This document shows positions 1 to 64,000 of a DNA stretch of 64,000 nt, piece by piece. How positions within the stretch are numbered: the stretch's first letter is position 1; each line of letters starts with the position of its first letter. The stretch spans positions 19,782,467-19,846,466 of the forward strand of contig NC_134026.1 in the NCBI RefSeq assembly GCF_964204645.1, written 5' to 3'. Origin of the DNA: Tubulanus polymorphus. Lineage: Eukaryota; Animalia; Nemertea. The position numbers and the translations under genes were made by a program. The notes under the pieces are model-generated. The model saw only the letters and a list, made by a program, of their open reading frames with translations. It had not been told where the DNA came from and did not search any database.

Positions 1-17
1 TTGACATTAAAAGTAGG

Positions 18-808
18 ATGGTAAAATTCTGGGCAAACCTCGTATCAAAAAACAGAGAAACACTCTCTAGTAAAACGTATTCCATCCAATATGATTTAAG
101 CACGTCACAAAATATCAATTTCAAATGGTTATCCTCTATCCAAAATATACTCCAAGAGTGTGAAATGGCTAATTTCTGGTTAGAGCGAAATTTTCCTAAC
201 GTCCAGTGTATCTATGAATCTGTAAAGCTACGACTTACTGTTCAATTTATCCAGAAATGGCACGCAGACTGTACAGCATCATTTAAAGCGTTGACTTATC
301 GTCATATTAAACCGACTTTCAATACGCTTGAGCCTGAAAATTACATCCTCTCGTTACCCACATCCTACCGCATTTCCCTCTGTAGATATAAATGTAGCAA
401 CCTTTATTTACCCATAGAATCAGGCAGGCGACTCAGAATACCTCGAGAAGAACGACTTTGTACAAATTGTAACCTCAGTGTTTTGGGGGACGAGCGTCAC
501 ACTATATTAGAATGTAGTTTTTTCCAGATACAACGCAAAAAACTAATCCCTAGAAGAGAAGATTTTGGTCAACTCCAAATTTTGAAAATATGAACTCCCT
601 TTTCTGTACAAAAAATCAAAGAAATCTGATAAATATTTCTAGATTTATTCGAATATGCTCAAATTGAGTTTTAAACATGTATAATAGAGATGTGAACTCC
701 CCACGCTGTTATTCCGTCATCTGTATTTATGTATTATTAATGTATGTTTTGTTCAATGCGAATCGTGAATTGTGAACAATAAGAATTGAATCTGAATCTG
801 AATCTGAC
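18..808 (+). mobile_element. 3' fragment of a CR1/L2-like non-LTR retrotransposon: ORF2 C-terminus (18..593), then a 3' UTR ending in (GAATCT)n at 783..808
   Basis: The ORF ends with the Cys motif RLCTNCNLSVLGDERHTILEC (C-x2-C-x9-H-x4-C) typical of CR1/L2 ORF2 C-termini. A hexamer microsatellite tail follows, as in CR1-type 3' ends. The element is truncated by the window edge. Confidence 0.55.
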
Positions 809-1989
809 CATTTATTGACTTAACAACACTCAGGCTATAAACAACAAAAGCTATACAGACTACAGATCAATGATTATCTTCAAATCCACCAAACCTCTCA
901 TGTGCTTAGATACCACATCAGTTCGTATCATGCCCTTCAGTTCGTATATGAAGGGCGAAGCTATGCAGAAAACCTGTTATCGCTGCTTTGCAGCTGTATT
1001 TATTATATTGTTCTGTGCTTTGCCATGTCAATGTACGTATATTTACACTAGGAATAGCCACAATCAGCAGGGAGAAAAATATCATCAGCTCGATGAATTA
1101 ACTGGGGAGACCGACCTACGTGAAATTGGTCGCGGCACACCAATATCCTCTGTATATAAATCAAAGAAGTAGATAGATGCGTCACAAATAAAGTGCAAAA
1201 TTCCTCGATTACCTAGATATTTTAAACATTTTTAGATGTTAAAAATCTTTGAATTTTTGGTTTTCAACTAAATTATCGCTTTAATGAAGAGACGCGATAA
1301 ACTCGAATCATCGCCGAACCTTTTACAAAAATCACTGGTTTCATCGCAAATTATCTATTCAATTTATTCTGATTTATTCAAACAGCTTTCTTCATCCAAT
1401 GTTTCTTTTCATTTTGCAGTCCGTTCATCCGTCCGAAGACGGAATCCAGTTATTTCGATTAATACATGTATCTTAGACATGTCTTCAGCCAAAGATGGCC
1501 CGATCAGAGTCAAGATGGCCGACTGGCGGCCATTGTCGTTCACCGAAATCAGCAGTTTTTACACATTAAGCGAAATTTTGAAGACGCTATTTAATTGATA
1601 CCTGGTGTGAGTTACAAGATCATTGGTTTTCGTATACGGTCACCATTGAATTGAATATTGAATATTAACGATTGAATATTCATTTACTGTAGAAATCTTT
1701 GTTTTTGAGGTTCAGTTTTATAGTAAATAATTCACGTATAGTTGGCATAATGTTGCTGAGTTGTTCTCCTAAGTCGTTGCATATATTATTGGATGTGACA
1801 ATCAATACTCAAAAAGGTTCATCTCATGATATCGGCGATCCAAAAAATTAACTGCCTCCATCATTGAGTTTGATTATTGGCAATAAAACCTAATAGAATT
1901 TGAGTTGTTGATTTCCAATAAATCACATTCAGACCGAGAATGCTCGCCAATCAGCATTTGGGATGATGACCAACTGAGGCAGATTATAT

Positions 1990-2949
1990 TCATAGAAAAC
2001 AGTAAAACGCCCTCTTAATCAGGCCAACAAATTGTGCTCTGAAATACGAACCGGCCAGACAATAAATGAAAAAATTTAAGGCATGGTTCGAGTGCTTCAA
2101 TAAAACGAAAATTCCGAAAGTTGAAGGAGAACTAACGTTTACGTTTATGAGCGATGCTTGATAGGGTAATGTTGTACTGATGAAGACGAAATTAACGCAA
2201 AGGAGTAAACGAGTCAGGTTATCGTAACGCGAATCGTCATTTTTGGCTGTTTTGTGCATTTGTTTCGCCGCTGCGCGAGATCGGTTCAGTTGTACGATTA
2301 TGATCGTATTACACGCGGATATAATAAAAAAAGGCAGTATGGAATACGCAGCCGCAAATATCCATACTTGATATTCAGTAGTGTATATTCGCCAAGCCTC
2401 TGTTGGAGCACGACATTCATATCTATCCCGGACTAGTATCAAGCCGACGCTTCCAGCTAAAGTGACGGAGTTGATGACACCGACAAATATAGAGACTGCC
2501 GAAAAGAAGTACATCGCTCGACGTACTGTCCAGATAGTTTTGGCTTTCGTCGGTTGTACTACGCATATACATCTCTCAATCGTCAATAGGACAATAATCC
2601 ACGACGAGGTTTGTTCGGCGAATCTAGTAAAAAATGTCAGCGAAATACACGACGCGTTTGACGCAGCTCGTATGTCGGGAGGAAACTGTTGCGGCCAATT
2701 AACAACGCGCAGGAATTTCTTCACCAGTAACTCTAGATTTATGTCGAGCAAATCGAAGAAAGCTAAGAACATCATTAGAATACCGGTCGAGGAATTGCGA
2801 TAGAATTTCGAAGTCGATAGAACGACAAGCGCCGAAACGTTGCCGATATTGCCCAGTATGATGATAGGTAACGCGCCGTATTTGATGGCAAAGAAATAAT
2901 TTCTGAAGAATTTGTAGTAGAAGGATTGTGTTCCGTTAAAGGATGACAT
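1990..2949 (-). CDS. intronless class-A (rhodopsin-like) GPCR, paralog A, 319 aa
   Basis: Single 319-codon ORF with 7 hydrophobic segments. DRY-like ERC follows TM3 (LTIERCICVV), NPxxY-like NFFIY sits in TM7, an ECL2 Cys is present, and the N-terminus carries N-glycosylation sites (NGT, NVS). Confidence 0.8.
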   Translation of the reverse strand: MSSFNGTQSFYYKFFRNYFFAIKYGALPIIILGNIGNVSALVVLSTSKFYRNSSTGILMMFLAFFDLLDINLELLVKKFLRVVNWPQQFPPDIRAASNASCISLTFFTRFAEQTSSWIIVLLTIERCICVVQPTKAKTIWTVRRAMYFFSAVSIFVGVINSVTLAGSVGLILVRDRYECRAPTEAWRIYTTEYQVWIFAAAYSILPFFIISACNTIIIVQLNRSRAAAKQMHKTAKNDDSRYDNLTRLLLCVNFVFISTTLPYQASLINVNVSSPSTFGIFVLLKHSNHALNFFIYCLAGSYFRAQFVGLIKRAFYCFL

Positions 2950-3040
2950 CAGAATCAGACTGAAATACAGGTTATCTGAGAATTACTGCTTGAGAAGTGA
3001 TGACACTCATTTGTTAATTGGTTGAAAACGCGCTGATATT
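2950..3040 (-). promoter_or_regulatory. conserved 5' flank of GPCR paralog A: CCAAT box (plus 3017..3021) and a splice-acceptor-like tttcag immediately upstream of the ATG
   Basis: gcgcgttttcaaccaat ... tttcagtctgattctgATG is mirrored at 6661..6735 upstream of paralog B. Confidence 0.4.
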
Positions 3041-5154
3041 TATCATAATCTCAATCGATCATATCGCAATATTGCAAAATCTCTATTCGATGACGGTGCA
3101 TTTTAAAAGATTAATCGATTTGCTTGATGGAAAGTGCATTGGGTATGTAGGTTTTTTCTTCAGAAGTCGATATTATTTTTCATTTGCATCGGAATTAGCT
3201 ATCTTATAGAAAAAGTTAGTTCGGGCTAGATAAATTTCAGTTTAGTCCTGTCCCTGCGTATAGTCACCGTTACCATTCATTTTCGAATGATTTCTACCAA
3301 TGTTTCGGTTCCTCTCACATCGTTTAACCGGTGATTCTAGGAGTAGACTCACCTTACATCAATGATAGGCCTATGTTGACGACTATGTCCAGAGAGAAAA
3401 AATCTTCCGTTGCAATAATAGTTTTATGTGTTTATTGATAACTGTGTTAAAGCGTACTATGTGAGTCAATGTGCACTACGTCATCAATAAATTTTGGCGT
3501 TTTATATCGTATTTCATATCATTATATTATCAAGTTAGTTTTCTTGTTATCTTTCCACCATACCGGCAGTTGATTGATATGGCACCAGTAATTTAGACGG
3601 AGAATGAGAAATAAAGATAGATTTATGTCACCATTAGGACACCGTTGTACATATGCCTAAAACTAAACGTATATTTTCAATATTCAATAAAGCCATTAGC
3701 ATGGTCCGCGATATGTGTATCCGGACAAGGAAACCGAGACATTCTTTGAATCGGATAAAGTTCCGTGGTTCGTAAACGCCTGGCATTTGCTTCATTTGAT
3801 ATTTCTAAATTGGGAGAAACGCAAAGGAGATTTAAAAAAAACACAAAAGGGAACGAAGCTTTGTTTAGCATTAACTAAGAATTCTTAAATGTTCATTATT
3901 ATTAAGCGTTTACATGTATGCTACTTCAAATTTCGATGTAACTTCCAAATCTACTTCAATCATTCAGTTTTTGAATCTGTATTTACCTAATATATCATTT
4001 GTAGATTTATACATATAAATAGTTTAGACCTATATTGTACGTTTAAGTTAAGGAGACGGTGTGTGCGGCAACATCTCGGTAAATTGTCAAATATGTTTTA
4101 TCAATGAATGATTTATCGAGTCCTGCGCAATCCAGAGAGTTAATTTGATGATTTTGACAACAAGGGAAAGTTTTTAAGCCATAAAACCTATACATTTATT
4201 TTGCCTCCGAAAACTGAAGAAAAGTCAAATGAAAATAATTTTTTTCCAGTGAAATTCAGTGACACGAATTCAGTGAAAAAATGAGCAAAAAAATGTTTTT
4301 CACCTCCGACGAATGAGAACCCTGGCTTGAATGATGAAAAAAATTGAAAAATGAGAGGTTCTTTTTTGATCGCAGTGTGTAGAATTCGAACTTTCCAAGA
4401 ATCATTTGTTTGGACATATGTATATTGCCCTATCGACAGTTCCCTCTTCCTTCAAAAAGTTATCTTATCCCTCTAAGAGAATTTTTTTTAAATTTTAATT
4501 CCCTCCTCCGAAATGATATTTCAATAGGTCTACCCGCAAGCCAAGCTATTAAAAAAGTCTAAGAAATTATGTTTTCATAAATGACGTAGGCCTATATATA
4601 TCTAACATGATTATTTGTAATTGATGTCTTGTACTTTCATACTTGAATAATACGTTTAAAATAAGAATTTGCGTTACATACATTAAAATTTCTTTGCTTA
4701 GTTTGAATTTGACTTTGAAATTTGATTTGACATTGACCTTGAATTGATTTCAAAATACCATATTTGGACAGCGCATATCAGAAGACATTTTCATCGTGAT
4801 AACTAGGACTCACGTTTTATCTACCGAAGAAATCGGGAATCTGTTGCCATGGAAACGCATTTTTCACATTGTCACAAAGAAATGCAAATCACATAAATAT
4901 CGTATATGGACTCAGGTAAGAACATATAATCAATGTACCATAAAATTGGAGTTTGTGCGATATTGTCTTACCTCAATACATTTCGTCCTATTTTTGCTGA
5001 CGGACTAATATTAATCATCACCGAAATAGGGATTCATCATTTATTGTTAATTGTTCAATATCATTTATGATTATGGAAATTATGGAAAAATATGAATAAG
5101 GAAAAATGCCTGAGAGCTTGATGGAAAGATCCCTTTGTAAGTCTCGATATATAT

Positions 5155-5392
5155 AAATATAGCCGCAAAGCAGCGATAAGGGGTTTTCTGCATAGCAGCA
5201 TCATTAATATGCAGACCTTTGGAAATGATAAGTAGAACTGAAAAAAATTGTTCGAAGCTATATATGGTACAACTACGTCAATGTATTATATGATAATAAT
5301 GATATATTTTCTCATCCACAGTAAGACCTTACAAATGACTTCGATACGACATAGTTCTAACAAGCACTGTGACCATTCAATAAAAGTTAACT
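5155..5392 (+). repeat. SINE-like repeat, family B, about 240 bp
   Basis: tatagccgcaaagcagcgataaggggttttctgcatagcagcatcattaatatg ... ggtaagaccttacaaat ... aacaagcact is repeated at 31627..31852. Partial reverse-complement copies lie at about 955..1025 and 46190..46250. Confidence 0.65.
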
Positions 5393-6660
5393 CCAATTAT
5401 TGACGTGTATATCGGATTCATACCCAAAACAGTGGTTTGGTATTAGTTGGAATGGAAACGTATCTCGAACCTTAAGGCCCCCGCACACGAGCGAATTTTA
5501 CGTACGCATCTAGCGCAGACCGCACACGAGCCGAAAACAGCGTTCAGCAAAGCGAGCTGTGGCAAGCACGTAAGCATTATGCAACCATATTTACTGCATA
5601 TCTGCACCATTTACTCGCAATTATTTTTGATCGAAATAATCTGATACATATTCACATCCGAAAATCTGTATTGTCGATGTAAATCGTTTTTTTTAAAGTG
5701 ACAGACAGTTAATACGAGTTCATAGTTCTCTTACGCTACGAAACATACTCAGAAGATGCATGTATCATGTTGACCCTCTAGATAAGTTTTTTGACGATTC
5801 TGTAGATCAAACTTAGAAGTTGCTGAAGCCATTTCCGATGTCGTGATCTGTATACGAAGAATTGGTGAATACGCACGTTGGCGAATTGGCTATTACATAT
5901 GTTAGAAAATCTACCAAACCTCTCATATGTTAAGAGATCATATTCAGCACCGAATACTACGAACTGACGTTATAATGCGAAGAAAAGATCTTCATATATG
6001 TAATACAAAAATTTTGGAAATTCTTTATTTCATTAAAGAAAACTCCAGAATTCGATTACCTAAATATAATTAATCAATCGAGAAAAATATTTCGAACAGA
6101 ATCTAACATTCTATGACACGCTGACAACTAAAGGGCATGTCACCGTTACGGTTTGCTTTATTCACTGATAAGAATGGAGGTGCAGGAGGCCGGAGTAGAA
6201 CATGATTTAACAAAAATTTGGTAGAAATCCGTTAAGTATAGGAGCTTTAGGCTTTTAGTGACTTTTGGCGATGATCTGCTTGGACAGGGGAAATACTAAC
6301 AAAAATAATTTATTCTTATCAAAATTCTATTTTCGAAGTCATTGAGACCGTCCACCGCACAATTACCCGGTATAGTCATCAGGCCCCAGACGCGCATTTC
6401 ATCTTGGTTTCGTCATTGCATTGTAATGTATTGCACTGCATTGCATATTCCATCATTAATCTGTAAATTGTATTATATACAATAAGTTGTAATATATACG
6501 GGTATTTCGTTTTGTTTGGAAGAAAAATTAGGGAAAAAATGAAATGCTAGATCATTTCTCGAGAAGAATTATCAATATTCACTCTCATCGATTGGAAATT
6601 ACGGCGTTGATTTTTAGGATGATAGTTTTTATGATAATCGTATTGATAGTAATAAAAGTC

Positions 6661-6735
6661 TGCGCGTTCTCAACCAATGATAAAGTTTCAGACTCATTCC
6701 AAATACGTCAATGGTAATCTCCGTATTCCAGTCTG
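6661..6735 (+). promoter_or_regulatory. conserved 5' flank of GPCR paralog B: CCAAT box (6674..6678) and an acceptor-like tattccag directly before the ATG
   Basis: gcgcgttctcaaccaat ... ttccagtctgATG. Conservation between the two paralogs stops just upstream of this block. Confidence 0.4.
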
Positions 6736-7698
6736 ATGACATCGTCAAACGGAACACAAGTTTCCGTCTTATTCACCTACTATAAAGATTACTTCTTCGT
6801 CATCAAATACGGCGCGTTACCTATCGTCATACTGGGCAATATCGGCAACGTTTCGGCTCTTGTCGTTCTATCGACTTCGAAATTCTATCGCAATTCTTCG
6901 ACCGGTATTCTAATGATGTTCTTAGCGTTCTTTGATTTGCTCGACATAAATCTGGAGTTACTCGTGAAGAAATTCCTGCGCGTTGTCAATTGGCCGCAAC
7001 AGTTTCCTCCCGACATACGAGCAGCGTCAAACGCGGCGTGTATTTCGCTGACATTTTTGAATAGGTTTACCGAACAAATTTCGTCGTGGATTATTGTCCT
7101 GTTGACGATTGAGAGATGCATATGCGTAGTACAACCGACGAAAGCCAAAACTATCTGGACTGTACGACGAGCGATGTACATCTTTTTTGTAGTCTCTATA
7201 TTAGTCGGCGGCGTAAATTCTACCATATTTGCGGGAAACGTCAGTTTGATACTAGTCCGGGGTGAATATGAATGTCGTGCTCCAACAGCTGCTTGGCGAA
7301 CATACTCCACCAAATACCGAGTATGGGTATCTGCAGCCACCTATTCGATACTGCCTTTTCTAGTCATAACCGCGTGTAATACGATTATAATCGTACAACT
7401 GAATCGATCTCGCGCAGCGGCGATACAAATGAACAAAACGGCCAAAAATGACGATTCGCGTTACGACAACCTGACTCGTTTACTGTTATCCGTTAATATC
7501 GTGTTCATCAGTACAACATTACCCTATCAAGCATCGCTTATAAACGTATCCATTCGTTCTCCTTCAACTTTCGGCATGTTCGTTTTATTGAAACACTCGA
7601 ACCATGCCTTGAATTTTTTCATCTACTGCCTGGCCGGTTCGTATTTCAGAGCCCAATTTGTTGGTCTGATAAGCAGAGCATTTTTCTGTTTTCGGTGA
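6736..7698 (+). CDS. intronless class-A GPCR, paralog B, 320 aa, head-to-head with paralog A
   Basis: Roughly 85 % aa identity to the 1990..2949 ORF with the same ERC and NFFIY motifs. About 90 bp of 5' flank, including a CCAAT box, is also duplicated. Confidence 0.8.
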   Translation: MTSSNGTQVSVLFTYYKDYFFVIKYGALPIVILGNIGNVSALVVLSTSKFYRNSSTGILMMFLAFFDLLDINLELLVKKFLRVVNWPQQFPPDIRAASNAACISLTFLNRFTEQISSWIIVLLTIERCICVVQPTKAKTIWTVRRAMYIFFVVSILVGGVNSTIFAGNVSLILVRGEYECRAPTAAWRTYSTKYRVWVSAATYSILPFLVITACNTIIIVQLNRSRAAAIQMNKTAKNDDSRYDNLTRLLLSVNIVFISTTLPYQASLINVSIRSPSTFGMFVLLKHSNHALNFFIYCLAGSYFRAQFVGLISRAFFCFR

Positions 7699-10600
7699 GA
7701 TTTTTGTCAAGAACTATACCTCGGTTCAAAATGCTTAGGAGGCACGATCTAATTATTTCTAATTCGACCGCAAACATTTGTGTGTAGTAAATACATGTAT
7801 ATGAAAATGATAAGCTAGTTTCTCTCGGACGGCACGATTATTGGAAATCGCTAATGTATATTTGAGGACACTGTTTATGTTTTCAATCGAATCCATCGTG
7901 ACTGCAAGATTTTTCCCTGGTCTTCGATATGTGTATATATATACGTAAGTTTACCGTATGTCTAGGAAAAAACCCAGAACGAAGCAGTTCGAGTAAATAA
8001 TGAATATTGATTGGTGGCATTCTTAAAAGGAACACCGTGCACCCAACGACTCCCTAAGGCTTTCCTCACACAAGACACCGAAATTCTCAAAATAAGATAC
8101 ATTTTAGTTGAACAACTGCGTGTACTTGAATCAAGCCGTTCCTTTCAGGTTTTCCTATGATGACGGGTGGAACCATGCTTTCTCTCTTCCAAATCATTCA
8201 ATTTTAGAACCCATGATTTGATGATGCCCCATCGAAATACCTATACGTACAAGCATCGTGAATCAAAACAAGCGTCAACCCACAATCATCTCCTAAATAC
8301 AATAACCATGATTAGCGTGACGTCCTGACAGCTTTAGAAGGTGGTTATACAATATAAATTTGGTCCTAAATACAAACGATAAAATGATTGGAAGAACGGC
8401 GATGAAGTATCGACCAAGGTGAAATTCAGGCTGCACACACTACCAACTCAAACAACAATCGCTAGGGATAGAATTCACTATCAATGCAATGCACATGCTG
8501 CTAGATTTTTCCATCTATATTTTCCGTAGCTCTATGCCGCCGAATATAGAATAAAGAGACAAATAGACAACGACTAGCGAAATCATTGGATATATATTAT
8601 ATTCATATATACGTATATTTGCATATATAGATCTATACGTGAGCATTTTTTTCTGAAAATGAGTTGTCGATAACCTATACATTACATTAACAATCTGCCA
8701 TTTATAAATAAATCAAATCTCATAATTTCACTTCATCAAAAAACGCAACTACGCATTCTATTTTACGGTACCCGGGAATGGGGTGTTTCAAAGACTGGGT
8801 ATATGAAGGCGCGAGTTTATGAAGTTACGGTGCGACCGATAACGACTGGCTGAGGAGAAACCGATCGTAGCAGGGCTACAACTGCAAGCGGCTATACTGG
8901 GATAAGTGATGTAATCCATGGTGATAAATCATAGACATATGACATTTCGACATATTTCTTCTTATTGGAAACCAATATTCAATTACTAGTAGGTTCAGGC
9001 TGGATGGAAGATTCAAATAAAAATTTCATCAAGTCAACCAACCACCCAACTTGCGCTTATCTGCAAAAAAATATAATGTTCATTTCACCTGATCATGGCC
9101 AGGAGGAAGTCATCTCAATTCAAGTTGTAACCTTCAATTCAATTGCGGGTTTACTCGATTGATGATAGATTTGAAAAGTTCAGGAAGTTTAATTCATTGC
9201 CCAGTCTACAAATTCAGCCCCGGGACCTGAGGGAGCACGGCAAGACATTGTGGCTTCTCTAAATGAAGAAGATAGCATCTCACCGTACTAACTAATGTAT
9301 CACAATAAAGCTACAACAACGATAACAACGAATCAATATGAAAACTATAGTGAATAAACTAGATTTTTTAAAGAAAATAAATAGGCAGCTAAATTTAGAC
9401 TTCAGGTCATTCATATAGGCCTAAAATAGAACCTTGAAATAGCAACATGACATGCGCGATATAAGGACATAACAAACATAATATAAACTTCTAAATCAAT
9501 GCACGATAGTGAATACAAGGAACTATAACATATTCTAGTCCCCTAAAGTGCATTCTAATGTGGTTCCATTGCACTACATGATCTTCTGTCGAAAAACTTC
9601 AGGGGTCAGTTTAAAAAACAGATAGGCGTCGAATTCGTAATCTCAGAAAAGGCTTGAAAATTTCTCAGTTTCATTTGTGGAATCTCTCGAAAATAAATGA
9701 ATAGAAAAACTCAAACCCTGGGCTTTATCTAGGAGTGCCACCATTAAACTGCCCCCCCCCCTTATATAAAATGATTGAAAAAATAGTGTTCTTTGAGATT
9801 TTTTCAAAGAAAATGTATCAATTTTGATTCAATTAAGGCATTTACTTTGTTGGAGGTGGATTTTGTTTTACATTCAGATGTTTTCAATTTCAGAAGACAC
9901 ATTAAGGTAATCAGTAACAAGAAAATTTTGAATCAGTTACTATCGAAAATTTTACATTTTTGATGATGGTAGCAAAACCTTCAACCAGGATGAGAGGCTG
10001 AATTCTCAGATGATTAGGGTTTTGAAATTAATTCCAAGTATTCAGCCTCTCTGGGTTCAGTTTCATGAAAAAGTTTAAAGTTTAAATCGGTTTAGTTTGA
10101 ATTGTTGTCCTCATTAACAATTTGAAATAATCACTTGGCAATTAAACAAAAATTTTCAGTTAAAAGTTTTTATGAAACTAAACCCTGGAAATAAACGATG
10201 AATTGAGGCATTCTCTCGAAAGTAAGACACCAAAGTTTCTAGATTAGAATAGATGGATTTTAAATTCATCTAAAAACTTTGCTCTGACAGTACACGTAAC
10301 ATTATTAGAGACCTTCCATACACAAGCGGATATGCTTTCATATACAGTTCGTAACCGTAAAAATTTAAACAGTTTCTCTATGTTTCCAGAACTTGTGACC
10401 GTTATACATATTCCAAGATCCAAAATATTCATTAACTTTTGAAAACGTAATGAAAGTGGGATATCTCAATGATTTGTATAGAGTTTACCAAGTAAAACAA
10501 TTTGTTCGTCCAAAAATGTCTGAGTACGGTACTTGAGAAAAGTTGGATTAATGATATTATCATCAAAATAATAATATCAATGTTAAGTTGCTTTCATAGG

Positions 10601-10705
10601 CATATTACGAATAGTGCATTAGGATTATTGATTGAAATCTAACACCACAAAATTCGTATCCATAAACGTAAGCTTATGAAAGGTCTCTCTTATGGTTTAA
10701 ACGGA

Positions 10706-10870
10706 CTACAATTTTTCGTTGCACGATTGCTTTAGTTGGTTCATGCTTTTCAGCCACGCGATGCAGTTTAAAGCTCCGAGTTCGTCGCCGTAAATCAAAG
10801 CCGTAGGAGTCATCATAACGTCGTAGTGAATCACGCTTGTCGGAACAGCCGCCGTAAAATAAACACCAAC
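10706..10870 (-). CDS. TEP1: TEP1-like terminal coding exon with stop codon (TAG at 10706..10708)
   Basis: VGVYFTAAVPTSVIHYDVMMTPTALIYGDELGALNCIAWLKSMNQLKQSCNEKL*. Acceptor ttctgcaaattttcag| in phase 0. Confidence 0.8.
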   Translation of the reverse strand, partial: VGVYFTAAVPTSVIHYDVMMTPTALIYGDELGALNCIAWLKSMNQLKQSCNEKL

Positions 10871-11380
10871 CTGAAAATTTGCAGAAGGTTTGCATTCAAT
10901 TTCGTTCATAATACAGCAGTCCACTTAATCTGGATAATCAAGGAGTAATGAAGTTGATTTGAGTAACGAGCAGTCTTTTTTCACATGATGTTATGTATGC
11001 GAACCACAAGTATAAAAATCAGATCAAAATACAGATTGAACTATTCCAAATTTCAAGTGGGTCTGATTCTATCAAGATATACAGGCCGTATAGTGTACAA
11101 ATAGAATTTTTAGTAATAAGAATACAGTATAAACCTATGGATGAACTACTTTCTTTTAAGCCCAGTTTTAACTGAAACCTTGGGGTCAACTCAGTAAGCT
11201 AAAAGCTAATTCAACATTGGTTTTTCTTTTCAATTATAACTACAAGTTTGCTCTTAGACCACAGTTGAATCTCATTATCAAGACCTCAAACAAAATTTAA
11301 AAAATTCAAAAGTAACATTTTGTCATATCAAGATTCTCAGAACATAACATAAATTTGTGTATACATATATATATATATAC

Positions 11381-11482
11381 CTGCTTCCAATTGAAGGTCC
11401 AAACTTTGATAGTTTTGTCACGAGATGACGTTAATATAGTATCCATGTTGATAACAATTCCAGTCACTTCAGCTGAGTGTGC
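11381..11482 (-). CDS. TEP1: TEP1-like WD40 exon
   Basis: AHSAEVTGIVINMDTILTSSRDKTIKVWTFNWKQ. Acceptor tttttttggtgcag| and donor CAG|gtatat. Confidence 0.8.
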
Positions 11483-11814
11483 CTGCACCAAAAAAATACA
11501 ATCAATTATCACTCTACGGATGCCTTAACTTACAAGCTACAATCATACTAGGGTTTTTGACCTCGCCTTGAATGACTTTGCCTGTATCTTATTTTCAAAA
11601 AATGGTGCTTGCCCATTTTTCTGGTGCATAGGCTCTTCCTACAAACTCTGGATAGATTTTTTCAAGATCTGCCTTTGATTGTTAAGCTATGAATATTTCA
11701 TGAACATTTCCCTTGCAGCCCTTGTAGCAAATGCATTATACATTTGTAAATGGTCAGGCACCAGTTTCATCATCTATAGACCAGTCTATAGAAATGTTCC
11801 CAGGGATAAATTAC

Positions 11815-12000
11815 CTTCACCGATTTGAGGATTTTCAAATTCTCCGAGGAGGTCACAGTCGTGACGCATCCACGCGTATCTCCGATCAGTAATTGTGTAG
11901 GATGTTCATCAGCTGCGGTGACTGCGGTGATGAAGTTTGCTTGGTCTTTCAAAGCACCGATATTCACAGTGGCTTTTATGTACTCCGACAGCGCATGACC
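11815..12000 (-). CDS. TEP1: TEP1-like C-terminal WD40 exon
   Basis: GHALSEYIKATVNIGALKDQANFITAVTAADEHPTQLLIGDTRGCVTTVTSSENLKILKSVK. Acceptor tcctgatag| and donor AAG|gtaatt. Confidence 0.7.
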
Positions 12001-12496
12001 CTATCAGGAGAAAGCAAGAAGTGAGATATGCTGCAAAACTAAGATGATTTCTGAATCAGGGAGGACTAAAGTAAGTTTGCGGTAAAAGAAAAGCCAATAA
12101 GCAAGAGTTTAACGAGAGGAATCACCCCACTTACAATGCGATTTGCATGTATTTAATTGAGAATACCGAATTAATTGACAATAAAAACATCTGCACATTA
12201 TTGTCAATTATATCCATGCTCTATTTATTCCTAGAAATCAAATCCGAATCGACTGGCCAAGACTCTACTGCCGATTTTTGGTGAGTATTCTTTAAGTTGG
12301 AATGTATATTAGTCACCTGTAGAATTAGATTTGGCTCCTTCACAAGAATGACCATCATTCAGATATCAAATATAGAGAAATCTGGATCCAGCTCCAATGT
12401 TACGGGTCAAAACTTGACTGCCGCATTGAAAATAAACTAAATCTGGATTTAGCAATTTAACGCTGCGTTTGTAACCATATTACCATGCATACATAC

Positions 12497-12608
12497 CTTT
12501 CTGACAGTCCAGTTCGGCTTAAATTTACAGTACATAAGCAAACTGACTGATGTCACGACAAAACCATATTCTAACGCGTAGATTTTAGTGACTTGTGTCC
12601 CACGCTTC
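12497..12608 (-). CDS. TEP1: TEP1-like WD40-region exon
   Basis: KKRGTQVTKIYALEYGFVVTSVSLLMYCKFKPNWTVRK. Acceptor ggaaatttcag| and donor AAG|gtatgt. It bridges the reading-frame phases of both neighbouring exons. Confidence 0.6.
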
Positions 12609-12720
12609 CTGAAATTTCCGACGAGAATAAGAAAACGCACAGAAACTATCTTTAGCAAAATGCAGATCCTCTGGTAATTGGCCCCCACTGCCACAATATA
12701 TATGTATCAAATGTACTTAC

Positions 12721-12891
12721 TTGAAGAACTCTTCAGACAAAATCAGTTCATTTCGCTGCAGGTCCCACGCCTGTACAAGTCCAGTGAGATATCCAATGTA
12801 GAGAATTTGCACTTTCCTTTTACTCTCCGAGTACATATTGGAGACGATAAATGTTATGGGACCAGATGGCTCGATTTGGGATGAAGTTTTG
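12721..12891 (-). CDS. TEP1: TEP1-like WD40 exon
   Basis: SKTSSQIEPSGPITFIVSNMYSESKRKVQILYIGYLTGLVQAWDLQRNELILSEEFF. Acceptor tactttcag| and donor AA|gtaagt. Confidence 0.7.
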
Positions 12892-13104
12892 CTGAAAGTA
12901 ATGTAGAAAAGTTACTTCTAATCAGGAAAGAATTTCAGAAAAGAACGAACTGAAGTTAGATAGCTTTCAATCAAGCTATCAAGTATGTGAAGCTCTATAC
13001 CGGGGTATTATTTTCATTTCATTTTTTTCATGAAAGACTGGACAAACTGAGGGCTGGGAACAGCTTTAAATTCAACCCTGTTAAATGAAAGGCAAATGGT
13101 ATAC

Positions 13105-13239
13105 CTGATTTTTCCATCGTTTTTCAAAGCCCAAAACTTCAGAGAATTTCCATCCTCTTCAAGTGATGACGTTATGAATTTGTTATCCGGTTTACGCATG
13201 CTCATCGGGTCAACGAAGCTAATTCCAGTGATGACTTTA
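13105..13239 (-). CDS. TEP1: TEP1-like WD40 exon
   Basis: RKVITGISFVDPMSMRKPDNKFITSSLEEDGNSLKFWALKNDGKI. Acceptor ggctcacag| and donor AG|gtatac. Confidence 0.7.
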
Positions 13240-14170
13240 CTGTGAGCCTAAATTTGAAGTACGGTATAACCTTGTTTGTTATTATGACAATTTACCAGAA
13301 ATCTGGTGAGAGTTTCATTTATAGATAACTAAGCACAAGTAAATCAACAACCAAAATCTTTTGCTTGAATGTTAATTTTTTTTCATTGTTTCATGCAACA
13401 ACCGCATGGTTAAGTAGCAGTACAAGCATCAAATCAGGCTACGAGAAAAAGCAATATCATTATAACCAGGATAGGTATACGTTACTACAGTAGCTACAAT
13501 GCGAATGATTTATACCCAGAATGAAGAACTGAATCTAAAAAGGGTTTAAAGGGCTTTTTGCTGCATATGACGAGCTGGGCTCTACATGAAAGTCGACATT
13601 TGATGTGTGTATGACGAGCTCAGCTCATCAATAAGTATTGTATAGCACTAGTCATCGCACATCCTTATGTACGCAAACCGGACAACTCAGTTCTGATTTC
13701 TTCTGAAAGATGGCAAAACTTTCGCTAGTTGTTTCGGGTGGTTGGCCAGCTGGTTGGCGCCAGGTCATGGGCTCATTGCATGTGCTATGCTATCGCATTC
13801 CAATGGTGGTCGGAATTTTGAAATAATATTTCTAGCTACTCTCATCGAGGAAACATCATGATAAATAAGGCTCAATAAAAAATAAATGGCTTTGTTTTAA
13901 TTCAAAGTGCTTTAATTTATTTACCTGGGGACCACGATTCGACCATTTATGCAGCGAAAGGGTTAATTAAGGCTTGAGTAATACATGACATGTACATATA
14001 CACACCTGTAGGGTACATTTAACATCGAATGTCATCAATCCTGTTGGACTCGTCACAGCTTCGGTATGAACCTTCAGTTGACCATCCCTTTATAATGAAT
14101 GAAATCAGATAACAAACTCTAAGAAAGTGCGACATAAGTTATTTTTTGAATTAAGAATTGATCAGCTCAC

Positions 14171-14388
14171 CGACTCCCGCTGATAACATATTGTCCATAA
14201 TCGAATGATTTGGCAATACTCGAAACTGCCGAATTGTGTACCGATATGTCACTGGCTCCAGATTTCAGATCAGGGGTCCAAATTCGCACGGTCCTGTCGA
14301 GGGAACTGGTCACAACTTTACCGGACCGATTAGTAGCAACTGCCATGACTCGATCAGAGTGTCCATTCATACAAGACAATTCATTTGG
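14171..14388 (-). CDS. TEP1: TEP1-like WD40 exon
   Basis: PNELSCMNGHSDRVMAVATNRSGKVVTSSLDRTVRIWTPDLKSGASDISVHNSAVSSIAKSFDYGQYVISGS. Acceptor cttttatttcag| and donor CG|gtgagc. Confidence 0.8.
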
Positions 14389-14884
14389 CTGAAATAAAAG
14401 TCCCATTCACATAAACCGGGTTCAAGTAATTCCAGCTTTAGCGAATGCGAGGGTTTTTTAATGCTAGACTTGGAGTATCCAATATAACCTCTTGGTTACA
14501 TGGCCTATATCGCTACTTAAAAGCAAGAATATTGTAAGTGCAAAACAACTGCTTCTAATTCAAAAATTCTTCAATAAATCAGCCTTTGCTTTTTGGTTAC
14601 TTTTAGTGCAATATTGACTGTATCCACAATATCCACAACCCTCTATATTGCCACATTTTAAACAATATTCAGATATCATTCCTTCGATGACCCACTTGCC
14701 AAAAATGCACTTAGATAATATGTCATGTTATGACAACTGCCACCACCGCAAGACCCATATGATGTACAGATTCCTAATTTCATTGAGGAGAATTTGAATT
14801 GTTGCTAATCTGTGAATTTTTTTTTCAAAAAACATAGGCTGAAAAAGAAATTTACATCACTATGAAAATCAAAATTCATCATAC

Positions 14885-15051
14885 CTGCAGAGGCTTCCAC
14901 AATTTAACTGTGCCGTCATCGGAACACGTAGCAACGATGACCGTTTCCACTTTCGATTGCGATTTTTCCGTTTTCACTTTTTTATGCTTTTCTTCCCATT
15001 CGAAACTTTCGACGATATTACCCCACAACTCGTTTCGATCATCGCGAACGT
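14885..15051 (-). CDS. TEP1: TEP1-like WD40 exon
   Basis: DVRDDRNELWGNIVESFEWEEKHKKVKTEKSQSKVETVIVATCSDDGTVKLWKPLQ. Acceptor cattccttcag| and donor CAG|gtatga. Confidence 0.75.
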
Positions 15052-15590
15052 CTGAAGGAATGGAAATTCATATGAAATACACGAGAATGCGAATCATTCG
15101 AATATACGTACAATTGATAACTGATATCAATCTGTGGCAATTCGTTTTTTAAAACTAACTACTCAATCAACGTGATTCTGTTATATAAGAATCCTTTATT
15201 TTAACAAACAGGCTATAACCATACTGCTATAAACGAACTACACCGGCTAGATTTACGACTCTACTACGACAGTATACATATCATTAAAATTAGGGATATA
15301 AATAAAGTGGGAAGATGTTGCACTAGCAATATGCTGGCCCGGGGTTCAAATACTGCTCTAATCCCCCCTTCAATACCAAAAAAATCCTTTGAATTCAATT
15401 TATTCCTCAGACTTTAAAAAAAGACATCTTTCTAGTGTCGTGTTCCAGCTCTGACTTCCCGTAAAATATCATGCAAAATCCACTCCCTCGTGACATTTTA
15501 GGACGTCAGAGCTACAAACTCTGATATCACGTGCAAGACCTCTATGGCGGCAGAGCTTCGACGTACAAGTTAGATAGTATAAATGTCTAC

Positions 15591-15729
15591 CTGGTTTTTG
15601 GTCAAGTTTGACGTGCATATCGCATCCGTTGACTCTCTGCGTGTGTCCATACAGCGTCGTAATAGCTGTTCCTTTATGTGACCATATCTTAACCGAACCG
15701 TCGAAGCATCCCGATACAACGCAACCGTG
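15591..15729 (-). CDS. TEP1: TEP1-like WD40 exon
   Basis: HGCVVSGCFDGSVKIWSHKGTAITTLYGHTQRVNGCDMHVKLDQKP. Acceptor cacatttcag| and donor G|gtagac. Confidence 0.8.
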
Positions 15730-16319
15730 CTGAAATGTGTAAAACATTCACTTCACATAATATAGTATGACATGGAACAAAGTTTTACAGAGCGACCGGC
15801 AATCAAGAATTTATAATTGTTGAGATAATTACCATTGGTGAATAATCTGAATTTTGATGTTTTTTGTTTTGCTTAGGTGCCATAAGGTATGGTTAAAACC
15901 TTGGAGTTGCGTTAGCTATTACTCGACTGAGTAAACCCCACAGTTGCCGGTTCAAGGTTTGAATTTAGAGTTCAAACTAGTTCATTTACAACCGAGTCCA
16001 AAACTGGTCTTAAATCTAAAAACTGTCTTTAAGTTGTTAGATTAGTTATGGAACTAAGATGGTCTTAGACTGGTCTCAGATCTAAGCCATGACTATGCAA
16101 CTGGGCCCTGGGTTTAAGCATTAAGTTAAAACTACAGGTTAGATCCAGTCTCTCAAAAAATAAATGCCAGACAAGTATACCGAATCATAGTTCAGCTATA
16201 CACATGATGTATACACATACAATATTCATGATGTATGTAAGATGAAGCATTCATAACTCAAAATTCCAGTCATTACACGGTATTACAGGTATGATAGGTA
16301 TCAGGACAACTAGACTGAC

Positions 16320-16427
16320 CTTATAAGCTACAGAGTTGATAGCGGACATGTGTCCGACCATTTTCACTTTTTCCTTCTGGTTCTTCAAATCCCAGACTTT
16401 AATGGTGAAATCATTGGAGCCAGTCGC
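16320..16427 (-). CDS. TEP1: TEP1-like WD40 exon
   Basis: ATGSNDFTIKVWDLKNQKEKVKMVGHMSAINSVAYK. Acceptor ttttttgcacttgtag| and donor AAG|gtcagt. Confidence 0.8.
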
Positions 16428-16517
16428 CTACAAGTGCAAAAAATTACAACTTAATGTTTAGTATAGATCAATCGCATTGGGTGAAAGAATTTGAGAATCA
16501 TTCCGTTTGATACAAAC

Positions 16518-16625
16518 CACAAAATCAGCATCGTCAGAACAGGCGCAACTGTTGATCCAATCAGAATGGCAAGAGTCGATTGTATTCTGAAGGCACCCAG
16601 TCGCGATATTCCAAATTTTCAATGA
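16518..16625 (-). CDS. TEP1: TEP1-like WD40 exon
   Basis: SLKIWNIATGCLQNTIDSCHSDWINSCACSDDADFV. Acceptor aaatttttatag| and donor GTG|gtttgt. Confidence 0.75.
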
Positions 16626-17376
16626 CTATAAAAATTTGAGAAAAAATTGAAATAGAAAAATAAAAGATGTAATACGTAGGCCAAGTTAGTCAAAATTATG
16701 TTATAATAACAATGTTCAAATTCACGAAATTTCACAAAATGCAGGCGATCTTCTCTGATTCAACTTGAGAAAAAGAAGACTGGCAATCGTTCGAATCATC
16801 ACAGAACCGGTAAGACCTCAATGAATTATGTACTCCCAAAAGGAAGCAAAATATCGCAGAAAAGAAAGTCTCACAAATTAATAAACTGAATAGGCCTAGA
16901 CCATCTTGGTCATATGGTAACTAGAATTCTTTAAATATATTAGTAACAGAACAATACTTTTGAATGTGATCCATTTTGAATATTCAAACTAATATCTTTA
17001 CATAACAACTGTTCCAATAACATGCAACGTACTATTTTCGATTTTTCAGGCATATTTAACTGATTTTCATTTTGTCATTGGCATACAATGTCACTGTCCA
17101 GCCTACTGCTGCAACTGCGTGAATGATACTTGTGGATGAACAAAGCTCAAATATAGTAGGATCCCCTTATTTAGAGAACTTGGAGAATTCAATTGATGTC
17201 CCCAAAAATGCTCAAATTGCATCCAAAGGCCGTAAAAGTTCTAAATCATCCGGGGGCGAACATCACACTCTCCTCCATGGAGCCGTGATACTAAACTTAG
17301 TAGGACTTAAGAACTGAGGCTGGATCCACCCCTGCTTGTTTATGCACCCCATGAACGTTTATGTACATGTACTTAC

Positions 17377-17494
17377 CATATCTCTGCTTGATGTGACAAT
17401 AGATGAACCATCAGACGACATGCTGATACCGGTAATACGACCTTCATGACCTCTCAGGGTCACAGATAAATTCAGTGCGACCTCATCAGAGTCA
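17377..17494 (-). CDS. TEP1: TEP1-like WD40 exon
   Basis: SDSDEVALNLSVTLRGHEGRITGISMSSDGSSIVTSSRDM. Acceptor cattgtag| and donor ATG|gtaagt. Confidence 0.75.
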
Positions 17495-18000
17495 CTACAA
17501 TGAAAAACCGTCAGTACTAACTACGATAATCAAAAAAACAACTTCATCAATCCAAATCTTAAAACAATAAGTCACAGTTATACGTAAATATACTGGACTG
17601 CCAGCTGACATGTCCACGGACTATTAAGAGTAGATCAAATTGAAATTTCAAGATTTGCTATTACCGGGTTATCTTGCGGCATTGATTTCACTCGTGACTG
17701 TATTCATCCCCTTATCAATACCTCATATTCATTCCAAAAAGTTCATATTCCGGGGTCATATTCCAGCAAAGATACCGGTAAGAATTGGATCATTAACATT
17801 TGGATCCTAAGTAACTAAGCAAAGATTGCAACCAAACTGATACCTAGTAATTGTTAGAATTCCGGGTATTGCTACATAAGAAGTTTTCCCGACAGTCTTT
17901 TGGTTATGTTACTCATTACTTCGGACAAAATTTCTAGCTTTCGCAAGTCAACAGGTTAATTGATAAATTAGAGAAAATATTAGAGTAAATAAGTACTCAC

Positions 18001-18158
18001 CTGAACAGCTCATCAAAGCCTGACTGTATGTAGACAATAGCCGTACAGTCATCAGAACCAGTGATTACATAAATATCATCGACATACATACAAGTGACTG
18101 CCTTATCATGGTCCCTTCTTTTGCAGATTGTTTCATTCGTGTTCGATAGTTGCATCAC
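18001..18158 (-). CDS. TEP1: TEP1-like WD40 exon
   Basis: VMQLSNTNETICKRRDHDKAVTCMYVDDIYVITGSDDCTAIVYIQSGFDELF. Acceptor ttgtag| and donor AG|gtgagt. Confidence 0.75.
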
Positions 18159-19065
18159 CTACAATTAACTCTAAGTTATAATCAGTTGGTTTCCGATGTT
18201 ATTTCTGACCCTACAGTGAAATCTTCATCGAAAACGTTAGAACTGGATCATGGGTATTGATATTAAATGTATCTAAATGTGACAACAATGTAATTATAAA
18301 TTCATCTAGAAAGACACTCATGGACAGTAAGTAGCCTGATGTTGTAATACACCTCGATAAAGGAGGTACACCTTAAGCACAGGATCAAGTTCTATAGTTC
18401 TTTGTTAAGATTTGACCTGGAGAAGACTGTCAAAGCAATGATAATGAGCTAACAGTAATAAAACTTAAGTCAACCTTAACGGCTGACTGGGAAACCGGGT
18501 CCTGGTCCGAATAATCTTTGCTTCACCAGGCACCACCAGTTAGTTTTATGGGCAAGGTTTAAATTAAACCCTCGGTTTAGCCCTCAACTATCAGGCAATT
18601 CAGTTACACCAGTATACGGTGTTCTTCATATGCTAGAATTTTAAAGGGGCTGCATTCATTGTTAAGTGTAAGACATCGTTGCTACTGAAGAAGCAAGGCT
18701 TTCGATCCCCCAAAAATACAGGAAATCAAGCTTAATTTTGGTGTAATCTTCTATTTTTCACATTAGCTAAAATATATTTTGAAGGAATCATCAGCATTGA
18801 TAGAATATTGACATCCACTCTGGTAGGGGCAACAGATATTCTATAAGGAATGGATGATTAGCAAAAGGGGTAAGATGTAAAAATGAAAGCGGAGGCTGCC
18901 CATCTTAAACCTGTTGTAGAGAACACTGGTATACCCATTAAGTTTGAACTGGTCTATATGTTAGCGGTAAAATAAGGTTATATATAACACATTTATTACC
19001 ATAACATATATCATTATAACACATGTAATAAACCAGCGCAAGTGTTTTCAGGTAACGGTACTCAC

Positions 19066-19196
19066 GTTAATCCAACCATCGTCACCACCCGAGAACATGC
19101 AATATCTAGCGTGAAGCTCGTATTTGTGAATCGAAATACAATTCACTCTCGATTCGTGAATCTTCGACTCAAACATCAGGTCACAGTTGTTTAGAT
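19066..19196 (-). CDS. TEP1: TEP1-like WD40 exon
   Basis: DLNNCDLMFESKIHESRVNCISIHKYELHARYCMFSGGDDGWIN. Acceptor catttag| and donor AAC|gtgagt. Confidence 0.7.
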
Positions 19197-19325
19197 CTAA
19201 ATGCATAGGAAAAGACATACAAAATAAACTATTTATTGTGGGGAAAAACTAACAGTTGATATAAACAGTGGCGAATCCAAGGGGGCCTAAGTCCCCTATT
19301 TTTGCCAAGAAAATATTTTCAAAAC

Positions 19326-19447
19326 CCGGGCTCAGTTGCTCAAAGTAGGTGAGATCTAACCAGTGGATAGTGACATAAAGTTCATTGTTACTATGGTATC
19401 TATTTTCCAGTTATATTTAACCAACTTTTGAGCAACTGGCCCCTGGC
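19326..19447. mobile_element. 122-bp MITE (family E) in a TEP1 intron
   Basis: Terminal inverted repeats ccgggctcagttgctcaaagtaggt / aaccaacttttgagcaactggcccctgg. Related copies sit at 42482..42612 and 47757..47795. Confidence 0.6.
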
Positions 19448-19749
19448 TTAAGAAAGTTACACATACAGTGGCAAATCATTGCCGGTCATTTTGTTCTAGA
19501 CTCACTCTAGATGCTCAGAAAATGATCCCTTTTTCAAAATTTTCTTGTTAGCCCCAAAACCCCTTTAAGGACATTACATCGATGGCGCTCACATTCATGT
19601 GCAAGTACATGTACACAACTAGGCCTCAGATCTTTAGACGGCAACCTATTCAAAATTCCTGGATCAGCCCTAGATAAATGTGGCACCTTTGAAAAGGAAT
19701 ACAGTCATCCCCACACGAAAATAGTACCAACATAGCAATAGGTATTTAC

Positions 19750-20002
19750 CTTCAATGGACCAAGCCTGTACAAAACCTTCGTGATAACCAACTGCCATCG
19801 CCTCGCCATTATTCGCGAGTTTCACACAAGCTGCCGGACCAAAATCTTCGCGATCTTTCGCTTGCAATGTGTTCATCAATACACCAAGATTTCCCGACCA
19901 GACTTTCACTTTTTGGTCATCGCTGACGGTTACTAATTCCCTGCCGGTGTTCGAGAATGTAAGTGAATTGATTGCCAATGCGTGTCCCGATATCGTCGCA
20001 AT
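19750..20002 (-). CDS. TEP1: TEP1-like WD40 exon (two repeats)
   Basis: IATISGHALAINSLTFSNTGRELVTVSDDQKVKVWSGNLGVLMNTLQAKDREDFGPAACVKLANNGEAMAVGYHEGFVQAWSIE. Acceptor atctag| and donor G|gtaaat. Confidence 0.8.
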
Positions 20003-20542
20003 CTAGATTGTACGGAAATCAAATACGATGTCAAATATTTTTTCTTCACTTTTACAGAGATCTTCATTTTCTTCACTTTTACAGGAAAAACTTTTATCCC
20101 TTTCAAAGGTGACACTTAAGGCTTGTTAAAAACTGTTCATATCTTTGAAATGCCATGAGAAATCTCACTTTTTGCGCAAAGTAGAGAATCTTAGTTAAAT
20201 CAAGTTTAGTCAAACTTGTTCGAATATACACGGCCGCCAATCTCTGAAAAGTGCTATCAGTAACAAATTGAATTCTTTTCTGCAACATTTCATTGAAATA
20301 TGAAAGTTCAGGCAGTAATTAACAGTAATTATCCAGTAATCAACAGTAAGACCCTCAGTAACATCGTTCATATTTCTGTACGTTAACAAATAAAATCAGT
20401 ATTTCTCATTTTAAATGAAATACTGAAAATCAAGAATAGTAAAGTTGGCAGCTCTGAATGAAGTCAAATATTGCACACAAAACAAAATTCTCCAAAAAAT
20501 CTCGTTCTTATATGACATGAAATTATGTTTTTTTCTTCTTAC

Positions 20543-20662
20543 CTGCGAACCATTGGTCGCTGACCAGAGTTTCACCTCGCCGTCAAGAGCTGCTGAAGCA
20601 ATGTGAATTCCATCAGGTGAATAAGACACGTGACGTACCGACGTCATGTGACCCCGCAGAAT
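20543..20662 (-). CDS. TEP1: TEP1-like WD40 exon
   Basis: ILRGHMTSVRHVSYSPDGIHIASAALDGEVKLWSATNGSQ. Acceptor cgatctag| and donor CAG|gtaaga. Confidence 0.8.
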
Positions 20663-20993
20663 CTAGATCGAAGTTTTGAAAAATATTTTGGTTAGCAAAT
20701 ACCCTCCTGCATTACTACTGTGTGCGCTAGCCAACCGTACAACATCGGATTTCTCTTCAGATGAAATTAAAAATCTTCACAAATTGTATCAGTTTCAAAT
20801 GAGAACTACCAAATATGAACCCAAATGATTGATCCTGAAGATGAATTTATGGATATGAAAGGCTTAAAGTAAGTCCTTCTGTCAGAGGCACACCAGGAAG
20901 GATAGCTTATCGCAAGGGGTCATTATTGACAAAATAATTGAGAAAATTGAAATTTATCTATAAATCACCGCACTCCTAGACCCACAAACTTAC

Positions 20994-21108
20994 TGCTTTT
21001 CGATTATTTCTCTTTTCGAAAATATTCCAGATTTTGATGGTTGCATCCCAGCCACCAGTGATTATTTCATCCTGCTGAGGATGGAAGGCCACACAGTTCA
21101 CAGGTCGG
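20994..21108 (-). CDS. TEP1: TEP1-like WD40 exon
   Basis: YRPVNCVAFHPQQDEIITGGWDATIKIWNIFEKRNNRKA. Acceptor aatttcag| and donor GCA|gtaagt. Confidence 0.75.
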
Positions 21109-21639
21109 CTGAAATTTCGAAAGAAAAGGGAAATACATAATAATGGAGGTGAAAAAGTTAGATCTAAATTTCTGCGAAGTGCAGAAACAGTGGTGTTAGT
21201 GTTATAAATCGACTAGCGTTATTTACTATTTGGTGCAGTTTTACAAAAAGAATTAACTCCTTATTCGATTGAGCATTAACTGAATTAACGAAGAAACTAA
21301 ATTGATTCGAGAAATACGTTAACCTTTCCGTGAAACTTGGGCCAGAGCAGAATAGCCCTATTTCCAAGTTCAGTACTGGGTATTATCTAAATTATTGCTT
21401 AGAATCTTTTTTCTAACATTTGAATTTCATTTCCATTAAATTGTGTACACAAATTTTCAATAAACTCACATTCGTCACAAAATGACATTACAGTGAGCTA
21501 TTGCTTAGAATCCCTGTGATATATTTTTGTGACAATTTTCTAGTAAACTTATTATAGAAAATTAACTATTATACTATCACTATTACCGTATCTTCTAAGA
21601 AACGATTTTACAGGGGAAACATATATAAGCTGTACTTAC

Positions 21640-21789
21640 TAATCAGTGATGTAGCTTGTCATAAGTTTACCATCTTTCCCGGACCAGATTTTGACTTTAC
21701 AATCCCAGCTAGCAGACGCGATTAGTTCTCCGGATCTATTACAAGCGCAAGACCTCACTTCACGATTGTGTCCTTTCATTATCGCGATT
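21640..21789 (-). CDS. TEP1: TEP1-like WD40 exon
   Basis: RIAIMKGHNREVRSCACNRSGELIASASWDCKVKIWSGKDGKLMTSYITD. Acceptor ttttcgtag| and donor TA|gtaagt. Confidence 0.8.
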
Positions 21790-22379
21790 CTACGAAAACA
21801 AGCGTAAATTCTGATGAAGGGCATTTGCAAACGATGCACAGTAAACCAGGCTTTGCTACAAAACTTGAAACTGCCAAGGTAAAACCCATAATCAAGCTAT
21901 TGGTAGTGGGAGTATTATGAAAGAATGCTAGAATGGTAAATTTCTAAACTAATGCAGTAGACTCTCAATAGAAATGGTTTTTTTTTTAAAGTTAACCATG
22001 GAAACTGAATGCCTATGCACAACTTTTTAATCTGACCAGGAGGTAAAAAAAGTCTATGTTCACAAGTAAAATCTTAACCCATTATGCGATTAAAAATAGG
22101 TCCTTAGGGATTCTGAATAACAGATAACCTTATGGGCCACCCCTAGATCAATGACATTTGCTAGATCCATGACTAGGTCCTTAGTCTTTCTTATCTCAAA
22201 CGCACTTATTCAAACTAGGGGTCCAGGGACACCATGCCCACTTGGGAAGTCGTTTCAAATGCTCAACAATCTAACAATTTCAATATATAACGCCCCCTGG
22301 CAACCATATACAAAAACCAATGACCTTGAAACCCACCACAATCATAAAGTCCCAAGTGGGCTTAAAGTGAAACACTGAC

Positions 22380-22504
22380 CTGTGGCCATCATTTACATTC
22401 CATAAGCTCAGTGTGTTATCGGCAGAAGCTGTACACAACCTGTCCGATCCAGCAAAACATATCGATGTTATCGCGTCAGAATGGCCAATGAATATTCTCA
22501 GTTC
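22380..22504 (-). CDS. TEP1: TEP1-like WD40 exon
   Basis: ELRIFIGHSDAITSICFAGSDRLCTASADNTLSLWNVNDGH. Acceptor tttacag| and donor AG|gtcagt. Confidence 0.8.
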
Positions 22505-22595
22505 CTGTAAATAAATCAGCAATAAACTCCTGTAACATTAAATAGCATTACATATGAATAGACCAATAAAATCATTGGAATCGCAGAACACTAAC

Positions 22596-22691
22596 CTTGC
22601 CGGTATCAATATCAAACATTTTCACAATATTGTTCTTCGTTCCGCAAACAAAGCTTTGGTTGTCGGGTGACATCGCCACGCAGGTCACAGG
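22596..22691 (-). CDS. TEP1: TEP1-like WD40 exon
   Basis: PVTCVAMSPDNQSFVCGTKNNIVKMFDIDTGK. Acceptor ttcttttag| and donor AAG|gttagt. Confidence 0.7.
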
Positions 22692-22753
22692 CTAAAAGAA
22701 AGTCATTGTCATGGTAATGACTGATGAATACTGGAAATGGATAGGTATTGCAC

Positions 22754-22810
22754 CTCTAAGGCTGTGACGGAAGTCTCAAATGTGCAACCGGCACCTGGAG
22801 ATCGGAATTG
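22754..22810 (-). CDS. TEP1: TEP1-like WD40 micro-exon (tentative)
   Basis: QFRSPGAGCTFETSVTALE. Acceptor ttattctag| and donor GAG|gtgcaa. A 62-bp intron separates it from the next exon. Confidence 0.4.
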
Positions 22811-23016
22811 CTAGAATAATTAAGTGTCGAGAAAGTTCGACATTGACTTCAATCTTATTTTAGTATGATATTGAGGAGAGCACAAGTATTCTTCTGCTTA
22901 TAAATTAACCAGCGAGCCTTCAAATATTCACGGCCTTAGCCTTTGAAATGCTTAAAAGCCTAAATCACGGATATAATAGGCTGCTGAAAGCATGTTGGAA
23001 ATGAAAGAAATATTAC

Positions 23017-23182
23017 CGTATTAAAGCCAGGTATTGTCATGGAGCATTGCGATTTTTGCATCGATTGGTTTTGCCAGAACATCATTGATTGACTTCTGCT
23101 TTTCGTCGCCATTTGTCCATCAACATACGGAGCACTGCCGGGTACGTCATTAGCCGCCTGCTGCGTTACCAAATTTGGAAAT
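23017..23182 (-). CDS. TEP1: TEP1-like linker exon before the WD40 region (tentative)
   Basis: FPNLVTQQAANDVPGSAPYVDGQMATKSRSQSMMFWQNQSMQKSQCSMTIPGFNT. Acceptor tgaatttcag| and donor ACG|gtaata. Confidence 0.45.
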
Positions 23183-23961
23183 CTGAAATTCATAAAGATG
23201 TTTAATTTGCATTCTCTTTCTGTACTTCCAATGATGGCCATTCTTGACTAAAACCATGCCCAACCAGAACAACCCACTGATATATTTGAATGCTGTATCA
23301 ACATTTTTGAAGCGACCTCTTTTAAATACAGGCATGGATATCAAAACATAGCTTCAAGCACTCATTTTGAAGACATTCGAACTGATAACTTTCTCGCTAC
23401 CATCATTTCAACTCGGTCTGAAGAATACGCACAGACCAAGTCACATCTACGAAGCTTAAGATGATTTACGATAAATGCCCCATTCTACATTTCATTGCGC
23501 ATAAATCATTTTATGGTACCAGGTAGCCATTAAGTCTTATCACATACCTTATGAAAATGTGCTGATTTTTTTTAAGGAATTCTCTGTATTCAACGATTCG
23601 TTGACTGTTCAGAAATTTCAGTCTTTCCCGACCAGTACCTTTGATTTCTAAAACAAACCATATTTATTCATAGGTTGAGTATTAATACAATGATAGTGAT
23701 GACACAGATGTTTTATTACAAACTGATTTAGGCACCTGGAACTTGAAAATCGTCGAGCAACTTGGTTATTTTTCCGTACTGGCATTTTCTACAGATGAAA
23801 ATGAGATCGCAAAGAGTTTCTCCCAGAGTTTTATAATCGCCACAACACGCCTTGAAAATCGGAGAAAAAACAATGCAAATACCGGTGAAGGGATCAAAGG
23901 CCCAATTTGACGAAAAGGATATAAATTCAATCGATTGAAGATAAACTAAGTTGATAATGGA

Positions 23962-24312
23962 ACAAGCCACAGGGGACAATGGTTCTCTGGCTCAGGCTCG
24001 AATTTCTCTCTGAATTCCCATGCGTTAGTTCCCCTTGCATTATTGATATGTTATATGCAGGGCCAATAGTTAAATTTTGTCAATACAATTTTTTGAATTT
24101 CAACCCATTTCTCAGTTATGAGGCCTTCTTCAAGGTAATGCCGCCGAAAAACAAGTTTTAATGTCAAGTTCTGTCGCTAGGTGGTGCACTGGGCCCATTC
24201 TTTGCACTGCACACAAGTAGACCCCCATCATAACATTGTATCCAAGTTACATCAAGATCGACCCACTATTAACAAAGCTAAGTCACTGAACGACAGAAAC
24301 ACAGACAGACAG
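23962..24312 (+). repeat. repeat family C copy in a TEP1 intron
   Basis: See 31853..32190. Ends ...acacagacagacag. Confidence 0.6.
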
Positions 24313-24427
24313 TAAGAATATAAGGGTCACATAACAGAAGCCTGAGAACCAATAAAATAGATTGAAGAGTTAAATACTTATTATGAAAGTGGGTGACTGA
24401 TCGAAGTGCTGATCGAAGAATAATTAC

Positions 24428-24493
24428 CAAATGGTACGGTAGTTCTTTGAACGCCCGTATGTTTTTTCCGCACCAAGGTACATCCATATTCCA
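24428..24493 (-). CDS. TEP1: TEP1-like small exon (tentative)
   Basis: VEYGCTLVRKKHTGVQRTTVPF. Acceptor cctgtcag| and donor G|gtaatt. Phase-consistent with the 24879 exon. Further exons between 23183 and 24427 are unresolved. Confidence 0.35.
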
Positions 24494-24878
24494 CTGACAG
24501 GCTTGCTGATAGAAATATCCTTATAAATAAATTTCAATACAAATACAATCATTTCAATACAAATACAATCAATGAATGCTTCAGCTCAAAAATGAATGCT
24601 TACAAAAAAGGTGCTTCTTATAATGTAAAATGAAGCTGAGCACGTGGTTACCATGGTTAACCCTTCCAGTGCTCACGAAAAATACCCTCAAGTGCTGGAG
24701 ATAATTTGAAAATATTCAAAAATTCCACCCCAGTACATTGAATTATAGGCACACCACTATGATGTGGTGTACTAGCAAAGTCAGTCACCAATTAATACAC
24801 CGCACTATGGCGTAGATGCACTGAAAGACTTAAAATAGCTTTGAAAATTACTGGATAGGAGGTATGCATTTTGAATAC

Positions 24879-25007
24879 CGGTAGCTATGCTTAATTCATT
24901 GATGATATCATTCAACAGACAATTTCTAAAGATGAGTTTGACTGATGCTCCTTTGCTGACGATCATGAGAAGTCTCGAACTTGCTTTCCACATAAAGTCG
25001 GATGAGG
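24879..25007 (-). CDS. TEP1: TEP1-like exon (tentative)
   Basis: ASSDFMWKASSRLLMIVSKGASVKLIFRNCLLNDIINELSIAT. Acceptor ttttaagataag| and donor G|gtattc. Open frame. Confidence 0.4.
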
Positions 25008-25044
25008 CTTATCTTAAAAGAAAAAGACAAGTTCCAGTGCGTAC

Positions 25045-25154
25045 CTGCGAGAATGGCGTGTAAGTGTAATTCCCGTCCAGACGAAAACCCTCTCAAATAA
25101 CGATGATGTACAGCTTCAATGATATCATTATGAGCAAGCGTAATTGGTCCATCC
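25045..25154 (-). CDS. TEP1: TEP1-like exon
   Basis: MDGPITLAHNDIIEAVHHRYLRGFSSGRELHLHAILA. Acceptor atttag| and donor G|gtacgc. Phase-consistent with the upstream exon. Confidence 0.55.
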
Positions 25155-25425
25155 CTAAATACACATCATTTAAATCAGTAAATAATTTTGCAGCATCAAC
25201 TAACATTTTCCACAATTTGAATTCAAATTTCAATTCTACAGCTGCAAATCAATTTTTCATTTTTCTTTCTCAACCTCGATGTGTTGATGTTTCTTTTTCT
25301 TATTTGAAGTATTTTCTTAAGGGAACCACAATTCGAGACTGTATTTCAAAATATGGATGGAAAATAACTCTTGAATCTATCTCAGCATTAATATCATCAG
25401 TCAGTGACGACCGGTATGAACTTAC

Positions 25426-25606
25426 ATGTTCGCAGTAGTTTCTCGTAGGAACGTACGTATAGACCGCAATAAACCGGCATATTTAGCTGGAGGAACAAGT
25501 TCGTCAGCGCTCAGTTTCATATTGATTACAGCTTGTACGGTGGCTGATGAACTCTTCAGTTGTAAACCGTAGCTCAGCGTCGCGTAAAGTTCTTCATCTA
25601 ACAAAC
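25426..25606 (-). CDS. TEP1: TEP1-like NACHT-associated exon
   Basis: GLLDEELYATLSYGLQLKSSSATVQAVINMKLSADELVPPAKYAGLLRSIRTFLRETTAN. Acceptor tttttgattcag| and donor AT|gtaagt. Confidence 0.7.
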
Positions 25607-25876
25607 CTGAATCAAAAATCATTATCAATCCGTCAATCTCTCAAGTACTCCAACCAATGCACTCAACAGACCACAATTAATAATATGAATGCATCTGAAA
25701 TATCTTGATCTCAGAACTGACTATTGTCATTCCTTTTAGGGTATAGTTTACAATAAAAATGTGAGTACATTGACATCAAAAATACGACCGATCGTTTAAT
25801 CGAAAACCAACAATCATAGATCAAATATTCTGCAAATAAGTTCGCTTATTCAAACAGTCAATGCACACACGCTTAC

Positions 25877-26009
25877 CATCTCGGACACAGGCCAATAATG
25901 ATAATGCAGTTGCAATGAGGACCTTCCCATGATCTGATTCCAATCTGGCGAGAATATCTTGAAGCAGGCTGTGAACAGTTTGAGGCATCGATTTCAGCTT
26001 TTCACCGAT
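25877..26009 (-). CDS. TEP1: TEP1-like NACHT-associated helical exon
   Basis: IGEKLKSMPQTVHSLLQDILARLESDHGKVLIATALSLLACVRD. Acceptor atatttcacag| and donor G|gtaagc. Confidence 0.7.
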
Positions 26010-26218
26010 CTGTGAAATATCAAACAATTACATCATCACTGCATTCTTTCAATGTACGTGTTTTTTTTTCTAACACACCATTAAAATAGGTTATCCACTA
26101 AGACCAGATGATAGTTTGATAGATATTTAGTATTCAATCTGTACTTCTATTGAATAAAGCATTTGTCATTCATAAAAGATCTGGATTAAAGGCAGTTGAC
26201 AGTGTACTTTATTTTTAC

Positions 26219-26311
26219 CTTCTCGAAAACTCCAAAAACGCGTAGCTCTTCACACGCTAGACTCAAGTACAGCGGATGGTTGCCATCTTTTTTGGATGTT
26301 AGTGCTTTCAT
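26219..26311 (-). CDS. TEP1: TEP1-like NACHT-associated exon
   Basis: MKALTSKKDGNHPLYLSLACEELRVFGVFEK. Acceptor ctattttgcag| and donor AAG|gtaaaa. An in-frame stop lies just upstream, so the exon must start here. Confidence 0.6.
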
Positions 26312-26783
26312 CTGCAAAATAGGGAAACTTTAGGCAGGTTTTGATTTAGCGTATCCCGGATGAGGAATGGCAATTCCACATCTACCGGTCTTCTATCAGG
26401 TTTACAGATTATGCTATTTCTGAGTAAAAAGTATTTCTGGTCGAAACGAATGCACGGGAAGAGATTTCCAGAATCGGAGGAGACCAATCGAAACCGGTCG
26501 TATAAACATAACTGAAGTTTTGACACAGATGTTGATCCAGCACTGGGCGTGCAGGTACCGGATAGCGTCGGCAGTGCGATAAACTGTGTCCATTCGAGTG
26601 GAACTTACTATGTCGCTCAGTCATCCATAAAATTATAAAGATGTTAGTGGAATACTCCCATAAAATCGATCCTGGGCACAGCCATATTGCTTTTGATAAA
26701 ATCAGTTCGACATAGAAAACAGATCCATCGAAAGGATCAAACGAACACCAATCACAAATTTCAAAATCATTCACACTAAATAC

Positions 26784-26960
26784 CTGGTTATTGAAGGGCG
26801 ATTCGTCGAGCGTTTTCCTATGAATTGCAAGACGTTGGCGAACGATGTCGGCTTTTTCGAGCAGATTCAACGGCCCAATACCGACGCCGGTACACTTGCG
26901 GTAGGAGAGGTTTTTGTGACATGCGCCATGTTCGACCACCGATCCGACGACAAGAACATT
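26784..26960 (-). CDS. TEP1: TEP1-like NACHT exon (sensor-1 region); 3' boundary unresolved
   Basis: NVLVVGSVVEHGACHKNLSYRKCTGVGIGPLNLLEKADIVRQRLAIHRKTLDESPFNNQ, then a possible donor CAG|gtattt at 26783. The same reading frame stays open for 192 codons, down to 26409. Confidence 0.7.
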
Positions 26961-27391
26961 CTGTAAAGATGAATCGCCCCGAGACAACTAAATTTCCAAC
27001 GCATAATGGTCAGTCCGGGAAGAATTGCGATGAAAGGCCATCTCTAGCTGCCACATGGACACTGATTCACACCCACTGTCAGCACAAAAAGTTCCCCAAT
27101 CTAATGCACCCAACAATCACATGTCTCTTTGTTTGCGTAAATTCTAATCAGATACAGAATCATATGGGATGATTATCTCTTTTGACAAACAAAGGTCGTG
27201 CTGAAATTGCTTTCTTGTTTTAAAACATGATCGGCATATCAGCGTTTAACAATTAAAGTGATTTTGAGGTAACAAAACCAGTTTCTGACTTGTGGCAGGG
27301 GAAGTGTGGTGAATACAGCCATGGAGATCTTCAAATGTACAAATCTTCATTATGATTGCTTGAGTGGACCAGTATCCGACCTATAACTGAC

Positions 27392-27536
27392 CTGTATCAT
27401 AGGATTTGGCAGCCACATGAGAGATTTGGCGTCATGCGCATCGGTCAAATTGTCGAGTCCATCGAGAAACAGTATCAGTCTACAACCCACGCTGTGTGCC
27501 GTTTCTAACTGACTGTGGAATGTTTCAACGAGATTC
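27392..27536 (-). CDS. TEP1: TEP1-like NACHT exon with Walker B
   Basis: KNLVETFHSQLETAHSVGCRLILFLDGLDNLTDAHDAKSLMWLPNPMIQ. Acceptor ttcag| and donor CAG|gtcagt. Confidence 0.8.
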
Positions 27537-28171
27537 CTGAAATAGAAATAGTTTCAGTATATTTTGCGTAATATATATATTGATACAAAGAATAACGTGA
27601 TTATGATACGATACATGACAGTATGAGAATACATGTATAACGACAATCATCGTAGCAATAGATTACGCGAGGAATTAGGAAACGCCAAAGTTGGCTTAAT
27701 TTAATCCTAATCCTCATTCACCCTCATATGCACTCGTAACCAGACATCATAAGATACATACAAAATGGAAAAGCGAGTAACGGTGTCAACCAATAGTTGG
27801 ACGTTAAATGATATGTGAACGAGCGTTTGATAAATTCATCATCAGGGCTGTCAACATCAAAATAAGGACAAATGAAAGTTGCTCATACCATTAAGTGGAA
27901 TAAAGCATTATGAAGAATAAATGAAAAACTAATTTCCCTAGAAGTCGAACAACTAGAACATTCTCGTCCACAAGAAGATCTTCATATCGACATGTCTGTT
28001 TTTGAAGGCTATACATACCCGGTATTTCTATATAAATATCAAGCCCTTTTTTACTGCATCCCAAAGCCACACATAAATTTATTATGTTTTTGATAATTCA
28101 AACAAGAAATGCCAATTAGACATGGAAATCCAAGAAATTCCTTCTCTTATGTAGAACATGAAAAGTCTTAC

Positions 28172-28344
28172 TTGTATTCCTGAGGAAATACTGCGGAATC
28201 ATTGTGAAAGTTTTGGTACAGCATATGGCAAAGATGTCGCAATAGCACTACGATATTGTTCGAACCGGGAGTTCCACCGACGAAATGACTGATGATGAAC
28301 GTGTTGTGATGACGATTTTCGGCCATATTGTGAATGAGTTGAGC
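28172..28344 (-). CDS. TEP1: TEP1-like NACHT exon
   Basis: AQLIHNMAENRHHNTFIISHFVGGTPGSNNIVVLLRHLCHMLYQNFHNDSAVFPQEY. Acceptor ttctag| and donor AA|gtaaga. Confidence 0.75.
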
Positions 28345-28427
28345 CTAGAAATAAAATAATTTCAGATTCTATAATAGGTTCGAAGATAGAAACTCGCTAG
28401 CCTATAAAAAGAGGATCAAATACAAAC

Positions 28428-28610
28428 CATGAAGGCTGTTTTGCCCGAGCCGGATTTCCCATGTATAAGAAGCGTTCCAGTTTTCAGCTGACGAATGTGG
28501 TCGGAACACTGCTTTATCAGCGCTTCCCTACCGGTGAATAATTGCCTCTGCGATTCAGCGTAAGCTTCTTGTAACAGTCTTTGATGCAATTCTTCATCGA
28601 GTAAAGCATC
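28428..28610 (-). CDS. TEP1: TEP1-like NACHT exon with the Walker A P-loop
   Basis: DALLDEELHQRLLQEAYAESQRQLFTGREALIKQCSDHIRQLKTGTLLIHGKSGSGKTAFM. Donor ATG|gtttgt. Confidence 0.85.
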
Positions 28611-29072
28611 CTTAATTATGTGAACATGAAATTACACAAATAAGAGAACATGTTAATCAGTAGATATTGAATATTTTAAATTGCTGAACGTTGCTGAATT
28701 AATATCAAGGTTGGCCATTCATTAATCCTGAGTTTGAGCCTGGTGGTAGCTTTCCCATTTTGTCTCACCCCCAACAGTTAGCAACGAGACCATTTCGACA
28801 TTGCTCTGGCAAGTGATACCGATTGATTTTCATCTTTTTGAACATTCATTTATATCTGGCTTCATAATCAGTCGTGAATCTATTCTTAATATATCATGAA
28901 CAGATTCAATCATGACTGGTCAGTGGTAGACTGATATTAAGTTTATAACATTGGATATTGAGTTTCGTCAAATGTTTAGAACTGTCAGAAAACAAATGGT
29001 AAAATCATCAACAGTGGGTTTTATTATATCCAATCATTTTTATGCACTGGCATATTGTATGTTTTTCTATAC

Positions 29073-29196
29073 CTTTTCGTCGGGGTAGTATTTCAAAATG
29101 GCATTCCACAAGTTGTTCAAAGCTCTTCTGCCGAATTCCTCCAAACCAGCTGTAATCGGTTTTCCATCAACGACACCTCCCCATTGACAGGGATAA
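29073..29196 (-). CDS. TEP1: TEP1-like pre-NACHT exon
   Basis: GYPCQWGGVVDGKPITAGLEEFGRRALNNLWNAILKYYPDEK. Acceptor ttgtttag| and donor AAG|gtatag. Confidence 0.65.
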
Positions 29197-29315
29197 CTAA
29201 ACAATACAAACCTAGTTTTCAAATTCATTCCACTCAAATGACTGGCATTTTGAAAAAGTCTGAACTATTTTCTCTTTCATTAAATTGAAGTGATAAAGTT
29301 ACTGATGGTTCTTAC

Positions 29316-29429
29316 CCGTCGAAGCATTCGATACCACTTGATTTTATTCTCGATTTCAGTAGCAACATTTTCTTCTCGCTTCGTTTGTTCTCCGCAACGA
29401 AGTCTTTCCTCCTTTCTTTCGGAACGTCG
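29316..29429 (-). CDS. TEP1: TEP1-like linker exon
   Basis: SDVPKERRKDFVAENKRSEKKMLLLKSRIKSSGIECFD. Acceptor ttggctttttcag| and donor GG|gtaaga. Phases match both flanking exons. Confidence 0.65.
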
Positions 29430-29599
29430 CTGAAAAAGCCAAAATAATATTCACGAATATCAATCAGGAAGATTGGGGTAGATTTATTAACCTTTTCACT
29501 ACAGTGCGGTGTAGCCATCTGATCTAAATCAAAAATTAAAGATGGCAGCACCTGTCAAATGTTGTGAAATATAATCAACTAATGAAACACTGTACCATG

Positions 29600-29917
29600 C
29601 ATCCTCTCCGGCAGGGATTTGAACCTGTTGGCATCGCTACACCCAGTCATGGCACAAAACCCTGCCACAATAGCCTGAGTGTGCAGATACATGTGCAGGT
29701 TTGGGGCACAAAAACTATCGGCACCAATCAGATTACCAGTTGTGTAATGGCTGGGGCAAATCTCACCAGTAAACTATAAAACCCAGGGCTCTGTAATTGG
29801 CTAATAATGACACAATCTAAGCAGCACATATAACCACGTACTCAGGCTAATCAAACAGGGTTTCGCACCATGGGGAGTCTCTATGTCATCAAGTTCGAAT
29901 CCCTGTCAAGGTAGACG
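29600..29917. mobile_element. older copy of MITE family D in a TEP1 intron
   Basis: catcctctccggcagggatttgaacctgttggcatc ... atgtcatcaagttcgaatccctgtcaaggtagacg. No clear target-site duplication. Confidence 0.65.
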
Positions 29918-30548
29918 CAATATAGAGGTCTTTCAGCCATGTGCTTTTTCGACGCGACTACGCGCAATATCGGTTGGCAAACACGATATGTGATTAACAT
30001 GACAGTCCCGAGACTCGAAGTTATGTATGGCAAGTATCCAGCACTGGTTGGGCAAACAAACTATGATGTCACGTGCAAGACTCTACAGTGGTAATGTTAG
30101 AATAGTCTGCAGCAATATACGGTAGGAAACTGTCAGTAGTGAAATGGTTAATACCTGTTTCAAACAAAACCGCCTCATCTAGATAACTATATAAATTGGT
30201 TAGAGGTATTTTGGAGGACACATCACGGTTATTGGGGTGGGGTGTTTCATGTTGATGTGGCAACTTTTATGGTCGTAAATAACCGCAGGAAGGTTTTTCG
30301 CATAGTTTAAAATGTGAATAAATTACAAGGAGGCATTAGATTTAGTAAAAGGAAATCATAACAAAATGAAACACAAAACATCATCAGCCATTTTGGAAGT
30401 CATCTCCCACTGTGAGAAAATTAGTTAACTATAGCTATTGGCAATTCAATGAAGAAGTTTATGAACTATTTTTCTGATTACTGTAACGCTGATACATTTA
30501 TGTCTTCCCATCAACCAACCTGTTGAAGACAGGTATCCTGCTAGTTAC

Positions 30549-30791
30549 CTCATAAATGAATTGTCTCGAAGGAAGAAAAATGCGCGTTCTCGAGTTTCAT
30601 CTGGTTTTGCCAGCGCTCCGTAGACCATTTCTAACTCGGTCAAGGACGCTCCTTTGGGATGACATTTCAGCCAATCGAATTCTGACGAGTCGGGTATGAC
30701 GTAGTCATCGGGAACCCATCCGTATCGGTCACCGAGAAGACCGATGAAAAACTGACATTTATTCACTTCACTCAAACATAGTTCCAGTGTC
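30549..30791 (-). CDS. TEP1: TEP1-like DUF4062 exon (second half), after a 7.7 kb intron
   Basis: KTLELCLSEVNKCQFFIGLLGDRYGWVPDDYVIPDSSEFDWLKCHPKGASLTELEMVYGAL... Acceptor ttttttgcttgtag| and donor AG|gtaact. The split codon AA+G completes K. Confidence 0.85.
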
Positions 30792-31626
30792 CTACAAGCA
30801 AAAAAAAGCAGTGTTATTTATGATTTATGGTATAAGGCTAAAAAAATCGATACAGTTTCTCATTTGTGCTGATGTTGAAAGTTGAGTTGACCGGTCACCT
30901 ATCTACCATGTACGGGTACATCAATTTTTTTTTCAATCATGATCAAGCTAACCAAGACCCAGGAGCTATAGAAATGAACTGATTAATCAACTTATCACAG
31001 TTAACAAAGTGACCCGGCCAATTAGGAGAAACACGTTATCATTCCTTAGTCTAACGGATACCAGGCTTGTAGCCGAGCGGTCACTTATTCATGCCCCTTA
31101 AACCTTTCTTTCTGTTCAACAATGCACTTGATTCATGCAGTCAAATTCCTCGATATACCACCCACATCGGTGATCAAAATAGAGAGGTTCCGTTAGGCAG
31201 GGGTTGCGGTACACCAGGTACACCAGGCTGTATATGCTAATCATTCATGAAATACAAACGAAAATACACATATCTTTTTCTAAGTTTAAAATCTCACAGC
31301 ACTGCTATAGACTCTAATTGAAAATGATATATTGCTAGTAGATAATTTGATGATGCTGATAAAGAATTTAGGACAGGCCATCTTAGATGGCAGCGTCTAT
31401 CAATAATGTTGTTTTCAGTTAATGGGAGTCCTGTCCACAATAAAACATTTAGAAGAGAGGTACAGAATTCTGTATCAACGTTGCTCCAAACATACCAGTA
31501 CTCATTTATTCAAGAATGTTTCATCTTTTACTGAAAATTTTGTGGGATTATACACATTTTGTAATCACAATCAATTGCAAATTTTGTGGCTAATGACATG
31601 TTCTTAAATTGTAGTTTCAAAATCAA

Positions 31627-31852
31627 ATATAGCTGCAAAGCAGCGATAATGGGTTTTCGGCCTAGCAGCATCATTAATATGTAAGTATATGAAAATTTAA
31701 ATGAAAAAATTGTTTATTGTCGGGGTTTCGAACCCGACATGACTGGTACAACTATATCAATATGTCATATATCACGGTAAGACCTTACAAATTATTTTTG
31801 ATATGACTTGAGTTTAAACAAGCACTATGAGACTATTCAATACAAGCCATAG
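31627..31852 (+). repeat. second full copy of repeat family B, abutting a family-C copy
   Basis: Alignable to 5155..5392 along its whole length. Confidence 0.65.
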
Positions 31853-32190
31853 GCAGCAACTGTTTTCGGGCTCAGGCTCAAACGCAAACTCCAAGATTAC
31901 CATGCATTAGTTCCCATTGCATTTTGGATATGTTGTGACCAAAAGCTAAATTTCAATATAAATTTTTGAATTTCGACCCTGTTTCTGAGGTCATCTTCAA
32001 GGTCAGTTTTTAATGCCTAGTTCTGCCACTAGGTTGCACACTGGGCCTATTCATTGTACTGCACAACTAGAACCCTTTACTAACATTGTGCCCAAGTTTC
32101 ATCAAGACCGACCAAATATCAACAAAGCTAAATACCGGTAGCTGACACGTATACGCATAAGTCAAGCTACAGGACAGAACACGGAAAATT
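31853..32190 (+). repeat. repeat family C (about 350 bp, SINE-like with a CAGA-rich tail)
   Basis: Homologous to 23962..24312 and 38815..39060. Shared blocks are ctcaggctc, ccatgcgttag, cattttggatatgtt, tgcactgggcc and a cacagacagaca tail. Confidence 0.65.
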
Positions 32191-33061
32191 CAGTTATATC
32201 ATCGTTTTGCATAAGGCTATTTCTAACAAGCCATGGTTTTAAACTATATAGGCATTCTTGAAGTTGAACATTTAAACTTTTAACCCCCGTGTCAGTGGAT
32301 TAATTTTTAACAATGTACCACTCAGACCCCGATTAATTTCTCATGATTGCAGTATCAATAGCAGTCACTTTCACACAGCTTGTCATTTGTCTCGTGCTAA
32401 AATTCGGCCCGGGGCACACAGACCAACCATTTGGCACCAGTGTGAACAGTTGTTCTGGGCCAAAAATGCTTGTGTAATCGCACCTATAATCATATATCCT
32501 GCACGTTTTCTCCACCATTGAGAACTCCGATTCTTGATTGTCGACACTTCATATGGGTTCAGAGTAATCGATTTACGACACAAACACCAGACATTACATC
32601 TTCTATCAGCACACTTTCAGAACGTGATCGGTCGGATCTAATGTTGGTGAATGTCTCTAGGGGCGCTGTATTACTGCCTAATTTCACAGCGGAGAACTTA
32701 AGAATCCTGGATGTCGGATAATGAAAGATCGACACTAAGAAAGCGATCACTTTTGTTACATAACATTTAAACATTTATTCGTTTTTCTGCCTTAATTCTT
32801 ACATCGAGTAGATTTAAATGAGGTTTATACATACACATTGAAATGTTCAATGTTTGTTTGTAGCTTAAACGTTTTTCTCGACGAATCCAAAAGGAATAAT
32901 ACTTCATAAGCCAGTTGCAGATGTACGGGGCAGTCACGTGACAACGACGATGATGTAATATCGGTGGGCCAACACAAAAGAGTCATTTACACGCAGAAAT
33001 GCCAGCATATTCATTTTAGTTGTTATGTTTGGCGAGTATTGACGGTCAATCGAGCTATTTC

Positions 33062-34171
33062 TCAAGCTTCGGTAGCGTTAAGTGCGGGTGTCGGTGATAC
33101 CGGTGTCTCTTCGGACTTTTTTGTTTTATCATTCATTCGATCTCTCAATCGGTTGTCGCTAAGAGCGCCATCTGTCGACCGAAATTGAAACTTCACGACA
33201 AACACTTCCCTTACCTTTTGACTGGTCAATGCGTAAATGAGAAAATTAACCGAATAGCTCATCTCCCATAGAATGATGGGCATTGTACCGCACGCAAACT
33301 TCAATACTTGCTGTAAGCGTGGGAGCGCGGCTATTAGAGTGACAGCAACGATGGTAGGGAATAGTAGTACGAGAAAAACGAGCATGACGAAGAGCATGAG
33401 ACGAGTGACCTTGTAATTGGTCAGCCTGATCGCTGCCATCGGTGTTCTAGCACTGCGCCTACTCAGAACCGCGATGATGCTAACGCAACAGACTGTTATG
33501 ATGATGAAAGGCAGGTAGCCGATCATCAGAATTCCGAGAACGTTCGAGTCATAACGCCGACTGGGCATTCTACAGCCAGCGCCGTCGTTCATCCACGGCC
33601 GCAGCGACGCATCGATCGACATGACACACAGCACGCCGAGAACCGTGCAACAGGTGGCAGCACACGCCGATCGACGGCGACATAAACGTCGAGCTGACAT
33701 CGGGAAACAGACGACGATGAAACGCTCGACGCTGATCAACGTTACCAACCAACTGCTCAACGCGGCAAAATAAAAACTTGTGTATTTCATTACGGTTTTC
33801 GTCAAGCCGCCGCTGACCGCGATCACCAATGGTCCGCCGGAGAGCGCGCCAACAAAATTGATCCAGAAAATACCGTGCAGAATCAAATTACAGCCGTCGC
33901 TGACGGCTAAAGCCGCCAGGTACACGGCGAACGAGCGCTCGCGCATTTTCGTCATTGCCATAACAACGAACGATATGATGTTCGACATCAGACCGAAGAT
34001 CATGAAGACCGAAGTGAAAACGATTTGTACCCATTTTATCCATGGGTTCAGCGTGTTCACCAAATCCACTGGATAGACGAAATAAAAGTAGCAGTACGCT
34101 CCTTCGAGGAGATCACTTTCATTCGCGGAATTCGAAGTCAAATTCATCGTTTTTGCATTGTATATATTCAT
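33062..34171 (-). CDS. intronless class-A GPCR, 369 aa, nested in a TEP1 intron on the same strand
   Basis: 7TM ORF with ERF (ISVERFIVV) after TM3, NFLIY in TM7 and LFPT in TM6. These are the same non-canonical motif variants seen in the 5' GPCR pair. N-terminal N-glycosylation sites are present. Confidence 0.75.
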   Translation of the reverse strand: MNIYNAKTMNLTSNSANESDLLEGAYCYFYFVYPVDLVNTLNPWIKWVQIVFTSVFMIFGLMSNIISFVVMAMTKMRERSFAVYLAALAVSDGCNLILHGIFWINFVGALSGGPLVIAVSGGLTKTVMKYTSFYFAALSSWLVTLISVERFIVVCFPMSARRLCRRRSACAATCCTVLGVLCVMSIDASLRPWMNDGAGCRMPSRRYDSNVLGILMIGYLPFIIITVCCVSIIAVLSRRSARTPMAAIRLTNYKVTRLMLFVMLVFLVLLFPTIVAVTLIAALPRLQQVLKFACGTMPIILWEMSYSVNFLIYALTSQKVREVFVVKFQFRSTDGALSDNRLRDRMNDKTKKSEETPVSPTPALNATEA

Positions 34172-35014
34172 ACATTTCCACTAAAAAATATCAATGTTTA
34201 GGTTACAAGCTTAAGTCCACTGTCTTGTACGCGCACGAGAAACTCTCTATAATGGTGTTGACCTTCCTGTACGAGCGCCGAGTTTGTGCATTGTAAAAAA
34301 ATCCCCTTCGTAAATCATCAGTAGTATCTCGCATTTTTATCAGTAGTATCTCGGACTTCTTAAACTTAAGAAATCCGTGCGAGTTTGTGGTGAGCAATCG
34401 TCATATCATCAAAAACGTTGTATATTTCTAGGACCAGTTGCACAGTCGCCACTTCAGTCCAAAAAATGTTCTTATATCTTTAGACTGGTCTCACTGTTGA
34501 TGGATCGGTTATAGAACTAACATGGTCTTAAGCCTTGGTTTTAGAAGCTTGTTTACGCGCTGTCGTGATGTGTTAATGAACTTAAGCCTAAGAAGCCAAA
34601 GATGTCACGTAAGCCTAGGGGTTAAAAATAATCAATTAACACATCGTTACGCCGTTGTCATGACAAATAAGCTTATTTTCAAGACCCTTTTGTATTCCTC
34701 TGGGGCCGGTTCCAAATTCGAGACTTAGTCCAAAAGTGGGCTAAAGTCTTAAGATTGGTCTTAAGTTGTTAGATTGGCTATAGAAGTAATATGGTGTCAG
34801 ACTGGTCTTACGTCTAAGCGGTGAATATGGAACTGGCATCTGGATTATCATTACTATTCATATTCCATTTTTCAAAAGTTTTCAGGCTCTGGAAATATTT
34901 ATCCTATTCATATTTAGGATCATATTACCACTTTCCCGATCGCTTTCCTCCGGAATAGTATAAATTCTTCCCCTTTCCAAGTAGATAATCCCAACAGTCA
35001 CTAAAAGCCTCAAC

Positions 35015-35047
<33 letters not shown>

Positions 35048-35868
35048 CATTATATAAAACTTAAGCCTAGCGCACATCGACACTGCGATTGGAGACAACT
35101 AGTTGCTACCGAACGATTACCCCGCGCACATCGAAATCTAGTTACAATCGGTCAGTTGCAGCAACTGCATGGGGCGTGTCGATCGTCGAGATCCAGAGCG
35201 CGCACATCGACGGATATGACTGCGATTGAGTACAACCAGTTGCTCAAAAGTAGAACATGGGCAACTGGCTGGAACTGGAGATAGATCGACGCTTGCCAAT
35301 CGTAAGCTTGCTCACATCGACACATTCAAGCAACTGATCGTATCCAGCCAGTTGCTCTCATGCGCCGAAAACTGCCTTGCGACTAGTTGTCTCCAATCGC
35401 AGTGTCGATGTGCGCTAGGCTTTATACAGCACCTCATTCCAAATGGCTCTAAGGTGCTTTACAGAAGACGCTTTATAGACTATAAAAGAGACAATATAAA
35501 ACATGCCACAAAATATAGCGCCAAATAAAATTCAATGTACAACATTGGTAACATAAAAGTTAGGCAAAACATTTTCTAAAAATATTAGTCTTCAATTAAG
35601 ATTTATAAGCATTTAATCAGCCTGCCTGCTTTATATCAATAGGCAGCGAATTCCTCAGATTAGGTACAACTCGTGCAAAAGAACACTTGCCAAAGCTCTT
35701 GGTTTTTTAACACCGGACATTCCACGCTCGCCCTCGCAGTAATCATTATGAAACTGAATTTGACTAGCTGATCTGAGGAATCGACATGGTGTATAAACCG
35801 AGATGAAATTGCCGATATAAATGGGGGATAGTACGATAACCACACTCAAACGCAGTGAACGGATAATA

Positions 35869-35990
35869 GGATAAAAACCCACTATGTACAATTGAAAGAA
35901 TTCAAAATCGAGAATTTATTTCTAAAAACACGACGTTTCGATCTCACACTAGAGATCATTGTCAGGTGTGAGATTATCACTAAAACGGAG

Positions 35991-36065
<75 letters not shown>

Positions 36066-36066
36066 T

Positions 36067-36098
<32 letters not shown>

Positions 36099-36169
36099 GT
36101 TTTTTTACATTTTAGAAATAAATTCTCGATTTTAAATTCCTTTAATAGTACATAGTGGGTTTTTATCCT
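35869..36169. mobile_element. MITE with about 100-bp terminal inverted repeats flanking a (TA)n microsatellite (35996..36092)
   Basis: aggataaaaacccactatgtacaattgaaagaattcaaaatcgagaatttatttc ... reverse complement at 36100..36169. Flanked by aatagg on both sides. A half copy lies at 52365..52470. Confidence 0.7.
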
Positions 36170-36640
36170 AAATAGGGGATTCTCCATAGCAATAGTTTGT
36201 ACTGGATTTACGGATTTGATATGAGTGCTATTTAAGATAGGAAACCTGTAATAGGATTTACGTTCCATTGTAATTATTGCCGCACACAGAATATTGAACA
36301 TGTGGAAGTTGACCCGAGGTCAGACCCCGGGTCAGACGTAATGATAGTAAAGAATTTGAGAGATAACAGTAGCTTGATTAATTGCCCTTTACGCATCACG
36401 GGCATTTAAACAATAAGGAATCTTTTGACGTGGTCGGGTTATAGCAACAGGTTAGAAATTTCAGCTAGATCAAATCTTCATCAATGGATGAAATTTGATT
36501 GAATTTTACTCGCAGATAAATAGACCAGATTCTACTAATCAGTTCGAAATAAATTGTAAGCCAATCCCAGTTCCAATGATAGTGAGTCAATTTAAAAATC
36601 AAAGACCATCAACATCACCATAGACACTGATAATTTATGC

Positions 36641-36895
36641 CCATGGTTCCCACAGTAAGATGAATTAGAAATTCGCAGGTTTTCCCACATATTTCAAGGG
36701 TCATTTTTTAATAAAGGTGATTCCCAAGGGAAATCACTGAACAAAGTTGCCCTTGGCAAATGCAATACATGAAATATAAATGAATTTCCCAAATTTGAGG
36801 AAAATTTTTCAAATTCCCAAATATTTCCAAACTGGGAATTATTGCTTCGAATTTCCCGAGTTTTTCCCAATTCACCTGTACTGTGGGAGCCATGT
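36641..36895. mobile_element. MITE-like element with 16-bp terminal inverted repeats and six internal TTCCCAA motifs
   Basis: catggttcccacagta ... tactgtgggagccatg. The interior is gattcccaaggg, atttcccaaatt, aattcccaaata, ttccaaactgggaatt, atttcccgag, tttcccaattc. Confidence 0.45.
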
Positions 36896-48180: not shown

Positions 48181-49380
48181 AGTATCAGCATCCCTCTCAG
48201 TTGGCAAACACAGTGTAAACATGCTCAAATGCCACTTTTAGGTAAATGGAGCCTCATACATGTTCTAGATAGCCTGAAAAATCATGAACATACCTTCAAA
48301 ATGAACTCAGGATCGGATGATGTGACATCTTCAGCGAGTTTAATCAGCTTTAATCTCTGTTCGTCTTGTTGATCCTTGTAATTCGGAACGTGAATCAACG
48401 AGGAACTAACAGCATTGATCAATGTACGCTGTAATCAAACATAGAAAACATTGTCTATAGTATCATCAATTTTTACTCCAATATTTTTTCTAGTTGTCCT
48501 TCACAATGGGGTTGAGCACAGCAGGGGTACCTGAGCTCAGCAACAGATGCTTTGCCTATCAGTCGGTTAACTTTGAATATGATTTCTAGGCTCCCGCATC
48601 CAAATGTCATTGGACAAGCCATGAACAAAATAATTTTCTAGCCTTTGGTCTAGTTTTCATCGATAACAGCCTGAGATCGGCTTTTTTAATGTTTGGTATA
48701 GTTAGCATCAAAAATAATAATAGCCCCTTTCCACTGAGCTGTTGATAAGTTAAACTTCATGCAGCTTTGAACAGGAAAGTTTTTTGTATGCATCTGAATG
48801 ACAGAACTGATGTTTCTGAACCAATTGACAGTGGTAGAGAGATCCAGATTTGAGGTGCTTTAACTAAGAATGAATAGCCGCTGAACAGCTTCAAATCGAT
48901 ACTATGAGGTGATAGACGGTCCTAAGAACTAGAAGATCGAAATCAGCCTATTCATTTCTGTGAAAAGTTGATTACCGGTAGATTCTCATTGAAATGTAAA
49001 CGATATTTTGCGTGCAGAAGATATACAGGGCATAATGGGTAACACACAGTTGCAGGATTGAAAAAGGACTGAGGGCCCAGGAGAGCAGTGCGTTCAATGG
49101 CACAATTCACCGATCCTTACTAAACTTTCAGGGCCCAGCTGCTTAACGAAAACTAACTTAGTTACTGATGTCTGCTATTAATTGATAGGTGCCAGCATCT
49201 TTCAATGGATATAAAAACTAATCACTAAATCACTAAATCCATCACTGATTTATGCATCGCACTGTTGTATAGATGTACTGAAAGATGTACCATACTTAGG
49301 AGGAGTCAGTTCCAATCATCACCACATTATCAACCGGTTGATTCATACCAACCTATAAGCAATGCGATTCATAGCAAAAA

Positions 49381-50061
49381 TTACGAATTTACCTTTGATT
49401 CTTCCAAAGTTTCCCCGAAAGCAGGTTCGAGCGGCATAGAAATAATCGGCAATTCTTCGGCGACGAGAAATTTTTCATCCGCAAATGCCTCATCGGTCAA
49501 ATCATAATACGGCATCGGATGAACGATATTATCGTGAACGGTGTAACTTTCTCGTTTTTCCGTCTTCAAACCGGCGGCGCCTGAGGATCGTACGGCAGAC
49601 GGCTTGAATAGCGGCGAAGACGACCGACCAGACAACGACGTCGTCAACAAAGACTTGTAAGTCGATGATGAGCCCGTAAGCGTCGATGATAAATTCCGAG
49701 TAAGATTTACGCCGCTCAATCTCAGACTATTTCCCGAAATCGAACTTCCCGATAGTAAATTCGATTTTGTCGTCAAACTGCTCTTCCCTGATAAACAAGT
49801 TGTTAAACTACTTTTCCCTAACGACGCAGATCCGACATTAGCACCTCTCAAGCCATTCGAGTCAGGACTTGGTATTTTATAGAGGAGCGGATTTTTCAAA
49901 CTGCCGAGAGATGTCAAAGGTTTTGAAGCGACGTCGCTCTTTCTTCCAGAGACATTTTCCGACCTTGAACGGCTACTGCCTTTTAGCGGAACTTTGCTAA
50001 CGGAAAAACTCGCTTTGGTTCTTTTATCTGCTGAAGAAAAAAAAACTTGGTACTCATGCAA
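49381..50061 (-). CDS. Ser-rich 226-aa ORF ending in a consensus donor; candidate 5' coding exon of the TEP1-like gene, or a separate disordered protein
   Basis: 681-nt ORF in AT-rich DNA, M at 50061, ending ...FGETLEESK|gtaaat in phase 0. This is phase-compatible with the exon at 47275..47436. No homology recognised. Confidence 0.35.
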   Translation of the reverse strand: MHEYQVFFSSADKRTKASFSVSKVPLKGSSRSRSENVSGRKSDVASKPLTSLGSLKNPLLYKIPSPDSNGLRGANVGSASLGKSSLTTCLSGKSSLTTKSNLLSGSSISGNSLRLSGVNLTRNLSSTLTGSSSTYKSLLTTSLSGRSSSPLFKPSAVRSSGAAGLKTEKRESYTVHDNIVHPMPYYDLTDEAFADEKFLVAEELPIISMPLEPAFGETLEESKVNS

Positions 50062-50815
50062 TTCCAGTTTAAAGTTTAACTCCTATAATCGATTTCATTT
50101 CTTCAATTTTTCAGTTTATTCTAAATTGATTTAGCAGAGTTAGGCCTAATCCTTTTTGCAAAGCCCCTGATTCACCTGCAAAATCGCTATAACAAGGATT
50201 CAAACCTTACAGAATTGGCAACTCGGAAAACCTAACTTACCAGACATAAGTGTCGAAGGCATAGTGCTGGTTAGCTGTAGGGAACATTTCGTGCTCACTA
50301 CCGTACTGTCACACTTTGTATCCATAACAGGAGCCATGTTGCCCTATTCGAACAAGAAAAAATAATTTCCAAGTTTGGCAAAAGTGAAAAATAGTTGAAT
50401 CTAGGCGACCAGGGACATGATGCCCATATGGGAAGTGGTTAGAAATACTCAACAATCCGACAATTTCAATATTCAATGCCCCTAGTGAGCATATATAATA
50501 CCAAATGACCTTGAAACTCACCAAATCATAGAATCTGCAATTTTTACAATTGATTGTGGTAGAAAAATATGCCTAATTTTCGCACTACTTATTGTTAAGT
50601 TTTGTGTGCTAAGATTGGTTTATATGGAAGAGCTCAGATGACATTCGAGATATGAGATATAACATACGAGATATGAGGAGATGCAACATACGAGATACGA
50701 CATAAATGGCATACAAGATACAACTTATTTACAGTACAGGTGTCCATCCGCCAGCGCCTCCTCGCTATATGTTTTTCAATATTCACTGCATATAAATCGT
50801 TTAATATTGATGCGT

Positions 50816-51094
50816 GGGTTTTACTAAAACTATGCACTACTAAAACGAAGACGGAAGACCTATGCACTTTGCGAGACTAAAACTACGCGTGACTAAAACG
50901 AAGACCGAAGACCTATGAACGCATTTGAAATCATAACTTGGGGCGCTATCTGTATATTCAACCACCTCTTTTGATGAGTATAGGCAATAGGGACCTACTA
51001 GATATAAACATACATAAGGAAACGTAAAATGTTCGGTTAATTTTCTCGGGTGCATAGGTCTTCGTTTTAGTAGTGCATAGTTTTAGTAACACCG
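50816..51094. repeat. inverted-repeat hairpin element with an internal direct duplication
   Basis: ttactaaaactatgcactactaaaacgaagacggaagacctatgcac (50821..) versus its reverse complement at 51049..51094. A third partial direct copy lies at 50881..50915. Confidence 0.55.
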
Positions 51095-51182
51095 TACAGT
51101 CATCGTCAATTATATGAAAACCAACATAGTCAACATTTTATTCAAACCAGATATCTTTTGGAAAATGGACACACGGACAAAA

Positions 51183-51423
51183 CGATTAGGCCATACTATG
51201 AACACCCTGGACTTGGCGCGGCGCCAGTGTTCCTCTCCTGCAGGTGATGACAAGTTTTTCAAATTACAAAATTAAAAAGATATCAAAGTTCAAAATATTA
51301 CGCTAGTTCTTGTCTTCCTTGGTCTGAAAACGGCCTGGTGTTCAGGGTCCGGGGTTCCGGTACTGCCTGCGGAAAAACTGCCCGGCAGGCCGCCCGCCTC
51401 TGCCGTACGGCTGGTTTTTTTAT
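51183..51423 (+). pseudogene. 5S-rRNA-like Pol III element interrupted by a 105-bp AT-rich insertion (51253..51357), ending in a T7 terminator
   Basis: aggccatactatgaacaccctggac resembles 5S GGCCATACCACCCTGAAC. cagggtccggggttccggtac resembles CAGGGTCGGGCCTGGTTAGTAC (box A region). It ends ccgtacggctggttttttt. It lies upstream of the TEP1-like gene. Confidence 0.4.
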
Positions 51424-52682
51424 TGTCTCAGAAATCAAAATTCTAAAAAAAACTCTGCAGCCGAAACATTCCGGCCCTCTTAGGCCCCATCTCCGCTGTT
51501 TGATACTTCTTCTAATTTACGATTGTATCAAAGACCCCTTGAATTCTTGAATCCTGAAACAACCCGGGAACGGGCCGTACATCGGTCTGGTCAATCCAGA
51601 TTAATAGAACTCAAGCGTGCTCTCTCTCAATTGTAGGTTTGTTATCCCCAAGCTAAATTCCATCCCTACCAAGCTACGGGGCAGACTAGTCCACTAGACC
51701 AGCCGTTGAGAGTCGAGACTGGCCAGTTTTTGTATCTAACCGCTGGGCATGCGGCACTGTCTTTCTATACTATGGGTAGGTGTGATTGCGGCTTAGTAAA
51801 ACTATTTGGCTATCTTTTTTTTCTGACATCTTTCATGAAAAGGGCCAATGGCTGAAACTGAATACCTTTTATTATAATCGGAGAATCCAATCTAAGAGAT
51901 CATTCTCATCAATTATCATGGTCAGTTTTAAAATTGTTTATTGAAAAAACTACAGGAACCACATAAATAAGTCTTTAGCATAACACAACACCTCTTACAT
52001 CCGTAAAGATAAGAGATCTATGGAATCATGAAGTAAAATTTTTCGAGGGAATAAGCGAACCTCCGGAACTTTGCTTATGGTGCGTTTGCACCCGTCGCAA
52101 AAAACATTGTGATAAACAAACTCAGCTGCACTCTGATAGTGCAAGGATCTGGGATTCTGATATTTGATGAATAATTCATTCAATACATTTATGTTATCTT
52201 AGTATTTCTAATTCATATCCATGTTTCAATTCATTCATTGAAATTCATAGTACACTAAACAAATTCCCTGTGTGTCGGACTTTAAAAAAAAACTCTTCGG
52301 TCATCGGCATTCGTAATATATACATAGGCCTACATAAGATAAAAATCTGCTAATGTACAAATCAAAAGAATCTAAAATCGAGAATTTATTTATTCAAACA
52401 ATCTAAAATATAAAATACACGACGTTTTGATCTCACCCTAGAGACCGTCGCCGGGTAGTGGGTTTTTATCTTATCCATTCACCATGTTTGGGTGTGGTTA
52501 TCGTAATATACATACATCTTTCATTCTTCATCGAAAACCCTCGATCGAACGCGAAGTTTAACTTGACTAGGCGCAATTCTTAGGACCAGCAATTTTACTG
52601 GGGCCATATATGGCTAACTCAAGAATTTGAATTTTGTACACTCGAAAATGGATTTTGGAATTTGAGGGGTTTTGATTATTCT

Positions 52683-53421
52683 AATACCTAGCAGTTGGTC
52701 CTCAAACAACGTCTAGGGCAAAGTGCACATATAAGGTTAGGACGAGGCTTTGAGCGTCTATTTCACCATTTAAAACACCATCAACTTACCTCAAACTGAT
52801 TGTTCTGTAATCAGATGGAAGTTAACTATTGTTTGGGCATAAATTTAAAATCCTAAGTAGCTTGTGACGATCGTAGCAACTCAAAACTTTTGAATAGTCG
52901 CCTCAAAAAATAGTTGAAGTGAAGCAACATAACAAATATAGCGGCTTTTCGTGTTGCATGATGGGAGGGTAAATTACGGATTCAGACTTAAACTTGGACT
53001 GACATTGATGCCAATGCAGATATTATTCTTGTTTCAAATTCTTAAGGTAAAATTCGCCAAAATAAATGCTTTTATCAACAAAAAATAACATTTAGAGTAA
53101 TTTTAGAGAGACACATTGAATTTTCACATCTTATCAATTTAGTCTGTATTGGAAATCCCGATTGTGGCAATCAATTCAATTAAAATCAAATCAATAAATT
53201 CTCCGGTTCTGGATTTAAATCATCAAAAGTATTATTATAAAACATGTTTTCAAAGTCAAAAAGGTAACTAATTAATTTATTTGAGTACAAAGGTTTGATT
53301 TGACACTAAAATCAGTTGTTGCATTGCAATAAACAGGATCGAGTTAACCTCTATATGTCAGTTTGGCGTCAGACGTTGTAGGGAACCGTAACAACGACTG
53401 GTATTCGGACTAGTGTCTATT
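52683..53421. repeat. left arm of a ~740-bp inverted repeat that encloses the SUPV3L1 5' region
   Basis: Reverse-complement match to 55989..56730 over about 740 bp, e.g. cttaaggtaaaattcgccaaaataaatgc versus gcatttattttggcgaattttacc. Confidence 0.8.
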
Positions 53422-54222
53422 TCAACCTGACTTGAGAGCATTCCGGGTGGCCTAGCTCAGTCAGTATTGTTACTACATACCTGATAAAGGTCTTATTAGG
53501 ACCAGAATGCATTGGCAGCTGACCTTAAATATACCCCAGTGAAGTTCATTACTTGTTCCTTATTCCTTATTCCGTTACTTATTCAGAATTCAACTCCCAA
53601 TAAGGAACAAGTAACATGTTACTTGTTCCTTATTCAGATTTTCTTGTTACTTATTCAGAATTCATCTCCCAATAAGGATAAGTATAAGTAACATGTTACT
53701 TGTTCCTTGTTCCTTATTCAGATTTTCGACTTTACCGGTTCAATTTTCGTTACTTATTGAGAATTCATCTCCCAATAAGGAGCAAGTTACTTGTTCCTTA
53801 TTGGGCGGTGAATTCTGAATAAGTAACAAGAAAATCTGATTAAGGAACAAGTAACAAGTGTTACTTGTTCCTTATTGGGAGATGAATTCTGAATAAGTAA
53901 CGAAAATTGAACCGGTAAAGACGAAAATCTGAATAAGTAATATTCATGTCTCCATGCCTACCAACTGAAATTTGATACGTAGGCATGGAAACATATTGTT
54001 AAACTTTCAAATCATGGAGTCACTTCTCTTCATTTAACCCCTTTCAGTGAAGACTTTTTGGATATCCTTCAATACAGTTTCAAATGGATTAAAAAATGAT
54101 GATTTAGGTTGACTGCCTGTCTTTTCTGGTCCTAATAAGACCTTTATCAGGTATGTACTACCAAAAATGAGCGAGCTAGGCCACCCGGAATGCTTTCAAG
54201 TCAGGTTGAAATAGACATTAGG
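53422..54222. mobile_element. Foldback-like element nested at the inner end of the left arm
   Basis: About 90-bp terminal inverted repeats (TIRs) (tgtctatttcaacctgacttgagagcattccgggtggcctagctc ... reverse complement). The interior is built from palindromic subrepeats ggaacaagtaacatgttacttgttcc / cagaattcatctcccaataagg. Confidence 0.75.
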
Positions 54223-54661
54223 TTTTGGAGGATCAAGGGGCTGTAGCCCCGGCGTATTCGGAGCCCAACTTGAATCACCGGACCCTTGGTGTCTCACTCT
54301 AGAGTGGCCCAGCTTCGCCGAAGCGAGCACCGGCGCGGCTGGCAAGAATGCCAGGTGTAGAGAGCTTATAGTGGTTGATCGACAGGGGGTCTCACAAATT
54401 ACGAAAGACGATGCGATACGGTTTCGAAATCACTGGTGTTGATCAGAGCCGTTGACCTGTCCACTTACTGACTAATGCCCGCTGGGCAGCCCACCGAATC
54501 AGCCACCTTAGATAACCGAAGTTTTCCCAGGTAAAAACTGGAGCACTGAATACGTAGTCACAAACCTGCAATTTGACAATTCCAATTTGACTGATTCTCA
54601 CTTGACAGCTCACTGACTGACATCGACAACGACGGTGACTGTCACTGCGCCCCTCCAGTCA

Positions 54662-55208
54662 CTAATGTCTATTTATTAATTGATGAGACCTGTTTTTCTG
54701 GGATATTTTGCTTACTTTTTGGGGTACATACCTCATTTATGTCTTAACAGAATGCCAAAAATCGCGGACAACAACTGAATATCCGATATATTTCCAGTTC
54801 TGTACCAATTAGATGGATTGGCAAAAAGACTCCTTAAGTCCAGTTGAATGAGAGAGAAAATCTTCCATTTTGTCAAATTTCTTGGATTTGAACATTGTTA
54901 CCATGCCTACGCCACCCTGATTTAGTTGTTGAGACCCCACAAGAAAAATAACTTCATTTCGTAGGCATGGTGACAATGTAAAAATTCAAGAAATTTGACA
55001 AAATGGAGGATTTTCTCTCTCATTCAACTGGACTTAAGGAGTCTTTTTGCCAATCCATCTAATTGGTACAGAACTGGAAATATATCGGATATTCAGTTGT
55101 TGTCCGCGATTTTTGGCATTCTGTTAAGACATAAATGAGGTATGTACCCCAAAAAGTAAGCAAAATATCCAAGAAAAACAGGTCTCATCCATTAATAAAT
55201 AGACATTA
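54662..55208. mobile_element. near-perfect hairpin element (about 250-bp arms, about 50-bp loop) 360 bp upstream of the SUPV3L1 ATG
   Basis: 54662..54910 is the reverse complement of 54960..55208 almost base for base. Both ends start gtctattt, like the neighbouring foldback element. Confidence 0.8.
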
Positions 55209-55444
55209 GTCAGCTTAGAACTGTATTACAATTTACATGGCACTTGAAAATTGATGAGAGTCTAGCTATAAAATGTTCTTACCCTCTTGATCCTACTACA
55301 GACGATATGAATTACACCACCACTACATCAGCCGCACAGTACGACTCACAGCACTGTCAATCATCAGTGCCGGCGCACTTTCGGTATTTCAGGTACATTG
55401 CGCAACATTCACTTCCGCGTTATTGCGTCCGTCCCGTAGTCCGA

Positions 55445-55461
55445 AACAAGATGGCTGCGCC
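55445..55461 (+). promoter_or_regulatory. YY1-type AAGATGGC core-promoter motif about 110 bp upstream of the SUPV3L1 ATG
   Basis: aacAAGATGGCtgcgcc closely matches the AAGATGGCGGC initiator/YY1 element common at housekeeping-gene transcription start sites. Confidence 0.4.
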
Positions 55462-55567
55462 CATGCACACGATGAAAAATCGAAAATTTATGTAATTTGT
55501 CAAGTTTTTGGCTAGAATACGTCGATCCAACCCCATCTATCGACTCGGTTGAATAGGAAAAGGCAAA

Positions 55568-55983
55568 ATGTCGACGTCAATTCTGAAATTTCACAACGGC
55601 AAGATTCTCGGAAGCCGTCAGTTTCGGCTATCGAGATGGGCGAGGATAATTCACAATGTCAATGCTTCGACTTCTTTTAGCATCAAATCCTCGTTATTGA
55701 CTTTGACTCAAGGACGTGTGTTTTCCGTGTTAACTTCGGCCGTGAAACTTCGGCCTCGAAATTGTCATTTGTGCTCGGTTAATAAGCACGTTGGGCCGTC
55801 TCAAATTTCGCGAAGAACAGTGCGCTATAAATCGGAATCAAAAGACGTCAATTCGTTATTTCAGCCAGCGCCATTTTCAGCTCAGCAATCAGTGACCGAT
55901 GTTGAGGTTGGCGCCGATCTGGCTGGACCTCTGAAAAAAGGTACTTTTCTAAAATTTTCTGAGATTATGCAACCTAAGACTGA
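55568..55983 (+). CDS. SUPV3L1: SUPV3L1 (SUV3 mitochondrial RNA helicase) exon 1 with the start codon and presequence
   Basis: MSTSILKFHNGKILGSRQFRLSRWARIIH is basic and hydroxylated like a mitochondrial targeting sequence. ...SLFQPAPFSAQQSVTDVEVGADLAGPLKKGTFLKFSEIMQPKT resembles human [46 protein letters not shown]. Donor GA|gttagg. Confidence 0.8.
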
Positions 55984-55988
55984 GTTAG

Positions 55989-56730
55989 GCTAGTCTGAAT
56001 ACCAGTCGTTGTTACGGTTCCGTACAACGTCTGACGCTAAAGTATCATATAGAGGTTAACTCCTGTTAATTGCAATGCAACAACTGATTTTAGTGTCAAA
56101 TCAAACCTTTGTACTAGAATAAATAAATTAGTTACCTTGTTGACTTTGAAAACTTGTTTTATAATAAATTTTTTAAATCGCGAACCGGAGAATTTATTGA
56201 TTTGATTTGAATTGAATTGATTGCCACTATCGGGATTGCCAAGTCGGACTAAATTAATAAAATGTGAAAATTCAATATGTCTCTCTAAAATTACTCTAAA
56301 TGTTATTTTTTGTTGATAAAACGCATAAATTTTGGTTAATTTTAACCTGTATAATTTGAAACAAGAATAATATCTGCATTGTCACCAAGTTTAAGTTTGA
56401 ATCCGTAATTTACACTCCCATCATGCACCACGAAAAGCCGCCATATTTGTTATGTTGCTTCACTTCAACTGTTTTTTGAGGCGACAAGTCAAAAGTTTTG
56501 AGCTACTACGATCGTCATAAGCTACTTAGGATTACAAATTTATGCACAATCAATAGTTAACTTCCATCTGATTACAGAACAGTCAGTTTGAGGTAAGTTG
56601 ATGGTGTTTTAAGGGGTGAAATAGACGCTCAAAGCCTCGTCCCTCAAAATGAGGGACGAAAATTAACCTTATATGAGCACTTTCGCCCTAGACGTTGTTT
56701 CAGGAACAACGGTTAGGTACTAGACTAGAG
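55989..56730. repeat. right arm of the ~740-bp inverted repeat; it begins 5 bp after the SUPV3L1 exon-1 donor
   Basis: Reverse complement of 52683..53421. It carries a 22-bp palindromic insertion near 56650. Confidence 0.8.
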
Positions 56731-57040
56731 TTAGGCCTATGTGTTGAGGAAGTCTCTCTACAAGCCGACACATAGCTCAAGTAATGACATTATCTCTATA
56801 GCCACTAACTATCTCGAGCATTATTTTGTCTAAGTTTCATTTAATGAACAATTTCATGAGAGATTTAAGATATTTTAGACGTACAAACCATTTAATTAGT
56901 AAAGTACATTTAATTTGTCCTGGTTTGACTGTATAAAGATTTGCCCTCTGTTTGAATTACTGCTGGTAACTATTCGGCTGAAAAGTATGCTTTATTTTCC
57001 CAGATCAATTGTTGAGGTTGTTGAACCAGTTTTACCGTAG

Positions 57041-57081
57041 AACGGAGGTAAAGAAGTTAGCTGCGGAATGCGGACTGGACA
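57041..57081 (+). CDS. SUPV3L1: SUPV3L1 exon 2 (41 bp)
   Basis: ETEVKKLAAECGLD resembles human KLGADYGLD. Acceptor tttaccgtag| and donor A|gtacgt. Phase-consistent with both neighbours. Confidence 0.65.
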
Positions 57082-57389
57082 GTACGTATTAATCCACGTT
57101 GGAGGACCTATGGTTTCTAAAAAGCAGGAGCTGAAAAGAAAAATTAAAAGCCGTTCCAGTAATAGTTTGAAAAAGACTCGATTCAGAGATGAGAAAGAAG
57201 TTTTCTCATTCCTGCTTTGAATTTCTAGTTCAAAAATGGCAATTTCTGAAGGAAGGTCCAGGATAGTACCTGAAGACCTCCTTATATGCGCCCCTGATTG
57301 GCCGCTATCCCGAGCAGGAACTGCCCATCTATTTCAACGTAAGGTCTTGGTTTTGATTCATTCCTCATTGTGAAACATTTTTCTTTCAG

Positions 57390-57497
57390 ATCGGTTGTTC
57401 CATCAGGCATACATTAGCTTTCGCAAGTATTGCGTCGAAATGGAAGGACTTCCGGCTGCATTGCATGTAACGCTTAGTGATATTATCCAAGGTGCTG
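57390..57497 (+). CDS. SUPV3L1: SUPV3L1 exon 3
   Basis: NRLFHQAYISFRKYCVEMEGLPAALHVTLSDIIQGA resembles human ARLFHQAFISFRNYIMQSH..IVLNDICFGA. Acceptor tttctttcag| and donor G|gtaagt. Confidence 0.85.
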
Positions 57498-57776
57498 GTA
57501 AGTTATTCAAGACAAATCAATCCTCGCTTGCCAGGGGTCCGGTATCACTCCCGAACTCGCTTCCACCAGCCCCCTGGCCTCACGAAGCGTGATTTCATTA
57601 CTGGCGCTGTTGCGCGTGACGTCATATATCGATTTGCGAAATACTTCCTTGTTCGGTAAAACGTTTGCTGATTGGTCAATTTAACTGGAAAACCAACAGA
57701 AGTCTACTGACGGTTTGTTACAAGCGCTGTGATTGGTACGACCAGATTCTGGTCGGCTAGTAACGACTCCAACGAC

Positions 57777-57829
57777 TCGTGAGGTCAAGGGGTTCGGGGA
57801 ACAGCTTTAGCGTAGTGGGTTCGAATCCC
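57777..57829 (+). other. 53-nt tRNA-like minihelix: a 7-bp acceptor-like stem plus a T-arm (GGGTTCGAATCCC) without D or anticodon arms, in SUPV3L1 intron 3
   Basis: ggtcaag gg gttcggggaacagctttagcgtagt gggttcgaatccc cttgacc. Too short for a functional tRNA. Confidence 0.3.
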
Positions 57830-58069
57830 TTGACCGGTGAAGATGAGACGAATCTTATGTATCCGGCTTGTACGATTTTTTTCGCGCTGATTATTGAAGG
57901 CTTACAAATAAAAATTTTGTGAACCAGGGCGGATTATGCAATGCTACCCACCCCTTCAATGAATCTTTTGATTTCACTGTCATCCTTTGTATGAATGAAA
58001 TAACTACTGCTTAAAAGGTGTAGTTTATTATAAAAAGCTCAAGCATTCAGAAGTTAGTCTAAAATGGAA

Positions 58070-58150
58070 ATTTTAAAGCGCTCTGAGTCATAATGAGATT
58101 TAGCGCTATATAAAAATAAATTTTATTATTATTATTATTATTATGATCGT
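58070..58150 (+). repeat. short SINE-like element with an (ATT)n tail
   Basis: aagcgctctgagtcataatgagatttagcgctatataaaaataaattttattattattattatt. Further copies lie at 46013..46078 (+) and 63779..63865 (-). The last starts 3 bp after the SUPV3L1 exon-8 donor. Confidence 0.6.
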
Positions 58151-58551
58151 ATGTTTCATGATCAGCAATTTGAAAGATACATTTAAGTGCTTGGGTTTGC
58201 AAATCATGTAGATTTGCTGAACCATGCTTGCAATTTTACCATTTGAAAACCCCCAGCTTTGAGCTACTAGAATGTGCTAAACTTTAAGAATGTATTCTAG
58301 TTTACATAAGATCCTCTTCTCTAGTACAGTAGCGCTCGCTTACTTCGCATAACAAGGTACTGCTGAGATTTCTTCAATTAATGAAATCCTTGTTATGAAT
58401 AATTGTTTAAATGGTTTCTGGTTAAATGGACTAAAATAATTAGTTGTACTGTATTAGGCTTAAACTGTATTATTAGCAGACAAGCTTGTAACACGATCGA
58501 AGCAACAATATTTTCCATTTTCCTAAACATGCAGATTCGTTTTTATTTCAG

Positions 58552-58666
58552 GTCACGTTGATGACATTTTTCCATATTTTTTGCAACATGCAAAACATAT
58601 TTATCCTCATTTGGAATGTATGGATGATTTACGCAAAATCAGTGATCTGCGACATCCAGCTAATTG
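58552..58666 (+). CDS. SUPV3L1: SUPV3L1 exon 4
   Basis: [39 protein letters not shown] resembles human [38 protein letters not shown]. Donor TG|gtaaat. Confidence 0.9.
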
Positions 58667-58982
58667 GTAAATAAACAGAGAGATTAAAAACCGACAATGA
58701 AACATGTTGAATAGAAAAATGTTAACCAGTAGATTCCATTTATTGCTTTAAATAAAAAATGACTTAGTAATTCGTGGTATCTTTTAGTTTAATTCTACTA
58801 TTGACCTTATAAAACCATCATCTCTACCTCAGCCTTGTCTTGAAAGGTTAGAATTTTATGAAAGATCACTCACTGCTTATCACTACATATTGTAGCAATT
58901 GTGGGCATTTTTATTGTACAATGTATTGCATTGTATATCATTCTGGTATTTTGCATGATTGGTATCATCATGTATTTTACAG

Positions 58983-59151
58983 GTACCCCGATGCTCGACA
59001 AAAGCAGCGGAAAATCATATTTCATTCAGGCCCGACGAATAGCGGTAAAACATACCACGCGTTGCAAAGATTTATGAATGCCAAATCCGGTGTTTACTGT
59101 GGTCCGCTGAAACTACTGGCATCGGAGGTTTTTCATAAGGCAAATGCTGCC
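58983..59151 (+). CDS. SUPV3L1: SUPV3L1 exon 5 (helicase Walker A GPTNSGKT)
   Basis: [57 protein letters not shown]. Acceptor ttttacag| and donor GCC|gtaagt. Confidence 0.9.
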
Positions 59152-59905
59152 GTAAGTACTATAGCAGGGTGACCACGAATCTGGAAAACAGGGAAAACAC
59201 AGGGAAATGATTTTTCTCAGGGAAAACACAGGGATATTGGTAAAATCTGGAAAACACTTTTGTCTCGCACGCGCGTTTTCTTCGCGAATGTTTACAATTG
59301 ACTACCTGATTATATATCAAGGATCATATGGTAAGTAATACAAAGTTATAGCGCCACTTTCTAACAAATTTGTAAAATCACAGCGGAGCTATATCAGACG
59401 ATAGGCTGCTTGTCTTTTAATTTTATATTTGTCATGGTCTCCATATGACGCCCAGCACAGGGAAAATCAACTTTTCACAGGGAAAACACAGGGAAAACAG
59501 GGAATTTGCAAGTGGGTGGTTTGTGGTCACCCTGTATAATGTTTGCAGGTATTGTCCAGAGGGGTGCATTTGAACTAGCAGCTTATTCAAAAAGTGCCAT
59601 ATAAAGACTATTATTATCCTTATCATCGTTGTTATTATTATGCAGTCTTTACTGGGTAAACTTAAGTTCCGTAAATGTAAAATCATCGGTTATTCCATAA
59701 ATATGTAACCTGGTTTCTATGCATATATGTATTTTGAACAGTACCTACTATTCTAAGACATTTCCATCCATCTACAGTACCTGCTATTTTTTGTGATAGA
59801 TTTTTATGATGGGATTGGGTGTCAAGAGAAATAAAATGTGCTATTCTGATATTTTATTTGAGATTTTTACTTTGCGTATTGACTCAAACCTATTTCTGCG
59901 CTTAG

Positions 59906-60017
59906 GGTACGTTGTGTGATCTTGTGACCGGTGAAGAAAGGATTTATGCTGATCCAGAAGGCAATGCATCACCTCACGTGGCTTGTACTGTGGAAATGTG
60001 TAGCGTCATCACACCTT
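59906..60017 (+). CDS. SUPV3L1: SUPV3L1 exon 6
   Basis: [37 protein letters not shown] resembles human [37 protein letters not shown]. Donor T|gtaagt. Confidence 0.9.
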
Positions 60018-60082
60018 GTAAGTTTGTTATACAGAGTTTTCTGCTATATTCATGGGCTGATCTAGAAAAATTTTATATAAGG

Positions 60083-62412
60083 CTCAAAATGGGGTCCCAA
60101 AATTAATTCAGATATACGCAATGCATAGGCCTAAACTCAATTCATGATATAGCCCTATATACATGATATCAAAAATACATAAAGATCTTGATGTAAACTA
60201 CCTAGTAATATTTGGCATAAATCTTTAATTCAATGTAATTCGCTGTAATTAAATTGTAATAAGCTGTAATAGCTGTAATAACCATATAAAACATACGTAA
60301 TATTTGGCATAAATCTTTGATTCAATGTAATTCGCTGTAATTAAAGTGTAATAAGCTGTAATTGCTGTAATAACCATATAAAAAATACGTAATATTTGGC
60401 ATAAATCTGTAATTCAATGTAATTCGCTGTAATCGAGGTGTAATAAGCTGTAATAGCTGTAATAACCAGATAAAACATAGTAATATTTGGCATAAATCTG
60501 TAATTCAATGTAATTCACTGTAATCGAGGTGTAATAAGCTGTAACAGCTGTAATAACCAGATAAAACCTAGTAATATTTGGCATAAATCTGTAATTCAAT
60601 GTAATTCGCTGTAATCGTGGTGTAATAAGCTGTAACAGCTGTAATAACCAGATAAAACCTAGTAATATTTGGCATAAATCTGTAATTCAATGTAATTCGC
60701 TGTAATTAAAGTGTAATAAGCTGTAATAGTTGTAATAACCAGATAAAACCTAGTAATATTTGGCATAAATCTGTAATTCAAATTGAATTAGGCCTACAGA
60801 TTTATGCCAAATATTACTAGGTTTTATCTGGTTATTACAACTATTACAGCTTATTACACTTTAATTACAGCGAATTACATTGAATCAATGTAATTCGCTG
60901 TAATTAAAGTGTAATAAGCTGTAACAGCTGTAATAACCAGATAAAACCTAGTAGTATTTGGCATAAATCTGTAATTCAATGTAATTCGCTGTAATTAAAG
61001 TGTAATAAGCTGTAATAGTTGTAATAACCAGATAAAACATACATAATATTTGGCATAAATTTGTAATTCACTGTAATTCGCTGTAATTAAAGTGTAATAA
61101 GCTGTAATAGCTGTAATAACCAGATAAAACCTAGTAATATTTGGCATAAATCTGTAATTCAATGTAATTCGCTGTAATCGAAGTGTAATAAGCTGTAATA
61201 GTTGTAATAACCAGATAAAACATACGTAATATTTGGCATAAATCTGTAATTCAATGTAATTCGCTGTAATTAAAGTGTAATAAGCTGTAATAACCAGATA
61301 AAACCTAGTAATATTTGGCTTAAATCTGTAATTCAATGTAATTCGCTGTAATCGAGGTGTAATAAGCTGTAATAGTTGTAATAACCAGATAAAACATACG
61401 TAATATTTGGCATAAATTTGTAATTCAATGTAATTCGCTGTAATTAAAGTGTAATAAGCAGTAATAGCTGTAATAACCAGATAAAACCTAGTAATATTTG
61501 GCTTAAATCTGTAATTCAATGTAATTCGCTGTAATCGAGGTGTAATAAGCTGTAATAGTTGTAATAACCAGATAAAACATACGTAATATTTGGCATAAAT
61601 TTGTAATTCAATGTAATTCGCTGTAATTAAAGTGTAATAAGCTGTAATAGCTGTAATAACCAGATAAAACATACGTAATATTTGGCATAAATTTGTAATT
61701 CAATGTAATTCGCTGTAATTAAAGTGTAATAAGCTGTAATAGCTGTAATAACCAGATAAAACCTAGTAATATTTGGCATAAATCTGTAATTCAATGTAAT
61801 TCACTGTAATCGAAGTGTAATAAGCTGTAACAGCTGTAACAACCAGATAAAACCTAGTAATATTTCACATAAATCTGTAATTCAATGTAATTCGCTGTAA
61901 TTAAAGTGTAATAAGCTGTAATAGTTGTAATAACCAGATAAAACCTTGTAATATTTGGCATAAATCTGTAATTCAATGTAATTTGCTGTAATTAAAGTGT
62001 AATAAGCTGTAATAGCTGTAATAACCAGATAAAACCGGCAACCTGTAAAACCTGTTATTACAGTCATTACAGCTTATTACACCCTAATTACAGCGAATTA
62101 CATTTAATTACAGATTTATGCCAAATATTACTGGTTTTATCTGGCTATTACAGCTATTACAGCTTATTACACCTCGATTACAGTGAATTACATTGAATTA
62201 CAGATTTGCGCAAAACCTTTCATTTCTCTTCAGAAAGTTACTGTTTATTAGGCCTATAAACATACATGCATAGGCTATTTGATGTATGCCTGTATAATGA
62301 ATTGAGTTTAGGCCTATGCTAAATAAGGCTAAATAAAGCCAGGGACTTTATTACAAATTACATGTAATATGAAAAAAAAAGTTAATTTTGGGACCCCATT
62401 TTAAGCCACAAA
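60083..62412. mobile_element. Foldback-like element filling SUPV3L1 intron 6
   Basis: Imperfect terminal inverted repeats (ggggtcccaaaatt...gcataggcctaaactcaattcat versus reverse complement at 62260..62412). Inverted terminal satellite units at 60781..60900 and 62040..62215 bracket the internal array. Confidence 0.65.
60198..62040 (+). repeat. about 20 tandem copies of a 91-bp satellite unit with ctgtaat sub-repeats
   Basis: taatatttggcataaatctgtaattcaatgtaattcgctgtaattaaagtgtaataagctgtaatagctgtaataaccagataaaacatacg recurs with period 91..92. The 225-aa ORF at 60995..61672 is a repeat artefact. Confidence 0.9.
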
Positions 62413-62656
62413 TGAAAAATTTGGGTCGAGAAAAAAAAGGAAAGGTATTCATTGGAAGAAGCAGCCATCTCTAAGGCTGCGGGTGTGCGGTTCTTGTTGG
62501 TGTTGGAAATATGTAGATATCTGAAGAAATACATTTCAAAAGATGCGATAAATTTGCGAGGAGATGAGTATCAAATTTGCAGATTTCTGCCTTGACATTA
62601 AAATGAATACCTCATCGCTATAGGTATCCAGATCCCTGAGAATACCCCCTGGATCT

Positions 62657-62731
62657 CATTCTCCCTCGGCAGGGATTTTTACCTGATGGCTTTGCTTGAC
62701 TCATCAAGTTCGAAACCCTGCTGGGGATGAT
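62657..62731. mobile_element. short internally deleted copy of MITE family D in SUPV3L1 intron 6
   Basis: cattctccctcggcagggatttttacctgatggc ... gactcatcaagttcgaaaccctgctggggatg. Confidence 0.55.
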
Positions 62732-63039
62732 GTCTAGGTCTGTCCCTGCTTTACAAGATATTGTTGAATTCATTTGTGGTGGTGGTCTTTATACGCCCAA
62801 AAATTCAATGGCTTCTTGGAAATATTTTAGTGGGAACATCCCAATTAGTTATACATGCAATTCTGTGTAGATAGATAATTATAATAATTATTTTGCAATG
62901 GTAAACTGATACACAATTATCATATTCATGTTGTAATACAAGGGCCTTGAAGAGCCAATGAAATTTTATACATGTATTAACTAAACAAAGCACTCGCACA
63001 CAAATAGAAAACACCTAACTTATATTATTTCTCATTCAG

Positions 63040-63117
63040 ATGATGTGGCAGTAATTGATGAAATCCAAATGGTGAATGAACGACAGCGAGGATGGGCATG
63101 GACGAGGGCTTTATTAG
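63040..63117 (+). CDS. SUPV3L1: SUPV3L1 exon 7 (DEIQ box)
   Basis: [26 protein letters not shown] resembles human [26 protein letters not shown]. Acceptor ttctcattcag| and donor G|gtttgt. Confidence 0.9.
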
Positions 63118-63683
63118 GTTTGTATTTTCTGAAATGCTTCAAGGGTTGCAATATACAAAAAAGCAAAAAGTGTGATTATTCAAATTCAAGTTGCATATTC
63201 ACGTTCATGTTTTCAATAAGCGCAAAACTTAACCATTTTCAGATTAACAGTTTTTGTGAAATTCTTATCGACTGGTTCCGGTCTAAACTTACAGCCTCAT
63301 ACAAGCCGTAAAGGCTTAATTCTAATTTCTTACTGAGGGAGGCTGTCCTTATTGGTAATCCCTAGACTAGAGAATTTTCATGGGTTCTAATTGGAGTTGA
63401 AAACTATAGAGTAATGCAGTGGTTTCTATTGGTTGCGTACTGTAGGATGTACTGTGGATCTATTGGGCTGTAGAAATGATTTGATGTGAAACGACTTGAT
63501 CAATAAAATCCAAGTTGGATGTTATGTATAGTGTCACAAGAAATATTTTAAAAAAACATCCAAGTTGAGTGGTTATCCGATTTGCTCGGATTTAACTTGG
63601 GAGGAGTCTACTGTGGTACATTTGTCACTCACATTGCTTATAAGATATTTTCATAAAATGATAGTGATTTTATTCATCCGTAG

Positions 63684-63775
63684 GTGTTTGTGCCGATGAA
63701 ATCCATGTTTGTGGTGAAGGTACGGCAATCGACTTGGTAAAAGAGCTCATGATGGCAACCGGTGATCATGTTGAG
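63684..63775 (+). CDS. SUPV3L1: SUPV3L1 exon 8
   Basis: [31 protein letters not shown] resembles human [31 protein letters not shown]. Donor GAG|gtatta. Confidence 0.85.
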
Positions 63776-63956
63776 GTATTATAATAATAATAATAATAAT
63801 AATAAAATCTATTTTTATATAGCGCTAAATCTCATTATGACTCGGAGCGCTTTATGATTAATTTCCAACCTTCGGATGTGAAATTCTCATCTTAGTATTC
63901 TAAATGGATATAACGTGAATTTGTAATGATATTTCATTTGCATTTTGACAACTCAG

Positions 63957-64000
63957 GTCAGACGTTACAAGCGGTTGACGAAACTGACGTATTTGGACAA
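63957..64000 (+). CDS. SUPV3L1: SUPV3L1 exon 9, truncated by the window end
   Basis: VRRYKRLTKLTYLD resembles human VRDYKRLTPISVLD. Acceptor caactcag|. Confidence 0.75.

Follow-up and report, generated by a model that had tools for sequence, protein, structure and literature searches.

Two class A GPCR genes of Tubulanus polymorphus, referred to here as A and B, lie head to head within a stretch of 64,000 nucleotides of contig NC_134026.1 (hereafter, the window). They are interpreted, with moderate confidence, as a lineage-specific local duplication, in inverted orientation, of one peptide-receptor-like class A GPCR gene, with amino acid replacements focused on the extracellular entrance and, in ECL2/TM5, located on copy A. 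The positions of the features discussed are collected in Table 1.

Table 1. Features of the receptor pair, with positions in the window, strand and basis of assignment.
Feature	Position	Strand	Description	Basis
Paralog A	1990..2949	-	complete single-exon CDS, 319 aa, class A GPCR; derived ECL2/TM5	ORF, Pfam 7tm_1
Paralog B	6736..7698	+	complete single-exon CDS, 320 aa, class A GPCR; outgroup state in ECL2/TM5	ORF, Pfam, AF2
Variable segment of A	2311..2520	-	residues 144-213 (TM4, ECL2 hairpin, outer TM5); 24/70 residues differ from B	translation-checked
Variable segment of B	7168..7377	+	residues 145-214 (TM4, ECL2 hairpin, outer TM5)	alignment, AF2, translation
Variable extracellular N-terminus of A	2887..2949	-	residues 1-21; NGT glycosylation sequon kept	alignment
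Variable extracellular N-terminus of B	6736..6801	+	residues 1-22	alignment
B codon 199	7330..7332	+	TCT, Ser; about TM5 position 5.42	family alignment
Matching A codon	2356..2358	-	TTT, Phe	family alignment
Upstream homologous block of A	3017..3062	-	-113 to -68; CCAAT at its end (3017..3021; -72 to -68)	Smith-Waterman
Upstream homologous block of B	6634..6678	+	-102 to -58; CCAAT at its end (6674..6678; -62 to -58)	Smith-Waterman
Proximal leader of A	2950..2970	-	CTGTATTTCAG / TCTGATTCTG; acceptor-like TTTCAG at 2960..2965	sequence check
Proximal leader of B	6718..6735	+	TCTCCGTATTCCAG / TCTG; acceptor-like TTCCAG at 6726..6731	sequence check
Spacer between the genes	2971..6717		AT-rich (GC 0.30-0.40)	repeat/homology search

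Organization and identity of the gene pair

An initial annotation had described the pair as inverted, intronless paralogs, about 85% identical, with their 5' ends facing across 3.8 kb. Its coordinates proved exact, and both reading frames are intact. The genes are divergently oriented, with 3,786 bp between the two ATGs; 267 of 320 aligned residues are identical (83.4%), and identity at the DNA level is 87.9% over 963-966 nt. A repeat search reported the pair as one inverted repeat of 936 nt at 88%. Each CDS is wholly contained in one exon: a T. polymorphus homologue of 322 aa, XP_074654580.1, used as outgroup, aligns end to end with both uninterrupted frames, starting from the same methionine. 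A and B are real, recent duplicates.

Among 5.8 billion proteins, XP_074654580.1 was the only homologue above 35% identity (69%). Outside the variable parts it is equidistant from A and B (0.71 and 0.70, respectively). The duplication appears to be lineage-specific, because the nearest database protein is this single 69% homologue.

A third class A GPCR is found in the window, 26 kb from the pair; it is 25% identical to them, unrelated, and 69% identical to its own best match in T. polymorphus.

Receptor class and predicted fold

Both proteins match the Pfam 7tm_1 profile (PF00001) over positions 1-260 of 260, with E-values of 3.1e-16 for A and 4.5e-15 for B (60.1 and 56.3 bits; cut-off 30.5). 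The Srw profile of nematode chemoreceptors (PF10324) gave weaker matches (37.6 and 37.8 bits; cut-off 22.2), which reflect resemblance to FMRFamide-receptor-like GPCRs, not orthology. The AF2 model of B (pLDDT 90.4, pTM 0.88) shows seven TM helices and helix 8, ending at residue 47 or spanning residues 55-84, 99-132, 143-166, 185-231, 240-269, 276-300 and 302-319. Its best Foldseek matches are peptide-binding class A GPCRs, namely opioid, neurotensin and somatostatin receptors (TM score 0.74-0.85), with a probability of 1.00 for opioid and neurotensin receptors.

Class A signature residues N1.50, D2.50, R3.50, P5.50 and P6.50, and the cysteine pair linking C3.25 to ECL2, are all present. N38, D67, C102/C180, E126-R127, P207 and P263 occur in A, B, the outgroup and 45-47 of 47 relatives, and the two cysteines are invariant in all 50 aligned family sequences. 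The TM7 motif is NFFIY, not the canonical NPxxY; Phe is found at 7.50 in 50 of 50 aligned members, so that this is a family-level variant and no defect of A or B. ERC stands in place of DRY. Taken together, the Pfam matches, the model and the Foldseek matches indicate that the pair are peptide-receptor-like class A GPCR genes. XP_074654580.1 carries the automated label 'FMRFamide receptor-like'; family paralogs in T. polymorphus and Lineus longissimus have been automatically named CCR7-like, sex-peptide-receptor-related, neuromedin-U-receptor-like and GHSR-like.

Distribution of the differences between A and B

The near-identity of TM1-3 and TM6-7, and the focusing of divergence on the N-terminus and on TM4-ECL2-TM5, both claimed in the initial annotation, are borne out by the alignment. 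Residues 23-144, 215-268 and 281-320 are 95%, 93% and 90% identical, respectively, as against 45% for residues 1-22 and 66% for residues 145-214. At the N-terminus, 12 of 22 aligned positions differ, a one-codon indel included. As many as 35 of the 52 amino acid differences fall within 92 codons. Divergence is not uniform: the densest 70-codon window holds 24 differences (scan-statistic permutation p=0.00065). A region test of the clustering gave a Fisher p-value of 2e-10, which is post hoc, the variable regions having been delimited after inspection of the data.

In the AF2 model, residues 145-214 are placed on TM4 (143-166), an ECL2 beta-hairpin (170-181) and the outer part of TM5 (from 185), in agreement with the helix and loop labels assigned earlier. 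In TM4, roughly half of the changes conservatively exchange one hydrophobic residue for another. Differences in TM4 and TM5 lean to the family-variable helix face (p=0.08 and 0.03), which may be the pocket or the lipid side, and A-versus-B differences generally favour family-variable columns (entropy 2.92 vs 2.34, p=1.5e-4). The two copies do not differ in ICL3 or ECL1, although both loops vary across the wider family. Little has changed in the seven-helix core or on the G-protein-facing side; post-duplication replacement is concentrated on the extracellular entrance, formed by the N-terminus, outer TM4, the ECL2 beta-hairpin and the outer half of TM5. At B position 199, 40 of 47 relatives have Asp or Glu, and the outgroup has Asp; this family-conserved acidic residue has been lost in both copies, by different replacements.

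Differences between A and B were compared with differences setting the outgroup alone apart; polarisation of the changes rests on this one outgroup protein. The former outnumber the latter in TM4-TM5 (24:10) and in the N-terminus (12:5), versus 17:53 elsewhere (Fisher 1.1e-5 and 9e-4, respectively). By this comparison, the variable segment sped up after the duplication, and is not simply a generally fast region. Within ECL2/TM5 (residues 170-214), 8 polarisable changes are assigned to A and 0 to B (binomial 0.008; post hoc). At these eight positions B equals the outgroup and A is altered, with several charge reversals. In the core, the A branch carries 4 replacements and the B branch 5. The ECL2/TM5-top segment has a net charge of 0 in A, against +3 in B and +4 in the outgroup, the changes on A removing three net positive charges. 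This asymmetry, with A derived in ECL2/TM5, was absent from the initial annotation.

Selection on the two copies and alternative explanations

For the whole pair, dN/dS is 0.29-0.41, and for the core 0.15-0.20 (Fisher 4e-11); the two genes are intact and evolve under purifying selection. The variable part gave 0.50-0.59 (bootstrap 95% CI 0.29-0.90), a value not far below 1, and the A branch in ECL2/TM5 gave 0.6-1.0 when synonymous changes were split equally. No window or branch estimate exceeded 1. Of the ligand-pocket diversification proposed earlier, the focus of replacements and their acceleration stand, and an adaptive cause does not follow; with no dN/dS above 1, adaptive diversification is inseparable from local relaxation, and the data are compatible with either positive selection or local relaxation as the driver.

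Pure relaxation, by which redundancy after the duplication allowed the least-constrained parts of a class A receptor (N-terminus, TM4 and ECL2) to drift, mainly in A, and left recognition unaltered, is a possible, though less favoured, account. It would agree with dN/dS values of 0.5-0.6 for the segment and no more than about 1 for the A branch, with the location of the differences in family-variable columns and helix faces, and with the prevalence of hydrophobic swaps in TM4. Several observations speak against it: ICL3, ECL1 and ECL3, also variable in the family, differ from the outgroup, yet show hardly any change when A is compared with B; the eight ECL2/TM5 positions altered in A, several by charge reversal, are shared by B and a protein only 69% identical to it; the near-invariant family Asp at B position 199 has been replaced twice; and copy A shows no relaxation in its core.

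Gene conversion typically acts on close paralogs in inverted orientation, and a mosaic history was also considered, in which an old duplication was homogenised, except for an N-terminus and a TM4-TM5 segment that escaped conversion or were patched from a third paralog. The homology has abrupt limits, near -113 on one side and at the stop codon on the other, like those of a conversion tract, and point estimates of dS in the variable part (0.40-0.45) are 1.6-2 times those obtained elsewhere (0.20-0.25). Such a history is nevertheless improbable. Synonymous differences show no detectable clustering along the genes (scan p=0.66): they affect 9 of 46 identical-residue codons in the variable part and 36 of 221 elsewhere, four-fold sites differ at 8 of 31 and 18 of 99 positions (p=0.44), and a two-fold synonymous excess in the variable part is rejected (p=0.038). 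Mosaic conversion, therefore, does not explain the pattern. The near-identical TM1-TM3 block has a dS of about 0.19 and a dN of 0.02, so it was not recently converted, and no third close paralog is found in the window or among T. polymorphus database entries. It is more improbable still that one of the two genes no longer functions, or exists only through an assembly artefact such as an inverted haplotig, as the repeats and retroelement fragments of the neighbourhood might suggest. Both reading frames have stayed open across 117 substitutions, and the core, with a dN/dS of 0.15, has its replacements evenly split between the lineages; a neutral copy would be expected to carry about 60 core replacements, against at most about 10 seen. 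A DNA divergence of 12%, the codon structure of the differences and the non-homologous flanks are unlike those of haplotypes.

Upstream flanks and spacer

A duplicated 5' flank of about 90 bp, with a CCAAT box and a tttcag directly before the ATG, had been proposed. Homology was found, in two separate blocks. The upstream one (47 columns, about 81% identical) has a Smith-Waterman score of 41, compared to a mean of 21 and a maximum of 32 for shuffles; the other covers 16-17 nt at the ATG, and the stretch between them scarcely aligns, so that the flank is not continuous. No similarity between A and B was detectable beyond about -115 or past the stop codon. An acceptor-like hexamer is present in both leaders, but in B it reads TTCCAG, and it ends 10 nt before the ATG in A and 4 nt in B; the leader of A contains a 6-nt tandem duplication (TCTGAT TCTGAT). 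Just 3% of the ATGs of the window are preceded by an acceptor-like motif within 12 nt, and both paralogs and the third GPCR are among them. In a distant relative, the 7TM exon begins at a clear acceptor. In the pair, splicing may join a non-coding 5' exon 4-10 nt ahead of the start codon.

CCAAT does occur in both upstream blocks, but is not convincing as promoter evidence: its chance expectation is about 0.12 per 47 nt (roughly 12%), and the identity of the block, 81%, equals that of the four-fold (neutral) sites of the pair, so constraint is not required. Moreover, a CCAAT promoter and an acceptor just before the ATG would be incompatible in a single transcript; use of the acceptor would make the CCAAT block intronic.

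In the spacer, a short dispersed repeat recurs at about 5147..5429. Further inverted homology within the spacer, such as a shared upstream exon, was not found, and Rfam searches of the window at the gathering threshold returned zero matches. Transcription of the two copies probably starts from opposite sides of the 3.8-kb spacer, each copy using the side next to it.

Comparison with known receptor families

In peptide class A GPCRs, the N-terminus, ECL2 and outer TM5 help to bind peptide ligands. The pair resembles opioid, NTSR1, SSTR2 and neuromedin U receptors, which are its best sequence or fold matches, and shares with them an ECL2 hairpin tied to the TM3 cysteine; it differs from the solved peptide receptors in being only 18-22% identical to them and in the ERC and NFFIY motifs. 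Vertebrate odorant receptors, TAARs and TAS2Rs have a one-exon CDS, often with an upstream non-coding exon, and grow by local duplication, their paralogs differing mainly in the ligand-facing TM3-TM5 region. A one-exon CDS and local duplication are found here too, in an unrelated family within class A.

Large class A repertoires are known in nemerteans: Notospermus geniculatus has about 2,352 such receptors and Lineus longissimus about 1,009, most of them lineage-specific and in tandem (PMC11886862). The pair, whose nearest relatives are nemertean GPCRs, is similarly made of local, lineage-specific class A duplicates: A and B are 83% identical, their only close homologue is an equidistant protein at 69%, and they lie 3.8 kb apart, with the third GPCR 26 kb away. 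Unlike those expansions, it consists of only two genes, inverted and with a recognisable single homologue. As in lophotrochozoan expansions, variability peaks at extracellular helix ends and loops; there, however, ECL2 is long (25-30 residues) and the TM3-ECL2 disulfide is not conserved (PMC11886862), whereas the ECL2 of the pair has about 18 residues (167-184) and forms a beta-hairpin in the AF2 model, and C102/C180 are invariant in the 50 aligned family sequences. About 450 'FMRFamide receptor-like' GPCRs, in tandem groups of 4-26, have been described in Lymnaea stagnalis (PMC11589774). Likeness to these mollusc expansions lies in the automatic label of the closest homologue, the rhodopsin-type peptide-receptor-like fold and local duplication; the label being automatic and the paralogs variously named, the pair would not be equated with characterised FMRFamide receptors.

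Functional interpretation and significance

On the preferred reading of a duplicate pair altered at the extracellular entrance, copy B would retain the ancestral ligand recognition, and that of copy A may have been shifted or loosened, as suggested by its ECL2/TM5-top charge; the signalling machinery is probably unchanged. More tentatively, the pair could represent an early neofunctionalisation: both copies lost the acidic residue at about 5.42, and A would have rebuilt the charge of the entrance, from +3/+4 to 0 by at least 8 replacements, and gained a new ligand, while B kept the ancestral one.

The pair is an unexceptional case of the receptor-family expansions known from nemerteans. The lineage-specific growth and extracellular variability of their large class A repertoire have been published, and the pair neither opens nor settles any long-standing question. 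It does provide a small, clean test case: the core is near-identical, the outgroup gene is single-copy, and about 35 differences are restricted to the extracellular entrance; because of these features, swap chimeras could map the determinants of ligand specificity with few constructs.

Gene pair, relatives and age

Two class A GPCR paralogs, A and B, face each other with their 5' ends, the start codons lying 3,786 bp apart. Both ORFs were found exactly where the initial annotation had placed them, and a repeat search of the window recovered the two genes as a single inverted repeat, in agreement with the proposed head-to-head orientation. Identity is 87.9% across about 965 nt of DNA and 267/320 aligned residues (83.4%) at the protein level. 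The T. polymorphus protein XP_074654580.1 aligns, from the first methionine to the end, with the uninterrupted ORFs of both genes; the coding sequence is therefore contained in one exon, as had been suggested. Long antisense ORFs, similar to each other, are found inside both genes; they are most likely no genes of their own but a side effect of sense-strand conservation and AT-rich codon usage.

Features of the window and segments of paralog B (helices and hairpin from the AlphaFold2 model)
Feature	Position	Strand	Remarks
Paralog A	1990..2949	-	intact ORF, 319 aa
Paralog B	6736..7698	+	intact ORF, 320 aa
Homologous tract, A	1990..3062		
Homologous tract, B	6634..7698		
Distal block, A	3017..3062	-	47 columns, about 81% identical to B, CCAAT at end
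Distal block, B	6634..6678	+	
Proximal block, A	16-17 nt adjoining ATG		TTTCAG
Proximal block, B	16-17 nt adjoining ATG		TTCCAG
Tandem duplication, A	2950..2961	-	6 nt, TCTGAT TCTGAT
Antisense ORF in A	2381..2803	+	140 aa
Antisense ORF in B	6885..7340	-	151 aa
Third class A GPCR	33062..34171	-	single-exon coding sequence, 369 aa, 7tm_1 E 3e-14
ORF	18..593	+	191 aa
ORF	49381..50061	-	226 aa
Dispersed repeat	926..1008, 5147..5429, 31621..31846, 37553..37824	both	77-93% identical
(TA)50 microsatellite	35993..36093		
Tandem repeat	43396..44001		154-bp unit, about 3.9 copies
Satellite array	60200..62036		91-bp unit, about 20 copies
Spurious ORF in satellite	60995..61672		225 aa
N-terminus	B residues 1-22		A-B identity 45%
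TM1 to ICL2	B residues 23-144		A-B identity 95%
TM4-ECL2-outer TM5	B residues 145-214		A-B identity 66%
ICL3-TM6	B residues 215-268		A-B identity 93%
TM7-C-terminus	B residues 281-320		A-B identity 90%
TM1	B residues up to 47		
TM2	B residues 55-84		
TM3	B residues 99-132		
TM4	B residues 143-166		
ECL2 beta-hairpin	B residues 170-181		
TM5	B residues 185-231		
TM6	B residues 240-269		
TM7	B residues 276-300		
Helix 8	B residues 302-319		

XP_074654580.1 (69% identical) is the sole close homologue among 5.8 billion clustered proteins, and was used as outgroup; its name, "FMRFamide receptor-like", is automatic, and its sister paralogs bear unrelated names. When 1.84 billion cluster representatives were scanned exhaustively with HMMER, no further homologue above 35% identity appeared; the next-ranked matches are further GPCRs of T. 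polymorphus and Lineus longissimus, under various automatic names. Beyond the variable parts, the two copies share 90-95% of their residues, and the outgroup stands equally far from both (0.71 identity to A, 0.70 to B), so the duplication would post-date the divergence from the XP_074654580.1 lineage. The third, unrelated GPCR of the window shares only about 25% identity with A and B, and its best T. polymorphus hit, LOC141910406, likewise matches it at 69%; the latter and the pair's homologue lie on different chromosome-sized contigs.

Protein family and fold

Both proteins match Pfam 7tm_1 across the full profile, well over the curated cut-off, and, more weakly, the Srw profile. The AlphaFold2 model of B, made from an alignment of 50 sequences, has high confidence (pLDDT 90.4, pTM 0.88) and features seven helices plus helix 8. 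The closest solved structures, by both sequence and fold, are peptide-binding class A receptors (opioid, neurotensin, somatostatin and neuromedin U), with identities of 18-22% and TM-scores of 0.74-0.85. Class A signature residues are kept (N38, D67, C102-C180, E126-R127, P207, P263); in the TM7 motif, NFFIY, Phe replaces the canonical NPxxY Pro (B residue 294) in 50/50 aligned family members. B residue 199 lies at about TM5 position 5.42, where 40/47 relatives carry Asp or Glu, and the outgroup Asp; the acidic residue is lost in both copies, being Ser (TCT) in B and Phe (TTT) in A.

Divergence between the copies

Replacements between A and B are focused on the N-terminus and on TM4-ECL2-TM5, as the initial annotation had stated: 35 of the 52 are packed into 92 codons, and uniform divergence is not seen (p=0.00065, by an unbiased scan statistic based on the most differences in any 70-codon window). 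Synonymous differences show no detectable clustering along the gene (synonymous scan p=0.66). In the variable part (B residues 1-22 and 145-214), 8/31 four-fold sites differ, versus 18/99 elsewhere (p=0.44), and codons for identical residues differ synonymously in 9/46 and 36/221 cases, respectively; a two-fold synonymous excess in the variable part is rejected (p=0.038). One caveat is that dS point estimates are 1.6-2 times higher in this part, although this is well below the dN excess of about six-fold. Recent or partial gene conversion was considered as the source of the mosaic and rejected, since synonymous differences are distributed over the whole gene and the TM1-TM3 block, nearly identical in protein (dN 0.02), has a dS of about 0.19.

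Selection and acceleration

Both copies are constrained. By four methods, dN/dS was estimated at 0.29-0.41 for the whole gene, 0.15-0.20 for the core (Fisher 4e-11 against neutrality), and 0.50-0.59 for the variable part (bootstrap CI 0.29-0.90). Of the polarised core replacements, 4 map to the A branch and 5 to that of B.

Acceleration was evaluated by comparing A-vs-B differences with outgroup-only differences, whose ratio is expected to be equal everywhere under a constant per-site rate. The counts are 24 and 10 for TM4-TM5 (Fisher vs rest 1.1e-5), 12 and 5 for the N-terminus (9e-4), and 17 and 53 for the remaining protein. Within residues 170-214, 8/8 polarisable changes fall on the A lineage (G176D, E177R, A185E, T189I, K193E, R195Q, V198I, L209F) and 0 on that of B (binomial 0.008, post hoc); the segment of ECL2 and the top of TM5 carries a net charge of +4 in the outgroup, +3 in B and 0 in A. 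The asymmetric post-duplication acceleration at the extracellular entrance is thus real and significant.

A serious rival to adaptive change is that constraint was locally relaxed after the duplication. If the synonymous changes in segment 170-214 are divided evenly between the branches, its dN/dS is 0-0.4 on the B branch and 0.6-1.0 on the A branch, as relaxation would have it; the ECL2/TM5 rate of A is at most neutral-like, and not demonstrably adaptive. A-B differences also favour the columns that vary in the family (p=1.5e-4). However, ICL3 and ECL1, which vary both within the family and relative to the outgroup, are nearly unchanged between A and B, so general looseness explains the pattern only partly. 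The ligand-pocket diversification originally proposed is thus supported in part: the acceleration at the entrance is significant, and asymmetric as well, but the dN/dS of the variable part does not demonstrate positive selection.

Flanking sequences

The duplicated flank, described as about 90 bp with a CCAAT box, proved to be patchy: a distal block containing CCAAT (Smith-Waterman score 41, shuffle maximum 32) and a proximal one adjoining the ATG can be aligned, the interior only barely. Similarity does not exceed that of shuffled DNA between the two blocks, beyond about -115 and after the stop codon. In identity, the distal block matches the neutral sites of the gene, and it need not, therefore, be constrained; chance alone would yield about 0.12 CCAAT per 47 nt. 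A/B homology breaks off no more than a few bases from the stop codon and, upstream, at about -113. Since neutral sites within the gene retain about 80% identity, flanks of the same age should align, yet they do not; a tract of only about 1.07 kb seems to have been duplicated (or last converted).

The acceptor-like hexamers, said to directly precede the ATG, are present but end 10 nt (A) and 4 nt (B) upstream of it; A carries a tandem duplication between motif and ATG, where B has a single TCTGAT. Such motifs occur within 12 nt upstream of only 3% of the window ATGs, both paralogs included. In the third GPCR an acceptor-like tattttttag likewise ends 9 nt before the ATG, and in a distant relative (31% identical; 9900..10915 of L001, the eukaryote-like contig ctg5677l of metagenome assembly ENA ERZ24900295) the 7TM frame opens immediately behind a strong ttatttttttag acceptor and lacks an in-frame ATG, so that gene has a coding intron just before TM1. 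These sequence comparisons lend some support to a putative acceptor before the ATG. The database protein model of this relative is truncated, and begins at a non-ATG codon. Acceptor use would place the CCAAT block in an intron; a CCAAT promoter and a splice acceptor, as jointly proposed, are hence in conflict for a single transcript.

Other features of the window

The satellite array shows a 183-bp higher-order period with 87-88% matches, and its GC falls to 0.28. The short dispersed repeat, one copy of which (5147..5429) sits in the A/B intergenic spacer, is probably a SINE- or MITE-like element. ORF 18..593, devoid of Pfam matches, ends in a Cys-x2-Cys ... His-x4-Cys motif, resembling the C-terminus of ORF2 proteins from non-LTR retrotransposons. 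The serine-rich ORF 49381..50061, also devoid of Pfam matches, could belong to an unannotated gene as one large exon, or be a low-complexity frame open by chance.

Comparison with known expansions

Across Lophotrochozoa, and in Nemertea specifically, class A GPCRs are known to form large tandem expansions that are lineage-specific (about 2,352 class A GPCRs in Notospermus and about 1,009 in Lineus longissimus), variability peaking at extracellular helix ends and loops (PMC11886862); molluscs have similar "FMRFamide receptor-like" clusters (PMC11589774). Unlike the expansions in PMC11886862, the A/B pair keeps the TM3-ECL2 cysteine pair, and its ECL2 is a short hairpin. Overall, the pair fits that picture, and belongs to a well-known kind, the lineage-specific class A GPCR duplicates.

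What the first reader, a model, noticed from the sequence alone, without database searches (positions are those of the whole stretch)
52683..56730. SUPV3L1 promoter and first coding exon sit in the loop of a 4-kb inverted-repeat structure; the exon-1 donor is 5 bp from the right arm
Two about 740-bp arms (52683..53421 and 55989..56730) are reverse complements. Between them lie a foldback element with 90-bp terminal inverted repeats (53422..54222) and a near-perfect 250-bp-arm hairpin (54662..55208). Then come the SUPV3L1 core promoter (AAGATGGC at 55445) and the whole exon 1 (55568..55983). Intron 1 starts at 55984 and the right arm at 55989. This could be a composite foldback-type transposon that captured or now frames the 5' end of an essential mitochondrial helicase gene, or a long cruciform-prone region. 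Either would be expected to affect transcription and stability of the locus.
Basis: seen in the sequence. Interest (0 to 1): 0.7.

Follow-up and report, generated by a model that had tools for sequence, protein, structure and literature searches.

The report
Separate transposon insertions flanking SUPV3L1 exon 1
The 4-kb "inverted repeat" around the start of this mitochondrial helicase gene is two old, separately inserted copies of one small non-coding transposon, with two other small hairpin-type transposons between them, which is an ordinary pattern near animal genes and not a single mobile or cruciform-forming structure.

Summary
The repeats are real. Two ~737-bp copies (52677-53412 and 55991-56727) are reverse complements, with 91.9% identity over aligned bases and 86.5% counting 7 indels. 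Between them lie an 806-bp foldback element (53413-54218) and a 542-bp near-perfect hairpin element (54665-55206).

Each long arm is a complete element. Each has its own ~70-bp imperfect terminal inverted repeats and its own flanking target-site duplication: a perfect 9 bp (GAGTTAGGC) for the intronic copy, and 7 of 9 (GGTTTTG..) for the upstream copy once the nested foldback is removed. The outer flanks of the pair share nothing, and the duplications are not exchanged. So there is no composite transposon, no capture of exon 1, and no past inversion.

The two hairpin elements share the termini ATGTCTATTT. They sit in C-TA-G sites and are related to each other and to a degraded half copy at 16684-16895.

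The gene is a genuine SUV3/SUPV3L1 orthologue, but its exon-1 donor is at 55941, not 55984. That puts it 50 bp from the arm, not 5.

With a 2.6-kb spacer and about 13% divergence, cruciform extrusion by the long pair is not expected.

Verdict: an ordinary cluster of MITE-type insertions, probably in a nemertean genome. Interest is low.

The parts
52668..52676 (.). Left target-site duplication of the upstream long element (GGTTTTGAT)
   Evidence: Matches GGTTTTGGA at 54221-54229 at 7 of 9 positions once the nested element is removed. An exact repeat of 7 or more occurred in 1.7% of random placements.
52677..53412 (-). Upstream copy of the ~737-bp non-coding DNA transposon (the 'left arm'), inverted relative to the intronic copy
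   Evidence: Homology to the reverse complement of 55991-56727 ends sharply at both ends. It has its own imperfect terminal inverted repeats (TATTCTAATACC... / ...GGTATTCGGACTA plus the subterminal ACAACGTCT block). The longest arm-family ORF, from the intronic copy, has no Pfam match.
53413..54218 (.). 806-bp foldback MITE (FB1), inserted at the TA that ends the upstream long element. TA lies on both sides (53411-12 and 54219-20). Termini are GTGTCTATTT / AAATAGACAT.
   Evidence: Terminal inverted repeats of about 98 nt at 92%. The interior is a palindromic array of 72-103-bp subrepeats. DNA fold z = -27. Removing it restores the long element's terminal TA and its target-site duplication.
54221..54229 (.). 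Right target-site duplication of the upstream long element (GGTTTTGGA)
54230..54662 (+). Unique, GC-richer (53%) upstream sequence with no repeat, RNA-family or protein-family match. Presumed ancestral 5' flank.
   Evidence: No other copy in the window. No Rfam hit even at E up to 1. No Pfam match on its ORFs. Composition.
54665..55206 (.). 542-bp near-perfect hairpin MITE (FB2). Termini are ATGTCTATTT / AAATAGACAT, with TA on both sides (54663-64 and 55207-08), in an ACTAGT context.
   Evidence: Arms of 251 nt at 97% with a 48-nt loop; 240 of 247 positions match within the element. DNA fold -284 kcal/mol, z = -52. Related to the 3' third of FB1 (E 1e-6) and to a half copy at 16684-16895 (E 1e-13).
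55209..55567 (+). Proximal upstream region and 5' UTR of SUPV3L1. Contains TATAAAA at 55267-55273 and AAGATGGC at 55448-55455.
   Evidence: Unique sequence. CpG observed/expected is 1.2, rising to 1.5 in exon 1. Motif count. No transcription start data available.
55568..55940 (+). SUPV3L1 coding exon 1: a presequence-like N-terminus (no acidic residue before position 90, 16 Arg+Lys in the first 88) and the first 23 residues of the Suv3_N domain
   Evidence: The donor AAG|GTACTT at 55941 is phase 1.
55941..57003 (+). Intron 1, 1063 bp. Of this, 746 bp are the transposon plus one target-site duplication, so the ancestral intron was about 317 bp.
55982..55990 (.). Left target-site duplication of the intronic long element (GAGTTAGGC).
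   Evidence: Perfect 9/9 match to 56728-56736, exactly at the homology boundaries. A repeat of 9 or more occurred in 0.23% of random placements.
55991..56727 (+). Intronic copy of the ~737-bp non-coding DNA transposon (the 'right arm')
   Evidence: It has its own terminal inverted repeats TAGTCTGAATACC... / ...GGTACTAGACTA.
56728..56736 (.). Right target-site duplication of the intronic long element (GAGTTAGGC)
57004..57081 (+). SUPV3L1 exon 2 (DQLLRLLNQFYRRTEVKKLAAECGLD)
57390..57497 (+). SUPV3L1 exon 3 (NRLFHQAYISFRKYCVEMEGLPAALHVTLSDIIQGA)
16684..16895 (.). Degraded half copy (one arm) of the FB2 family elsewhere in the window
   Evidence: nhmmer E 1.7e-13 and 2.5e-12. BLAST 80-83% identity. 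Sequence read.

Best explanation
The region is a cluster of four independent cut-and-paste insertions of short non-autonomous DNA transposons (MITEs). They lie in the 5' flank and first intron of a native SUPV3L1 (SUV3) gene.

Two insertions are copies of one ~737-bp family. One landed about 2.9 kb upstream of the start codon and the other 41 bp into intron 1, and they happen to point in opposite directions. That alone creates the '4-kb inverted repeat'. Each made its own 9-bp target-site duplication, the length typical of Mutator/Foldback-type transposases.

Later, an 806-bp foldback MITE inserted into the TA at the very end of the upstream copy. A related 542-bp hairpin MITE inserted 362 bp upstream of the start codon. 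Both have TA on each side in a C-TA-G context, as for IS630/Tc1/mariner-type integration.

Shown here: the element boundaries, the terminal repeats, the target-site duplications, the nesting order, the absence of coding capacity, and the gene structure.

Inferred: which transposase superfamilies were responsible, and that the elements are now inert passengers. Taking the TE sequence out leaves about 0.8 kb of unique 5' flank and a 317-bp intron 1. I infer that the gene keeps its own promoter in the 359 bp between the hairpin element and the start codon.
For: - Homology between the arms ends abruptly at 52677/53412 and 55991/56727.
- Each arm carries its own terminal inverted repeats.
- Target-site duplications pair within each copy: 9/9 for the right copy, at exactly the homology boundaries, and 7/9 for the left copy after excising FB1. 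Across copies the matches are 4-5 of 9, and there is no reverse-complement match. In 3000 random placements with the same search freedom, 9 bp or more occurred 0.23% of the time and 7 bp or more 1.7%.
- Removing FB1 together with one TA restores the upstream copy's terminal ...GGACTA and brings its duplication next to it.
- FB1 and FB2 share the 10-nt termini [G/A]TGTCTATTT and are related internally (nhmmer E about 1e-6). A third, degraded relative lies 38 kb away (E 1e-13), so that family is dispersed.
- The arms differ by 58 substitutions and 7 indels (K2P 0.086). This rules out a false-duplication assembly artefact and indicates old insertions.
- No ORF from the arms or the unique block matches Pfam.
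- Exon 1 encodes Suv3_N residues that continue into exon 2.
- A 9-bp duplication is the hallmark of Mutator/Foldback-type elements, including their MITE-like derivatives, and nesting of such elements is documented (PMC3169594).
Against: - Only two copies of the long element were seen. There is no third copy in the 64-kb window, and there are no relatives in the searchable public collections. Multi-copy, dispersed status for that family is therefore inferred from its structure, not shown.
- The left copy's duplication is imperfect: 7 exact bases, then 2 mismatches.
- Because TA is palindromic, a TA duplication cannot be told apart from 2 extra bases of terminal repeat. FB2's flanks also allow a 3-bp TCA or a 5-bp AGTCA direct repeat.
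- No autonomous partner was found in the window, so the superfamily assignments rest on duplication length alone.
- No transcript data exist for the start site or the splice sites.
Confidence: 0.85

Rival explanations
1. A single composite or foldback-type transposon whose long terminal repeats are the two 737-bp arms. It would have captured the promoter and exon 1 of SUPV3L1, or would now be able to mobilise them.
For: Two same-family copies in inverted orientation do bracket the segment. Transposases can in principle act on the outer ends of two nearby copies; aberrant transposition of this kind is discussed in PMC2775673.
Against: - The outer flanks, GGTTTTGAT and GAGTTAGGC, share no duplication: the best exact repeat is 3 bp, which is chance level.
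- Each arm is flanked on both of its own sides by its own duplication, and each has both termini.
- Exon 1 is continuous with the conserved Suv3_N domain in exon 2, so the segment sits in its native place.
- The promoter-plus-exon-1 segment has no second copy in the window.
Confidence: 0.03
2. The arms are an inverted segmental duplication that is not a transposon, or an assembly artefact (a false inverted duplication).
For: The same window contains a genuine inverted gene duplication, the GPCR pair at 1990-2949 and 6736-7698, 88% identical. Inverted duplications therefore do occur in this genome. No third copy of the arm was found.
Against: - The copies end exactly at terminal inverted repeats and are flanked by direct repeats of 9 bp and 7/9 bp. 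Segmental duplication does not produce that.
- 58 substitutions and 7 indels between the copies are incompatible with a false duplication of one read set.
Confidence: 0.05
3. The wide inverted repeat is a working structure: a cruciform or stem-loop, an invertible promoter-exon cassette, or a source of double-stranded RNA that regulates SUPV3L1.
For: In long single-stranded DNA, inverted repeats up to 30 kb apart and up to about 25% divergent can still anneal and cause rearrangements in yeast (PMC10164571). The arms share exact blocks of up to 47 bp.
Against: - In duplex DNA, a 2.6-kb spacer and about 13% divergence (counting indels) all but abolish extrusion and inverted-repeat-stimulated recombination (PMC10164571 introduction).
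- The target-site duplications are not exchanged, so no inversion by ectopic recombination has become fixed here (diagnostic from PMC2775673; test).
- One arm lies upstream of the presumed promoter and the other in the intron. They would not normally be in one transcript.
- An inversion would separate exon 1 from the rest of an essential gene.
Confidence: 0.04

Closest known systems
MITE-like non-autonomous members of the Mutator/Foldback group (for example Tm1 MITE-like elements of root-knot nematodes, PMC3169594; MULE-derived MITEs in general)
   Same: The ~737-bp arms are short and non-coding. They have terminal inverted repeats, 9-bp target-site duplications with no obvious target consensus, and another element nested inside one of them.
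   Different: No sequence similarity to any described element was tested or found. The terminal repeats are only about 70 bp and imperfect, and they are not built from tandem subrepeats. No matching transposase is known. Copy number is unknown.
TA-targeting MITEs of the IS630/Tc1/mariner type (Stowaway-like). Insertion of IS630 into CTAG with duplication of the central TA is from my own knowledge.
   Same: FB1 and FB2 have TA on both sides, both within C-TA-G. They share 10-nt termini, are small and non-coding, and fold into long hairpins.
   Different: FB2 is almost entirely one 251-nt palindrome, and FB1 has an internal array of inverted subrepeats. A TA duplication cannot be proven for a palindromic dinucleotide. 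No transposase partner has been identified.
Galileo / BuT5 copies at Drosophila inversion breakpoints (PMC2775673, PMC3698922)
   Same: Two same-family, oppositely oriented DNA-transposon copies with secondary nested insertions bracket a chromosomal segment.
   Different: In Drosophila the target-site duplications are exchanged and the copies are chimeric, which proves an inversion by ectopic recombination. Here each copy keeps its own matched duplication, so no inversion occurred. The segment here is 2.6 kb and holds the 5' end of an essential gene.
Drosophila Foldback (FB) elements
   Same: FB1 and FB2 are hairpin-forming elements, and FB1 has internal repeated subunits.
   Different: FB elements make 9-bp duplications, and their long terminal repeats are arrays of short tandem repeats. 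FB1 and FB2 show TA flanks, and the subrepeats lie in the interior.

Membership tests
MITE / non-autonomous class II transposon (the 737-bp arms) | Terminal inverted repeats at both ends of each copy | tested here: met
   Both copies start with TA[G/T]TCT..TACC and carry the subterminal ACAACGTCT...ATATA.AGGTTA block in inverted orientation at both ends. The repeats are imperfect, about 70 bp.
MITE / non-autonomous class II transposon (the 737-bp arms) | Target-site duplication flanking each copy | tested here: met
   Right copy 9/9 (GAGTTAGGC). Left copy 7/9 after removal of nested FB1. Null frequencies are 0.23% and 1.7%.
MITE / non-autonomous class II transposon (the 737-bp arms) | Small size and no coding capacity | tested here: met
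   736 and 737 bp. The longest ORF (114 aa) has no Pfam match.
MITE / non-autonomous class II transposon (the 737-bp arms) | Many dispersed copies in the genome | tested here: inconclusive
   Only the two copies occur in 64 kb. The source genome is not searchable. Metagenome and viral scans gave only chance hits or none.
Mutator/Foldback superfamily (arms) | Target-site duplication of 8-10 bp, usually 9 bp | tested here: met
   9 bp for the right copy. Criterion taken from PMC3169594. A few other superfamilies also make 8-9 bp duplications, so this feature is compatible with the superfamily but not specific to it.
Mutator/Foldback superfamily (arms) | Mobilised by a MULE-type transposase whose own element has matching termini | not testable with these tools
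   There is no transposase ORF in the window and no access to the rest of the genome.
Tc1/mariner-type (Stowaway-like) MITE (FB1, FB2) | TA target-site duplication | tested here: inconclusive
   TA flanks both elements. But TA is palindromic, and FB2 also allows TCA or AGTCA repeats. TA is the only reading that fits both elements and also restores the upstream arm.
Tc1/mariner-type (Stowaway-like) MITE (FB1, FB2) | Multiple related copies sharing termini | tested here: met
   FB1 and FB2 share [G/A]TGTCTATTT termini and internal similarity (E about 1e-6). A half copy lies at 16684-16895 (E 1e-13).
Composite transposon / single long-TIR element spanning 52677-56727 | One target-site duplication shared by the two outer ends | tested here: not met
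   The outer flanks match at 4 of 9 positions, and the best exact repeat within ±6 bp is 3 bp.
Segment inverted by ectopic recombination between transposon copies | Exchanged (reverse-complement) target-site duplications between the two copies | tested here: not met
   Reverse-complement matches across copies are 2 of 9. Within-copy direct matches are 9/9 and 7/9. Diagnostic from PMC2775673.
Cruciform-prone palindrome | Closely spaced (about 20 bp or less), near-identical arms | tested here: not met
   The long pair has a 2578-bp spacer and is 86.5% identical counting indels. FB2 meets the identity criterion (97%) but has a 48-nt spacer. Thresholds from PMC10164571.
SUV3 / SUPV3L1 helicase | Suv3_N helical domain followed by a DEXQ-box helicase domain with GPTNSGKT and DEIQ motifs | tested here: met
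   PF18114 2.1e-45 and PF22527 1.3e-54. The invariant G-P-T-N-S-G-K-T and D-E-I-Q columns are present. The C-terminal domains lie beyond the end of the window.

The most novel reading that the evidence does not exclude
The two oppositely oriented same-family copies might still act together. One possibility is an occasional substrate for inversion or fold-back rearrangement when the region becomes single-stranded. The other is a transposase using their outer ends, so that the promoter and first exon of an essential mitochondrial helicase gene form a structurally polymorphic or co-mobilisable cassette in natural populations. Nothing seen here supports this. The fixed configuration is the ancestral one, and only population long-read data could exclude rare events.
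Probability: 0.03. Interest if true: 0.45.

Novelty: new member of a known kind. Interest (0 to 1): 0.12.

Why it matters
This finding matters little. It shows that a large inverted repeat around a gene start can come simply from two independent insertions of one MITE family. It also shows that target-site duplications are enough to distinguish that case from a composite transposon, an inversion or an artefact.

Practical uses:
- It defines two or three uncharacterised MITE families in what is probably a nemertean genome, a phylum whose transposons are barely described.
- It corrects the exon 1 / intron 1 boundary of SUPV3L1.
- It gives exact predicted empty-site sequences for presence/absence genotyping.

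Tried and rejected
- Exact-protein look-ups, intended to fetch allelic or orthologous contigs, all failed with 'not on record'. I tried the exon-1 ORF, three intronless GPCR ORFs from the window, and the two Tubulanus polymorphus GPCR hits. No orthologous or haplotype comparison was therefore possible.
- Two viral-contig scans (one arm block, one FB1 terminal repeat) found nothing.
- Protein searches with SUPV3L1 and TEP1 gave only 50-70% identical hits from many phyla and no protein longer than about 760 aa. The Tubulanus orthologues needed to fetch the syntenic locus were not obtained.
- Rfam at gathering thresholds and ARAGORN found nothing in the window. At permissive E-values, only sub-threshold matches to plant MIR hairpin families fell on FB1 and FB2. 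These reflect any long hairpin and are not family membership.
- I considered whether the GC-richer block 54230-54662 is a SINE or an exon. It has no repeat, RNA or Pfam match, so it remains 'unique flank'.
- I considered 3-bp (TCA) and 5-bp (AGTCA) duplications for FB2 and TAG for FB1. I kept TA because it is the only reading that fits both elements.


Full report
**Observation**

- The repeat finder reports the long pair as collinear blocks of 258, 150, 114, 73, 48 and 46 nt at 85-93% complementarity. It also reports a 251-nt, 97% hairpin with a 48-nt loop, and a 119-nt, 86% terminal repeat pair around 53410-54221.
- BLAST joins the long pair into one 761-column alignment at 86.5%.
- A global alignment with generous flanks shows the homology starting and stopping abruptly at 52677/53412 and 56727/55991.
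- Excluding gaps, the two copies are 91.9% identical over 713 columns: 58 substitutions, 7 indel events, K2P 0.086.
- Folded as single-stranded DNA, the hairpin element gives -284 kcal/mol (z = -52) and the foldback element -235 kcal/mol (z = -27).

The structural part of the finding is therefore confirmed, with boundaries shifted by a few bases.

**The gene**

A spliced model built from open frames on the + strand matches Pfam Suv3_N (2e-45) and DEXQc_Suv3 (1e-54). It aligns to SUPV3L1/SUV3 proteins of many animals at 56-71% identity, with the GPTNSGKT and DEIQ motifs invariant.

The start codon at 55568 follows an in-frame stop. It opens a presequence-like N-terminus with no acidic residue before position 90 and 16 Arg+Lys in the first 88 residues.

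Joined to the acceptor at 57004, it shifts the frame and hits a stop. The donor AAG|GTACTT at 55941 (phase 1) gives ...GPLKK|DQLLRLLNQFY..., which aligns without a gap to seven homologues. The donor is thus 50 bp from the first base of the intronic repeat copy, not 5 bp.

Exon 1 also encodes the first 23 residues of the conserved Suv3_N domain, so it is native to the gene and not transposon cargo.

**Anatomy of the repeats**

Each long arm is a complete element.
- Both begin with TA[G/T]TCT..TACC. Both carry the same subterminal block (ACAACGTCT...ATATA.AGGTTA) in inverted orientation at their two ends.
- The intronic copy (55991-56727) is flanked by a perfect 9-bp direct repeat, GAGTTAGGC, at exactly the homology boundaries (55982-55990 and 56728-56736).
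- The upstream copy (52677-53412) is preceded by GGTTTTGAT. Its other end abuts the 806-bp foldback element.
- That foldback element (53413-54218) has TA on both sides. Removing it with one TA restores the terminal ...GGACTA of the long element and places GGTTTTGGA next to it, a 7-of-9 match.

It recovers 9 bp for the right copy at offset 0/0, 7 bp for the left copy after excision, and only 3 bp for the outer ends of the pair. In 3000 random placements, 9 bp or more occurred in 0.23% and 7 bp or more in 1.7%. Cross-copy comparisons give 4-5 of 9 in direct orientation and 2 of 9 as reverse complement.

**What the duplications exclude**

- A composite or long-TIR transposon spanning the whole 4 kb would carry one duplication at its outer ends. 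It does not.
- An inversion generated by ectopic recombination between the two copies would leave exchanged duplications, the diagnostic used for Galileo in Drosophila buzzatii (PMC2775673). They are not exchanged.
- A false duplication in the assembly would give near-identical copies without duplications. These differ at 58 sites and by 7 indels.
- A plain inverted segmental duplication would not end at terminal inverted repeats with flanking direct repeats. The window does hold one real example of such a duplication, the GPCR gene pair at 1990-2949 / 6736-7698.

The simplest account is two independent insertions of one non-autonomous DNA transposon family in opposite orientations.

**The two inner elements**

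FB1 (53413-54218) and FB2 (54665-55206) share the ten terminal bases [G/A]TGTCTATTT. Both sit between TA dinucleotides in a C-TA-G context. nhmmer shows that one FB2 arm is related to the 3' third of FB1 (E about 1e-6) and to a degraded half copy at 16684-16895 (E about 1e-13). This family is therefore demonstrably dispersed.

FB1 has an interior array of 72-103-bp subrepeats in direct and inverted order. FB2 is essentially one palindrome, with 240 of 247 positions matching.

TA is palindromic, and FB2's flanks also permit TCA or AGTCA repeats. The TA duplication is therefore the reading that fits both elements, not a proven one.

None of the elements or the unique block between them has a Pfam match. 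Rfam gives only sub-threshold hits to plant MIR hairpin families on FB1 and FB2, as any long hairpin would.

**Reconstruction**

Transposon-derived bases make up 2843 of the 4060 bp between 52677 and 56736. Removing them leaves about 0.8 kb of unique sequence between the upstream insertion site and the start codon, and a 317-bp intron 1.

The order of events is partly fixed, because FB1 inserted after the upstream long element. FB2, whose arms are 97% identical, may be the youngest. The unique 359 bp before the start codon has the highest CpG observed/expected ratio of the region (1.2, rising to 1.5 in exon 1). It holds a TATAAAA at 55267 and AAGATGGC at 55448. That motif occurs 8 times in the window against 2.2 expected, and no tool here can test promoter function.

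**Surroundings and source**

Upstream, on the minus strand, lies a TEP1-like gene (TROVE 3e-35, DUF4062) whose 5' coding exon ends near 50082. The elements therefore occupy a head-to-head intergenic region of about 5.5 kb.

An intronless GPCR at 33062-34171 is 69% identical to a Tubulanus polymorphus protein and has almost no other relatives. The window probably comes from a nemertean; this is an inference.

No orthologous or allelic locus could be fetched. Scans of metagenome and viral collections for the elements gave only chance hits or nothing.

**Mechanism and consequences**

Shown: four bounded elements, their duplications and their nesting.

Inferred:
- The long family was moved by a transposase that makes 9-bp staggered cuts. 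Mutator/Foldback-type is the usual source of 9-bp duplications and includes MITE-like derivatives (PMC3169594).
- The hairpin family was moved by a TA-targeting IS630/Tc1/mariner-type enzyme.

For stability, the long pair has a 2578-bp spacer and about 13% divergence. In yeast, lengthening the spacer from 12 to 20 bp already cuts inverted-repeat-induced recombination about 40-fold, and divergence reduces it exponentially (PMC10164571). Only in long single-stranded DNA do such distant, diverged repeats interact. FB2 is the only piece with real hairpin potential, and its 48-nt loop tempers that.

An inversion between the arms would cut exon 1 off an essential gene and would be removed by selection. 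The intact duplications show that none has been fixed.

**Comparison with known kinds, and novelty**

The elements behave like ordinary MITEs inserted near a gene. The families themselves are undescribed, as far as these tools can tell, so this is a new member of a known kind.

The features that define a composite transposon, an inversion breakpoint pair or a cruciform-prone palindrome were each tested and not met.

The most novel reading still open is that the pair occasionally rearranges or co-mobilises the promoter-exon cassette in populations. It has no support here and I give it about 3%.

**Verdict**

Interest is low (0.12).

Noticed in passing
window 1990-2949 (-) and 6736-7698 (+): Two intronless rhodopsin-type GPCR ORFs (319 and 320 aa) form a 936-nt, 88% inverted duplication 3.8 kb apart. 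This is a gene-level inverted duplication, unlike the transposon pair.
   Followed up: no
window 60200-62036: A 91/183-bp satellite array of about 20 copies at 87-88% identity lies inside a SUPV3L1 intron, between the exon ending near 60016 and the exon starting at 63041. It has local switches of unit orientation, for example arms at 60685-60784 / 60786-60885.
   Followed up: no
window ~38473-50082 (-): A TEP1-like gene (TROVE domain 3e-35, DUF4062 2.8e-5) runs head-to-head with SUPV3L1. A 154/306-bp tandem repeat lies within it at 43396-44001.
   Followed up: partly
window 33062-34171 (-): An intronless 369-aa GPCR is 69% identical to a Tubulanus polymorphus protein, and only two database relatives had E below 1e-5. 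This suggests the window comes from a nemertean.
   Followed up: partly
window 1492, 1512, 13707, 26282, 29539, 31377, 41410, 55448: AAGATGGC occurs 8 times against 2.2 expected (1 of 100 shuffles reached 8). This includes a tandem pair 20 bp apart at 1492/1512. The flanking sequences share no longer motif.
   Followed up: partly
window 16684-16895: A degraded single-arm relative of the FB2 hairpin element, lacking the partner arm.
   Followed up: yes
window 56644-56663: The intronic long copy carries a 20-bp insertion relative to the upstream copy. It creates a small local palindrome (GTCCCTCAAAATGAGGGAC).
   Followed up: no
window 35993-36093: A (TA)50 microsatellite.
   Followed up: no
window 18-593 (+): A 191-aa ORF at the window edge with a Cys/His-rich C-terminus and no Pfam match. 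It may be a retroelement remnant.
   Followed up: partly
database behaviour: The hit lists for SUPV3L1 and TEP1 contained no protein longer than about 760 aa, although full-length TEP1 is far longer. Close full-length orthologues may therefore have been missed rather than being absent.
   Followed up: no
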